Source: Gracilinanus agilis
Lineage: Eukaryota
Direction of reading: 5' to 3'
Assembly (NCBI RefSeq): GCF_016433145.1
Contig: NC_058132.1
Location: 86,797,272-86,861,271 of the forward strand
DNA length: 64,000 nucleotides
Part shown: piece after piece, positions 1 to 64,000 of the stretch
Position numbering within the stretch: position 1 is the first letter of the stretch
Layout: every line of letters starts with the position of its first letter
Made by a program: the position numbers and the translations under genes
The notes under the pieces: model-generated
The model's input: only the letters and a program-made list of their open reading frames with translations
Database searches by the model: none
Told to the model about the DNA's origin: nothing

Positions 1-656
1 GTTGGGTTTGTACCCCAAAGAGATCATAAATAAACAGACTTGTATGAAAATATTTATAGCTGTGCTTTTTGTGGTGGCAAAAAACTGGAAAAGGAGGGTA
101 TGCCCTTCAATTGGGGAATGGCTGAACAAATTATGGTATATGCTGGTGATGGAATACTATTGTGCTAAAAGGAATAATAAACTGGAGGAATTCCAGGTGA
201 ACTGGAAAGACCTCCAGGAACTGATGCAGAGTAAAATGAGCAGAGCCAGAAGAACACTGTACACAGAGACTGATATACAATGGCAAAATCGAATGCAATG
301 GACTTCTGTACCAGCAGCAATGAGATGACCCAGGACAATTCTGAGGGATGTATGGTAAAGAAAGCTACCCACATTCAGAGGAAGGACTGCAGGAGAGGAA
401 ACATATAAGAAAAACAACTGCTTGAATGCATGGGTCGGGGTGGACATGATTGGGGATGTAGACTTGAAACTACCACACCAATGCAACTATCAACAATTTG
501 GAAATAGGTCTGGATCAAGGACACATGACAAAACCAGTGGAAATGTGCGTCGGCCATGGGTGGAGGGAGTGTGGGGGGTGAAGGGGAAAGTAGGGGCATG
601 AATCATGTAACCATGTTAAAAATGAATATTAATAAATGTTTAAATTTAAAAAAAAA
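1..656 (+). mobile_element. L1 3' end (ORF2 C-terminus, 3' UTR, poly-A); continues beyond the window start
   Basis: ORF 2..328 (GLYPKEII...IFIAVLFVVAKNWK...GEWLNKLWY) is L1 ORF2 C-terminal sequence; AATAAA and an A-tail follow at ~630-656. Confidence 0.9.
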
Positions 657-659
657 TTG

Positions 660-1033
660 AGTAATTACTAGTTGTCAAAGTTAACATCAATTCAGGTCCT
701 TTTAAGGCAGCAAGCTTTGCTGCAGTATCTGCCTGGTGGTTCCCTCTAGAGATAGGGTCAGTTCCACCTGTATGGGCAGAGCAATGAACTACAGCTAGGG
801 CTTCAGGTAGTTGGAGAGGAGAAAGCACTTCATTAATAATCTCTGCATTTTGGATACACTTTCCAATATAGGTTAAAAAAAACCCTTTGGAGCCAAAGCA
901 TATCCACTGCATGACATATTCCAAAGGCATATCTAGAGTCTCTGTAAATTTTTTCTTTCTTGGCAATTACACAGGCATGTTTTAGAGCTATCAGTTCCGT
1001 ACCTTGAACACTTATATATGAGGGCAGTGAAGA
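660..1033 (-). mobile_element. ERV pol RNase H remnant (class I ERV)
   Basis: ORF 646..966 contains LPEALAVVHCSAHTGGTDPISRGNHQADTAAK, a retroviral RNase H C-terminal motif; aligns by eye to 11260-11610. Confidence 0.8.
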
Positions 1034-1039
1034 GTGATT

Positions 1040-1300
1040 TGTGAGGAAAGATAATGAGTTCTGTTTTGGACATGTCGAGTTAGAGATGTTTATGGAAAAC
1101 TAAATGGAAGATATCCAACTGGCAGTTGGTAATGTGAGCCTGGGAATTCAGGAGAGAAGTTACAGATGGATAAATAGATGAATACTATATTCATAGAGAT
1201 TATAATTGAACCCATGGGAGTTGATGACATTACTAAGGAAAATAGTGTACTGAGAGAAGAGAAGAATGCTCAGGACAGAGCCCTGGGGCACAAATGGGTA
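1040..1300 (-). mobile_element. L2 fragment
   Basis: Typical antisense L2 signature ttttggacatgtcgagtt...gagaagagaagaatgctcaggacagagccctggg. Confidence 0.65.
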
Positions 1301-2489
1301 TATTATAATCTGAACAAAGTTTCAATGAAGGTGACTGGAAAAGATTGATTGAGTGCTGTATCTCTGTGTCCATTCCAAGTTCTATTTTTTTCTTGCAGTT
1401 ACCATATGCAGATAATACTCTATAATATGCTTAGTGTTGTAGGGTTTCCCTTCTGATGAATTCAACTGAATTAAACAAACATTTATTAAAGTGCCTATTA
1501 TGTTCAAGGCACTGTATTAATCATTAAATAACTGGAATCATCTTCCTGCCACAGAGATATAGGAAAAAAGGAATACTAACTTCTGAGGGCTCTCTATTCT
1601 TGAAGAATTTTCAGAAAGATACACAGTGGTTTCTTTTGTAAGAGCCAGAGGAGTAGAAGAGCCATCCTTTCTTGAGGTAGAAGACTTGATTAAATGAATG
1701 AAGGGGAAAGGACTATTCCTGTCTGATATATTAGTATTGAAGAAAGAGAAACCTCTCTGGTATATCTAGTCCTAGAATACCTGGCCACTTCTCTCCATTC
1801 TTTTCTTTTCAGTACAAGACTGGTACATTCCAACAGAAGTCCAGGGATCAGGATGATGGCATGGTCCCCAGAGAATTCAGAACCTGCCTGCTCCCCTGGA
1901 AACATTAACCTTGAGGGAATAAGCTTCATCATAAAGAAACTTTTTCAGCCACTCTAGCTCAGAGAGGACTGCTTTGTTGACTCAAGAATCAGCCACTGTT
2001 AATTTGGTGAGTAACTGTTCAGGAGAAGACATCTAACTTGTCAGGGCTTATGTGTTCCTAGATGAGAATACAATGGAACCAACAGGAGAAAAAACCACAA
2101 TAGTAAGGGTGTGTATCTAGTGATCAGCATGGAGAAAAAAAAAGTAAGCATATAAGTAAGTATATCAGAGTCAAGGATTGGAATGGAACAGAATGGCTGG
2201 GGTTTTAAATCTTGGAAAGAATATTAGAAATCATCCAATATCCCCTTTTTTCAGGTGATAAAGTTGAGGCTTAGAAAAGTGTCTTGACCAGCCTTATATA
2301 GTAAATTAGGAGATGCCTTGCAATAGAACTCAAGTTTCTAGATTCCAGTTTAGAGCTTTTTCTTTTGATTCAAGTTTTTTTTTCTCAAGTGAGCCTAGAG
2401 CAAGGCTCTGAGTTCAGGAGATTAGATTCTGGACAGAGTATAAGCTGATTCAGAGGTTTGGACTCAAGAAGTTAGCAGTTACTGAGAAG

Positions 2490-4085
2490 AATGTGAATAC
2501 TGAAGCTTATCCTTGGTCCTGGGAGTGTGCCCTTTCAAGAATGACAGACTCCAGTGGAAACCCTTCAAAGACAGAGATTTATTTAGGTTAGATGGTTGGG
2601 AGGCAGTGTGCAGGACCAACTCCTTCCCTGAACAAAGAAATTTCAGGATTTTTATATGTTAAAGGAATGGGGTCTAAGTGGCTTGGAAGGGAAGGATGGG
2701 GAGGAAGATGAACAATGAGAACAAACAAGTGGGGAAATCAAGGGAGAATAAGTAAGAGAATAGATATCTTTGGGTCTGCAGCCTTGAACATAATACATCG
2801 TTTATGACATCCTGATCACAGAGGTGAGTTTGGGGGCATAGTACAAGTACACATCGTTTAAGGCATCCTGATCATGTTTCCCATCTTGAGAAAATAGGGG
2901 ATGTTTGGGATCATAAGTGATGTTGGAGATGTAAGGATCATAAAAGTGGATAAATTATCTGAAGGAAATGAATGTGTTTGAGGTTGTAAACATGAGGTAT
3001 CCCCTCATGCTCAGACCCTTTTCTTAAGGCTAGTGTAAATACAACCAAAGTTTAGAGGTGGAGGATCCTATGTTTGTTCAGCTGTGTAATAGGTGAATTT
3101 GGAGAAAGGTGATTGGTTAAGGGGATTTTGGAAAGGATGTTGTCAGGGACTTGCTAGGTAAATAATATGAGTTGCAGGTAGGATGGAATAGTGAGATTCA
3201 GGATATAATATGAGGCTGAAGTCAGGGAGTATAACACTGAAGGTAACAAAGATCTTCAGGGAGAGGAGGAATTAATCTAAACAGGCAAAGAGCAGCAGGG
3301 CTTATAGACTAGGATTTAGACTAAAGACAAACTGAGGGAAATAGACTGAATTGAAATTAACTACAGGCTTTAGTTAATTTCACAGGAAGGGACTTGTTTT
3401 GAAGTTACACCTTCCTTCAAGCTGGATACCCAGGCTTCCCTTCAAGCCTGAGTATGTTGGTTCTATTCCTCTTCTTCCCTTTTCTTACTAATTAACTGAC
3501 AAAGTAACTAACAGATCTGTTTAAACACAAAAGGGGTTTGTTGTCTTCTCTGGTTAAATTGTCAAGGAAAAGTGGATTAAGGAAGCCCTAATAGTTGTTT
3601 AAAGAAACCTCAGGTGGGGTAAGGGAGGCAGAGATGGGGTTTGAGCAAGGTCCTGCCTTAACTCAGCTCTCAAGGTGATCTTGAAATCAAAAGGGGAATA
3701 TAATGATAACTACCTAACCTCTCTAGATAAAGTACTGCCAAAGTATAGCTAAACCCTCACAGATTTGAAACTACTCTCTGATTCACTCTCCTTATTCACT
3801 CCTCACAGACATTTAGTTAAGGGAAGGAAGGTAGGAAAATGAGGTAGGGTATGGAGATTCAAGAGTTTATCTAAATTAACAAGTCTCAAATAAATTCTCT
3901 AAAGATAGGCTAAATTTTCCATCTTCAGAAAGGAGAAGAAGCAGCTGGGCTGGCCCTGACTCTCTCTCCACGAGGTCCCAGGTCCAACTGAAACTTTCTT
4001 CCAAGATTCTAAACTCCTAACTGATTTCAGAACTCAGCCAAAGCTTGTAAAAACTGTTCTCACCCCCTCTCTCTGTACTACAGCT
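2490..4085. mobile_element. Probable LTR/ERV-derived sequence, possibly composite
   Basis: Internal short direct repeat (catcgttta..catcctgatca at ~2795 and ~2853), PPT-like aaaaggggaa near 3690, LTR-like composition; ends not resolved. Confidence 0.3.
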
Positions 4086-4384
4086 GCGAGTCCTGGAAGA
4101 GGAATTCCTCATGTAATCTCTGACATGTGGTGTTTCTAGGAATTTGGGGAGTACTGGGGGACCCTGGGGTTCACCACATGACCATTCTGTTCAAAGACTC
4201 AGAAGCTTATTTTAAGCACAGTGGACCCTGTATGTGGTTTCAATGCTTTATCTAGAGAGTGTGAGGGAAGGTACTCTTGGGAAATCAGTCAATAATGACA
4301 GACTCCACTCAGGATGTTTTATTATTATAATCATCATCATTATTATTGTTATTGTTATAAATAGCTAGCATTTCAGTGGTACCA

Positions 4385-4590
4385 TTGTTAGAGTGCTGGT
4401 TTGGGGATTAGAAAGACTTGAGTTCAAATCAAGCCTCAGACACTTACTAGCAGTGTGACCCTGGGCAAGTCAATTAACCCTTTTTGCCTCAGTTTCCTCA
4501 TCCATAAAGTGAACTGGTGAAAAAAATGGCAAAGCACTCCAAAAAAAAAACCTGAATGAGGCCATGAAGTATCTGACAGCACTAATCAAT
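4385..4590 (+). mobile_element. MAR1-like CORE-SINE
   Basis: gagttcaaatc B-box, CORE gtgtgaccctgggcaagtca..tgcctcagtttcctcatc, RTE-like tail aaatggcaaagcactcca. Confidence 0.7.
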
Positions 4591-4614
4591 TAAACAACAA
4601 ATACAACAGTTTAA

Positions 4615-4832
4615 GATTCGCAAAGCCCTTTATAGATATTATTTCATTTTATTCTCACAATAACCTTTGGAGATAGGTATATTATTATTTCAATTTTTCA
4701 GCTAAGCAAACTTAAACAGAGGTAAAGTGACTTGACTGGGAATACATAGCTAGTAAGCATGTGGGACTAAATTTGAAGTCATTTCTTCTTGCCTCTGGGT
4801 CCAGCATTCTATCCATTGGGGCACCTAGCTGC
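4615..4832 (-). mobile_element. MIR-type SINE
   Basis: Antisense MIR pattern attctcacaataacc...aagtgacttg...ccagcattctatccat. Confidence 0.6.
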
Positions 4833-5550
4833 ACAAAATAACATTTCTCTATAAGAGACTATATGGAGAGAGTGTATTATTTCTCTTATGTTGTGTGTGT
4901 GTGATTTTTCAGAAAAAGAGTATAAGGAAGAGTTGTAAAGAAGTGATATATAGGAAGAGAGATTTGGGAAAGGACTGTGGTCAATATGTGTGAAATAGGA
5001 AAAGACTCAGAAAACCACCATATCAAATCAGCCTCATTATGCAAATAGCTCCTGATATGAATGAGATATCCTCTTCTCTTCAAGGAGTTAAATTCTAGTA
5101 GGGGAAATAAGACTTAAATATGTCATCAGTCATATAATTTATTATTTTCATAGCAGCCCAAACAAAAGGGGATATGTACTATGGCAACATGTGAACAAGT
5201 GTCAAGTGAATTGTACAATTATATAATTATATAAGAATTTTGGAATAAGAACAGATCATTTTTGAGGATGGGATCAGTCAAGGAGGGTTTCATGGACTAG
5301 GTGGAATTTTAGCTTGTCCTTGAAGTGTGAGAGGATAGAGATATGAGGAAAAGTACAATTTCCTATTATGTGACTAGCATGAGCAAAAACACAGGAATAG
5401 GAAAATAAATGATAGAGACATTCAGAATTTAAAAACCTTTGGATTTCAGAAAATTTAAATAATATAGTTACATAATTTATTTGAAAAAATAAATGTCCTT
5501 GCATGCAAATATAAATGCAATTTTAAAAGCAGAAGAGGTAGGGGAGAACA

Positions 5551-5617
5551 CAGACACACTTCAGAAATATTGTGGATTAGGTTCCATCACAACAATAAAG
5601 CAAATATCATAATAAAG
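5551..5617 (-). mobile_element. Tigger1-like terminal fragment
   Basis: cagacacacttcagaaatattgtggattaggttcca..caataaagcaaatatcataataaag resembles the Tigger1 terminus CAGGCATACCTCGGAGATATTGCGGGTTCGGTTCCAG..CAATAAAGCGAATATCGCAATAAAG (consensus recalled from memory). Confidence 0.55.
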
Positions 5618-7566
5618 TATTAGGAGAGTCCTTGATAAACTAGCTAATATACAAATAAATTAGTCCAATAAAGTGAGAGTCTAACAACTCTTCCAGTGGG
5701 GAATGGTTAATGTAATTTGGGATGTTTAATTTGGAGCAAAAAAGATCTAAGGTAGCTTTGGCAATCCTCTAAAAGATCACATGCTCAAACTGCACCTTCA
5801 AGCTGCCTGTGCTGCCTGCTTTACCTCAGAAAGAAGAGGGAGGAAGTGCTAGCACTGGACTGCTCGGCAGAGGGGTGGAGTATGTGAAAATTATCCTCAT
5901 GCATAGTTGAGAGAGGGAATGGAGCAGCCTCCTTGCACATGCCAGGGCACCCATGCCACACCTTTGACAATGTGGAAAGGGATGCCATTTATTAATTCAT
6001 TCAACAATATTTCCCTAGCAACAGCTATGTCGCCAAAGGAACATTATGTTAAATAGGGAGGAGAAAAAGGTGAACAGACACCCCAAAAAAAAGAGGTAAT
6101 ATGATGTGATCTAAGATAGACAAGGTAAATAGGATTTCAGAGGAAGGAGGAGTATCTTCCCTTTTACAGTTGGTTAAGGATAGGATAAATTCCAGAAGAC
6201 TTGACTGAGGATATGGGGTTTTAGTTGCATCTTGAACAAAAGATAAATTAATATTAATGCTCACAGCACTACTGAATTAAGATTGGTTTTGACTTGAAAC
6301 TGCCTCAGAATTCCAATTTTAATTCTTTCCTCATCTCTTCCTCATTCTCTTTACTCTAGCCTAATCACATCACCCAGGACTAGAGAAAATACTATTAATT
6401 TTTATTTACTCCAAGTTCTTTTTGAACTCGAATTCCAATAAATTACCCACATTTCCTCATCAGAATACATAGAACAGGATAGAAGAAAGAGAAAAAGACA
6501 GAGAGAAACAGTCTGACAAAAATAGAGATGAAGAGAATATGAAGGAGAAAGAATGATAGAGAGGAACACAGGAAGACAGAGAGAGGGAGAAAAAGAGATT
6601 CTGTTTTATTCAGTAGACAAGTGAAGTCATACTTTTTAGTCTGCATGGAAGGAGAGGGATAGAATAAATCATTAGTAGAGAAAAAAATAATTTAGAAAGT
6701 ATATCCTAGGGATTTCTCATTAGAGAGAGACAAACTAATGTGATCACACATGCAACTACATGAGGACAGATGGAAAATACAATAGTTAACTGGTCAGTGT
6801 TTTTGAGATCTCTCATTTTTATGATGGAGAAACAGACTCCAAGAGGATAAATGACTTACTCAAGGCTACTAAGTGAGGTAAGACTAGCATTAGAACTCTA
6901 AACTTCCACAGAAAACTTCAGAACCTTTCAGCATCAAAGTGTGAATAGATCAGGAGGCATTTGTAGGTTTGGAGGCAGTGAGTGTGGTGTAGGAGAAAGC
7001 ATAATGGACCCGAAGTCATGGATTTACTGCATGTTTAAACATTCTGCCTAACATTTCTAAGTATTAATTTTCTCACCTATAAAAGAGGACAATCAATGCC
7101 TACAATATCCACCTCACAAGGTGAGGATTAAATGAATCACATTCATTTATTATAATTATTATCATTTTTATTATTATATCATGTTCTTCTTTGGGGAAGA
7201 ACATTTCTGAGACATGGTATGATGAATGGGGACAGAATTCTACCATAGAAGTTGGTAGTGCTGCTCTTAGTCCTGCCTTTTGCTACTGTCATTGAACATT
7301 ATTGAAACACTTACTTGTTTTTTCTGTATTTGTTTCCCCACCATCAAAATAAGGGATTTTGAGTTATAACCTAGCCATTTCATGGGGAAATATAAAGGAC
7401 ATGTCTTTGAAAAAAGGAAAACTCCTAACAAAATGGAAGATAAAATTAGAGTAGGGTTGAGGGGTGGATACGTGTAGTTAAAGGGCATGGAACTTTGGCT
7501 CAGTGGGAAAAATAATCAGAGAATTACTAGTCTTTAGACCATTCCATAAATTCATTGCCATTTGAC

Positions 7567-7586
7567 TTCTTTGTTTCTTTTTTCAG
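7567..7586 (+). promoter_or_regulatory. 3' splice acceptor of the OR52 coding exon
   Basis: Long pyrimidine tract ttctttgtttcttttttcag ending at 7586, 47 nt upstream of the ATG; typical OR 5'-UTR intron architecture. Confidence 0.7.
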
Positions 7587-7633
7587 CATGGGATCTCTAT
7601 GAATCATAAAACACGATCCTTCCAGGTGCGACC

Positions 7634-8590
7634 ATGGTGGGCAATGCCACTATCCCCAACTTCTCATCCTTTTTCTTGGTTGGTATTCCTGGTCTTGAAG
7701 TCTTCCACTGTTGGTTCAGCATCCCTGTCTGCCTTTTGTATGTCATGACTCTAATGGGGAATGGTCTCATTGTCCTTGTGATAAAAGAAGAACCAAGCCT
7801 TCATCAGCCCATGTTCTTTTTCCTTTGTATGCTAGCCTTTAATGATGTAGCTATTTCCTCAGCTATAGCCCCCAGGATGCTTGGCATATTTTGGTTGGAT
7901 GCTCATCTCATTGGATTTGAGGTTTGCTTGACCCAAATGTACTTAATCCACACTTTTTCCATTATTGAATCAGCTCTTTTGGTTGTCATGGCCTTTGACC
8001 GCTATGTTGCCATTTGCCATCCACTGCATTATGCCACCATCCTGACCACTCCTTTGGTCATCAGGTTAGGGCTGGTAAGTGTGGCTCGAGGTGCCATTAT
8101 GGTCTTGCCCTGTCCACTGCTTATTAAACGACTGATGTATTGTACTCAGAATGTTATACGGCATACCTACTGTGAACACATGGCTGTGGTGAAGCTTGCC
8201 TGCACTGATACCTACATAAACCGGAGCTATGGCATCTTTGTGGCTCTCTCAGTCATACTTCTGGACATTGGACTTATTTCTATGTCCTATGTCAAGATCC
8301 TTCAGGCTGTCTTCCGACTCTCCTCTAAGGAATCCCGCTCTAAGGCCCTGGGCACTTGTGCTGCCCATATCTGTACTATCCTCTTCACTTATATACCTGC
8401 CCTGTTTAGTTTCCTCACCCACCGCATTGGCAAGAGGGTGCCCCCATCCATTCACATTATCTTTGCCAGTATATATCTCCTGGTGCCACCTGCAGTCAAT
8501 CCATTAGTCTATGGTGTAAAGACCAAGCAGATTCGTGACCAAGTGGTCATGCTTTTCCTCAGGAAAAAGGATAAGGACTCCAAGCATTAG
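7634..8590 (+). CDS. Class I olfactory receptor, OR52 family, intact, 318 aa
   Basis: Motifs FFLVGIPGLE, LHQPMFFFL, MAFDRYVAICHPLHY, HTYCEHMAVVKLAC, KALGTC, PPAVNPLVYGVKTKQIR; Kozak accATGG; N-glycosylation sequon NAT. Confidence 0.97.
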   Translation: MVGNATIPNFSSFFLVGIPGLEVFHCWFSIPVCLLYVMTLMGNGLIVLVIKEEPSLHQPMFFFLCMLAFNDVAISSAIAPRMLGIFWLDAHLIGFEVCLTQMYLIHTFSIIESALLVVMAFDRYVAICHPLHYATILTTPLVIRLGLVSVARGAIMVLPCPLLIKRLMYCTQNVIRHTYCEHMAVVKLACTDTYINRSYGIFVALSVILLDIGLISMSYVKILQAVFRLSSKESRSKALGTCAAHICTILFTYIPALFSFLTHRIGKRVPPSIHIIFASIYLLVPPAVNPLVYGVKTKQIRDQVVMLFLRKKDKDSKH

Positions 8591-10491
8591 TTCAGGGTTA
8601 GGCATGACATTTCTTGAGACTGGAACCACTTACTGTGAAGAAACACCAAGACTGAGCTGAGAGGACAATGCAGTGTATGGGCTACCTTTAGCTGGCTTGT
8701 TTGCCAACCATGACCCATTTTATCTACACTCATCTTCCCATCAGTAACTCTAGGGAGTTTGGTTAGAGTGTAATGAGATAATGTCTTGAAGCTTTTCTTG
8801 TTTACTTTGAGATGATTTGTCTTCCTCTATACACTAGTCAGTTTGAGGCCTGGGTCAAGTTTTGCTTCTGATCTGGGAGGGATAAGGACTACATAGATGA
8901 AATTACCTGAGGAGGAGTAGGAAGAGGCAATCCCTAGCTTGTTTACCAGATCCCCTTGGGCAATCTTGAATCAAACCTGATGATTTGACCTTCCTTTACA
9001 CAGAAGTCCAAAAAATCCTTAAGATGGAAGAGTACAACAGCTTCAGAATGATTAAGTTCTTTCTAACCTGTTTATAAGTAAAAACAGCTATAAATTAATT
9101 GTCAAGAAACCTTCAGAAATCAAGAAGATGTGACCAAATACAGAGGCTAAGGTCTATGAAGATAGAATCCTTCAGCTTGACCTCAGACTTTCTTAAATTT
9201 TCTCCCTGTTAAAATCTAACTGTCCCAAGGATAGGATAAATTCAGTAGGAACCATCACTAAGTCATGGTACAGAGTCCAATTCTTCTGAACCTTATACTC
9301 TCACTCTGTCATCTACACTCAATTCAAGTACCTTCCAATCTCAACTATTACCTTACAAAATACTATTTTCACCTTTTCCCATCCTGATCATGACCAGCTT
9401 CAATGTTAACTCACTACAGTGATTATTTGCTTCCAGATTTTAGTTATTTCTCACAGAGGCTTACTATAGTGGCCTGACCTGAACAAGCCAAGGTGACATG
9501 GATCTTTGGCCATATCCAAGAAAAGCAGACATAACTACTTTACATTGATAGAAAATTAATGCCTTCAGAGGGTGATGCTGAGAAGAGACTTTGCTATTTT
9601 TGAAAAAGATGCTGGAATATTACCAGGAAGTTAGCCAGAAATCCTAAGGCTTTAGCACCAAATATTTCCAGTCTTTAATGACTAGTGCTGGTAAGGATAA
9701 ACTTTCTAAACCAACTGGGATGACTTGATAGTCTCAAGAGCTTCAAGAAACATGTGGAACACTGACAAAAAGGATGTAAACAAATCAGTAAGCACAAATT
9801 TGATCTGGAGATATAAAAGAATTTGATGGTCAATTTTGACTTCTGAACTAGTTACCATTTGAAATCTATATAGTCACATAAATATGGGGAATTTATTGAG
9901 ATAATATTTTTTCCTGACATAACCCATTTCTCTCTCACTCCTGTGGTCTGTGACATTTATTGCCTCGGTTGGTCTAATCCATGCATCAAGGGGAACTCTC
10001 AGGTCACTGTCTTTCTATCCAGGTAATGCCAAAAAAACCCCAAACAAATCCTATTATTTGGGTAAGTCAGTGTACAGACAGTGACCAATAGTGTAATAAA
10101 ACAAAGGAATGGATTTGGCTTGCTGAGAAATATTTTCAAGGACTTCTTGTATATATTAAGGGGTAGTAAATATTGTTGCATTCATAGAAACTTTCCTTCA
10201 GTTTGAGTGATCCAACAAAGCAATGTGCTTCCTAGAAAACCAGTAGATTCTTTGTCATTGTAATTCTTCATACAGAGATGGAATGATCCCTTTTTAATGG
10301 ATGTAGTATAGTTTTTCGTTTAGGCACAGTTTCAAAAGCAGGTGACTTTTGAGATCTCCTTTTCAGCCCTGAGTATTTGGTTCTAGAAATAGGTATTCAG
10401 CTTATTTAAGTCAAATTTAAAAACAAATTTGGAACTAAGAATTTGGCAGGTACTCTACCAGACAATATTAATGGAGTAGTCCTTGCTTTCT

Positions 10492-11854
10492 TCAAGAGAG
10501 CAATAGAAATGCCCCCCACCCCAGTAATGATGTGTATGTTGGAGAAAAAGGCTTAACCTGTATGGGGGAATGTCCAAAAAGCATCTCAAATGGTGAGATG
10601 TGTAGATCTCCCCTAAGTGTGCTATGAGGATAAAACAAAGCTAAGGGGAGAACTTTAGGCCATTTCAAATGAGTCTCAGTGCACAATTTTCCAATCATAT
10701 TTTTAAGACCTCTATTCATTCCCTCAAGTTGGCCTGAGCTCTGGGGTGTGATAGGGTACATGGAATTGGGGAGTGATCCCCAAACAAGAATGAATCTGAG
10801 ACAAAACAGGAAAAGCATTAGGAAAGGCTTCTAGCCATCTGGTCAGCTGATCCACTATGACCAAGCAAACTTTATAATAATATCCATCCTTAGGCATGGT
10901 AATAAAGTCATTTTGTAAATGCTCAAAAGGTGTGTAAGTCAGAGGATGCCAACCAAAAACCTTGCCTCAAAAAGCATGTTGATTATATGCCTGGCAAGTG
11001 GAACAGGCTGCACACACTTTAGAGGCTATGGTCATTATACCAGGACTATACATACTTTTTTGACAGTCTACAATACCCTGAGTGCCAAAGTGACCGTTCT
11101 TATGAATGGATAAGCATATTTGTTGATAAAAAACATCTAGGCAGTAGGGTTTTCCTTCAGATGACACCCATACCCCATTGATCTGTTTTGATTTAAACTT
11201 TTGTTTCCATTTTTCCACTTCCCGTTCATTATACAAGAGAAATAAATTTGAATTGTTAATAGTTGTTGAAGTTAAAATTAATTCAGGTCCTCCTAAGATA
11301 GCAAGCTTTGCTGCTGTATCTGCTTGGTGTTTCCCTCTAAAAACAGGTCTGCCCACCTGTATGGGCAGAGCAATGAACTAGAGCTAGAGCTTCAGGTAAC
11401 TGGAGAGCAGAAAGCACTTCATTAATGATCTCTTCATTTTTGATACATTTTCCAGCAGAGGTTTAAAATCCTCTTTGGAACCATAGCATACCCACTGCAT
11501 GACATATTCCAAAGGAATATCTAGAGTCTTCCTTGCCCTTGGCAATTATACAGGTATGTTTTAGAGCTTTCAGTTCTGTACCTTGAGCACTTATATTTGA
11601 GGACAGTGAAGCTGACCACACAGTGGAGAATTCTGTGACTACAACAGCAGCAGTATAGTGTATGCCATCCCTCATAAAAGAAGAGCCATCATTAAATAAA
11701 AATAAGGCTGTGTTGTCTAGAAGAGTGTTTAAGAGATTATCTTGAAGCTTTTCATCCATGGACACTAAAGATTTATAATTGTGCAATGGTTCTCTTGAGA
11801 CTGGTAAATCTGGAAGCAAGATAGTAGGATTAAGGACTGTACAGTGTTTCAAGG
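10492..11854 (-). mobile_element. ERV pol: RNase H and integrase, degenerate, with an apparent internal deletion in the integrase core
   Basis: LFNDGSSFM (RNase H), zinc-finger remnants IHKNGHFG...VCAACSTCQAYN, integrase EHLQNDFITMP..IVDQLTRWLEAF and PQSSGQLEGMNRGLK. Confidence 0.9.
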
Positions 11855-13886
11855 TGTAAGAAATGAAATGGATGTAAAAGGATAGATTTAAAAATATTAT
11901 GGTTTTAAAAGATTTATTAACAGCCATTAGAAAAATAAAGCCACGTTCCCTTTTAAGAGTTAGTTTGAAAGTCCCACCATACCTCCACCACTATGCTGCT
12001 TCAGCTGGAAAAGAGAGAGTTTTCTTCCAGGCACCTCCCTTTTATTCTTCTCTCTATGTTATTACACTTCCTGTCTATGTGATTACACAAGAGGAATCAT
12101 GGGAAATGTAGTTTGAAAGAGCCCTAAATATCCACAGGAAGTTTAGCTCAGGGACCTCAAAATTAGTTCAAGGACTCCCCAATTTCCAATATCACATTCC
12201 ACCTTGAGATGCAGAGGACAGACTGGTCTTCCTGATGGATCTTGTAAAACATAACACATAACTAGCTTATAATTACAGAAATTTGGGGATAAAAAGAAAA
12301 GAGGACAAAAACCAATGATTGCGAGGCACATTGACAAAAGCCAATTAGGGGGCAGTCCCCTTCAGCATAAGAGTGTACATTCAAAACAAATGCATTCAAC
12401 TCCCCATATTTCAATCAACTGTACCCCAAAGTTCATTTTGGATCTTCTTGATTCAGTGTATGTTCATAGTGCCTTCTCCAAACAGGTTTGTTGTCTGGAT
12501 TCTGGGAAGATGGCAAATTTCTTATCCTGAAATTACTCTCAAAAGAATTTAAACTTTACATTATAGATTATAAAAAATACATTCCCTTCTGAGGAGAATA
12601 ACACATTCCCTTCTGAAATTACTCTCGAAAGAATTTTACATTATAGATTATAATAAAGACATTCTGATTATAAAATATACATACCCACCCTGAGGAGGGT
12701 TAAGGCCAATGCCCAGATCAGCTAAGGATACATGGCTGAGTTATGGGGTTGTGTGAATAATTGGCAAAAGAAATTTAAAAAAAATTTAAAAATCTGAATA
12801 AAAGAGAAAAAACTTGTGAATTAAATGTAAAATATCAAAGTTTTATGTGCAAAAATGTAGGAAAAAATAAACTTATAACAGGTCCTTGAATCAAGGTCCA
12901 ATTAAAGTGATTTAAGTAATTGTGCAATTACCCAATTCAATAGCCAGGACTACAGACAACACTTATAAGAAAAATAAAAGGACCAAATTTGTGTGCAAGG
13001 GAAGTGTCTTTGCCCGATTTGATTTGCCTGCACTTCTCAGAAATAGGGTGAGCCAGGATGATGGCCAACCTTTTGCACTTGACTAGGATTAAACTCAGGG
13101 AAGTCTGGCCTCTAACATATGTAAGAAAAGCTGCAACCCTGAACCCCAATCGCTAAGTTCAAGTCCTTCAGTTTTGGCATAGAAGTTCAACAATCCTACC
13201 TGGATTGATATTGGTCTGTTTTGACCTTGTGCTGCTAGGCACTGTGCAGTTTCTCACCAATCCCATTTGGGACTGGGTGGTCTTCTTGACCTTGTAGATC
13301 TTTTGTTCCCTTCTCCTGGCATCTGACAGAATTGTTAATTACAGTGCCTAATATTTGCCAATAATTGGCAGGTTACCATAGACTAAGGCTTTGGGGTATG
13401 CATTAATATTATAGTAGTTATATATATATATATTAAACTTATGTTATTGTATATATATTATTGTAAAATCAAAAAGATTAATATTGATTATATGTACTTT
13501 AAGTACAAAATGAGAAAAAAGGAAAAAGAGTCAATTATTCTATTAAAAAAACAAAAAGAAAAGAAATAAGAAAATTAAAAATTTATGGAAAAATACAATG
13601 TTTTCAAGCAAAAAATGAGAGCAAAAAAACACTTAAATACTGTATTGCACATAGAAGGGAAAAAATAATAAAAGAATGTTTTAAAAATCAAAATACATAT
13701 AGCTTAGAATTAGTGAAAGGTTTTTCACCCAAAAATGAGATACATTTCTTTCTAAGCTTTTCCATGAACTCCTGTGAGTGTAAATCTTTTTCATAAAATA
13801 GCAGAAATTTATAATGCAATTCAAATAAAGTACCCAATTTTCCAAAATTACAATAACATAAAAATTTCCAAAATTACAATAACACA
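11855..13886 (-). mobile_element. ~2.03-kb solo-LTR-like element inserted into the ERV pol
   Basis: TGT...ACA termini; 4-bp TSD AAGG at 11851-11854 and 13887-13890; internal tandem repeats; AATAAA on the minus strand near 11915. Confidence 0.75.
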
Positions 13887-13890
13887 AAGG

Positions 13891-14540
13891 TAATATTTTC
13901 ACTACCTAAGAAGGCTACTTCATATCTAGTGAGTCTTTGATCTGAAAATGCCTGTGTTCTATGCCTTAACATCAATGCCTTAACTTCATGTGGGCACATT
14001 AGGTTTAATAGGCACCCTAATATTAAATCAGCAGATTTAGTTACTAACAAAGCTGTGGCAGCTATTCCTCACATGGTGGGGCTCCTGAAGTTACTGGGTC
14101 CAGCTGGGCTGAATAATAAGCAACTGGATACAGAAAAGGTCCTAAAGTTTGAGTTAAAACACCTGAAGCTACCCATCTCTTTTGTATACATTTAAGGTAT
14201 ATGACTTTTTGTAATCTGGAATGCCTAGAGCGGAGGCAGACAGGATAGTCTGTTTTAGTCTGAAAGGGCTGACAGGTGTTCTGCATCTAATTTAAGTGGT
14301 TCAGGTTCATTTTTTGTCAGAGCCATAAGGGGTTTAGTGATTTCCCCTTAGCAAGGGATCCACTGCCTACAAAACCCTGTTGCTCCTAAAACTGCCCTCA
14401 ACTGTTTCTTAGTGGAGGAGGCAGTCACTTTCTGAATAGCTTCAATGAGCTTAGGCGAAATGGAGTGGGCACCAGTAGTTAGAACAAACCCTAAGTCCTG
14501 CATCTGAAATCGTCAAATAGCTGCCTCCTTGAACCTCCAA
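13891..14540 (-). mobile_element. ERV pol: RT thumb/connection domain, same provirus as 10492-11854
   Basis: Minus-strand translation KKQLRAVLGATGFCRQWIP...VASGVLTQTLGP..PVAYYSAQLDPVTSGAPPC...LTRYEVAFLGSENIT. Confidence 0.88.
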
Positions 14541-15309
14541 AACAAGCCCTCTGTCTTAGTGCAGATTCTTATCAATCCCACAGAGATTATTGGTCTCCTT
14601 GAACTTGTGCTTCCTGGCTCTGTGCAGTGTCTCTTTTGTGATCTCTTCCTCTGAAATCAGACACATGCCAAAGACATGATGGGGAAATTTCATACTCCAT
14701 CACAAAAAAGGGCAATCATTAGAATATCATTTATTAAATGACATGAGGCCTACTTTGCTACTATATACATCATATGGTCATAAACTATATATGATGATGG
14801 AAAATGCTACTCAAGAACTATATACTCTGAAAATTACTTTGGGCTAGACTGATAAGAATTACTCAAAAGAATAAGAACTATCAAAATAAAACCAAAAATT
14901 AAATAACAAACTTAAGAAAAAAATTTTAAAAGGGGCCTATAAGCCAGGTCAGCAAAAGATAATCTAGGAACTCTTGAACTATCTGAAAACTCTGATTTTT
15001 AAAAATCATTTAGATACTATATTTCAGGTAATTATAAATAAATATTGCTCCAAATTCTTAGAACCAAAGAACCAAATGAAAATAAGAATAATCTATCTTC
15101 CACTTCCTGAAAAAGATTCCAAATGAAAATTCCCAATAATTTCATAGAACAAAATTAGAACCTCTATGTCAAAGAGAATAATATTCATGCATTTTGAGCA
15201 AATTTGATATGAGAATAGTTCATGAAAGCTTTTACCAATGATATTTCTACATCTTTCCAGTTTTATATGTAATTGTTTCATTTACAAATATAGGGAGACA
15301 CAAACTGAT

Positions 15310-15715
15310 AGAGCCACTCTTAGGGGGCAGAATGGGAACCCAGAGTTCCTAGAGTAAGGATGAGGGAAAAGAAGAGAGAAAAGACAAAGTTTGCGGTTGG
15401 AAGGGCTCAATTGCTGATGACAATGACTGACAGTTTATTGAATGAATACACAAGTTTATAAAGACAAAAACCACAAGGAAATTTTCTCATGGAAATTCAA
15501 TCAACTTTCTCATAACAAAGATAGCCTTCAGAGAGAAAGCCTTGAGCAAGGAACTGGGGGCATAAGAGGAACTGAGAAAGGGGAGAAGCAGGTACTGACA
15601 AAACATATTTTTCTGTCTGGGGAAAAAAGGTCTGGGGAAGGGAGCCTGGGAAAAGAAGCCTGGGAAAGGATTATTGCCTCATATCAGCAACTTGTAAAGA
15701 AAGGTGGAAATTGTA
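15310..15715 (-). mobile_element. Possible solo LTR
   Basis: Minus-strand caataaa at ~15437 followed by U5-like sequence; purine-rich plus strand typical of antisense LTRs; ends unresolved. Confidence 0.3.
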
Positions 15716-16699
15716 AGTTTTAAATTTAATATTCAATGCCTCCAAAGTATAATATTTATAAGGATTTTATTTAAAGCACAGGTAAAGAGTCTCAACTCAA
15801 CCTTACCATGCCACCTCCTCTCCAAAAAGCCCCATCACCACGCCCACAACAACCATATCAAAAAACAGCCCGTGAAAAGCCACATGAGGGAATCAGCTAT
15901 TTTGTTGATGGGAGATGTGGAAGCTGAGGGATCTCAGGCCTTAGTCAGACCCTGGACCTTACCTAACATTAGGGGTCAACAGACCTTTGCCTTTTCAGAC
16001 CCTGAGACCTCAGTCCCTAACAATAAACATGCTTGCTACTATACTGAAGGATGTTTGATATAGAATCTAAGTGGAAGTAAAATTCCCTTAGAAAGTGAGG
16101 TCCTTTAGATGCTTCTGTTTGAAGGTAGTATATTGATTGCATTCAGCCCTGGAATCTTGCAAAGAATCTTAAATGAAATTCTTAATTAAAAAAAAACACC
16201 CAATGCTGAACTTAAAAGAACATAAAATAAAGCAAGTATTTCCATATAACTAACAGAACAGTAGAGGATTGTAAATGAAATTGGACTTTTTTAGGATGTT
16301 TTTCAAGTGTATAATAATCCTTGAAATGGAGGGAGGGACAGAGACAGAGGCAGACAGAAATTAGAGGAAGAAAATGAGAAAACGACAAGGTAAAAATATA
16401 TTGTTTAAGAAATGGTGAGCTTATGGGGGATTCAAATTTAATTCCCAACTAATAAAGATATTAAGCATCAGCTATATACTGAGAACCATAACTACTAGTC
16501 TACTTATTATTTATCACACATAATTAGTGTCTTTGTGTTCCTAGAATGAGCTCTCTGTTCATTTTGGTTTAGCAGAAAGCCTATTTTCCTTCACAAATTA
16601 GCTAAGTTGTTACTTTCTTCATGAAGTTGTTCATAATTTCCCCAATTATTAGTGCCTTCCATCTCACCAAAGTGCCATTTTCCTTTTGAATATATTTTG

Positions 16700-16830
16700 T
16701 ACATACTAGTGTATGTGCATGCCGTCTACTCTATTAGAATGTAAGCTCATTGAGGGCTGGGATTATTCTCACTTCTGTCTGTGTAGTCCTACTACCTGCC
16801 TGAGACAGAGTAGACAGCTAATGTTCATTA
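16700..16830 (+). mobile_element. L2 3' tail
   Basis: attagaatgtaagctcattgagggc... Confidence 0.6.
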
Positions 16831-19800
16831 AGTGATTTTCTGGTATTCTTTTAACTGCCTAATGTCCTGCTATCATAACTAAGTAATTCGAAGGTTTGTT
16901 GAAGTTTGCCTCATATCAATTCTGGAATTTCCACTGGGCTTAGCATATCTAAAGCTTATGAAATTGAGAACATTCATCAAAATGAGCAATAAATATGGGA
17001 TGAGCCCAAAATGTGTGTGTTTGTGAGGAATGTGAAGGCTAATATATAAACATTGTCTACTAGGTAGGACTAATTTTTTTTGAGAGGGGTGATTTTTCAA
17101 AGGCAATGCATTATTAAAATTATAATCGAAATCAAAGGGAAAATAAAATTCCATATAGAAATGTTTGTTTTATGTATAACAGAATTATTCAATAAAAGCC
17201 TGGTCTTGGAAACACATAAATGATTGATGAGCTTGCTTTTGGAACAGTGCCTGACATATTAGGTATATAATAAATGCATATTGAATTGATTTGATATGTT
17301 CAATAAATGCATCAGTTGCTACAAGAACAGTCTATTTTTGTTTATTTCTATTAATATTTTTTCTGCTCTAGAAGAACCACCCAAACACACCTACTATAAC
17401 CCTGTCTCCATCAGAAAACTCTACCTGAGGTTCAGTAACTATTATATCCTCCAGAAGAAACTCAAAGTCTCTTAATTCTTGGTTTTTTGCAATAGGTTCA
17501 GGTTCAGAATCTTAGGTCTTTCATCACAGGACACAACTTGTGTGTGTGTATCAGGGAATTGGAAGCCCTTGGGAAATGGGATGCCCCAAATGACTATGTC
17601 AACTAAGATCCTCAAGAGGGTGAGTTTAGACTCATAAAGGCTTTTGTACAACTCTATCTGCCAGCCAAAGCCTATGGAACGGACGCAAAGCCAGACAGCC
17701 ACTAGAGCTGGCCAAGACAACATTTCTGTGAGTGGTATGTGTGTGTGAAATTTCCTTGGTGAGGACTGTGTGAAATGGAGGATGAGTCCTGGGCCATACC
17801 ACTTTCAATTCACCTACTTGTTAGAAAGAATGATCCCTTCCTCACAAATTTATTTATGTTCTCCCCACATATCAAAGAGGCTGATAATGTTATTATTTTT
17901 TGTATTGTTATTTTCATGATTATTGTTTCTTTCTAAAATTAGTTGCAGTGTTAACTAGTCCACAGTAACATCCCTTTGTGAGCTTCAGGTGTAGTACTTG
18001 GACTAGAGAGCTTTAGATAGAGAAAACACCTTCTTCTTTTAATTGGGGAAGAGATCAAAATGGAGATATCAGTGAGTATCAGGAAGGCAAAGACAAATGA
18101 CAAAAAATGGTATATGTGTGTGTTTTTAAAGAGAGAGTTTTGGGCTTCAGAGTTTGAAGTAAGCACCATCCAAGTAATAGCTACCTTGTTATACTTTCAA
18201 ATGGGACCAGTTGGTAAGAAAGCCTGTGGTGTGTACAAAGGTTACCATCATTTTAATAATGAGCTGAGGCATCTACAAAAACTGTAACCCACTTTGCATG
18301 TCCTTCTCTATAAGGGATGCTTGGAGTACCATCCCAGTAATGGCCATGCTGCATCAGGCAATGTTGAGGCACTGGAATCTGGGCAGGAGGAGGTAAGGAA
18401 TGCAGCAATTCCCAATCTTTCCCTAGCTAGCTTTTATCTAGTCCCCAAAGTGAATCAATCTTGGATCCACATAATCAGCCTGTAGTCATGATTATTTTCA
18501 CTTCTGCACATTAATCTGTGCACCCCACATCTCCACCATTGATCTTTGTTGTACCTAGGTCTCCCTCAGGGGTTATTGTGGATCAAACCTCTAGTCTTTT
18601 GCTTCTAGGGTTATGTGGGCAGATCTCTAGGTGGTGTCCTACTCTTTGCTTGAAAGCAGAAAAGGGGAGAGGCTACCATGCTCTTCTTGAGGGTCTGGAA
18701 GAATTCAAGAATTCAAGCTGAAGGAGACTAAAGAGATAATCAGACTGGTTCCTCTCATTTGTAGAACTTGATGCTGAGAGAAATTAAATGACTTGCTCAG
18801 AGTCACACAGCTAGTGTCTAAGGAAAAGATCCCAAATCAGGTTTTATTTTTTAAATTCTAAGTCCTGAACTATTTACTGTGCTGTTTCCCTTTAAAGAAA
18901 GACTGAAAAGGTCCCATGGTGTTGGAAGTGAAGACAACAAACCACCCTTCTACTTCTCACTTTCAACGTAGACAACCTAGACTTCAGATGCTGGAGATTA
19001 CTCTCTTTTGGAGAGAACAATTGGCATACATCCATCTATGAGATGAGAGAAAATCCTTACCAACTAAACTTCTCTGACTGTCCCTTTCCTGAGTTTGTCT
19101 TAGAGACAATCTCAGGCCCAGAGAGGGAGTGGGATGTAGTGGAATCCTTAGGCAGAATGAAGGCAGTGAGTGTTCCAGGTGGAGAAGGCTTCAACCAATT
19201 GTGTAATAATTTACTACTAGGCATTCTCAGTCTATCTTCTAGCCATGGCTTTAGACATTCTTCTTTTTGCTCTCATCCTCTTCTGGCTCTTCTTGTCCTA
19301 ACTCTGAACCTCAGCAACTGCTTTACCCTTGGCATATGTAATTTTCTCCTTTCTCTCTCTCTTAGAAAGGGTTGTTTTCATACTTTCTCTAAGCTGTGAT
19401 TCCAAGAAGTGGTAGAAAAATTGGAATGGGAATAGAGTAATTTATTATTTCCTGCCTCTTCCAATTAAAAACTGTTGCCCAAAATTCCATCCTTGAAGAA
19501 ACTTCTAGTTCAGACATTCTTAATCATTTCTTGTATCATGGATGCCTTGGGTAGTCTGATGAAACCTGCGGATCCCTTTTCAGGATAATATTTTTAAATG
19601 AATGAAAGAAATGCTAAATTTCAGTCAGAGGTGAATGAAAACGAATATGTAATTTTTTTCCTATTCAAGTTCACAGATACTTAAATAGGCATTGTTCTAG
19701 CTCATTCCTTAAATGGGAAATTAATATTGCATTATGATATGATATCACGTGAAATAATTTTCCCTTTAACACTCTCTCACCCTAGGTCAGGCTGAAACTA

Positions 19801-21099
19801 AGGGCAAAACTCCAGACCTCTAGTCCCTCCCCACTCAACTATGAGTCAGGATCTTTTGTCTTGGTTAAAATGATTAAGGGCAACCATGGTGAACTCAGGT
19901 TGAGGAAAATCAGCAAGCTCTAGAAATTATGTTGGACTCCATGTGGCTGAATGTCTTTCTGTCCTCTGGGTTGCTACTACACTCCCCTCTTGTGATGAAG
20001 TAATGAGAGAGCAGCTGAGGTGTTCAAGTCCACTTCTTCAGTGGCTGTTTACCAATCAGTGAAGTCTTGGGATGTCCAGGGGAGGGATTCAATGGTTAGC
20101 TCACAAGTGGTATATAAACATGCACCAGAAAAGAGAAGCACTTGTATTTTTAATTTTTATTTTTTTGCTTTGCTAGATTGAAGAGAGAGCCAACTGATCA
20201 GATTAGTTTGTCTTGACCAGTCAACTAATAAAGAATTTTAAAATTATGAAATATTGCCTCAAGAATTTTAATCATTACAAGTTTAAAAGTCTATTTCATT
20301 TGATTAAGGCATGCTTGGTACATCATCAGTCCTGATTCCTAAATAAGCATGAAGAATTTGAGAGTTAGTTTGGATGGTGAGGAGCAAGGACTAGGAAGGC
20401 GCCCAACACCTGAGAGAGAGGGCATTCTTATGGGAGAATAGGAAGATTGGGAATATCTACACTGACTCTACAAAGTTTCTGGAGCTGACTTCACTCTATA
20501 CTACTTAGCCAGATGACTCTTTTGCTCCTTTATATGGAATTAATTATCTGTTTAATACTAGTCTTCAAATGGGGGATTATGGGAGAACCGAACTATGTTT
20601 CAGATCCTAGAGATAGGGAATGAGTGGGGGTGGATCTGTTATTGGGAAAGCCTCATAATGCTCTATACATGTTGTGTTTTTTCCCCATAATCTTTATTTA
20701 GAATGGAAACTAAGTTACTAGTTTCAAGGTAGAAAAATATTCAGGACTAGGCAATGGGTTGTTTATTTTTAAGAAATGTGCTTTATTATAATAACTGTAC
20801 CCACAGTGATGTGATTCCAATTTTAGCTAGCTCTCAGAGCAGAAGTCTTACATCCATCCTTCCAGAGGCATCTGCTTCAATGCCTCACGCATTTCTCTAC
20901 TGGTGACCACTCACCTGTGATTATAGAAGGGCATCCTTACGGCCTCTAAGTGCACAAGGTCACACAACAAGAAGCATCTGAGGTCATATTTGAACCCAGG
21001 ATCTCCCATTTCCAGGTCTGACTCTATTCATTGAATGATCTAGCTGCCTCAGCATGTCCTGTTTCTATTAAGCTATCTATGATCCTTCTACTTTTTCTC

Positions 21100-21450
21100 C
21101 TCTCCTCAATCCTTTGTTAATCTAACTTTTGAACTCACCACTCAAAAAATCAGAAACTGCTTTTTCTACAGTTGTCAATGATCAGATGTAGTAATTACCA
21201 AATCCAAAGACTATTTCTCAGTTCTTATCCTTCTTGACATTTCTTCAGCATTTGGCGAGATTGACCACCCTCTCTTGGATCTTCCTTGCTCTCTGATTTC
21301 ATAATACTACTCTGTCTTGGTTCTCTTACCATTTGTCTGTCTATTCTTTCTCAGTATCCTTTGCTGGTCACCATCCATATGGTCTGACTTCTAACTTTGG
21401 GTACCCCAATTTTTGACTCTTCTGGCCTTTTCTGTCCTGTCCTCTATACA
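21100..21450 (+). mobile_element. L2 ORF2 (RT) fragment
   Basis: cagaaactgct...caatga...ccaaatccaa...ttcttatccttcttgacatttcttcagcatttg..tgaccacc pattern. Confidence 0.65.
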
Positions 21451-21517
21451 TTCTTACTTATATTAAAGAGGTATTAAAAGAAGAGGAGCAAGGAGCTGGG
21501 TATAGGAATCTCTGGAG

Positions 21518-21730
21518 AATCACAGAATCTTTGAGTTGGAAGGGCTCTTTGACAGCTTCTCATCCAATCTATAACTAAATAGGCAATCCCTCTGATTATA
21601 TAAATATATCTCTGATAAATAGTTATCCAGATCCTGACTGAATAACACTAGTGATAAAGAACTCGATATCCTCTGAGAAAGCACATTTTTTGTCAATTCT
21701 AATTGTTCTATGTGTTCCTTAAGTTGAACA
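21518..21730 (-). mobile_element. L3/CR1 3' fragment
   Basis: gaatcacagaatctttgagttggaagggc..., the antisense CR1 tail. Confidence 0.55.
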
Positions 21731-21869
21731 GAAGAAAGGAAAGAGGAATCAAGATTTGTATGCTTGTTCACATTCCCCTATAGCAAGGGAAGGGAAGGGG
21801 AATAAGCATTTATATGACACCTACTATATGTTTGTATAACACCCATTATATGTTCATATAAAACCTGAC

Positions 21870-22090
21870 ATGACAGCCACTTCACAGATATTAACTCATT
21901 TGATTCTCACAACAACCCTGTGTCATGAATACTATTGTTACCCCTATTTTCCATTTGAGGCAATTGAGGCAAACAAAGATTAAGTTATTCACTTATGGCC
22001 ATACAACTATTAAATGTCTGGGTTTGAATTTGAATTCAGATGTTCCTGCCTCCAGGACCAGCACTCTATATATTGCATCCCTTAGTTGCC
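21870..22090 (-). mobile_element. MIR-type SINE ending just upstream of the acceptor at 22130
   Basis: ctcatttgattctcacaacaaccctg...tgaggcaaac...gaatttgaattcag..cctgcctccagg..cagcactctat. Confidence 0.65.
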
Positions 22091-22111
22091 TAGAAAGCCA
22101 AAGACTGAATT

Positions 22112-22130
22112 AATTTCCTTTCTCTTTCAG
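22112..22130 (+). promoter_or_regulatory. 3' splice acceptor of the first coding exon of the split OR
   Basis: aatttcctttctctttcag ending at 22130, 25 nt upstream of the ATG at 22156. Confidence 0.75.
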
Positions 22131-22155
22131 CCAGGCTCCAACCCACTCCCCATCC

Positions 22156-22404
22156 ATGGCTTTGTCACTCAACAGCTCTTCAACCCAGGTGACTGAGTTT
22201 CTGATGATCTGCTTTCCAGGCATGCAGGACACACAACACTGGCTGTCAGTGCCCCTGACCCCTCTATTAGTGCTGGCCCTGGGGGCCAATGTGGTGCTAT
22301 TGCTGGCCATCCATCAGGAAGCTTCTTTGCATGAGCCCATGTATTACCTTTTGGCTATCCTCTCCCTCTTGGATGTCATACTCTGTCTAACTGTCATCCC
22401 TAAG
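22156..22404 (+). CDS. OR56-family receptor, coding exon 1 (aa 1-83, N-terminus to end of TM2)
   Basis: MALSLNSSSTQVTEFLMICFPG...LHEPMYYLLAILSLLDVILCLTVIPK followed by donor AAG|GTAAGG; 249 nt, phase 0. Confidence 0.9.
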
Positions 22405-22705
22405 GTAAGGTCCTTGATCTATCAACTGCTTCACAGCATGTGGACATAACTGGCCTTACTGACTTTTGTCATCATAAATCTCAGGTCCTGAAATATTTCC
22501 AAAATCCCTAAGGCCACTCATTAATCACTTTCCCCAAATTCATTTAGTTATTGCTGTCCCTATGATTCCTTCACCTTGACCTCACAGAGAGTTATCTCAT
22601 ATTAGTAGTATTTTCAAATGACAAAAGGAAAGGGAGAAAAAATCAGATCTAATTATTAGCTCATGGATTTTTAAAAATGTCTTTTGAGTTCTGGTTGTCT
22701 TAGAC

Positions 22706-22925
22706 CAATGATGTCAAAATCATTTAGAAATGAGGGTCCCAAACCATACATAAGCATCCCTGCAGGTATATGCTGTCTTAGAAAGCCACATGTTGTCTTA
22801 TGTTGTCATTACCTATATTTTATGCTACTTTTAATGATTTTGTGAAATATTTTCTAGTTAAATTTTAATGTAGTTTCAGTTGCACTAAAAGTGTTATGAG
22901 TAACTATACATCTGACAACTCTGTC
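22706..22925. mobile_element. Degenerate hAT-type MITE inside the intron
   Basis: Imperfect inverted ends caatgatgtcaaaa...tctgacaactctg. Confidence 0.35.
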
Positions 22926-23142
22926 TTAAACCATAGAGACACCTGAAGTTGCTTTAACTTTGGTCCATAATTTCTGTTTGGGGAGGTCTGAGAGGTTGTG
23001 AGAATCAGAGGAAAAGTCTAATCCTCCATTTGATTGATCACACAACCCAGAAATCTTACCATTACTTATGGAGCTTAGAGCTGAATAAAGAATAGCATCA
23101 AAAATAAAGTTATTGCTCTGGGGAACAACAAAAATAATTTGA

Positions 23143-23480
23143 GAATCACAGAATCAGAGAATTTGAGAGTTGTAAGGGACCTCGATGGTTAGGTAGTCCA
23201 TTGCATTTGAAATATTTAAAATATTTCAATATTATTTTTAATTTAATTTTTTTTAATTTCAAAAATGTTCTAAAGCATTTTTAAATTACATGTGAAAAAG
23301 AATCTCCTTAATAAAATACTTGCTAAATGACCATACTCTCATTTGTTTGAACACCTCCACTAATGTAGAACCTACAACATTCCAAAGCAGGTCATTACAC
23401 TTTGGTTCCTGCTTGACAGGAACTTTTCACTTACTTCAAGTCTTAATTTGCCTCTTTTGAATTGATATTGTTCCTATTTA
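23143..23480 (-). mobile_element. L3/CR1 fragment inside the intron, interrupted by AT-rich sequence
   Basis: gaatcacagaatc..gagagttgtaagggacctc; gaacacctccactaatg..aacctacaacattccaaagcagg. Confidence 0.55.
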
Positions 23481-23734
23481 TGCCAAGGAAAAAGCTTCTT
23501 TTCCTATTCAGCCATTCTAATGTTTAAAGACCTGTATTGTATTCTCCTGCCCTCCCTCCCAACCAGGTGATCCTCATCCCCAGATCACTCTTTTCTAGGA
23601 GAAAAATAGAAGTAATTATCACCAAGTAGATGAATATTAGGGTAGTAGAAAGAGTAAATGAGATCAAATCCTTAAAGCATTTTCTGTGCAACGTATAGTC
23701 TCCTAGAACTGTACTTAAAGGATGTAACTTGACT

Positions 23735-23832
23735 AAAGACAAATAACCAATACACATTAGAGATGAGACTTGGACCCATGGCTGGTCTGACTTTGAGATC
23801 AGCTCTCTATCCACTATACCATACTGCCTCTC
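23735..23832 (-). mobile_element. MIR head fragment inside the intron
   Basis: gacttggaccca..tctgactttgagatcagctctctatccactataccatactgcctctc. Confidence 0.55.
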
Positions 23833-24365
23833 ATGTTATCCTAACTCTTCTCACAATACCATTGTGTCCTTGAATAAGTCCCCTAACTGGTCAGGTTTAG
23901 AGTTAGAGTTGTTAGTTGTTAGAGTTGGACTAGATAATATTGAATATTTCTCGCAGCCTCCAAAATTATGATACCATGAATGTAGCTCAAACTAAGGTCA
24001 TAAAGCCTAGAAAAGTTCAGGACAATGGAAATGTTCAGATTGGGAACATCTCCCAGTGTGGGCAAGTTGGGATTTGAATATTGAAAAGGATGATGGATAT
24101 AGATAGGAATAGGAAATTGGGAAGGGAATATTGGAAGGACCATAATTAATGTCAGAAGGATAGGCATTGGCAAGCCACATAAAAGATAGAGAGGGGAGAG
24201 TTGGGGTTAAGGAGATACATCAGGGAGAAAAGTGAGATAAAATTTGAATGTATTTTAGTGCAAAATTGGATTAATCTAATGGAAATTTGGAAGCTGCTAT
24301 GGCTTCCTAACCTACTGTTGATGTTAAAATATAAGAACAATATTTGAGAATGATGATTCTGGCAG

Positions 24366-25061
24366 GTCCTGCTCATCTTCTGGTTCAACATGAAGCCCAT
24401 TAGCTTTACAGGCTGCTTCCTACAGATGTTTGTCATGAATACCTTCTTGCCCATGGAGTCATCCACCTTTCTGATTATGGCTTATGATCGCTATGTTGCT
24501 ATCTGTCATCCCCTGCACTACCCATCCATCATCACCGAGCAGTTTGTAGTCAAGGCTGCCATATTCATTATCTTCCGCAACTTACTGGCCACATTGCCCA
24601 CTCCAATCTTGGCTGCCCGACTGGACTACTGTGCAGGAAATGTCATAGAAAACTGTATATGTGCCAACATCTCTGTGGCTCGGCTCTCCTGTGGGGATAT
24701 CCGTCTCAACAAACTCTACCAGTTTGTGAGTGTCTGGTGCCTCCTGGGTTCTGACTTGGTGCTCATTTTGCTTTCCTACTGCTTTATCTTGAGGGCTGTG
24801 CTGAGGCTACAATCTGGAGGAGCAGCCACAAAGGCTCTAAGCACCTGCGGCTCTCACCTGATCCTCATCCTCTTCTTTTATACACTTTTACTGGTCTTCA
24901 TCTTTACCAATAAGGCTGGCAAAAAGGTACCTGCTGAAGTGCCCATCCTTCTCAATGTCCTGCACCACCTCATCCCACCAGCCCTCAATCCCATTGTCTA
25001 TGGAGTTCGCACTCAAGAGATCAAGCATGGCATCTTGAAATTACTGAAGTATCAAAAGTGA
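24366..25061 (+). CDS. OR56-family receptor, coding exon 2 (aa 84-314)
   Basis: VLLIFWFNMKPISF...MAYDRYVAICHPLHY...ENCICANISV...KALSTCGSH...PPALNPIVYGVRTQEIK; open to TGA at 25059-25061. Confidence 0.92.
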   Translation, partial: VLLIFWFNMKPISFTGCFLQMFVMNTFLPMESSTFLIMAYDRYVAICHPLHYPSIITEQFVVKAAIFIIFRNLLATLPTPILAARLDYCAGNVIENCICANISVARLSCGDIRLNKLYQFVSVWCLLGSDLVLILLSYCFILRAVLRLQSGGAATKALSTCGSHLILILFFYTLLLVFIFTNKAGKKVPAEVPILLNVLHHLIPPALNPIVYGVRTQEIKHGILKLLKYQK

Positions 25062-25724
25062 AGGGCTGGTCTGGAGTTCATGTTACTTAGAGGTCAGGGA
25101 CATCTTGGAATAATTCAGAGACAGTCTAATATACAGTACCTCACCTTCTATTACATCTCACTATGGTTCTTCCACATCACTTCCACTCAGACTTTCATCA
25201 TTACTCTCAAAATGACTTCTCGCTTGTTCTGACCCCTCTTCATTCTCAGTCACCTATTCAACCAGTATTGAGCAATAACCATGTTTCGCCATGTGCTAAA
25301 ACTTCAAACCCATAGAGATCCTGTGATTGATTTTCTTTGTCTCATTTTTGGCATCTTATGAAAAAGTGATTTGTATATAATTATATCTACATAAATATTC
25401 ATCAAAAATAGAGAAACAGGCAGGAAATGGAAAGAAAGCTTAATAGGTATCCCTTTGAAGTAGAAGGTGATATAGGGGTCAGTGGTTTTAGTTTCTATCT
25501 CCCTTGAAGTTCTTTGCTTCTTCTCAGGGGAACAGTAGGTATTTCCATGTTATTTCAACTTAAAGAATAAATAATAAAAGATAAATGAGAGAAAGAGTGG
25601 AAGGCACAGGGTAACATTTTTTTTGATGATGATGTAGATTGACAATGTAGATCAGAGTAAAGAGCACTGATTCTGGCTTCATATGCTATCATGCTACTTC
25701 TTCTATGATGAGGAAATCCTATAA

Positions 25725-26170
25725 AAATAATATTTCCCCCAATTACATGTAAAAATAATTTTAGCATTCTTTTAAAAATCTTTTGAATTCCAAATTCCCT
25801 TCCTCTCTCCCTCATTCCTGACGTAAGCAATATGATATAGGTTTTACATGTGCAATCATGTAAAACTTTTTTCTATATTAGTCATTGTGTGGAAGAGAAC
25901 ATCAAAAACTTAAGAAAGAAAGAAAAGAAAACATAGTATATTTTGATCTGCATTCAGCCTCTGTAAGTTCTTTCTCTGGAGGTAGATGGTATTTTTTAAT
26001 ATGAGTCTTAAGGATTATCTTGGATCATTGTATTGCTGAGAATATCTAGGCCATTCACAGTTGTTGATCAAAAATATTGCATTAATGTATACAATGTTCA
26101 TCTGGTTCTACTCACTTCACTTTGCTTCAATTCATGTAAATCTTTCCAGGTTTTTCTGAAATCATTCTAG
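25725..26170 (-). mobile_element. Old L1 3' fragment
   Basis: ttgatctgcattcag...tggatcattgtattgctgaga...tggttctactcacttcactttg. Confidence 0.75.
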
Positions 26171-28499
26171 TCAAGAGACAAGGAAATCTTAAGGAAAAGT
26201 TCTGAGTAGAAGAGAAATAGCAATACAAAGAGGAAAAAATACTTGATGGCATGAGGAATGTGGAACCAGAAAAGGCCTGGGGAGGGATATTTAGAGTCAA
26301 GAATTCTCCAATTAAGCTGCAACCTAAGGGAGAAAAAAAGCTGGATTTTGTAAGCATACTTTGTACTGGTAATTTGCTAACCAGAACATAATTTGTCCTG
26401 TAATTCCTTTCACCATAGCAATATGGTTTCTTGCATGTTCAAATCAAATATATTAGTAATTTCTTAAATATCTTTTAGTTGCATGACACTGTTCTAGAAG
26501 CACAGGAATACAAAGGAAAATTAAAAAATACTCCTAGGTCTTATTTCATATAATTAGCTGAGTATTAAGTCATTATTAATTCATGTCTGAGGAATATTCA
26601 GTTCAAAGAGGAATAGAAGAAACGTGGGGAAAACTTTGAGGTCCTCTGTTTGTAGCATAAGATCTCCCAGAGGGCTACTGTGTCTGTTCTAGTTGACCAG
26701 TAGCTTTGTCCAGCTGTAATGAGGAACCAGATGTCATTGGGTGACAAATTTCTAATCTATACAGAGGATATTTCTTTGCCTCATTGCACTAAATACATCT
26801 TAATAGTGTTATATCACCTAGATCTATCCACCAGTTCTAAGATGTCCCAAAGAATTGGTAACCTTGGGTCAAAGTACTTAGTGAGCCTGTATCCTCAATA
26901 CATCACAAACTGCCACCAATGCGTTCCCCACTTATGGTTAAAGCCATGGAACATAATAAGTTCTAACCAAAGACATTTCATTAGATTGTATAATAATAAG
27001 AGTAGCAAGAAAATTTTCTCTCACAATCCAAGACTGCATTACGTGCTTTATTGAATTAGCCTTCAAATCTGTGGGAAAACTGGACACTCATGGAAACACT
27101 TGTGGATGGGCTTGTACACAATGATAATTTCCACAAGAAGCACTTCTGACCACATGGCTCTTCTGTGGAGAAGCAACTCGTGTTCCTCACATTGCAGTGC
27201 TGTTGATTTCAACCAGTGATGTCACAGTGTCATAGATAAACAGCTCACAGGACAAGGGCATCATTATCTCTACCTGTGTAAACATCATCTTGACATTTCA
27301 TATGCAGATACAGCTATTGGAAAGCCAGGGAGAACCTTTGCAGCACTCCCTTGCTGGTAGTAATAGTCTATTGGCCAAGGTTTTGCATGAATTGCCACGG
27401 AAGAGTTAGGAATATTGTTTATAATGCCTCTGACATTTCAGTCTTCTACAAGGCTCATAAAATGTCTGAATGATGAAGTAATAGCCAACTGATGCTCTCT
27501 CTACAGGGAGAAGAGATAACGTCTATTTAGGTCAGCAATTTCATTATTCTTCCACTCAGAAGCAGAGAAATTTTGATCTCTTGGGTCACCAGTTCAGGCC
27601 AAAATGAATAACAATTGATTGCTTTGACTGCTGCCAGAACAGCACTACCTTTCTTCAGTTCCATCTCTGTACCCCGACATGACACTAGTCTTAGGCTTGC
27701 TCCCTCATGAGTCAGCCAATATTAGTGAAGCTGTAGCCTCCACCATATGGTCAGTGGTCCAAGGTAGAGCCTCACAGTTCTAACAACCCAATTTCCCTAC
27801 CACTCATGAAAAGTCTGAGAATGGAGAATGAGGAAAAAAAAAACATTCATCCTCACTCAACGTTTACTGAACGTACATTCCAGAAAAGAACTACTAATGA
27901 AAAAATTACTAGAATGGAAACTAACCAGGTTTGATATGAATCAGAGGGACTGAAAAGTCTTTTGAAATGATAGTTTGAACATTTTGGGGTCAAGGAGGTG
28001 AAAAAGAAAGAGGAAGTAGGTAGGGAAGAACCCTGTTTGTCAAAACCTCTGATTACTACATTTCTATAAAAACTAAAAGAATGTTACTCTGTTCCACAAA
28101 TATTTTCTCATGAGTTCCTGGACATATTCACATGTTCTGAAATCTCATTAAAACAATGATCTCCAAACCTTTTTGAGGGACAACCCTATCAGTTAAAAAA
28201 AAAAAAAGGACAATCCTATATATATGCTTATTTGTTTATAACTATTATTTATAAACTATTCACATATACTAATATATTGTGTGATTATGAAACTCACCAA
28301 ATGACAAGATAAGAAAATAAAAATATTTTAAATAAATGTCATCATATTTGGTTTATTTATCATGCAAAATCTCTTGCTCTTACTAAAACAGTGTCAGTGC
28401 AATGTAGTTGGGAATGCTTCGTTATTTTTAAATATTTTTCATTTAACATTTATGATGAAGCAATTTGAGTACAGAATTGCAAGCACATTTTATTTAATA

Positions 28500-28885
28500 C
28501 ATTTTTCCAGCTCATTTTTTAATTTTTTAATTTTAATTTTGAATATTTTCCCCTAGTTACATGTTTCATGTTCATTCCTTGTCCCCAACCCCTCAACCCC
28601 ACTTAGCCTATGCGCAATTCCACTGGAATTGTATCATTGATCAAGACCTAATTCCATATTATTGATAGTTGGACTTGAGTTATCATTTAGTGTCTACATC
28701 CCCAATAATATCCCCATCAGCCCATGTGTTTAAGCAGTTGTTTTTCTTCTGTGTTTCTCCTCCCACAGTTCTTCCTCTGAATGTGGCTAGTTTTCTTTCT
28801 CATAAGTCCCTCAGCATTGCTCTGGATCCTTGCATTGCTGCTAGTAGAGAAGTCCTTTGTGTTCAATTGTACCACAGTGAATTTA
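28500..28885 (-). mobile_element. L1 3' UTR fragment
   Basis: Antisense homologue of the L1 tail at 330-630 (tgatcaagaccta.ttcca..atattgatagttg...ttcctctgaatgtgg.tag). Confidence 0.85.
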
Positions 28886-29339
28886 ATACATTTTTAAACA
28901 ATTCTCATACTTAAAAATATGTCTTACGAAGGTTCATAGATCAATGTAGAAAATGCATCAATGGCTATGCTTCTACGTTATGATATTAATTTTTAAAAAT
29001 CCCTTCTACCAGACATGAATAGTATTTTTTCTTGTTGTTTTGAAATTTGGCTAGAAAATTTGTGTTTTCCTGATTTCAATATCATCTGATCTGATGCAAT
29101 ATCAGAAGATAATGCATATTTAGTATTTTAATGAATATTTCAATATCCACTGAAACACTTCATTTGGAATATTTTCCTTAATAGGTCAGAGCAAAGATTC
29201 TTTACCTTTTCCGTGTGTCATGGACCCCCTTTTCAATCTGATGAAACTGATGGATCCCTTCTCAGAATACTTTTTTTTAATATGTTAAGTAAAATCTGAG
29301 GGATTATAAAAGAACCAGTTATATTTAGTACAATTAAGT

Positions 29340-29610
29340 ATCTATCTATTAGTAACCTATCCATTGATATGTCTATTTATCATGTATCAACCATTCATCC
29401 AACCATCTATGCATCAATTAACCTGTTATATATTATCTATCATCTATCATCTATCCACCATCCATTATCTAGTGATTTGCCAATCTATCATCTTTCCATC
29501 ATTTATTGATTTATCAATTTATAATTCATTTATTAATCTATCACCTATATATATGATATACAGATGATAGATTAATATATATACATACCTCTATCTCTAT
29601 CTCTATATGT
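29340..29610. repeat. Degenerate (TCTA/TCCA)n low-complexity tract
   Basis: Repeated atct/atcc/tatc units. Confidence 0.6.
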
Positions 29611-30432
29611 AAATATGCATTTCTTTCTCCCTCTTGCTCTCTCTCTCCTTCCTCTTCTCTTTCTTGCTGAAATAAATTCTCATCCTATGCTAAGGACCAA
29701 TCCTTAGATCATAAAATTCAATTTCCAAAATATGTGTTGCATAACAGCATTGGTATAACCATATATCAGATTACTTATCTCAGATAAAGAGGAGGAGATG
29801 GAGAGAATAAGCATTGCAAAATGTTAGAAAACAATTGTTGAAAATCGTTTCTATGTGTAATGGGGGAAAAAGGAATAGACAGAAAAAATTATGTTTCCAT
29901 GCTCTTTTAAATTTATCAATATGTGCATATTGATACATTTCTCATTTGCCTTGTTTTGGACCAATCAAACACCTCCAATTATGATGGTTTCATGCTCTCC
30001 TTCATTCAGAGCTCCAAGTACAGTATATACTGAGGTAAGGCTTATTGTTAACAATAGTGGATAGAAAGTCATAGTTCATAGGATTATAGACTTAGAATTG
30101 CTTTCCAATAATTTTGGAAATTTCCATTTTGGAGGGAGGAACCCTTCATGATTATGAGCTATTTTAGAATCTGAAATAAGCATGGGAAAAGTGTTAGCCC
30201 TAACACTTTCTTGTTTTCTTGGGCTTCAAATAGTACTAATATCTTCTAGCCTCAGTTTCTTAGCAAGAATCTGTTTAAGTTGCTTGGCTATTTTAAGAAT
30301 TAGTTTTATTAACCCTGTAAAACTTAATCTGTAAATCCTATAATAAAGGGGCTGATGAAGTTTAACTGGCTCTGGGAATGTCCTCTGAAATACAGATTTA
30401 AACATATTGTGAATAACCATGAAGGAACAATG

Positions 30433-30433
<1 letters not shown>

Positions 30434-30466
<33 letters not shown>
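30434..30466. repeat. (TG)n microsatellite
   Basis: Direct reading. Confidence 0.95.
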
Positions 30467-30469
<3 letters not shown>

Positions 30470-31383
30470 TTTAAATAGCTTAGCAACATATTGCCCTGTT
30501 TCCTTCTTTAACTGATGCCATAAGTAACAAAACAAACACAATTCTTCAAGCACTTTTGTAAAAAAATTTTTTTAAGGATATTCATTTAGGAATTTTTAAA
30601 AACAGGTCTTCATGTTCTTCCAGACTGCAAGGCTTTTCCCAACATTCAACATTCTATCTCCTATCTTTGTGCATTTTCAGTGACTGAAATGACCTCTTTT
30701 CTCATTACTTTTTTAATATCCCCCAGTCTTTGTTCCCCACCAGTCCCAACTCTGCTTTACCTCATGCCACTTGTTTTTTGTGTATATGTTGTAAAGACTC
30801 TATCATTGCAGGGACTTTTTCCTTTATCCCCTCTGTATCCCTAAAGCCTTGCACAATGCCTTACAAAAACTAGGCAATTAATAAATGCTTGTTGAAATAA
30901 ACTGTGATTTGGGTGGTGAATTATTGTCCTTTTTATAATTATAATAAAGGCACGAGATAGGATCATTTCTTCATCTGTGATCTTTCATTCATAGTGAGTT
31001 TTTCATTCTCAGCAGCTCATTAAGAGAAGTCAGAATGCTTTTTCTTTTTAATTGCATAGCACATATTTTTCTCGTTTTAATTTCTCTTTTATCTTCGTAT
31101 TAGAATGACAATGACTTACTTATAACAAAGACTTACTCTCTTATTATCTGATTTAAAATGTGAAACATTTCAGTACATACAGAGATCTAGGAACCTATAT
31201 GTTTTTAAACATTATAAATACCTGCAATTATTGATCTCTGATTTTCATTTTTAGGCTTAATGAGTTATACTTATGCAGAATCTTTTCTGAAAATCAGAAG
31301 CTATTTAGGAAACCTGCATAGATGCCTACTCTGGTTTCAACCTTGGAGAGCTCTGTCTTGTACTTCATGCTCACTGATCTGAA

Positions 31384-31577
31384 TTTTTTAATCCTTACTT
31401 TCTGTCTTAGAATCAACACTGTGTATTGGTTCTAATGCAGAAGAGCAGTAAAGGCAAGGCAATGGGGGTTAAGTGACTTACCCAGGGTTATACAGCTAGT
31501 GTCTGGATCAAATTTGAACCCAGCACTTTCCATCTCTGGGCCTGACCCTCAATCCACTGAGCCACACAGTTGCCCTC
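31384..31577 (-). mobile_element. SINE1_Mdo-like SINE, diverged
   Basis: ccttactttctgtcttagaatcaacactgtgtattggttc...gggggttaagtgactt...caatccactgagccac. Confidence 0.8.
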
Positions 31578-32557
31578 TTTATTTTATGTTTTTTTAATCA
31601 CTGCTCTGATTTGGAGCTAAGTACTGATACAAAATACACATCTGTATCAATTCTCAGACATCCAATAGAATGATTTAAGAGACTGGTTTTTTTGCCTGCT
31701 TCTACTTTAAAAATATTTTTATAACACCACTTTGATTTCATATTTATAATTTATATGATTTATAATATCATTTGATTTGAGAATCAAATATAGGAAACAT
31801 TTTCAGATTAAGATGACATCTAAAATCCGTGAAGAACCGAAATACATATGCAAATAATTCCCACCCTTATATATATATATATGCATATATATATATATTG
31901 CATATGTGTATATATGGATACTGTGTAAGGGGAGTGATCAGGTTAGTCATCATACCCTAAATCAATAGGGACACAAAATAGAACTGAGTACCCTAAAACT
32001 TGACTGATGGAGATAGAAAGACAGAGAGAGAGAACAAGAGGAGAGAGATGACAATATGAGAGTACAGCACATCAGTAACAAAAATGATTATATCTTTTGA
32101 CTTTGTGAAATCATCGATAGTGATCCAATCCAAAAATATTAAACAGAAAAGAGGAAAATTTACATAAAATGATTCATGTAAATAGGGTAAATAATACTGT
32201 ATAAAAATACTTTTATAAAATAATAACTGTACAAATCTATTACAAATAGATTTTCAGTAGCAAAACAATTAGAAATAACTTAAATATTCAGCAATTGGAA
32301 AATGACCAAATAAATTATGATGCTTAATCATTATTTTTATCATTAATTCAAGTAATGGCATATTGTGTTACCCCCAAAACAATAAATATGAAGCATACAA
32401 GCAAAAATGAAAGATGTTCAGGAAGTGATACAAAGTCAAATTAGAAAAACTAGAACATCATGATCATGATTATTAAGAAAGAGATGAAGTAGAAGGAGAT
32501 AAAAGAGGAGGAAGAGAGGGAGGAGGACCCATTGTATATAGAACTTTCAATCTCACT

Positions 32558-33505
32558 TCACAGACCCTTCCTCAGTAACTTCAGAATGCCCTGCTTGATC
32601 TCTTGGGTCCGGACACCATAAACAATGGGATTGAGAGCTGCAGGGATGACATGGTGCAAGACATTGAGCAGGATGGGCACATCAGGAGACACCATCTTCT
32701 TAGCCACATGAGTGAGAACAAAGACCAGCAGGATGGTGCTGAAGAAGAGGATGAGGATGAAGTGGGAACCACATGTACTCAGGGCCTTGGCTGCAGCCCC
32801 CTTGGCCTTAAGCCTCAGCACAGCTCGAAGAATGAAGGAATAGGAGAGGAAGATGAGGACGAGGTCAGAACCCAGCAGTGTCCATCCCCCTGCAAACTGG
32901 TAGAGGCGGTTGATTGTAACATCATTACAAGACAGTTTTGATACAGATAAGTTGGCACAGATGCAATTCTCTATGACATTGGAATGGCAGTAGTTCAGCC
33001 TAGCTGAGAGAATGGGTATAGGCACTGTGAAGAAGACATTTCGGGCCAGTATAAAGAGGGCAGCCTTGGCAACAAATTCATCTGTGATAATGGCTGGATA
33101 TCGAAGTGGGTGGCAAATGGCTACATATCTATCATATGCCATTATTAAAAAGGTACAAGACTCCATGGCCAAGAAACAATTCATGATATACATCTGGAGG
33201 AAACAGGCAGGGAAGCTTATAGGTCTGAGGTCAAACCAGAAGATGAGCAGGACTTTAGGGATGACCGTGAGGCAGAGCACAATGTCCAGCAGGGAGAGCA
33301 GGCTGAGCAGGTAGTACATGGGTTCATGAAGAGAGGCCTCCAGCCGAATGGTGATCAGAAGGGTGGCATTGGCTCCCATAGCCAAGAGGAAGAGCAGGCT
33401 CAGGGGCAGGGAAAGCCAGCGCTGCCAGCTTGGAGATCTGACAAAACAATTCAGGAGGAATTCAGAGACTTCAGTTGGAGAGGAGCTATTGCTGGACAAT
33501 ATCAT
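32558..33505 (-). CDS. OR56A3-like: Class I olfactory receptor, OR56A3-like, copy 1, intact, 315 aa
   Basis: EFLLNCFVRSPSWQ.WLSLPLSLLFLLAMGAN, MAYDRYVAICHPLRY, ENCICANLSVSKLSC, YQFAGGWTLLGSDL, THVAKK.VSPDVP, PAALNPIVYGVRTQEIKQG match OR56A3 as I recall it. Confidence 0.95.
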   Translation of the reverse strand: MILSSNSSSPTEVSEFLLNCFVRSPSWQRWLSLPLSLLFLLAMGANATLLITIRLEASLHEPMYYLLSLLSLLDIVLCLTVIPKVLLIFWFDLRPISFPACFLQMYIMNCFLAMESCTFLIMAYDRYVAICHPLRYPAIITDEFVAKAALFILARNVFFTVPIPILSARLNYCHSNVIENCICANLSVSKLSCNDVTINRLYQFAGGWTLLGSDLVLIFLSYSFILRAVLRLKAKGAAAKALSTCGSHFILILFFSTILLVFVLTHVAKKMVSPDVPILLNVLHHVIPAALNPIVYGVRTQEIKQGILKLLRKGL

Positions 33506-33929
33506 GGCGTGGGATCTCAGGGTTGAGCTTTTTCTTGAATCTTAACATCTGAGCCTGGAAATAGGAATGTACAACATTCTGATGGAATACAGAACACACT
33601 CAATTCCTTTCTCTTCATTTTATAAGCATCATCAATTTTTTTCTTCTCCACTGTCAGAGGAAGATTTGATTTTCTTTATTGCTTAAGCTATCTTTTCCAT
33701 CTCTACTTTTGAAGTATCCCAACCCCAAACTCCTCCATACCTTGCTCAAATTATCATCCTATTTCTTATATATTATTTTTAATATGTTCTGCTGTATAAG
33801 TTCCTTAGGTTTAACTATAATTATGTTTACTATCCCCAAAAGAGCAAAACCTTTTATCTTGTTCTGGTTGCTCCCACAAATTTTCAGCCTCTTTCTCCTT
33901 CCTTCCCTTAATTTCTTTTCTTAGGGAAA

Positions 33930-34330
33930 AGAAAGGTTTTTGGAAAGAGTAGTTTAGTTTAGGACACTATAAGCTTGGGGTGCTGGTAAGCTATCTACTT
34001 GTAGATATCCAAAAAGAAGTTATAAATATGGAAGGCGAGTATCTGGGAGATATTTCTCTGTAAAGGTGATGGTTGATGCTACAAACTTGAATACAAGATC
34101 ACCAGTGGAAAATAAAGAGAAAGAAAAGAGGGCCAAGACTAGGATATATCCACTTTTAAGTCATGGGACAATGTGGAATGAGAAAAGAGACAGAAGAATG
34201 ATCAGAAAAGCAGCAGGATACAAATGAGAGGGTGTTTTTCTGGAAGTTGAGAGGATAAAACTATAATAAGAAAGCATAGTCCACAGTAGTAATTGTAGAA
34301 GTGTACATAGAAGAAAAGAGGAAAAAGATC
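33930..34330 (-). mobile_element. L2 fragment
   Basis: agtttagttaggaca..taagcttggggtgc...gatatcca...gatcaccagtggaaa..aaagagaaagaaaagagggccaagac. Confidence 0.6.
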
Positions 34331-34444
34331 TTCCACTGTTGTAATTAAGGAGAGCATTTTTAACATGCAAGTGAGTGGTTTCTGTATTATAGTTCAGGCC
34401 CCAGACATTCAGAAAGCGAAGAATTAAGAAGTCTACTGATAAAG

Positions 34445-35155
34445 GCTAAAAAGAGAGTGTAAATCTGGCTTGATGCTTAACATTAAACAACTAAAATCAT
34501 AGCAGTGGTCCTATAATTTCCTGGTAAATAGAGAGAAAAGAAATGGAAGCAGTGTTAGATTTTATATTCTTTGGCTGAGAGATCATTACAGATGGTAATG
34601 GCCAAGCATCATTACTCCTTGGAAAGAAAACTATGGCAAATTTGTACAGTATACTAAAAAGGAAAAGACATCAACTTGCCAACAAGAGTTTGAATATTTA
34701 AACCTATGGTTTTTCCAGTAGTAATATAAGGATGTGAGAGTTGGACTATAAGGAAAGCTGAATGCTTAGAATTGAAACTTTTGATTTGGGATGCTAGAGA
34801 AGATTTTTGAGAATACCTTCCCTTAGAAAACAAGGATACTGAATTATTAATACTTCAAGAAATTAATTCAAACTATTTATTGGAAATACATGTAGAAAAG
34901 CAGAAGCTTAAATACTTTGGCCACATAATGAGAAGACAAGACTCACTGGAAAATATCCCAATGCTGGGGAAGACTGAAAGCAAAAAGAGAAGGGAATGTC
35001 AGGGGATGAGCTGGATAGTGTCATGAAAGCAATGACCATGAGGTTGGACAGACTTTGGGAAATAGTGAAGTATACAAGGGACTGGCATACTATGATCCAT
35101 GAAGTTACAAGAGTAGAACATAACTACAACTGAATGACTGAATAATAATAATAAT
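34445..35155 (+). mobile_element. RTE/BovB-like LINE 3' portion
   Basis: ttactccttggaaagaaaactatggcaaatt..acag, aaacctatggtttttccagtag, gaagcttaaatactttggccacataatgagaaga..gactcactggaaaa, ctgaatgactgaa tail. Confidence 0.85.
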
Positions 35156-35849
35156 AGACGTGCAGACACATCAGATTGCAATATTTTAATAAATAAATGG
35201 GTAGTAAGGAAATGAGGTAGCAGGTGTAGACTACTCTTACAAATTTTATAGTAAGTGGTGAAAGGGATAAAGGTAATTCCTTGACTAGGAAGTAGATAAT
35301 TAATTTTTTTAATGGAAATGTGAAGCCTGATTAGAAGGAACTAGTACAGTGTGAAAAAAAGTTAAGGATGTATGAAAAAAGATGGTGGATGGAGCAATGT
35401 CTTAGAAAAGGGAGTAGAAGGATGGCATTTAATGGATGAGTTGATTAGTGTTCAAAAGGGAAGAGCCTCCTCCTCACTATCAGAAAGGATGAGTGAGGGT
35501 ATTAAAAAGTGTAAGGGATCAGAAGAGTTTATAGCACATGGCCTACAATTCAGTAAGGCCATCTTTGGTGAGTGGAAAGTTTGATGCTGCAGTAAAGACA
35601 TTTTGAAATAGTTATTTTTCAGATGTGATAAAGTCAATAACAGATAATTATAAAGATTACTGAGCAGCTTTGAGGGTCCAATTGATATTAAATAAATAGC
35701 ATATATTTGTAATGGATTTAGTGACTAGCATTTGGATGGCAGTTAGGTGGCACAGTGAGATAGTGTTGAATTTGGTGTCAGGAAATTCTCAGTTCAAATA
35801 TTGTTTCAGATACTTATTACCTCAAGCTACTTATGTGAATCTTCTTTTC

Positions 35850-36360
35850 TTTCCCAACAAATCCATCCTTTCTCAGCTGCTCCCTGTTCCTGCTAAGGAT
35901 ACCACTATTCTTTTTTTTTTTTTTTTACATCTCAAAATGAATACTTTGTTTGCATTTCAAACTCAAGTCCAAAACAGACCTCATCTTCTCTTGGATACTA
36001 TTAACTCCTTACTCTCATTCATCCTACATATCCAATCTGTTGTCACATTTTATTATTTCTAACTTCACAAAATCTCTCCTATGTGTCCTCTTTGCTCCAT
36101 TCACAAAGTCAGCACCCTAGGACAAATCTTTGTCACTTCTCAAATGGGTTATATAGTACAACCTTCTAATTGTTTTCCCTGAATCAAGTGTCTCCCAAAT
36201 CCAATTTATTCTTTATTTGGCTGCTAATGTGATTTTCCTAAAGAGAAGGACTGACCATGTCACTTCCCTACTCAAAAAATTCCAGGGACTCCTTATTACT
36301 ATCTCTCTAGATCAAATATAAAATTCTTTGTTTGGAAGTTAAAGTTATTTACCATCTTCC
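35850..36360 (+). mobile_element. L2, 5' part; continues after an L1 insertion at ~37020-37300
   Basis: catatccaatctgttg...tgaccatgtcacttccctactcaaaaaattccag.gactccttatt. Confidence 0.7.
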
Positions 36361-36374
36361 CTATTAACGTTTTT

Positions 36375-37010
36375 CTTTTTTTGGTCAAGATATTTTATTT
36401 TACCAATTAGTTACATGTAATAATGATTTTCCACATAAGTTTTCAAAAGTTATAAGATCCAAATTGTCCCCCTCCTTCCATTCCCTCTCCCTTTCCAGAG
36501 ACAGTAAGCAATTTTATCAGGGATATATATGTGTTATCATGCAAAATGTTTCCAAACCATTCATTGTTGTTAAGAAAATACTCATATAAAACTAAAATCC
36601 CCAAATAAAAACCCAAATAAATTAAAGTGAGAAATAATATGCTTTGATCTGCATTCCAACTCCATTCCAATTTTTCTTTGGATACGGATAGCATTCTTTG
36701 TCATAAGTCCTTCAGAATTGTCCTGAATCATTGAATTGCTGAGAGTAGCTAAGCCTTTCACGGTTGATCATTCCACAATATTACTGTTACTGTGAACAAT
36801 GTTCTCCTGGTTCTACTTATTTCACTCTGCATCAATTCATGTTGACCTTCCCAGCTATTTCTAAAATCATTCTGTTCATCATTTATCATATGCCACAATT
36901 TGTTTAGTTATTCCACAATTGATGGACAAACCTTCGATGACCAATTTTTTGCCACCACAAAAAAGTGCTGCTCTAATATTTTGATACAAGTAGATCCTTT
37001 CCCCTTTTTT
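36375..37010 (-). mobile_element. L1 3' fragment nested in the L2
   Basis: ttaccaattagttacatgtaa...tgctttgatctgcattcc...ttccacaattgatgga. Confidence 0.8.
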
Positions 37011-38719
37011 ATTACAATTTTCCATTCTTAAACTTTGCTTCCCTCTATGAACTCTATAATCCAGTTTCACTAGACTATTTACTATTTCCCACAGTCTACA
37101 TTATCAGTGCCTTTCTACTGGCTTTCCCTTATGCCTGGAATATACTCCCTCTTTATCTTTACTTTTGTTCCTTATTTCCTTCAAAACTCAGCTCAGTTAC
37201 CATCTTCTATATAAGACCTTTACATGTCCCTCTCCTTCAGTTACTAGTTTCTCTCCTCCTCCCAAACATTTGTATTATCTCATGTATGTAAATGGTCATC
37301 TACAAAATTTTGTATATGCAAATGGCCCTTTATTACTACTCCAGTGTCTTGGCATGTCATGTAAGTGCAATCCTTAGTTCCAAAGGCTATTCCTGGAGAG
37401 CACAAGCTCTGGGATAGTCTATTATTCTGAAAAGGTAGCTTGGTTGGTACAGTGGACAGAGAACTAGACCCAGAGTGAGCATGACCTGAATTAAAATCTA
37501 TTCTGAAATATATGTGTGATCTTGGGCAAGTACTTCACCTCTCTCTCTGTTTCAGTTTTCTCACGTGTAAAATAAGGATAATAATAGCAACTACCTTCAA
37601 GTGTTGTTGTAAGGATCAAATGAGATAACATCTGAAAAGGGCTTAGCACTATGCCTGGTATATAGTAGGCACATAATAAATGCTAGTTGATTGGCTGACT
37701 AATGAAAGAGTAGGAATGAATCAAGTTCAAATTAAGTGTCAAAGCAGTAGCATTTATTATAAAATTATTATATTATGGAATTAGTTATTATAGTATGCAG
37801 AGTTCTCAGGAATCATGAAGTGATAGCAATGGGGTAGGCCAGTGGAATGGAGCAGGAATACACAGATAAATGTACATATTCCATGGTCTAGATATAGCTA
37901 GACATTCTTTATCTTTATGACATCCAACAAATGGAGTCCTTATGCCTGGAGAGAAGGAATTCCACTTTTTCCAGACAGCCCAAGAATGTGTAGCTTTCAC
38001 TATGAACTACACAAAGGGGGTTTAGAGATAAAGAAGGTATAATTAAAAACAATAACAATAATGTTAACAATAATAATAGCAACACAAATGACAACTAATA
38101 AAATAGTGGAGTAAGACCTAAATCTCTAAAGCCAAAGGCATAGAGAAGAAGAGTCATAGGTAAAAAAAAGAATCCACCCCTCTGACTCTACCAGGATGTT
38201 TCAGTGTCCCTTAGAATTAGCCCTGAACTAAATATAAAAGAAAATGTTGTTAAAAGAATGAATTCTTCTCAGAGAAACAGAGTAAAAAAGTTAGAGGTTC
38301 TGAGTCACCACCACAATCTATTGTGAGAGTATAAGAAGGATATGAACACACTATATATATTTGCCTCTTTTCATTCTCCTTTCCCTCCCTCTTTAATGCC
38401 TAGAATTAAAGCCAGGAAACCTGGGTTTGAGTTTATGCCATTCCTTACTCTTATTAGCTGTGTAATCTTGAGTGAATCACTTAATATTTCTTGGCTCCAT
38501 TTTCATTTATTTTATAAAAATTTTAACCATCTGTCTTAGAATGAATAAAAGTGTCAGTTGCAAGGTGGAAGAAAAATAAGGGGTAGCAGTTGGGGTTATG
38601 TAACTCACCCAGGGTCACACAGCTAGGAAAGTCTAATATTCCATCCACTGGGTCCCTTCTTCAATTATTTTTTTAAATGATGACCATACAATTGTTAAAG
38701 AAATCGAAACTATCTTTAG

Positions 38720-39625
38720 TCATATAAAAATGCTCGAAATGACTATTAATTATAGAAATGCTAATTAAAATAAACTCACACCCACCAGACTGGCTAACAT
38801 GACAAAAATGGAAAATGATAGATGTTGGAAGGGATGTGGAAAAATTGGGACACTAATACACTATTGGTGGAGCAGTGAACTGATAACAACCATTTTGGAG
38901 AGCCATCTGCAACCCAAAGGGCCATAAAACTGAGCATACCCTCTAATCCAGCAATACCACTGCTAGGTCTATATCCCAAAGAGATTAAAAATAGGGAAAA
39001 AGAACCTACTTGTTTAAAAATATTTATAGTGGCTCTTTTGGTGGTGGCAAAGTACTGGAAATGGAAGGAATGTCCATCATTTGGAGTATGGCTGAACAAC
39101 TTGTGGTATATGCTTGTTATGGAATTCTATTGTACCAAAAGAAGGACAAACAAGATGATCACCAAAAAGCTATAAAGACTTATATGAAGTGATACCAAGC
39201 AAGTAAGCATTACCAGGAGAATGTTGTACACAGTAACAATAATGTGTAAAGATCAACTGTAAATAACTTTATTATCAGCAAGGCAAGGATCCAGGACAAC
39301 TCTAAAGGACTCATGATGAAAAATGATATCTACCACCATAGAAGAAACAGTCTGAATACAGTTTGAAACGTACCATTCTTCACCTTATTTCCTCTGAATT
39401 TTTCTCTAGTGTAAGCAATATGCGACTTATTTCACAACATGAACATGTATATATGTATTATATGATAATATATGTACAAACAATAGCATATTATCTGCCT
39501 TCTTGAGGAGGAGGGACAGAGGAAGAGGAAAGGGGAGGAAACTCGAACATGGATTGCAAAATGTCAGAAAACTAATATCAAGGATAGTATTGATAAGTAA
39601 TCTGGAAAAAATAAAATGTTTTAAA
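38720..39625 (+). mobile_element. L1 ORF2 C-terminus and 3' UTR
   Basis: cacacccaccagactggctaacatgacaaaaatggaaaatgatagatgttggaagggatgtggaaaaattgggacactaat. Confidence 0.85.
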
Positions 39626-40802
39626 TAAGATGACCATAGCATACGAATTACCTAGTAGGTTTATTGTAAAAAATGTTCCATTTTAAATGATAAAATATAG
39701 AAAAGAATAGAAATAGAAAAATAACTACATTTATTATTTATTATTATTCTATTTTCTCTTTTCCTCGAACTTAGATCTTCCTGATTCCAGGCCTGGTGCT
39801 CTATTCACTGTACCACCGAGCTGCCATATTATATTATTACTAAGAGATAATTAGACTCTGTGTGAATTCTTGTGTTGTATAATGGTGTTGGAAATTCTTA
39901 CTTGTACTGGGTGAAAATTTGTCTCGTAATTTTCCAGTGGAAACCATCTTTGACCTCATTTGCTTTCAGTAATATTCATCTGGTATAGAGAGATGAGGTA
40001 GCAGAGTCAGGTATCAATCTCTTAGATTCTGGAGACCTGGGTTTAGTACCTTATTTCTGGAACTTAAAAGTTTTGTGGTTTCTGACAAGTCACAACAGTT
40101 CTCTCCTCTGTAAAACAGGGAATATTTACATAACTTACCTTAGAGAGTTGTTGGGAAGTGCTTTGACGTCCTTAAATATAGGAATGGGAGCTATATTGTT
40201 CTTTAAAAGATTCTGGTTGACACTAGTAATAAAAAACAGTCAAGATTCTAAGTGAAAAAAGCCTCAGCAAAACCATCCCCCATCTTTACTAGTCTTGCCT
40301 CAAATCTATGAGGTGTTTCTACGTGAGACTCATGGTAATGGCTATTCTGATTGGTCTTCTTTATGATCCTTTCAGTCCTTTGAAACAAGGAACCAGGCCT
40401 CAGGATGGTCTCTGCACTTTTTGGTTTATTATATATTTCTCAATTGATTTTTATTTCCCCAATCTCTCCAAATTGCAAAGGGAATTTGCGTAGTCTGGGC
40501 TAGAATTTCAGGGACAGAGTCCCTCGGCATCCTCCCATCCTGATCCCCATGGAAGGACTATAGAGACAAAGAATCATTTAGGCCTTAGAAGCCTAAATCA
40601 GAATAAGGAAGGATCCCAAGAGATCTTACTGGCACAGACTAAAAATAAGTCCTTGGCTCTCGGGTTAATCTGTTCTATTAGAGTAAATGTACATGTTTTA
40701 TAAGTCAGGGACAGAGTGAGGACTTTATCATTATCTACCATGCTCACGTATATCCACATAATTTTATTTTTATTGATTTGTTGTTTTGTTGATTGTCTAG
40801 CC

Positions 40803-41014
40803 CAGTGATGGGCAAACTTTTTAAAGAAGGGGCCAAAGGACAAGAAAATGCTTATTTTTCGGTCTGTTTCTAAGGCAACTCTTTCAAAGTTTCATTGTAT
40901 TGTTTATTACTCATTGTATTCGTCAGATTAGGAATAATGTTGTGCAGCTGGATAGAAATTTCAGGGCCCCCCACCCCTGCATCTGACCTACAGGCTGTAG
41001 TTTGCCTATTACTT
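40803..41014. mobile_element. hAT MITE, copy 1
   Basis: Terminal inverted repeats (TIR) CAGTGATGGGCAAAC / GTTTGCCTATTACTT; 8-bp TSD gtctagcc / gtctagac. Confidence 0.85.
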
Positions 41015-41061
41015 GTCTAGACTAAAAAAAGTGATGGAGAAAATGTTAATAATGAAGGTTA

Positions 41062-42599
41062 TTTTTTTTCAATATAAATAGTTTTAATTTTTTAAAATTA
41101 AGTTTATTTGTTTAATTAATTTAGAATATTTTCCCATGGTTAGATAATTCATGTTCTTTTCCTCCCTTCCTCCAAACTCCATCCCATAGTCAAAGAACAA
41201 TTCCATTGGGTTTTACATGTGTCATTGATCAAGACCTATTTCCATATTATTAATATTTGCAATATAGTGATTGTTTAGAGTCTATATCCCCAATCATATC
41301 CCCATCAAACCATGTGATCAAGCAGTTGTTTTTCTTCTGTGTTTCTACTCCCACAGTTCTTTCTCTGGATGTAAATAGCATTCTTTCTCCTAAGTCCCTC
41401 AGAATTGTCCTGGATCATTGCATTGCTACTAGTAAAGAAGTCTATTACATTTGATTGTGCCAAAGTGTATCAGTCTCTGTGTACAATGTTCCCCTGGTTC
41501 TGCTCCTTTCACTCTGCATCACTTCCTGGAGGTCTTTCCAGTTCACATGGAATTCCTCCAGTTCATTATTCCTTTCAGCACAATAGTATTCCAAAACCAA
41601 CAGATACCACAATTTCTTCAGCCATTCCCCAATCAATGGACACACCCTCATTTTCCAATTTTTTGCCACCACAAAGAATGCTGCTATAAATATTTTTGTA
41701 CAAGTCTTTTTCCTTATTATCTCTTTCAGGTATAAACCCAACAGTGGTATTGCTGGATCAAAGGCAAGCAGTCTTTTAAAGCCCTTTGGGCATAGTTCCA
41801 AATTGACTTCCAGAATGATTGGATCAATTCACAAGTCTACCAGCAATGCATTAATGCCTCAATTTTGTCACATTCCTTCCAACATTTATTACTTTCCTTT
41901 GCTGTCATATTAGCAAATCTGCTAGGTATGAAGTGGTACCTTGGAGTTGTTTTGATTTGAATTTTTCTAATTATAAGAGATTTAGAACACTTTTTCATGT
42001 ACATATTGATAGTTTTCATTTCTTTATCTGAAAATTGCCTATTCATGTCCCTTACCAATTTATTAATTGGGAATGGCTTGATTTTTTTATGCAATTGATG
42101 TAGCTCCTTATAAATTTGAATAATTAGACTTTTGTCAGAGGTTTTTGTTATAAAGATTTTTTCCCAATTTGTTGCTTCCCTTCTAATTTTGGTTGCATTA
42201 CAAAACCTTTTAAATTTAATGTAATCAAAATTATTCATCTTACATTTTGTAATTATTCTCTGTCTCTTGCTTGGTCTTAAAATCTTTCCTTTTCCATAGA
42301 TCTGAAAGTAAACTATTCTATGTTCACTTAATTTACTTATAGTTTCCTTCTTTATATTTAAGTCATTCACACATTCTGAATTTATCTTGGTGTAGGGTGT
42401 GAGATGTTGATCTAAACCTAATCCTTCCCATACTGTTTTCCAAGTTCCCCAGTAATTTTTGTCAAATAGTGGGTTTTTGTCCCAAAAGCTGAGATAGTTG
42501 GGTTTATAGTACACTACATTGCTGAGGTAATTTACCCCAAGTCTATTCCATTTATACTTCCTTCTGTCTCAGCCAGGACTATATTGTTTTTTTTTTTTG

Positions 42600-42633
<34 letters not shown>

Positions 42634-43463
42634 TTTTAAACCCTTAACTTCTGTGCATTGACTTATAGGTGGAAGATTGGTAAGAGTAGGCAATGGGGGT
42701 CAAGTGACTTGCCCAGGGTCACACAGCTGGGAAGTGTCTGAGGCCGGATTTGAACCTAGGACCTCCTGTCTCTAGGCCTGGCTCTCAATCCACTGAGCTA
42801 CCCAGCTGACCCCCAGTACTATATTGTTTTGATGATCACTGCTTTATAGTAAGAACTATATTATATAGACTATATATAATATATAAACTACATATTAAGA
42901 ACTGTTACTGCTAGGTCCCCATTATTCACATTTATTTTTCATTATTTAACTTGATATTCTTGATCTTTTGTTCTTCCAAATGAATATTGTTATAATTTTT
43001 TTTAATTCAGTAAAAAAGTTTCATGGTAGTTTGATAGGTTTAGCATTGAATAAGTAAATTAATTTAGATAGGATTGTCATTTTTATTATGTTAGCTCATC
43101 CTACCCAGGAGCATTTAATGTTTTTTCCAATTGTTTAGATCTAGGTTTAATTGTGTGGAAAGTGTTTTATAGTTGTGTTCGTATAATTCCTGTTTTTGTC
43201 TTGGCAAATAGATTCCTAAATATTTTATATTGTCTAGGGTGATTTTAAATGGAGTTTCTCTTTCTTACTCTTGCTGCTGATATGTGTTGGAAATGTACAG
43301 AAATGCTAATGATTTATGTGAGTTTATTTTGTATCCTGAAACTTTGCTAAAGTTGTTGATTATTTCCACTAGCTTTTTAGTTGATTCTCTAGGATTCTTT
43401 AAGTAGACCATCATATCATCTGCACAGAGTGATAGTTCAGTCTCCTCATTGCCTATTTTAATA
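41062..43463 (-). mobile_element. 5'-truncated L1 (ORF2 3' part and 3' UTR)
   Basis: ORFs 41445..41801 and 41837..42514 are L1 ORF2 (LTPYTKINS, RYHFIPSR); flanked by gaaggtta at 41054-41061 and 43464-43471, a candidate TSD. Confidence 0.92.
42591..42814 (-). mobile_element. SINE1_Mdo-like SINE nested in the L1
   Basis: Full head and (GTTTT)n tail; TSD ag[g/t]actatattgtttt at 42575-42590 and 42815-42830. Confidence 0.9.
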
Positions 43464-43787
43464 GAAGGTTAAATTTTAAAATGTATTGAGTGTAACTGTT
43501 TTCTTCTGTAGAGATGATTGTTAAAAATTTGCCAGAACAACTCTGGTCTTGAGTCTCCCACATCTATTTCAGGAAAACTAAGAAAAGGAGAGAACCATTC
43601 TGCATGTGTTTCTTAGTATCTGGGGCCTTTCAGACTCTACAGGGTGGTAGATTTCTTCCTAAATTTTTTTATTGATGATGGTGCTTTGCCTGCAAATGAT
43701 TGTAAAAATCAGAATCTCCTACATCCCTTGAGTGGGACCTAGCTTTCTCCCATACATTTTGGGATAGGTTGTGATAACCTCCTATGT

Positions 43788-43985
43788 CAGTGATGGGCAA
43801 ACTTTTTAAAGAGGAGGCCAAAGGAAAGGAAATGCTCATCTGTCAGTCTGTTTCTAAGGCAACTCTTTTGAAGTTTTATTGTATCCTATTCATTGTATTC
43901 ATCGATTGGGAATAATGTTGCACAGCCAGATATAACATTTCAGGGGGCTGTATCTTTCCTGCAGGCCGTAGTTTGCCCATCACTG
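43788..43985. mobile_element. hAT MITE, copy 2 (same family as 40803-41014)
   Basis: Perfect 15-bp TIR CAGTGATGGGCAAAC / GTTTGCCCATCACTG; TSD tcctatgt / tcctatat. Confidence 0.9.
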
Positions 43986-44060
43986 TCCTATATCATGTTA
44001 ATGGAAACCATACCCTTCAATCCCATACTCAATGAGGATGGAATCTAAGGCACAGGCAGA

Positions 44061-44062
<2 letters not shown>

Positions 44063-44111
<49 letters not shown>
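44063..44111. repeat. (TG)n microsatellite
   Basis: Direct reading. Confidence 0.95.
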
Positions 44112-44112
<1 letters not shown>

Positions 44113-44989
44113 TATTTGTTCCTTACCTTACCTTATATTGTTGATGTAAATGACTCCTTAAGAGAAAACTCTCTTTATCAAACCAGATCAGCAGATCAGT
44201 TTCTGTGTAATGCAGAAATCTAGAAAGTTGTGTCATATATTCAGAGGTTAAGGAACTTGCCCAGAATCAAACATCCAGTATGTATCAGAGGTGGGACTTG
44301 AAATTAAGTCTTTCATAGTTCCCAAGTCAGCTCTCTATCCCATTCTACCATGCTGTTTTATAAAGTTAAATAAATGTAACTAAAGGTCCCCAATTACATC
44401 TGCTCTATTCAAGACTCTGTCAGGCTTTTGCTTCTTTCTGAGTCTTGTGACTACCCAAGGCATAACCAGAGTGATAGGTTGCCCTACTCCCCACATAACT
44501 TAATTTCATTGTATAAATATTTGAGCTATCTTCATCCAGGGTGTGTTGGAGCTAGCTTGAACCATCTGGAGAACCAATGATTAAATTTTCAATTTGAGTA
44601 TTTTATATTTCAGAAATTGGCAAAATGTTACTAATTTAGTCTTTATTTATTGTTTTATTGATTGTTGAGATAAGAAAGTGATTGAGAAAATGTACATAAT
44701 GTATAATAAACTTTAAATGGTGTTGTTTATATGGAGTTGGTGGTTATATAATTTCCACATACCCTTGTCCCCCCCCATCCTTACATTAAAATCATTGCCC
44801 ATTTTCATTTGAAGTTAGAAAATACTTATTAAGGGCCAACTATATGCAGAGCTGTAACTCAACAGCTAGGCAGACAGAGAGAATTCTTATGTAGTTCATA
44901 TGTAGTTGCTTTCATGGAGCTTATAATTAAATAGGTGAATGAAACACATCCATAAATAATAGTCAATGACTCTGGGACTTCATTAAAAG

Positions 44990-47900
44990 GACTTTTCTCT
45001 AATTCCTATTTATTTTTCTCCACATATTTATTAACTCTAATTTTTCTAGGATTTCATTCACCTCTCTTATCTCTTTCTTATTTATTTTTTTGTTTGATTT
45101 ATCTAGGTCTGATAGGGGAAGGTTCAGGTCTCCTACTAGTACTATTTTACTATCTATTTCCTTCTTGAGCTCTGCCAGTTTATCCTTCATAAATTTAGAT
45201 GCTATACCATTTGGTGCATACATGTTGTATGCACCAAACTGCTATTTCTTCATTGTCAATACTGCCTTTTATCAGGATGTAATTACCTTCCCTATCTCTT
45301 TTAACCAGATCTATTTTTACTTTGGCTTTGTCAGATATCATTATTGCAACTCCTGCCTTCTTTTTCTCAGTTGAAACAATAGATTTTCCCCCAGCATTTT
45401 ATTTTTACTGTATGTCTACCTGCCTCATGTGTGTTTCTTGTGGACAACATATGGTAGGATTTGGTTTCTAATCCACTCCCCTTTTATGGGCAAGGTCATC
45501 CCATTCACATTAAGAGTTATAATTATCAACTGTGTATTCACCAACATTTTGATTCCCTCTCCTTGTTCTGCCTTTTCTTCTTTAGCTATTTCCTTTTATA
45601 CCAGTGTTTTGTTTTTAATCAGTCCCCCTATTCCCCTCCCTTATTGGACTTTCCTTTCTCCCCCTTCTCTTCTTATTTCCCTCTTATTCTTCTTTAGGGT
45701 CTTTTTAAAACTACCCCCTCCTCTCTCCCTAGTATTGTTTCCCTCCTAACCAGGCTGTTTGTTACACTTCTACTTCTCTATAGGGCACAAATCAATTCTC
45801 TGTCCCCAATAGATCTGATTATTTTTTCCCTCTTTAAGTTAATTTCAGTGCACTTAGGAATTAAGTATTTCCTCTCTCCAACTTCTTTACTCTTTCAGTG
45901 TTTTTGGTCCTCTCCCCTGTTCCCCCCATATGCTTCTTTATGGAGTATAAATTTACTCCACTTTGTCTCTTTTCCCATTTCCCTGAATATTATCTTCTTT
46001 TTTTACCTCTAGTTTTATATATATTTATACATACATACATATATATATCTTGACATTTCATCTCATACAGTTTGTCACTATTCCCTCTAGGTATACTTCT
46101 TCCAGCTACCCTGATGATAATAACAATTTTTAAGAGTTACCAATATCATCTTTTCTTATAAGGGATACAAATAATTTGAACTTACTGGGTTCCTTAAAAG
46201 AAAAAAAAATTGTTTGTCTTTTGTTTTTTGTTTTTTTTTTTTTCTCTCTCTTAATTACCTTTTGGGGATTCTCTTGAGCTCTGTGTTTGAACATCAATTC
46301 TTTTAAGTCTGTTTTTTTTCTTTATGAATGCTTGGAAGTCTTCAATTTTATTAGATGACCATACTTTCCCCTGCAAGAATATAGTCAGTTTTGCTGAGTA
46401 GTTGATTCTTGGTTGTAGACCCAGTTCCGTTGCTTTCCGGAAGATCATATTCCATGCCTTCTGGTCCTTCAGTATAGATGCCTCAAGATCCTGTGTCATC
46501 CTAACTCTGGTTCCCTGGTATCTGAATGANTATATATATATATATTGACATTTCATCCTATATAGTTTGTCACTGTTCCATCTAAGTATACTTCTTCTAA
46601 CTACCCTGATGATAATAACAATTTTTAAGAGTTACCAATATCATCTTTTTTATAAGGATACAAATCATTTGAACTTATTGGGTCCCTTAAAGAAAAAGTT
46701 ATGGTATTTTGTTTTTTCCCCTCTCTTAATTACCTTTTGGTGATTCTCTTGAGTTCTGTGTTTGGGCAGCAAATTTTCTAAATCCAGTTTTTTCTTTATG
46801 AATGCTTGGAAGTCTTCAATTTTATTAAGTGACCACACTTTCTCCTGCAAGAATATAGTCAGTTTTGCTTGATAGTTTTGGTTGTAGACCCAGTTCCCTT
46901 GCTTTCCGGAATATTATATTCATGCTTTCCAGTCCTTCAATGTAGATGCAGCCAGATTCTGTGTTATCCTACCTGTGGTTCCTTGGTATCTGAATGACTT
47001 CTTCTTAGCATCTTGTAATATTTTTTCCTTGGTCTGGTAATTTTTTAATTTGGCTATAATATTCCTGGGAGTTGTTAGTTGTGGATTAAATGTAGGTGGT
47101 GATCTGTGGATTCTTTCAATTTCCACTTTTCCCTCTTGTTTGAGAATATCAGGGCAGTTTTCTTGGATAATTTCCTATAGGATGATGACCATGTTTTTCC
47201 TTTTGTCATGTCTTTTGGTAGACCAATAATTCTCAAACTGTCTATCCTGGATCTATTTTTAAGATCTGTGGTTGTGTCAATAAGGTGTTCCATATTTTCT
47301 TCAATTCTTTCATTCTTTTGATTTTGTTTTATATATTCTTGCTGCCTTGTGAAGTCATTTGGTTTTAGTTGTTGGATTCTGATTTTTAAAGACTGAATTT
47401 TATCCCTGACTTTTTGATCATCCTTCTCCTTCTGGTCTGATTTTCTTTCTAGATCATCTTTAATCTTCTTAGTTTCATTTTAAAGCTGGTCAATTTGGGC
47501 TTTTAAGAAACTATTTTCTTGTTTTAGTTCATGTATTCACTTTTTCCAATTGTCTTCAGCCTCTCTTGATTGTTTTTTGAGTTCTTATGTTAATTGAATT
47601 TTGAGATCTTCCAAAGCTTGTGTCCAATTTGCTGGAGTTTCTTTGGTTTTGCTTGGAATTCCTTGATCTTTTTTCTATTTCATTTGCTCTTAGTTCACTT
47701 CCTGGAAAGAAACTGTCAAATGTAATTTCTTTTTTCTTTTTCTGTTGTTTACTCATATTTTTTCCTTCTTTCCCTCCTGCTCTTGCTCTGCTTTGCTGGC
47801 TGATTAGGTTAAGCACATGGTTTTAATGTGCTTTGATGTAAGATCTTCCTCAGTTGACAATAGAACTTTGTAGCCTCTTTCTCTGCAGTCTATGAGGGAG

Positions 47901-48433
47901 GGGTGTTGGAGTTTCCCTGCCCTCTGAAGACTTCTTATCTGTCTTATTGATAGGATTAAGCCAGGGCAGGATTGATCTGTAGAGTTTGATGTACCCTGAG
48001 GCTAAAACCTTGAGAGTGGTGGTAAGATGGAGCATTTTCACTGTCTAGGGTGCCCTCTCTGCATTTCTCCTCTAGAAGCCTCCCTGTCTCTGTGTTTAAT
48101 GCCCTGAGCCTAGCACCAGCAAGGCTTTCTCTCTGGACTAGTGCATTTGCTTGCCCAGAGATTCCAGGAGCCACTGGAGACTCCGCACAGCACGTGGGGT
48201 AGGGGTCCTGGGATTCTTCTTCTTCCTTACCTTCAAACCCAACAGTTCAGGAATTCAGGTCTTTTTTTCTTGGTGTTCCTCTTGAGCTGTCCAGCAGTAG
48301 GACCCCCCAGCTCTGTCCTGTTGCTAGATTTGGTTTTCTTTCCCCTTGAAGCTCTTTGTTTTTTATCTCAGTGTGGAAGGGTATGGAGGTCTGAAGTTTT
48401 GCTCCATCTAAGCCGCCGTCTACTCAGAATCCC
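44990..48433 (-). mobile_element. L1 5' part: 5' UTR, ORF1, inter-ORF spacer and start of the ORF2 endonuclease; degenerate; contains a duplicated segment joined at a single N
   Basis: ORF1 motifs (LKNRSRIDSLRIIGLP, TPRNIIAKL, LGLQPRINY), endonuclease motifs (YAPNGIASKF, VGDLNLPLS, TLNVNG), 5' end tctaagccgccgtc at ~48407-48420. Confidence 0.9.
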
Positions 48434-49863
48434 TAAAGACTTCTCTCTAATGATATAGATCCTGACTCATTACAAAGCTTTCTCATTCTGGGAAACTGTT
48501 GTCTCTGTCTTCCTATAGAACCTCCATAGGAGTCCACTTGCTGTTTTGGTGGCCTCCTGCCCATAATGCTTGCCTTATATTAAATGAATAATAATAATGA
48601 CGATGATGATGATAATAGCTACCATTTATATAGCTTATACTATGTGTCAGACATTGTTATAAACATTTTACAATCCCATTTGATTCTTATTATAACACTG
48701 AGAGGTAAGTTTTATTATTACATGATTTTACAGATGAAGAGACTGGATCAAATAGGAATTAAGCAATTTGCCTAGGGACATACCATTAGAGTAAATGTCT
48801 GAGGTCACGTTTGTACCCAGATCTTCTCCAGTGCAGATCTGGCATTCTATCTATTGCACCACCAGAATACCAATGAAACACGCAGGATATCTACTCATTA
48901 TCCCTCTTTCTCAACTGGCCTCAATCTTTTCCCATTACATACATCATTGATATCTTTTATACCACTCTGTGCATATATTTCCTATTTGGTTATATTTATG
49001 GTGTGGCTAAATGAACATTAGACTTTGTTGGTCACATGGTACTGTAGAAAAATCACTAGTTCTACAGTCAGAGGACCTGTGTTTAAATCTCACTTCTGAT
49101 GCATACTATTCATCTAAAACTGGACAACTCACTTAACCTTTTTGGGCCTCAGTTTTCTCATCAATAAAATGTCGGTGTCACACTAATTGGCCTCTGAGAT
49201 CCCTTTCAGTTCCAGGTCTATGATAATATGACTTACATTCTCTGTTACCTCTGTGACTTTCAGACAATCACCACCTTTCCCTGACACAATGTTTTCTCAG
49301 CAGAAAAATGATGATATTGGACTAAATGACCATCAAGACTCTTTCAGTTTTAAAACTATTATCCTATGATAACTAATGTATGCAGTGATAACCTTCAAGC
49401 TGCTTGCTAAAGTGCCATTCCTATTTTTTCTTGAACCATCTCATCTCTCCAGTCTATGGTCTTTGCATTCAAGAGATCAAACATGCAAATTTTACTAAAA
49501 AAAAGTGTATTTTATTTTCATTGATTGTATTTGTTTTTATATCATCTTATATCCTAATATATACTTTTTTCTTCTGTAAAGTGAGTAATCCTTAGTAATG
49601 ATTAAAAAAAGATAAACTTGTAATTTCATATTTGTGTTTGAGAGTGCATGAAATATTCTCCATTCCATAATCTCCCACTTTGCAAAGAAGGTATGGAAAT
49701 ATATTTTCTCAGATCGTCTCTTGGGCCAAATTTGTTCATTACTAGAATGCAACACCCGTTGTCATTTTTAAGTTCTTTAACTTGTGAAATATTTTCTCTC
49801 CATTAAAATATTATGTTTCTATATCTAAGATGTTATTTTGTCATTTTTCATGCCTTCTAATTC

Positions 49864-50048
49864 TTTTTTTTAAACCCTTGTACTTCAGTGTATTGTCTCA
49901 TAGGTGGAAGATTGGTAAGGGTGGGCAATGGGGGTCAAGTGACTTGCCCAGGGTCACACAGCTGGGAAGTGGCTGAGGCCGGGTTTGAATCTAGGACCTC
50001 CTGTCTCTAGGCCTGACTCTCACTCCACTGAGCTACCCAGCTGCCCCC
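49864..50048 (-). mobile_element. Young SINE1_Mdo-like SINE
   Basis: aaacccttgtacttcagtgtattgtctcataggtggaag...tgagctacccagctgccccc. Confidence 0.9.
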
Positions 50049-50299
50049 TTTTTTTTGGAGAAAGTATTCATAGTATATAGCTTTGAAGCTTCTGTGCACT
50101 CCATAAGTTTTGTTTAGAATAATGTGTAATCATTTTGAAAACAATTTTTGTTGATATGAATATTTGCATTATCAATGTCTTCCTTTCTCCTCATTCTCCA
50201 GAGCAGTATCCCTGGTAAAGAAGAATAAAAACCTAACAAATCTATTGAAGAAGTAAAACAAAGAAATATTCCACCCTGATGCTCCCTGATCTCTTCAAA

Positions 50300-51995
50300 T
50301 AGTAGATGCCCTCTAAATCTCTTCTTTGGGGTCAAGTCTGGTCATTATAATTTTGCAGCATTCAATTTTCATTATTTTGTTGTCATTTTTATTTCAATGG
50401 TTAAAATGAATAAGTATATTATTTTTAACTAGTTTCTGTAATTTCATTGTCTATCAGTTCATATATTTCTTCTCATGCTCCTTCATATTAATCAAATTTC
50501 TCAGTTTTTGCTGCATGTTTTTATACCATTATATTCACATACCCTTATGTATTTAGTCACTTCCCAGTTGATAGGTATCTACTTTGTCTCTAGTTCCTTA
50601 CTAGTAAAAAAAAATACCTCTATACATATTTTGGAGTACATAAGGCCTTTTTTTCTATCTTCAACCTCCTTAGGGTATGTCGTTAGCAGTGAAAATCTCA
50701 GAATCAAAGAGTATGAACATTTTTCTTTTTTCTCTTGGCTTAATACTGATGTTTCCTATAAGCGTTGGATAAATGTATATCTCTTATAACAGTAGATTAA
50801 TATGTCCATGTTTCCATAACCCTTCAATATTCATTACTCCTCTCTTTTGTCCTTGCCAATTTATTATATATGAAATGGAATTTCAATGTTATTTTCATTT
50901 GTATTTCTCTTATTAGTAGTGATTTGAAGCATTTCTTTCATGTGCTTGTAAATAGAAATTCTTCTTTTAAGAAGTTCTCGTTTATATTCTTTGACCACTT
51001 CTTTATTGGTGTATGGCTTTTGGTTTTATATTTCTTTGGAGAGATTGCCACAATGGTCAAGTTTTTCTCTTATGTGAAGTATTTCTGCTGTGAATTTCAT
51101 AAAATCTGCCATTTGTCCCCAAAGAAGTTTTTTCAAGATCCTGTCTTTCATGAAATATTTAGGAACAGTCTCCAATGGTCCATGATGGGTCTTTGGGAAT
51201 CCACTGGAGTCTTCTTGTATCAGATGCTGGTAAAATTTCCTTTGTTTTGCAATATGTATTTAGAGATACTTGTCACCTTTTAAATTTCTTGTTGTCATCT
51301 CTTCTAATTTTTATCTTCCATATTGATCTATTGGCTTGTTCTCTAGTTATGTTCTCCCTCTTGAGAAATATGTTATTTATTCCTGCCTTTGCTTCTCCAC
51401 CCCTCCTCCTCTGCCTATGCCTCTGTCTTTGTGTTTTGGTCTCTGTTTCTATCTTACCTTCTCTCAAACTGTTTCACTACTCCTATCCTTTTGTAAAAAA
51501 TTACATTTTTTTTCAGTTAGCAAAAGTCTTTCTTTCCTGCTCACCTCCATATTGAAAAAGAAAGAAAATGAGACTCCTGTTATGAACCATGTATAATCAA
51601 GCAAAACAAATTTCTGCATTGGCCCCCTCCAAAAACACCCAAAAAACTGACTCTACCCTCTGAATTCTTGACCTTTCTATCAGAAGATGAGGAGCATATT
51701 TCATTAGCCCTCTAGAATCATGTGTCACTAAGGTAGTCAGAGTCTTGAGTATTTCAAAATTGTTTGTCTTTATAATATTGTTATTATTGTATAAATTGTT
51801 CTCTTGGTTCTGCTCACTTCACTCTGCATCAGTTCACATAAAACCATCACCTCTATCATTTCTTATAGCAGAATAGTATTCTATTACATTTATAAACCAT
51901 AACTTGTTTGGTCATTTCCCAATTGATGACCATTGCTTTAGTACCAATTTTTACCACCACAAAATAAAGCTTCAATAAATATTTTTGTACATACT
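50300..51995 (-). mobile_element. Cluster of old L1 3' fragments (not one element)
   Basis: ttcaatgttattttcatttgtatttctc..gatttgaagcat; ggttctgctcacttcactctgcatcagttca; cccaattgatga. Confidence 0.6.
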
Positions 51996-52589
51996 TAGTT
52001 TCCTCTGCTTAGGCCCAATCTCTCCTAAATCTACTCTCTCCCTTTCTCCATTATTTCCCTCTCTCCCTTCTTTCCTTTCTCTGTTGTTTAGTGAAATATA
52101 TTCCTGTACTCACCTCTGTGTATTTATGTGTAAGTGTTCATATATGTATTCTTCCAAGTGATTGTTATAAAATTCTTTTTTCCAAACAATTTTCAAACAA
52201 TTCCTTAAAGGCCCCCATACATCTTTTAAAATCACATGTGAGAAAATATTTGTAGTAAATATATCACATAAACAGTTGGCATATGATATCTATAAGGAAT
52301 TGAAATACCTAGACTAATAATACAGACTAAATAAAAGAATAATGGTCAAAAAACATAAATAGAAAATTTGCAGTGGAGAAAATATAAATGGCTAACGACA
52401 ACTTTTTAAAAATGTTTCTGTAAAATGAAGGGAATGGACAAATTGGCCTCTAAAGAACTTGAAGCTCTAAATCCATCTGACCCCCCTAGAAGGCTACATT
52501 CAAATTTCTTAATGATGAAAAAAGTGGAAATCGGGACAGCATTCAGATGCTGTTTATACCCTCTAGAATATTTTTTTTAAAACTGTCAG

Positions 52590-52768
52590 GGGACAGCTGG
52601 GTAGCTCAGTGGAGTGAGAGTCGGGTCTAGAGACAGGAGGTCCTGGGTTCAAACCCGGCCTCAGCCTCTTCCCAGCTGTGTGACCCTGGGCAAGTCACTT
52701 GACCCCCATTGCCCACCCTTACCAATCTTCCACCTATGAGACAATACACCGAAGTACAAGGGTTAAAA
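52590..52768 (+). mobile_element. Young SINE1_Mdo-like SINE nested in a plus-strand L1 remnant (~52320-53080)
   Basis: Intact A/B boxes with retained CpGs; TSD aaaactgtcaggg on both sides. Confidence 0.9.
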
Positions 52769-53258
52769 AAAACTGTCAGGGCTGTGGGTAAACAAGCTCT
52801 CTAATGTATTGTTGGTGGAATTGTAGATGTACTTTAATATTATAGACAATAACCTAGCAATACACAATAAGGATTAAAAAAAAGGCTATACATTTCAATG
52901 CAAGAAGTCCACTAATAGGACTATATTAAAAAAAAAAAGGAAAAAGAACTCACATGTCAAAAAAAGCATTCAAATCTACTCTTATGATGAGAACAAAAAA
53001 CAGGAAAATTTTTATTTAACCAGTGATAAATTGATGATAGGAATAAGAGATATGAAATATACAAAGAAATAAAGTCTTACAGAGGTGATGCAGGGGGAAA
53101 TAAAAAAAACCTTTTACCTTCTGTCTTAAAATCAATACTGTTCTAATCTAGATCCCAGGGACAATAAAGTCACATTTCACTGAAGTAAAAGGGAAAAAAA
53201 TGCTAATAGGAATGAATTACCCTTTGAGTCCCTGAAGGACTGTAGGCTTTGTATAGAC

Positions 53259-53449
53259 CAGTGGTTCCAAAATGTTTTTGGCCTACCACCCCCTTTCCAG
53301 AAAAAATATTATTTAGCATCTCCTGTCACATACTATCACCGCCCCCTTACAGTTATTCACCGCCCCCAAATGCACCTGTGGCCATCACTGCTTCCCTGGA
53401 TCACTGTAGCACCGCCAGGGGGCAGTGGCGTCCACTTTGGGAATCACTG
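53259..53449. mobile_element. hAT (Charlie-like) MITE
   Basis: TIR CAGTGGTTCCAAAA / TTTGGGAATCACTG; perfect 8-bp TSD gtatagac at 53251-53258 and 53450-53457. Confidence 0.9.
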
Positions 53450-53671
53450 GTATAGACCATAGTGTTCAGTTGGACAGGTGTTATGGAAGGATATAAAGGA
53501 GTAAGGAGGAAAGGCTAAAAGAACTATGAAAAAGGTTATGGGAAAAATAAGGCCTCTCAATCATATTCTACTTTGGACAAGTTTGGGGATTTGGGTTCTT
53601 AGCTTTGAAGTTTTCCCTATTGTTGAGCCATCTAACTCCAAGAAAGCAGAAAGTCCCCCCTCAATCCTACT

Positions 53672-54619
53672 TCACAGACCCTTCCTCAGTAACTTCAGAA
53701 TGCCCTGCTTGATCTCTTGGGTCCGGACACCATAAACAATGGGATTGAGAGCTGCAGGGATGACATGGTGCAAGACATTGAGCAGGATGGGCACATCAGG
53801 AGACACCATCTTCTTAGCCACATGAGTGAGAACAAAGACCAGCAGGATGGTGCTGAAGAAGAGGATGAGGATGAAGTGGGAACCACATGTACTCAGGGCC
53901 TTGGCTGCAGCCCCCTTGGCCTTAAGCCTCAGCACAGCTCGAAGAATGAAGGAATAGGAGAGGAAGATGAGGACGAGGTCAGAACCCAGCACTGTCCATC
54001 CCCCAGCAAACTGAAGAAGGCGATTCACTGTTATATCATCAGAGGAAAGCTTTGATACAGATAAGTTGGCACAGATACAGTTTTCAATGACATTGGAATG
54101 GCAGTAGTGCAGCCTAGCTGAGAGGATAGGGACCAGAATAGTGAGAAGAGCATTCCGGCCCACTATGAAAATGGCAGCTTTCACAACAAATTGGTCAGTA
54201 ATGATAGATGGGTAACGAAGGGGATGGCAAATGGCCACATAACGGTCATATGCCATGACCAGGAAAGTACATGACTCCATGGCCAGGAAGCAGTTCATGA
54301 CATACATCTGGAGGAAGCAAGCAGCAAAGCTAACAGATCTGAGGTCAAACCAGAAGATGAGCAGGACCTTAGGGATGACTGTGAGGCAGAGCACAATGTC
54401 CAGCAGGGAGAGCAGGCTGAGCAAATAGTACATGGGCTCATGCAGAGATGCCTCCAGACGGATGGTGGTTAGAAGTATGGCATTTGCCCCCATGGCAAGG
54501 AGGAAGAGCAGACTTAGGGGTAGGGATAGCCAGCGTTGCCAGTTTGGAGATCTGACAAAGCAATTCAAGAAGAATTCAGACACCTCTGTCAAAGAAGAGC
54601 AATTGCTGGTCAGCGCCAT
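53672..54619 (-). CDS. OR56A3-like: Class I olfactory receptor, OR56A3-like, copy 2, open, 315 aa, with a Cys-to-Ser change in extracellular loop 2 (ECL2)
   Basis: Same OR56A motifs as copy 1; KLSSDD instead of KLSCND. Confidence 0.93.
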   Translation of the reverse strand: MALTSNCSSLTEVSEFFLNCFVRSPNWQRWLSLPLSLLFLLAMGANAILLTTIRLEASLHEPMYYLLSLLSLLDIVLCLTVIPKVLLIFWFDLRSVSFAACFLQMYVMNCFLAMESCTFLVMAYDRYVAICHPLRYPSIITDQFVVKAAIFIVGRNALLTILVPILSARLHYCHSNVIENCICANLSVSKLSSDDITVNRLLQFAGGWTVLGSDLVLIFLSYSFILRAVLRLKAKGAAAKALSTCGSHFILILFFSTILLVFVLTHVAKKMVSPDVPILLNVLHHVIPAALNPIVYGVRTQEIKQGILKLLRKGL

Positions 54620-54883
54620 GATATATGTTCTGAGATTGTAAATTCCCCCTGGATCTTAGCATTTGAGACTGGAATGGAAAAACACATACATTTTAGTGTT
54701 ACAGGAAACCCTTTCCTCTCTCCTCTTCTACTCCTTTCATTTCTTCATTCATTCTGTCCTTTACTTTATTCTTAGAGGATGATGATTTTCCTGAGAGTCA
54801 AAGCTAACTCTTCCATCTCTGCTCTTAAGGCATTTGATCCCATCTTTTGAATGACTTTGCTCAATCATTCTCTCTATTTCTTT

Positions 54884-54920
54884 GTCTGTCTCTCTGACTC
54901 TGTCTCTGTCTCTGTCTCTG

Positions 54921-54972
<52 letters not shown>

Positions 54973-54985
54973 ACTCACTCACACA
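54884..54985. repeat. Compound (TCTCTG)n-(TC)n-(TCAC)n microsatellite
   Basis: Direct reading. Confidence 0.9.
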
Positions 54986-55139
54986 GACACTGTTTTTATC
55001 TCTCTCCTTTATTTCCCATAAAAACAAATCAAAACAAAGCAAGCAATTGAAAAACATTTTCTTTCACTGTATTAAGCCCATGAATCTTTTAATTTCTTTC
55101 TTCCCTTCATTGCTTCTATTAGAATTTAAACAGTCAGGT

Positions 55140-55900
55140 TTCAGGAGAAAGAAGGTGGGTTCAATTAAGGACATGCTGAATTTGGGGAGCTAGTAGGACT
55201 CCACCTGGAACTATTAGAAAGTTGGAAATATTGAATGTAGACACTTGAGAGAGATTCAGGGTGAACATAGATTTGGGAACCATCTGCATAAAGGTGGTGG
55301 TTGATGCAAGTTAAGTGAAAGAGATCATTGGGAAAATATAGGGAACGATGAGAAAGGATCAAGACTGGGGCATACTCATATTTAAATGGTAAGAGGATAC
55401 TGTAGATGATAAGAGTAAAAAAAAGGAAAGATAGTCAACAATGGCAAATGTAAAGAATACTCATAGAAGAGTGGAGGAAAAAGGGACATGGGCTATAAAC
55501 ACTCATTTAACACATAGAAGATAAGTTTCAAAGGAATGGTGGGGACACACTAGATATTAAGGTACAAAGAATGAATGAAGTGAAGAGATAGAAGCAGCAA
55601 GTATAGAGTGCTCTTGTGAAAAAAAATTGACTCTAGGTGGGGAAGGAAAAGATAAAATAATACCTTGGAGGCATTGGGCAGTCAAAGAAGGGTTTGCTTT
55701 TGAGGGGAGGAGATTCTTTAGAATGTGGAAAGGCTGATCAAAAGGAAACAGTAAAGATGAACTGAAATTGTATGAGAGAGAGAGATGATGATGAATGGAG
55801 TAAAGGAAAAAGATAATGCATGACTGAAAAAGATTACATTAAATATAGAGGTGGATTAGTTAATCTTTGAGAAGAGAAGGTATACCTCCTACTCTGACCT
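55140..55900 (-). mobile_element. L2 fragments
   Basis: aaggacatgctgaatttgg...atagatttgggaaccatctgcataaaggtggtggttga. Confidence 0.6.
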
Positions 55901-57071
55901 TGAGGAAAAGGCAGAGAGGATCAATGAAAATACTCAGGGGTAAGTGAGAAGGGAAAAGATTGAGGCTACTTAGTATGAACTCCATCATCTGGATGGGGAG
56001 AGCTGAGACTGGGGATAAAAGGAACTAAAAGTTAGGAATGATTTTTTTTGAGATTTGGAATGACATTTTTTGGCATGTGATAGAGTAATAAAAGATAAAT
56101 TAAAAAGATCACTGTGTAATAATAGGAATGAGGTCCCAGTTGACGTAAGATGAATTGCAACAATTTGCCATATACTCAGTTTTTTTTAATAATTTGTCAT
56201 TTTATAAAATGATATCAGCTTGGGATATAAGAAAAAGGTAGTATATGGTAGCAATCACTCCAGAGCAAGAATTATCAGAGTAGTAATTCTGAAAAGAGGA
56301 GGAGACAAAGAATTAATTATTCAATTTTGTTGGGCCTTTTGTATTACAGTGCTAGGAACTTGAGCCTTCCCACAGGATTTTTCTCCTTCTGAATCTTGCC
56401 CAGAGGACCTTTTCCTTTGGTCCTAGAACTTTCATCTTTTTACTACTTTCTAGAATTGTCCATATCACTTAATCAAGACTAACCCTGGGGGAGGGGAATG
56501 GCAGTGAGTCCCAAGTAGAATTGAGAGACAGAAAACTGGGGAGAAAGTGGAAGGTTAAAAGCCCAGAATGTTGGAGCTAAAGGACCCTTAGATGTATATT
56601 TTAGTTCAACAGTTTTACTTTACAGATAAAGGCACTGAGGTCCAAGGTTGTTCAGAGACCTGCTCAAACAAGCAGATAATAGTGAGATGGAGAATATAAC
56701 CTAAGTTTCCAGGCTTTTAGTCTACTTCTATTTTCCCCATACCACCAAGATTAGTGAGGATAAATTATAGATGAAGGAGAAATATTGGAAATGAAAATAA
56801 AAGGAATAGGAATTTGCATTCAGAGAAGAAAATTTCCATCTTCATCCAAAGTGGTATTTTCCTAGGCTCTTTAAAGAAATATTGATAGATCTTGGGTCTG
56901 GCTTGCTGATTTCCCCTTTCTTTGCCCTGGCCAGTGGACCTTTGCATATAGTACTGGGGCTTTATTTTTTCCTACTTCTTAAACTTTTCCCATTCTTCAT
57001 ATGAAGCCAGGTAACCTCTTAGACCTTCCTGGATGCTCTGTGGGTATAGCTACTTGGGTTCAAAGGTTCAC

Positions 57072-57294
57072 NNNNNNNNNNNNNNNNNNNNNNNNNNNNN
57101 NNNNNNNNNNNNNNNNNNNNNNNNNNNNNNNNNNNNNNNNNNNNNNNNNNNNNNNNNNNNNNNNNNNNNNNNNNNNNNNNNNNNNNNNNNNNNNNNNNNN
57201 NNNNNNNNNNNNNNNNNNNNNNNNNNNNNNNNNNNNNNNNNNNNNNNNNNNNNNNNNNNNNNNNNNNNNNNNNNNNNNNNNNNNNNNNNNNNNN
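57072..57294. other. Assembly gap (223 N)
   Basis: Direct reading. Confidence 1.
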
Positions 57295-57906
57295 GCATCT
57301 CTCTTGATTTTGTATCTCCTCAGCCTTTCCTTCTTCCATTCCCCATGTCTCCACATTCTAAAATACAAAATTGTTTCAGAGAAGAAACAATAACAAAATA
57401 AAACAAATAGAAAGTGACACCAAAATATTCTAGGAAATACATATAAAATAAGTTTACATAGTCCCAAATTACTTGTCCCTCAACTCTTTAAGATATCATA
57501 TCTTGTAGCATACCTCTTTGCCTACCCTGTTCCAGTAGAGTCTTGGAATTCCTTCATTTGGAAACAACATAGTAAGCTTAGTCATTGTGCTTTCCACCTC
57601 ATATTTATAAAAACACTATCCCCTTTCCTTACATAGCCACTCCTGTCCCTCTAATTTAACCAGTCAATTATAAATTCTGTCTTTGTGTAAGACCCTAAAA
57701 ATGTTTTATCTCCCAAGACTGAATGAAGCTCTAGTTGCTTTCTCAACTCTGATTATTACTCTTTTGGGCTGGTTTTGGATATTACAGTGTGACAGGAAAT
57801 CAGTTCTTGAGGGGACTTCTATGTAGTCCAATCCCTAAAGTAAACTCATTTGAATTTGTGGGTAGAGTATATACTTGATATAGTGCTTGGTACATAGTAA
57901 GCTTTT

Positions 57907-58109
57907 GTTTTTTTTTAAACCCTTACCTTCCATCTTGGAGTCAATACTGAGTATTGGCTCCAAGGCAGAAAAGTGGTAAGGGTAGGCAATGGGGGTCAAG
58001 TGACTTGCCCAGGGTCACACAGCTGAGAAGTGTCTGAGGCCAGATCTGAACCTAGGACCTCCCGTCTCTAGGCCTGGCTCTCAATGCACTGAGCTACCCA
58101 GCTGCCCCC
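57907..58109 (-). mobile_element. SINE1_Mdo-like SINE nested in an L2 tail
   Basis: Full length; TSD catagtaagctttt at 57893-57906 and 58110-58123. Confidence 0.92.
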
Positions 58110-58324
58110 CATAGTAAGCTTTTAATAAATTCTTCTTGACTTGACTTCCCTTTGGAAAATAAGAGAATGATATATGTGCAAAAAAACCCCAAAATCATGA
58201 TGCACTAGGAGACAGAGAATTTTATGTCAAATCTTGACTCTGTCACTCTGTGACTTTGAGGAAGTAACTGCATTTTTCTGGGTCTCAGTTTTCTTATCTG
58301 AAAAAAAAATGGACTTCTTAGAGT

Positions 58325-58570
58325 AAGCTAAGTGTTGCAGTGGTTAGAGTGCCAGGGTTGGAATTAGAAAGACTCATCTTCATTAATTCAAATCCAACCT
58401 CCAATACTTACTAGCTATGTAAGCCTGGACAAGTCACTTAACCCCATTTGCCTCAGTTTCCTCATTTATAAAATGAGCTAGAGAAGGAAATGGCAAACCA
58501 CTCCAGCATCTTTGCTAAGAAAACCCCAAACAGAGTCACCAAGAGTCAGACACAATTGAAGAACAACAAG
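58325..58570 (+). mobile_element. MAR1-like CORE-SINE
   Basis: CORE plus RTE-derived tail gagaaggaaatggcaaaccactccagcatctttgc.aagaaaacccc. Confidence 0.85.
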
Positions 58571-60071
58571 GTTCCCTCAGGCTCAAAAATCCTTAAAATG
58601 TTTTCTATTACATCTAACAAGTGGCAGCTTATTCCCTGCTTGTCCAATGATTGGAAACATATTACTTCCTTCTAATTTTGAGGAAGCTTTTCTATTCATC
58701 CATTTGAAACGTGTTTCTCTATAAATTTTACTCGTGGTTCCTACTTTTTCCCTCTGTGGTGAAGCAAAACAAGTTTAGGTCCTTTTCTTGAGAACAATAC
58801 TTCAAATATTCCAAAAGAATTACCACATCCTTTCTAAGTCTCTATCTCATAAAATGCAGGCTTCTCAAGAGCAAGGACTTGATTTTGTCTTTGTATCCCT
58901 CCAGAGTTTAGTACAGTGTCTGTCACATGGTCCTTAATGAATTAATGTTGATTAAATCTTACCCCCCAAAAGGGAGAAGGACTCAATGTCTCAGGATACC
59001 TCCCAGGCCTCAAATTCTGTGTTGTTATGACCCAATTGATGATGAGTCAGACAAATTTCTGGCTCTGGAGGGGAAAAAAAAAAGAAACGAATATGGTACC
59101 TTCTGCAGTGTTCCGAAGTGTCTGTTATAAGAGAAAAGAAAAACTGAATTCAAGGGCTTTAACTAAGTCATTCACTGCCTCTAAAAATGAACCTAGCTCT
59201 GAGGAAGACAATATAAAGGTATTCAGGTAGCTGAATATTAAAACCACTCTAGTAGGGGAGTGCCACAAGGCAATTTAACACTCATCTAACTTTGAATGTA
59301 CTTGTGGTGAACTTGGCCCCGTAGACTTTTTGCCAGGAACTAACAGGGAAAACATGTACTAGTTTATTAAGCTCTAAACCAAACCAAATTCAAACTTATT
59401 TTTTAAAAATGAATTTTCTTTATTCATAGCCCTCTCCTGTTTTAGCAAAGACATCAATAAACCCACCTAGTGAAATACTTTGAAATGAAACTGGATCTTT
59501 GTGCTTAGAAAAGTATCAATTCTCACCCCAATATTCCTGAACAAGCCAGTAGTTTAGATTCTGGATTATCCTTATCTGGCATTCAGTTAATATACTTATA
59601 TGTGATTATGCCCTTCAGCCCTATTACTTAATCTTGGTGGAACCCCTAATGTGGAAATTCTCTTCACTGTTACAGATAGGCAAGTGACCTACAATATATA
59701 AACTTAGAATTCATTTACAAAATTAGAAATTCCCTCTACTTATATCAATAGGCAAATCATCTATAATTCGTAGGATTAGAGAGTTGCCTAGGCTGGAGAG
59801 GTTAAGTGACTTGTTCATGGTCACACATCTAATGTGACTAAGGGACAAGACTTGAATCCAGCTTTTCCTGATTTCAAGGATAGCCGTCCATCCACTATTA
59901 AAAGCTTCTTTTTACTTCCCTGTTAAAGGAATGAATTGTTCATAAGTAAATGAGAGCTTCCCATTTGACTCTAACAGGAGGGTTGTAGGTTTCGCCCAAG
60001 AACAAAAGCCAGAGGAAGTCCAAAAGCCAGGAGAATGAGAGAAAAAGAAAGGAAAAAAAAAACAATTGCAA

Positions 60072-60265
60072 GAGGGCAGCTAGGTGAACTGAGAGCCAGG
60101 CCCAGGGACAGCATGTCCTGGGTTCAAATCTGACCTCAGACACTCCCTAGATGTTTGACTCTGGGCAAGCCATTTAACCTCCATTGCCTCACCCTTACCA
60201 CTTTTCTGTCTTGGAACAAATAAACAGTATTGATTCTAAGATGGAAGGTAAGGGTTTAAAAAAAT
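60072..60265 (+). mobile_element. SINE1_Mdo-like SINE, diverged
   Basis: gggcagctaggtg..ggttcaaatctgacctcagacac...gtattgattctaagatggaaggtaagggtttaaaa. Confidence 0.85.
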
Positions 60266-61374
60266 CAATGACAAGACATTTAGAAGAATTGAAAAAGAGA
60301 TCTAGATATAGGTAATAGTGACAGGGCAATAAGAAAGTCTCAATATAACTGGAGTGTGAAAACAGATGAAATTAGAAAGACAATGAATATTTCTCAGGAT
60401 TCAGAGAGGAGAAGAGAACCAGCAATGAGCTGGGCATGGGGGAAGGGGACCTGTCAGTGAAACATACCTTCTGAGCTGTACTGTTTCTGTGACACTCCCT
60501 GAAGAGAGACAGAATAGAGCTGACCTGTATCTGTGACACCCCCTAAGTAGAGACAGTACTTTGCTTGAGTCCTCATGTCAGGAGGGAAGGACTGTTTCTC
60601 CAGCACAGACAGCCTGAAAATGTGTTGCTGATGCTGTTGACAAATATGTTGTTTGAACATAAGGCGGAAGCAAGTAGTTGAGATCCCAGTGCCATAATCA
60701 TAGGAAAGAAGAAGCCATGGGTAAATGAAAGAAGCCCTTTTGCCTCTACCAACATGTCTCTGTATTTCTTAGAGAATATAATCTGACCTGAATAGCAAAG
60801 CTAGTAGCTGAAAGGAGGATATAAAAGATGAAAGCTCTGGGTTATACCCATAATCTCTAGTATTCTCCAAGAACATAAAAATCCATTGTGTTCTCCTGCC
60901 TCTTTTTTCCCTCCTTCTCTTTCCTTTCCCAGCACTGGAATTAGAGTCAGAAGACCAAGGTTTAAGTCTGTGCCCTGCCACTTACTAGCTACCTAAACTT
61001 TGAGCAGATCATCTAACCTTTCTGAAATTCATCTTCCCCAGTAAAAGTGGGATTATAATACTCTCATGGCATAGTTTTTTTGCTTTTTATTTTACTTTTG
61101 TGAACAAGGCATTTTTGTAAACTCTACAGCACTATAGAAATGCAAGTTTCTATTATGACTATTATTTTATTTTCTTCTATTTCTATTCCACTTAATTCTG
61201 ATTTGAGAGTCAGAAGACACACAACCAATCCCCTATAGCTATATATTTTTTGGTTTTAAAACATGGGCAGTCTTGTTCTTCCAGGATTCTTCCAGCCTCA
61301 TTATGTTGCTAGACTTAGAATACCGAAGAAGAAAACTAGCCTCGTTAATCTCTACTCTCTATTGTAAAAACACA

Positions 61375-61760
61375 GTATTTTAGAGTTGGAAAAAACCCAA
61401 CAGCTGCTAAACCAACTTCCCTCTCCTCAATTATAGAAATCCCCTCTACAATATCCCAAACGAATATTTGGCTTTTGCTTGAATACTTTCAGTAGTAGGA
61501 TACTCATTACCTTATGAGGAAGCCCATTTCATTGTTGAATAACGATGGTAGAAATTTTCTACTTTTTTTAAGCCAGAATTTGTCTACACAAAATTTCTGC
61601 TATTTTGTCTTATCCTACCATTTGGAACTCTATAAAATGAGTATAATCCTTCTATGTGATAGTCCTTCAAATATTTTAAAGTTGTTTTTTCTTCTCTTCA
61701 TAGATCTCTTCTTTACTAGAGTACAACATCTCTAGTTTCTCCAATGTCCCATCTAAACAC
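61375..61760 (-). mobile_element. L3/CR1 fragment
   Basis: ttagagttggaa...gcttgaatactttcagt..ctcattacc...gtccttcaaatattt. Confidence 0.6.
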
Positions 61761-63734
61761 CATTTTACAAAAATGAACATAGTGCTTCACAGCGAATTTT
61801 CTATCTAGCTCCAGCAGACACAGTGAAACCATCTTTCATATTAGTATCTATATACTACATCTAAACATTTCTGTAAGAAAAAAGGGAGGCTGATGCAGAC
61901 CAAAAAGTCCTGTCACTGAAGTCAAAAGTCCTGGGTTTAGTGTCCCCTAACACTGGCCATATGGTCTTGGGTATCAGTTTCCTCCTGTGTAAAAGATATG
62001 CTTACAGAATTTGTTTTTAGAGGTCATTATAATGAAAATTCTTAACAAAGCTTAATAAAGTGATAAAGCTGTGAAGCTATATTTTGACTAGTATTTTGAC
62101 CAGAGTGGTTCTTTGAGTGACTGAATGGCTAGAAGAAAAGACAGATCCAAGAAGTAAATGAATTAAGCTCTACTAAACCCCTTCCACCTCCTCATTAAAC
62201 TTGCTGCAAACCTGGGACTCTTTTCTCCATGAGATTCTTAGCAGGGGCTCTTCTATCTGAGATTCTTCCTAGCTTCCCTGTTACTTGCAGTGGTAAAGCA
62301 GCTGCGATGATGCTCTCTTATTGTTGGTTTGTGGTCCAGTTCTTTTATTTACTTACTCCTTTTCTCAGGAGCAGAAAGCAAAAACAGTTTGTACAGCTGA
62401 GGAATGAAGCCTGAGAGACAGAGTCCCATGAGCATTCTTATATTCCAATGCCTAGGGCAGGGATGGAGAATCAGAGAATCCCTCAAATCCCAAGAGGTGA
62501 AATTGGAACAATTAGAGTCTTCCCGAGGCATCCTCTTGAAGATGCTAGGAAAAAGGAATGTGACTCTCAAAGAAAGTAGACTTTTAAGACATTGTCCACC
62601 TGAGTGCATGGCAGGAACTGTGTTTACGCATCTTCAATATATGTCAATTAATCAGGAAATATTTATTAAAAACTGCCCACATACACATCTATATATACCT
62701 CGGCATACACAAGCGATAGCCTATCATTCCTGGGCTAATTCTCAGTCTTATTGGCTTTCATATTTATGCTTACAGCAAAGTGAGTCCCACCTATGCACGC
62801 TTAATGGGTGCTGGATTTTCCACATAACTATACATGACTGGGCAATAGAGAAAGAGAGGAAGGTGTGCCTTGCAGGATCCAAGACCTTCCAAGCTGTTCA
62901 AAGCCCTTACATTCCTCTTACATTTTCTCAATGTTACCTTGGTTTCCCCCACATATATTCTGAGAATCAAGTGTTTCTCAACAATACTCATAGAGAGACT
63001 GAGCTTCTCTAACATATATGCAGCAGGGCTCATAGTTTGTTAATATTAGAGATATGAGTTTCCTGTAGTTTAACAGTCTTAGGACATGCTCCGTGGGAAT
63101 AAAATCTATATACTTTACAATCCATTACATGAATTTACAAATCCATTGTTTTGTTAGTTTTATTATTCATGTAGATTTTCACACATAGATACACATATAA
63201 GCATTTATCTAAATCTGGATGTTTAGTTTCCTTGCTAAAGGGCACTACTGGTAATTAAATTTCCACTGCAAATGCATAGCAGTAAGTCCTTTCCAGTTTA
63301 CCGTCTGTGAGAATTATCTGAGACATTAAGGCTTTAATTAAATTGTATCTAGGTATGCCTTTCTTTGAGGTCGGCTCTCTGACCATTATGTTAAATTGAG
63401 TCTGGAGAAGTGAAATAGATAACTAAAGTTCAGCAGGACCTTGAAGGGTCTCTGCCCCATTAGAGGTACAAGATAGGTTGTACACTATGTGTGCCCCGAG
63501 TACAAACCCCATCCTAGACCAACCCAACTTCATATTCTTTTCGTAGCACACCTCAGCTTCCCTGGGGAAATATCTGCACCATCTCCAGCTCTATGTGGTT
63601 CTTACTGCCCACCTCTGCTTCAATTCAGAAAATGGGTATTTAGTTCCCATTGTATGCAAAGCACTTTGTTCAGCAACTGGAGAGATACAAAGTACCCTGA
63701 ATATCTTGCCTATATATATTTGCTCATTTTATCT

Positions 63735-63850
63735 CTCTTATTAGAATGTCAGTTCATTGAAGGCAAGGACTATGTTTTGTCTTTGTATCCCCAGTTCTTA
63801 GCACAATACCTGAGCCCTACTAAGTGCTTAATAATTGATTATTGACTTGA
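63735..63850 (+). mobile_element. L2 3' tail
   Basis: attagaatgtcagttcattgaaggcaaggact...gtatcccca...tagcacaatacctg...taagtgcttaataa. Confidence 0.75.
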
Positions 63851-64000
63851 TTTGCCTCCTCTGTGGCCTGTTTGATTAAGCATTCTCTCTCTTGTCATTG
63901 CTTGAAAGATATATAATTCTCTTTTCTTTTTTCCTCTAATTATATAAATTTGTCTTCATCTCCCTAAATACTCAATTAAAGTTGTATTTATATAACTCCT

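What the first reader, a model, noticed from the sequence alone, without database searches (positions are those of the whole stretch)
22156..25061. Intact olfactory receptor whose coding region is split by an intron after TM2
Seen: two partial OR ORFs 2 kb apart join by a phase-0 GT-AG splice (AAG|gtaagg ... ctggcag|GTC) into a 314-aa receptor with no stop or frameshift. It aligns without gaps across the junction to the two intronless OR56A paralogues (CLTVIPK|VLLIFWF). Exon 1 also has its own strong upstream acceptor at 22130. Established: mammalian OR coding regions are almost always single-exon, so automated pipelines would call these two pseudogene fragments. Inference: a functional gene with a gained intron in the middle of the 7TM bundle. 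From memory, not verifiable here, manual curation of mouse and human ORs has reported a small set of two-exon coding ORs, possibly including OR56A-region loci. The class may therefore be known, while a marsupial orthologue would date the intron to before the therian split.
Basis: partly seen in the sequence, partly recalled or inferred. Interest (0 to 1): 0.85.

Follow-up and report, generated by a model that had tools for sequence, protein, structure and literature searches.

The report
Known two-exon olfactory receptor, opossum copy
This is an intact smell-receptor gene whose coding region is split by one old intron. The same split gene is already published for mouse and already annotated in this opossum genome, so it is real but not new.

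Summary
Exon 1 (22156-22404, 83 aa) and exon 2 (24366-25061, 231 aa plus stop) join in phase 0 across a 1961-bp GT-AG intron. The product is a 314-aa class I olfactory receptor (OR) with no stop. The two pieces cover positions 5-50 and 51-277 of the Pfam OR model (7tm_4) with no gap.

The interpretation also holds, but the gene is already known.
- The joined protein is 100% identical to RefSeq XP_044521787.1 (olfactory receptor 56A4-like, Gracilinanus agilis). That gene spans exactly 2906 bp, the same as 22156-25061.
- The intron sits at the same codon boundary in Tasmanian devil, koala, bat, bison, elephant and mouse.
- The mouse locus (311 aa, intron after aa 82, about 1180 bp) matches Olfr680-ps1, whose close paralogue is Olfr682-ps1. 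Barnes et al. 2020 list both as split OR genes.
- Both exons are under strong purifying selection (dN/dS 0.02-0.26).
- The last 23-29 intron bases and the acceptor upstream of the ATG are conserved between marsupials and eutherians.

The intron was therefore gained before the marsupial-eutherian split. That dating is the only small addition here. I found no usable RNA evidence for this species. The "RNA?" runs behave like genomic DNA of a relative.

The parts
22111..22130 (+). 3' splice acceptor of the 5'-UTR intron: pyrimidine tract plus CAG, 25 nt upstream of the ATG
   Evidence: 16 of 20 bases are pyrimidines. The motif TGAAT...YYTTTCAG is aligned and conserved in window, Sarcophilus, koala, Myotis, Bison, Elephas and Mus.
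22131..22155 (+). 5'-UTR part of coding exon 1 (inferred)
   Evidence: It lies between the conserved acceptor and the conserved ATG. No transcript evidence in this species.
22156..22404 (+). Coding exon 1: 83 aa covering the N-terminus with an NSS glycosylation site, TM1, intracellular loop 1 (LHEPMYY) and TM2, ending at K83
   Evidence: Translation. Pfam 7tm_4 profile 5-50. Hydrophobic stretches at aa 35-47 and 68-85. dN/dS 0.04-0.26.
22405..24365 (+). Phase-0 GT-AG intron of 1961 bp. The donor AAG|GTAAGG is strong. The acceptor has a poor pyrimidine tract. The intron holds dispersed-repeat fragments at about 22820-22980, 23140-23220 and 23780-23860.
   Evidence: Sequence. Same position in six other mammals. 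Depth spikes over the repeat fragments. An independent DNA contig spans 22594-24480 at 99.5% identity. About 70-73% alignable to the Sarcophilus intron.
24337..24365 (+). Conserved 3' end of the intron (TTTGAGAATGATGATTCTGGCAG). It is probably the branch point plus acceptor.
   Evidence: This is the only intron block alignable to eutherians: 93% over 29 nt with Myotis and 91% over 23 nt with Elephas. It is also present in mouse. Only 7 of the last 20 bases are pyrimidines.
24366..25061 (+). Coding exon 2: 231 aa plus TGA, covering extracellular loop 1 to the C-terminus, with MAYDRY, KALSTCGSH and NPIVY motifs
   Evidence: Translation. Pfam 7tm_4 profile 51-277, 209 bits. dN/dS 0.02-0.10. 83-94% identity to 314-aa 'OR56A4-like' proteins across therians.

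Best explanation
This is the Gracilinanus agilis (agile gracile opossum) member of an old lineage of class I, family-56 olfactory receptors whose coding region lies on two exons. Its mouse representatives are Olfr680-ps1 and Olfr682-ps1, now named Or56a41-ps1-type.

The gene has at least three exons: one or more 5'-UTR exons upstream of the window part studied, a 274-nt internal exon, and a terminal exon. The internal exon runs from the acceptor at 22130 to the donor after 22404 and encodes the N-terminus through TM2. The terminal exon encodes ECL1 through the C-terminus.

Removing the 1961-bp phase-0 GT-AG intron gives a normal 314-aa seven-helix receptor. The intron entered an AAG|GTC proto-splice site of an intronless OR56A-type ancestor. 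This happened after that ancestor duplicated and before marsupials and eutherians split. The intron has been kept ever since.

Shown: the structure, its conservation, purifying selection and the existing annotation. Inferred: splicing and expression in this species, and the insertion mechanism.
For: - Exact phase-0 join and contiguous Pfam coverage.
- The joined protein is 100% identical over 314 aa to XP_044521787.1 of G. agilis, whose gene span is 2906 bp, equal to 22156-25061.
- The intron lies after the same lysine codon, with GT..AG, in Sarcophilus (2380 bp), koala (4336 bp), Myotis (777 bp), Bison (983 bp), Elephas (783 bp) and mouse (1184 bp, 311-aa ORF).
- The mouse figures match Barnes et al. 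2020, Supplementary File 3. That file gives Olfr680-ps1 as 311 aa with an intron after aa 82 of 1180 bp, and Olfr682-ps1 as 311 aa with an intron after aa 82 of 1136 bp. [quoted passage not shown] The preprint legend describes the Olfr682-ps1 split ORF. It implies transcript support for it only by contrast, stating that Olfr680-ps1 lacks transcriptional evidence.
- Pairwise dN/dS is 0.04-0.26 for exon 1 and 0.02-0.10 for exon 2, with dS up to about 2.
- In the tree, the split-type proteins are separated from the intronless 56A1/A3/A4 clade by a branch with 100% SH-aLRT support and length 0.43. The window sits in a marsupial subclade with 99% support.
- The upstream acceptor and the intron's 3' end are conserved.
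Against: - There is no transcript evidence for this species. The only runs offered as 'RNA?' (X1, X3, X5, from a relative about 93% identical) give contigs that run unspliced across both exon-intron borders. They show low, even depth over the intron and no 22404>24366 joint, so they look like genomic DNA and are uninformative.
- The acceptor has a poor pyrimidine tract (7 of 20).
- Sarcophilus P0001 and koala P0026, used for the intron and dN/dS checks, are out-paralogues within the split lineage rather than 1:1 orthologues.
- No receptor function has been tested for any member. Mouse Olfr682-ps1 is a polymorphic pseudogene.
Confidence: 0.9

Rival explanations
1. A dead receptor: an ordinary single-exon OR56A gene broken by a 2-kb insertion, so that the two ORFs are decaying pseudogene fragments.
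For: Most mammalian OR coding regions are single-exon. The intron contains dispersed-repeat fragments. ORF-based callers report only exon-2 pieces of 221-231 aa in several species.
Against: The interruption is at the identical codon boundary with GT-AG in seven mammals spanning about 160 My. Neither exon has a stop or frameshift in any of them. dN/dS is 0.02-0.26 in both exons. The donor, the acceptor and the intron's 3' end are conserved.
Confidence: 0.02
2. The gene is structurally intact but silent or not correctly spliced in this species. On this reading it is a recent regulatory loss, and the annotation rests on homology alone.
For: No spliced read or contig was found. Mouse Olfr680-ps1 also lacks transcript evidence. 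The acceptor's pyrimidine tract is weak.
Against: The protein differs from the Monodelphis orthologue at only 2 of 314 residues (99.4%), and the window protein has a zero-length terminal branch in the tree. That argues for continuing constraint. All splice signals are intact.
Confidence: 0.06
3. Only exon 2 is used. It would be translated from the internal ATG at 24390 into a 223-aa truncated protein, with exon 1 an unrelated relic.
For: An ATG-initiated ORF runs 24390-25061. Equivalent 221-223-aa products are deposited for other species.
Against: That product would lack TM1 and TM2 and could not form a seven-helix receptor. Exon 1 is itself under purifying selection (dN/dS 0.04-0.26). Exon 1 is flanked by a conserved acceptor and a conserved donor, which makes sense only for an internal coding exon.
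Confidence: 0.02

Closest known systems
RefSeq XP_044521787.1, olfactory receptor 56A4-like [Gracilinanus agilis] (P0130)
   Same: 100% identical over all 314 aa to the spliced product of the window. The annotated gene span is 2906 bp, identical to 22156-25061. It is the same gene.
   Different: Nothing in the sequence differs. It is an automatic (Gnomon) model, and I could not see what transcript support it has.
Mouse Olfr680-ps1 / Olfr682-ps1 (UniProt name: olfactory receptor family 56 subfamily A member 41, pseudogene 1), split OR genes of Barnes et al. 2020 (PMC7055050)
   Same: Same intron position, after the lysine at the end of TM2 (aa 82 in mouse, 83 here). Same conserved acceptor sequence. 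86% protein identity. Same clade in the tree.
   Different: Mouse has a 311-aa ORF, a donor GTCAGA rather than GTAAGG, and an intron of about 1.1-1.2 kb rather than 1.96 kb. Olfr682-ps1 is a polymorphic pseudogene in the reference strain. The paper names cow, dog and sheep but no marsupial.
Intronless OR56A3/OR56A1/OR56A4 genes, including the two paralogues in this window (32558-33505 and 53672-54619, minus strand)
   Same: Same family, 70% identity, and a gapless alignment across the junction. Their DNA at the site (CCTAAG/A GTCCTG) is the uninterrupted proto-splice site.
   Different: They have a single coding exon and are separated from the split lineage by a branch with 100% support.
Other mid-CDS split ORs: Olfr240-ps1/OR5BS1P (intron after aa 254/257) and Olfr592 (aa 312)
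   Same: They are rare cases where the intron is not in the N-terminal tail or TM1. More than 90% of split ORs have it there.
   Different: They belong to unrelated OR families, have different intron positions and arose by independent gains.

Membership tests
Olfactory receptor (Pfam 7tm_4, class I, family 56) | Match to the 7tm_4 profile above the gathering score over its full length | tested here: met
   Exon 1 scores 34.1 bits on profile 5-50. Exon 2 scores 209.4 bits on profile 51-277. The cut-off is 27.
Olfactory receptor (Pfam 7tm_4, class I, family 56) | Signature motifs: N-terminal NxS/T, PMYY at the TM2 start, MAYDRY after TM3, KALSTCGSH before TM6, NPxxY in TM7, and the conserved ECL1/ECL2 cysteines | tested here: met
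   All are readable in the translations and aligned with the intact paralogues.
Olfactory receptor (Pfam 7tm_4, class I, family 56) | Seven predicted transmembrane helices | tested here: inconclusive
   A crude Kyte-Doolittle scan gave clear peaks for TM1, TM2, TM4, TM5 and TM6 only. The gapless alignment to intact ORs implies seven. No dedicated TM predictor or structure model was run.
Olfactory receptor (Pfam 7tm_4, class I, family 56) | Odorant-evoked signalling and expression in olfactory sensory neurons | not testable with these tools
   No expression data were usable and no functional assay was possible.
Split OR genes as defined by Barnes et al. 2020 | A full-length ORF of 300-350 aa interrupted by one intron | tested here: met
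   314 aa, with one phase-0 GT-AG intron.
Split OR genes as defined by Barnes et al. 2020 | Initiation methionine and splice junction conserved in orthologues of other mammals | tested here: met
   The junction is identical in Sarcophilus, koala, Myotis, Bison, Elephas and Mus. The ATG is aligned in all of them.
Split OR genes as defined by Barnes et al. 2020 | Transcript (RNA-seq or cDNA) support for the junction | tested here: inconclusive
   No joint was found in the runs available, which look genomic. For mouse, the preprint legend implies transcript support for Olfr682-ps1 only by contrast with Olfr680-ps1, which lacks it.
Orthology group of mouse Olfr680-ps1/Olfr682-ps1 | Same clade in a protein tree, distinct from the intronless 56A1/A3/A4 genes | tested here: met
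   A 100% SH-aLRT branch separates the two groups. Mouse mCG64556 falls inside the split group.
Orthology group of mouse Olfr680-ps1/Olfr682-ps1 | Conserved synteny (same position in the OR56A cluster) | not tested
   Only the window's own neighbours were seen (OR56A3-like paralogues and an OR at 7634-8590). The flanks of the other species were not compared.

The most novel reading that the evidence does not exclude
The intron is a single, datable intron gain into an AAG|GTC proto-splice site that predates the marsupial-eutherian split. Its pyrimidine-poor but strictly conserved last 23-29 bases would be more than a plain acceptor. They could be a regulatory element that makes this receptor's expression depend on a special or regulated splicing step, which would explain why the intron has never been lost in about 160 My.
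Probability: 0.1. Interest if true: 0.5.

Novelty: already known. Interest (0 to 1): 0.22.

Why it matters
The finding confirms that the rule of intronless OR coding regions has stable, ancient exceptions. Repertoire counts made with single-exon mining pipelines will miss this receptor or score it as a pseudogene. The one small addition to the literature is the dating. The aa-82/83 intron of the Olfr680/682 lineage is shared by didelphid, dasyurid and diprotodont marsupials and by Laurasiatheria, Afrotheria and rodents. It was therefore gained before the therian split and is one of the few datable intron gains in mammals. The gene itself, its structure and its annotation in this genome are already public.

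Tried and rejected
1. Target-site duplication. The window has AGGTCCT at both intron ends and a TAAGG tandem repeat at the donor. Sarcophilus reads GGCCCT at the donor and GTCTTG at exon 2, and eutherians share only AGGTC. Four of those five bases are forced by GT-AG plus the AG|GT proto-splice site. This is no real evidence for a TSD or a transposon origin.

2. RNA evidence. The second ran, but the 'RNA?' runs behave like genomic DNA of a relative, so there is no joint and no conclusion.

3. P0031, a 315-aa uninterrupted ORF on a 1.6-kb Logan contig, looked like a possible spliced mRNA or intronless orthologue. It is an assembly chimera: a class II OR N-terminus fused at MAYDRYVAICHPL to this gene's C-terminal part.

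4. Looking for the intron's repeats elsewhere in the window by blastn gave no hits. Only the last 29 nt of the intron align to eutherian introns, so the origin of the inserted DNA cannot be recovered.

5. Monotreme or sauropsid orthologues. None appeared among the 120 best hits. The tools give no way to search those genomes, so the older bound on the intron's age stays open.

6. Exceptional conservation. The split gene is 87-90% identical between marsupial and eutherian. The intronless 56A3 paralogue is also 81-84% identical, so the difference is modest.

Full report
**What is in the sequence**

Exon 1 runs 22156-22404 (249 nt, 83 codons) and ends CCT AAG, followed by GTAAGG. Exon 2 runs 24366-25061 (231 codons plus TGA) and is preceded by ...TTCTGGCAG. 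The join is in phase 0 and gives a 314-aa protein with no stop. Left unspliced, the exon-1 frame stops 14 codons into the intron (ORF 22156-22449).

Pfam 7tm_4 covers profile positions 5-50 in exon 1 and 51-277 in exon 2, so nothing is missing or duplicated at the joint. The joined protein aligns without a gap at the joint to the two intronless paralogues in the window, 32558-33505(-) and 53672-54619(-), at 70% identity. Their DNA at that point is the uninterrupted CCTAAG/A-GTCCTG. A hydropathy scan puts the joint at the outer end of TM2 (stretch 68-85).

**Is it a live gene or a broken one?**

Exon 2 finds a tight group of 314-aa proteins named "olfactory receptor 56A4-like", at 83-94% identity, in marsupials and in many eutherian orders. 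Below them come the ordinary OR56A paralogues at about 70-75%.

For those whose DNA could be fetched, I located the exon borders by exact back-translation. All have one GT-AG intron after the same lysine codon:

| Species | Intron length |
|---|---|
| Myotis lucifugus | 777 bp |
| Sarcophilus | 2380 bp |
| Koala | 4336 bp |
| Bison | 983 bp |
| Elephas | 783 bp |
| Mouse (Celera chr7) | 1184 bp |

Gene spans in Monodelphis (3300 bp) and wombat (2969 bp) also imply an intron.

Pairwise Nei-Gojobori dN/dS is 0.04-0.26 for exon 1 and 0.02-0.10 for exon 2, with dS up to about 2. A disrupted pseudogene cannot keep two open frames, both splice sites and that level of constraint for about 160 My.

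An independent DNA run of the same or a near-identical animal has a contig spanning 22594-24480 at 99.5% identity, so the intron is not an assembly artefact.

**Other conserved signals**

The pyrimidine tract plus CAG that ends at 22130, 25 nt before the ATG, is aligned and conserved in all seven species. Coding exon 1 is therefore an internal exon of about 274 nt fed by a 5'-UTR exon, as in most OR genes.

Within the coding intron, only the last 23-29 nt (TTTGAGAATGATGATTCTGGCAG) align between marsupial and eutherian: 93% with Myotis, 91% with Elephas, and also present in mouse. That stretch has only 7 pyrimidines in its last 20 bases. Its conservation most simply reflects a branch point and acceptor that cannot afford changes (inference).

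The donor is GTAAGG in marsupials and GTCAG in eutherians.

**Identity of the gene and of the genome**

The 90%-identity cluster around the Sarcophilus hit contains XP_044521787.1, "olfactory receptor 56A4-like [Gracilinanus agilis]". It is 100% identical over 314 aa to the window's spliced product. Its gene span in assembly GCA_016433145.1 is 2906 bp, exactly 22156-25061. The window is therefore from G. agilis, and RefSeq already carries this very two-exon model.

Identity to other marsupial copies is as follows:

| Species | Identity to the window protein |
|---|---|
| Monodelphis | 99.4% |
| Dromiciops | 97.1% |
| Wombat | 97.1% |
| Tammar wallaby | 96.5% |
| Dunnart | 96.5% |
| Bilby | 96.2% |
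| Brushtail possum | 95.9% |
| A second devil copy | 95.9% |

Several marsupials hold two to four copies of the split gene. The devil (P0001) and koala (P0026) loci I dissected are out-paralogues inside the split lineage. This does not weaken the argument, since they carry the same intron.

**Literature**

Barnes et al. 2020 (PMC7055050) curated 41 mouse and 13 human split OR genes. More than 90% have the intron in the N-terminal tail or TM1.

Their Supplementary File 3 lists Olfr680-ps1 (chr7, 311 aa, intron after aa 82, 1180 bp). [quoted passage not shown] The same file lists Olfr682-ps1 (311 aa, intron after aa 82, 1136 bp, polymorphic pseudogene).

The preprint's Supplementary Figure 5 legend describes Olfr682-ps1 as a split ORF with the junction conserved in dog, cow and sheep. 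It says that Olfr680-ps1 lacks transcript evidence.

My dissection of the mouse locus gives 82 aa in exon 1, a 311-aa ORF and a 1184-bp intron, with the same acceptor sequence as the opossum. UniProt names the mouse protein [quoted passage not shown]. Neither version of the paper mentions marsupials.

**Phylogeny and dating**

In a maximum-likelihood tree of 60 proteins, the intronless 56A1/A3/A4 genes form a clade with 100% SH-aLRT support (branch length 0.43), apart from the split-type proteins. Both sides contain marsupials and eutherians. The window's protein sits in a marsupial subclade with 99% support and has a zero-length terminal branch.

The duplication that founded the split lineage therefore predates the therian split, and so does the intron, because both therian branches share its position and 3' end. 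No monotreme or sauropsid orthologue was among the 120 best hits, and I could not search those genomes, so the older bound is open.

**Mechanism of gain**

The paralogues show that the site was AAG|GTC, a textbook proto-splice site.

The window's AGGTCCT repeat at both intron ends is not shared by Sarcophilus. Across species only AGGTC is common to both ends, and four of those five bases are dictated by GT-AG plus the AG|GT site. I therefore do not claim a target-site duplication.

The intron now carries dispersed-repeat fragments, seen as depth spikes at about 22820-22980, 23140-23220 and 23780-23860. It is 70-73% alignable to the devil's intron. Nothing of the original insert can be recognised.

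**RNA evidence**

None was usable. In the other, the runs flagged "RNA?" come from a relative about 93% identical. They give contigs that cross both exon-intron borders unspliced, with low even depth over the intron, which is the behaviour of genomic DNA. There was no 22404>24366 joint. This neither supports nor refutes splicing.

**Verdict**

The finding is real and correctly interpreted, but it is already known. It is a published split-OR lineage and an existing RefSeq model for this very locus. Those produce exon-2-only products of 221-231 aa, and OR is treated as a single-exon family. It does not hold for NCBI's general predictor.

The incremental point is that the intron is shared across Theria.

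Noticed in passing
window 32555-32877 and 53669-53991 (minus strand): The two intronless OR56A3-like paralogues differ at 117 of the first 627 CDS positions. They are then identical for 323 nt, from CDS position 629 to 3 nt past the stop, which is a sharp gene-conversion tract.
   Followed up: yes
P0032 (Castor canadensis 'OR56A3-like', 315 aa): The first 200 aa or so are split-lineage (85-95% to rodent and bat split ORs). The last 115 aa or so are OR56A3-like (85%). The breakpoint is near the same place as the conversion tract in the window's paralogues. This is either gene conversion between the split and intronless genes or a chimeric model.
   Followed up: partly
L005 (Logan contig of SRR19906171), protein P0031: A chimeric assembly contig. 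A class II OR N-terminus is fused at the MAYDRYVAICHPL motif to the C-terminal two-thirds of a split-lineage OR56A4-like gene. De Bruijn contigs of OR genes can jump between paralogues at this motif.
   Followed up: yes
marsupial genomes (cluster of P0001): The split gene has duplicated within marsupials with its intron retained. Sarcophilus has four copies, and Monodelphis, Gracilinanus and Macrotis have two each. The second Gracilinanus copy (P0136, 93.9%) is not in this window.
   Followed up: partly
window 7634-8590 (+): An intact 318-aa single-exon class I olfactory receptor (7tm_4, 352 bits), only 37% identical to the OR56A genes.
   Followed up: partly
window 11463-11927 (-) and 41837-42514 (-): ORFs of 154 and 225 aa. 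By eye they look like retroelement remnants, a pol-like fragment and a LINE ORF2-like fragment. They were not searched.
   Followed up: no
window 21888-22095: A MIR-like SINE lies just upstream of the 5'-UTR acceptor.
   Followed up: no
runs X1, X3, X5 laid on window 22100-24480: Runs labelled 'RNA?' give low, even coverage of intron and exons from a species about 93% identical to the window. They behave like genomic DNA, so the label is doubtful.
   Followed up: partly
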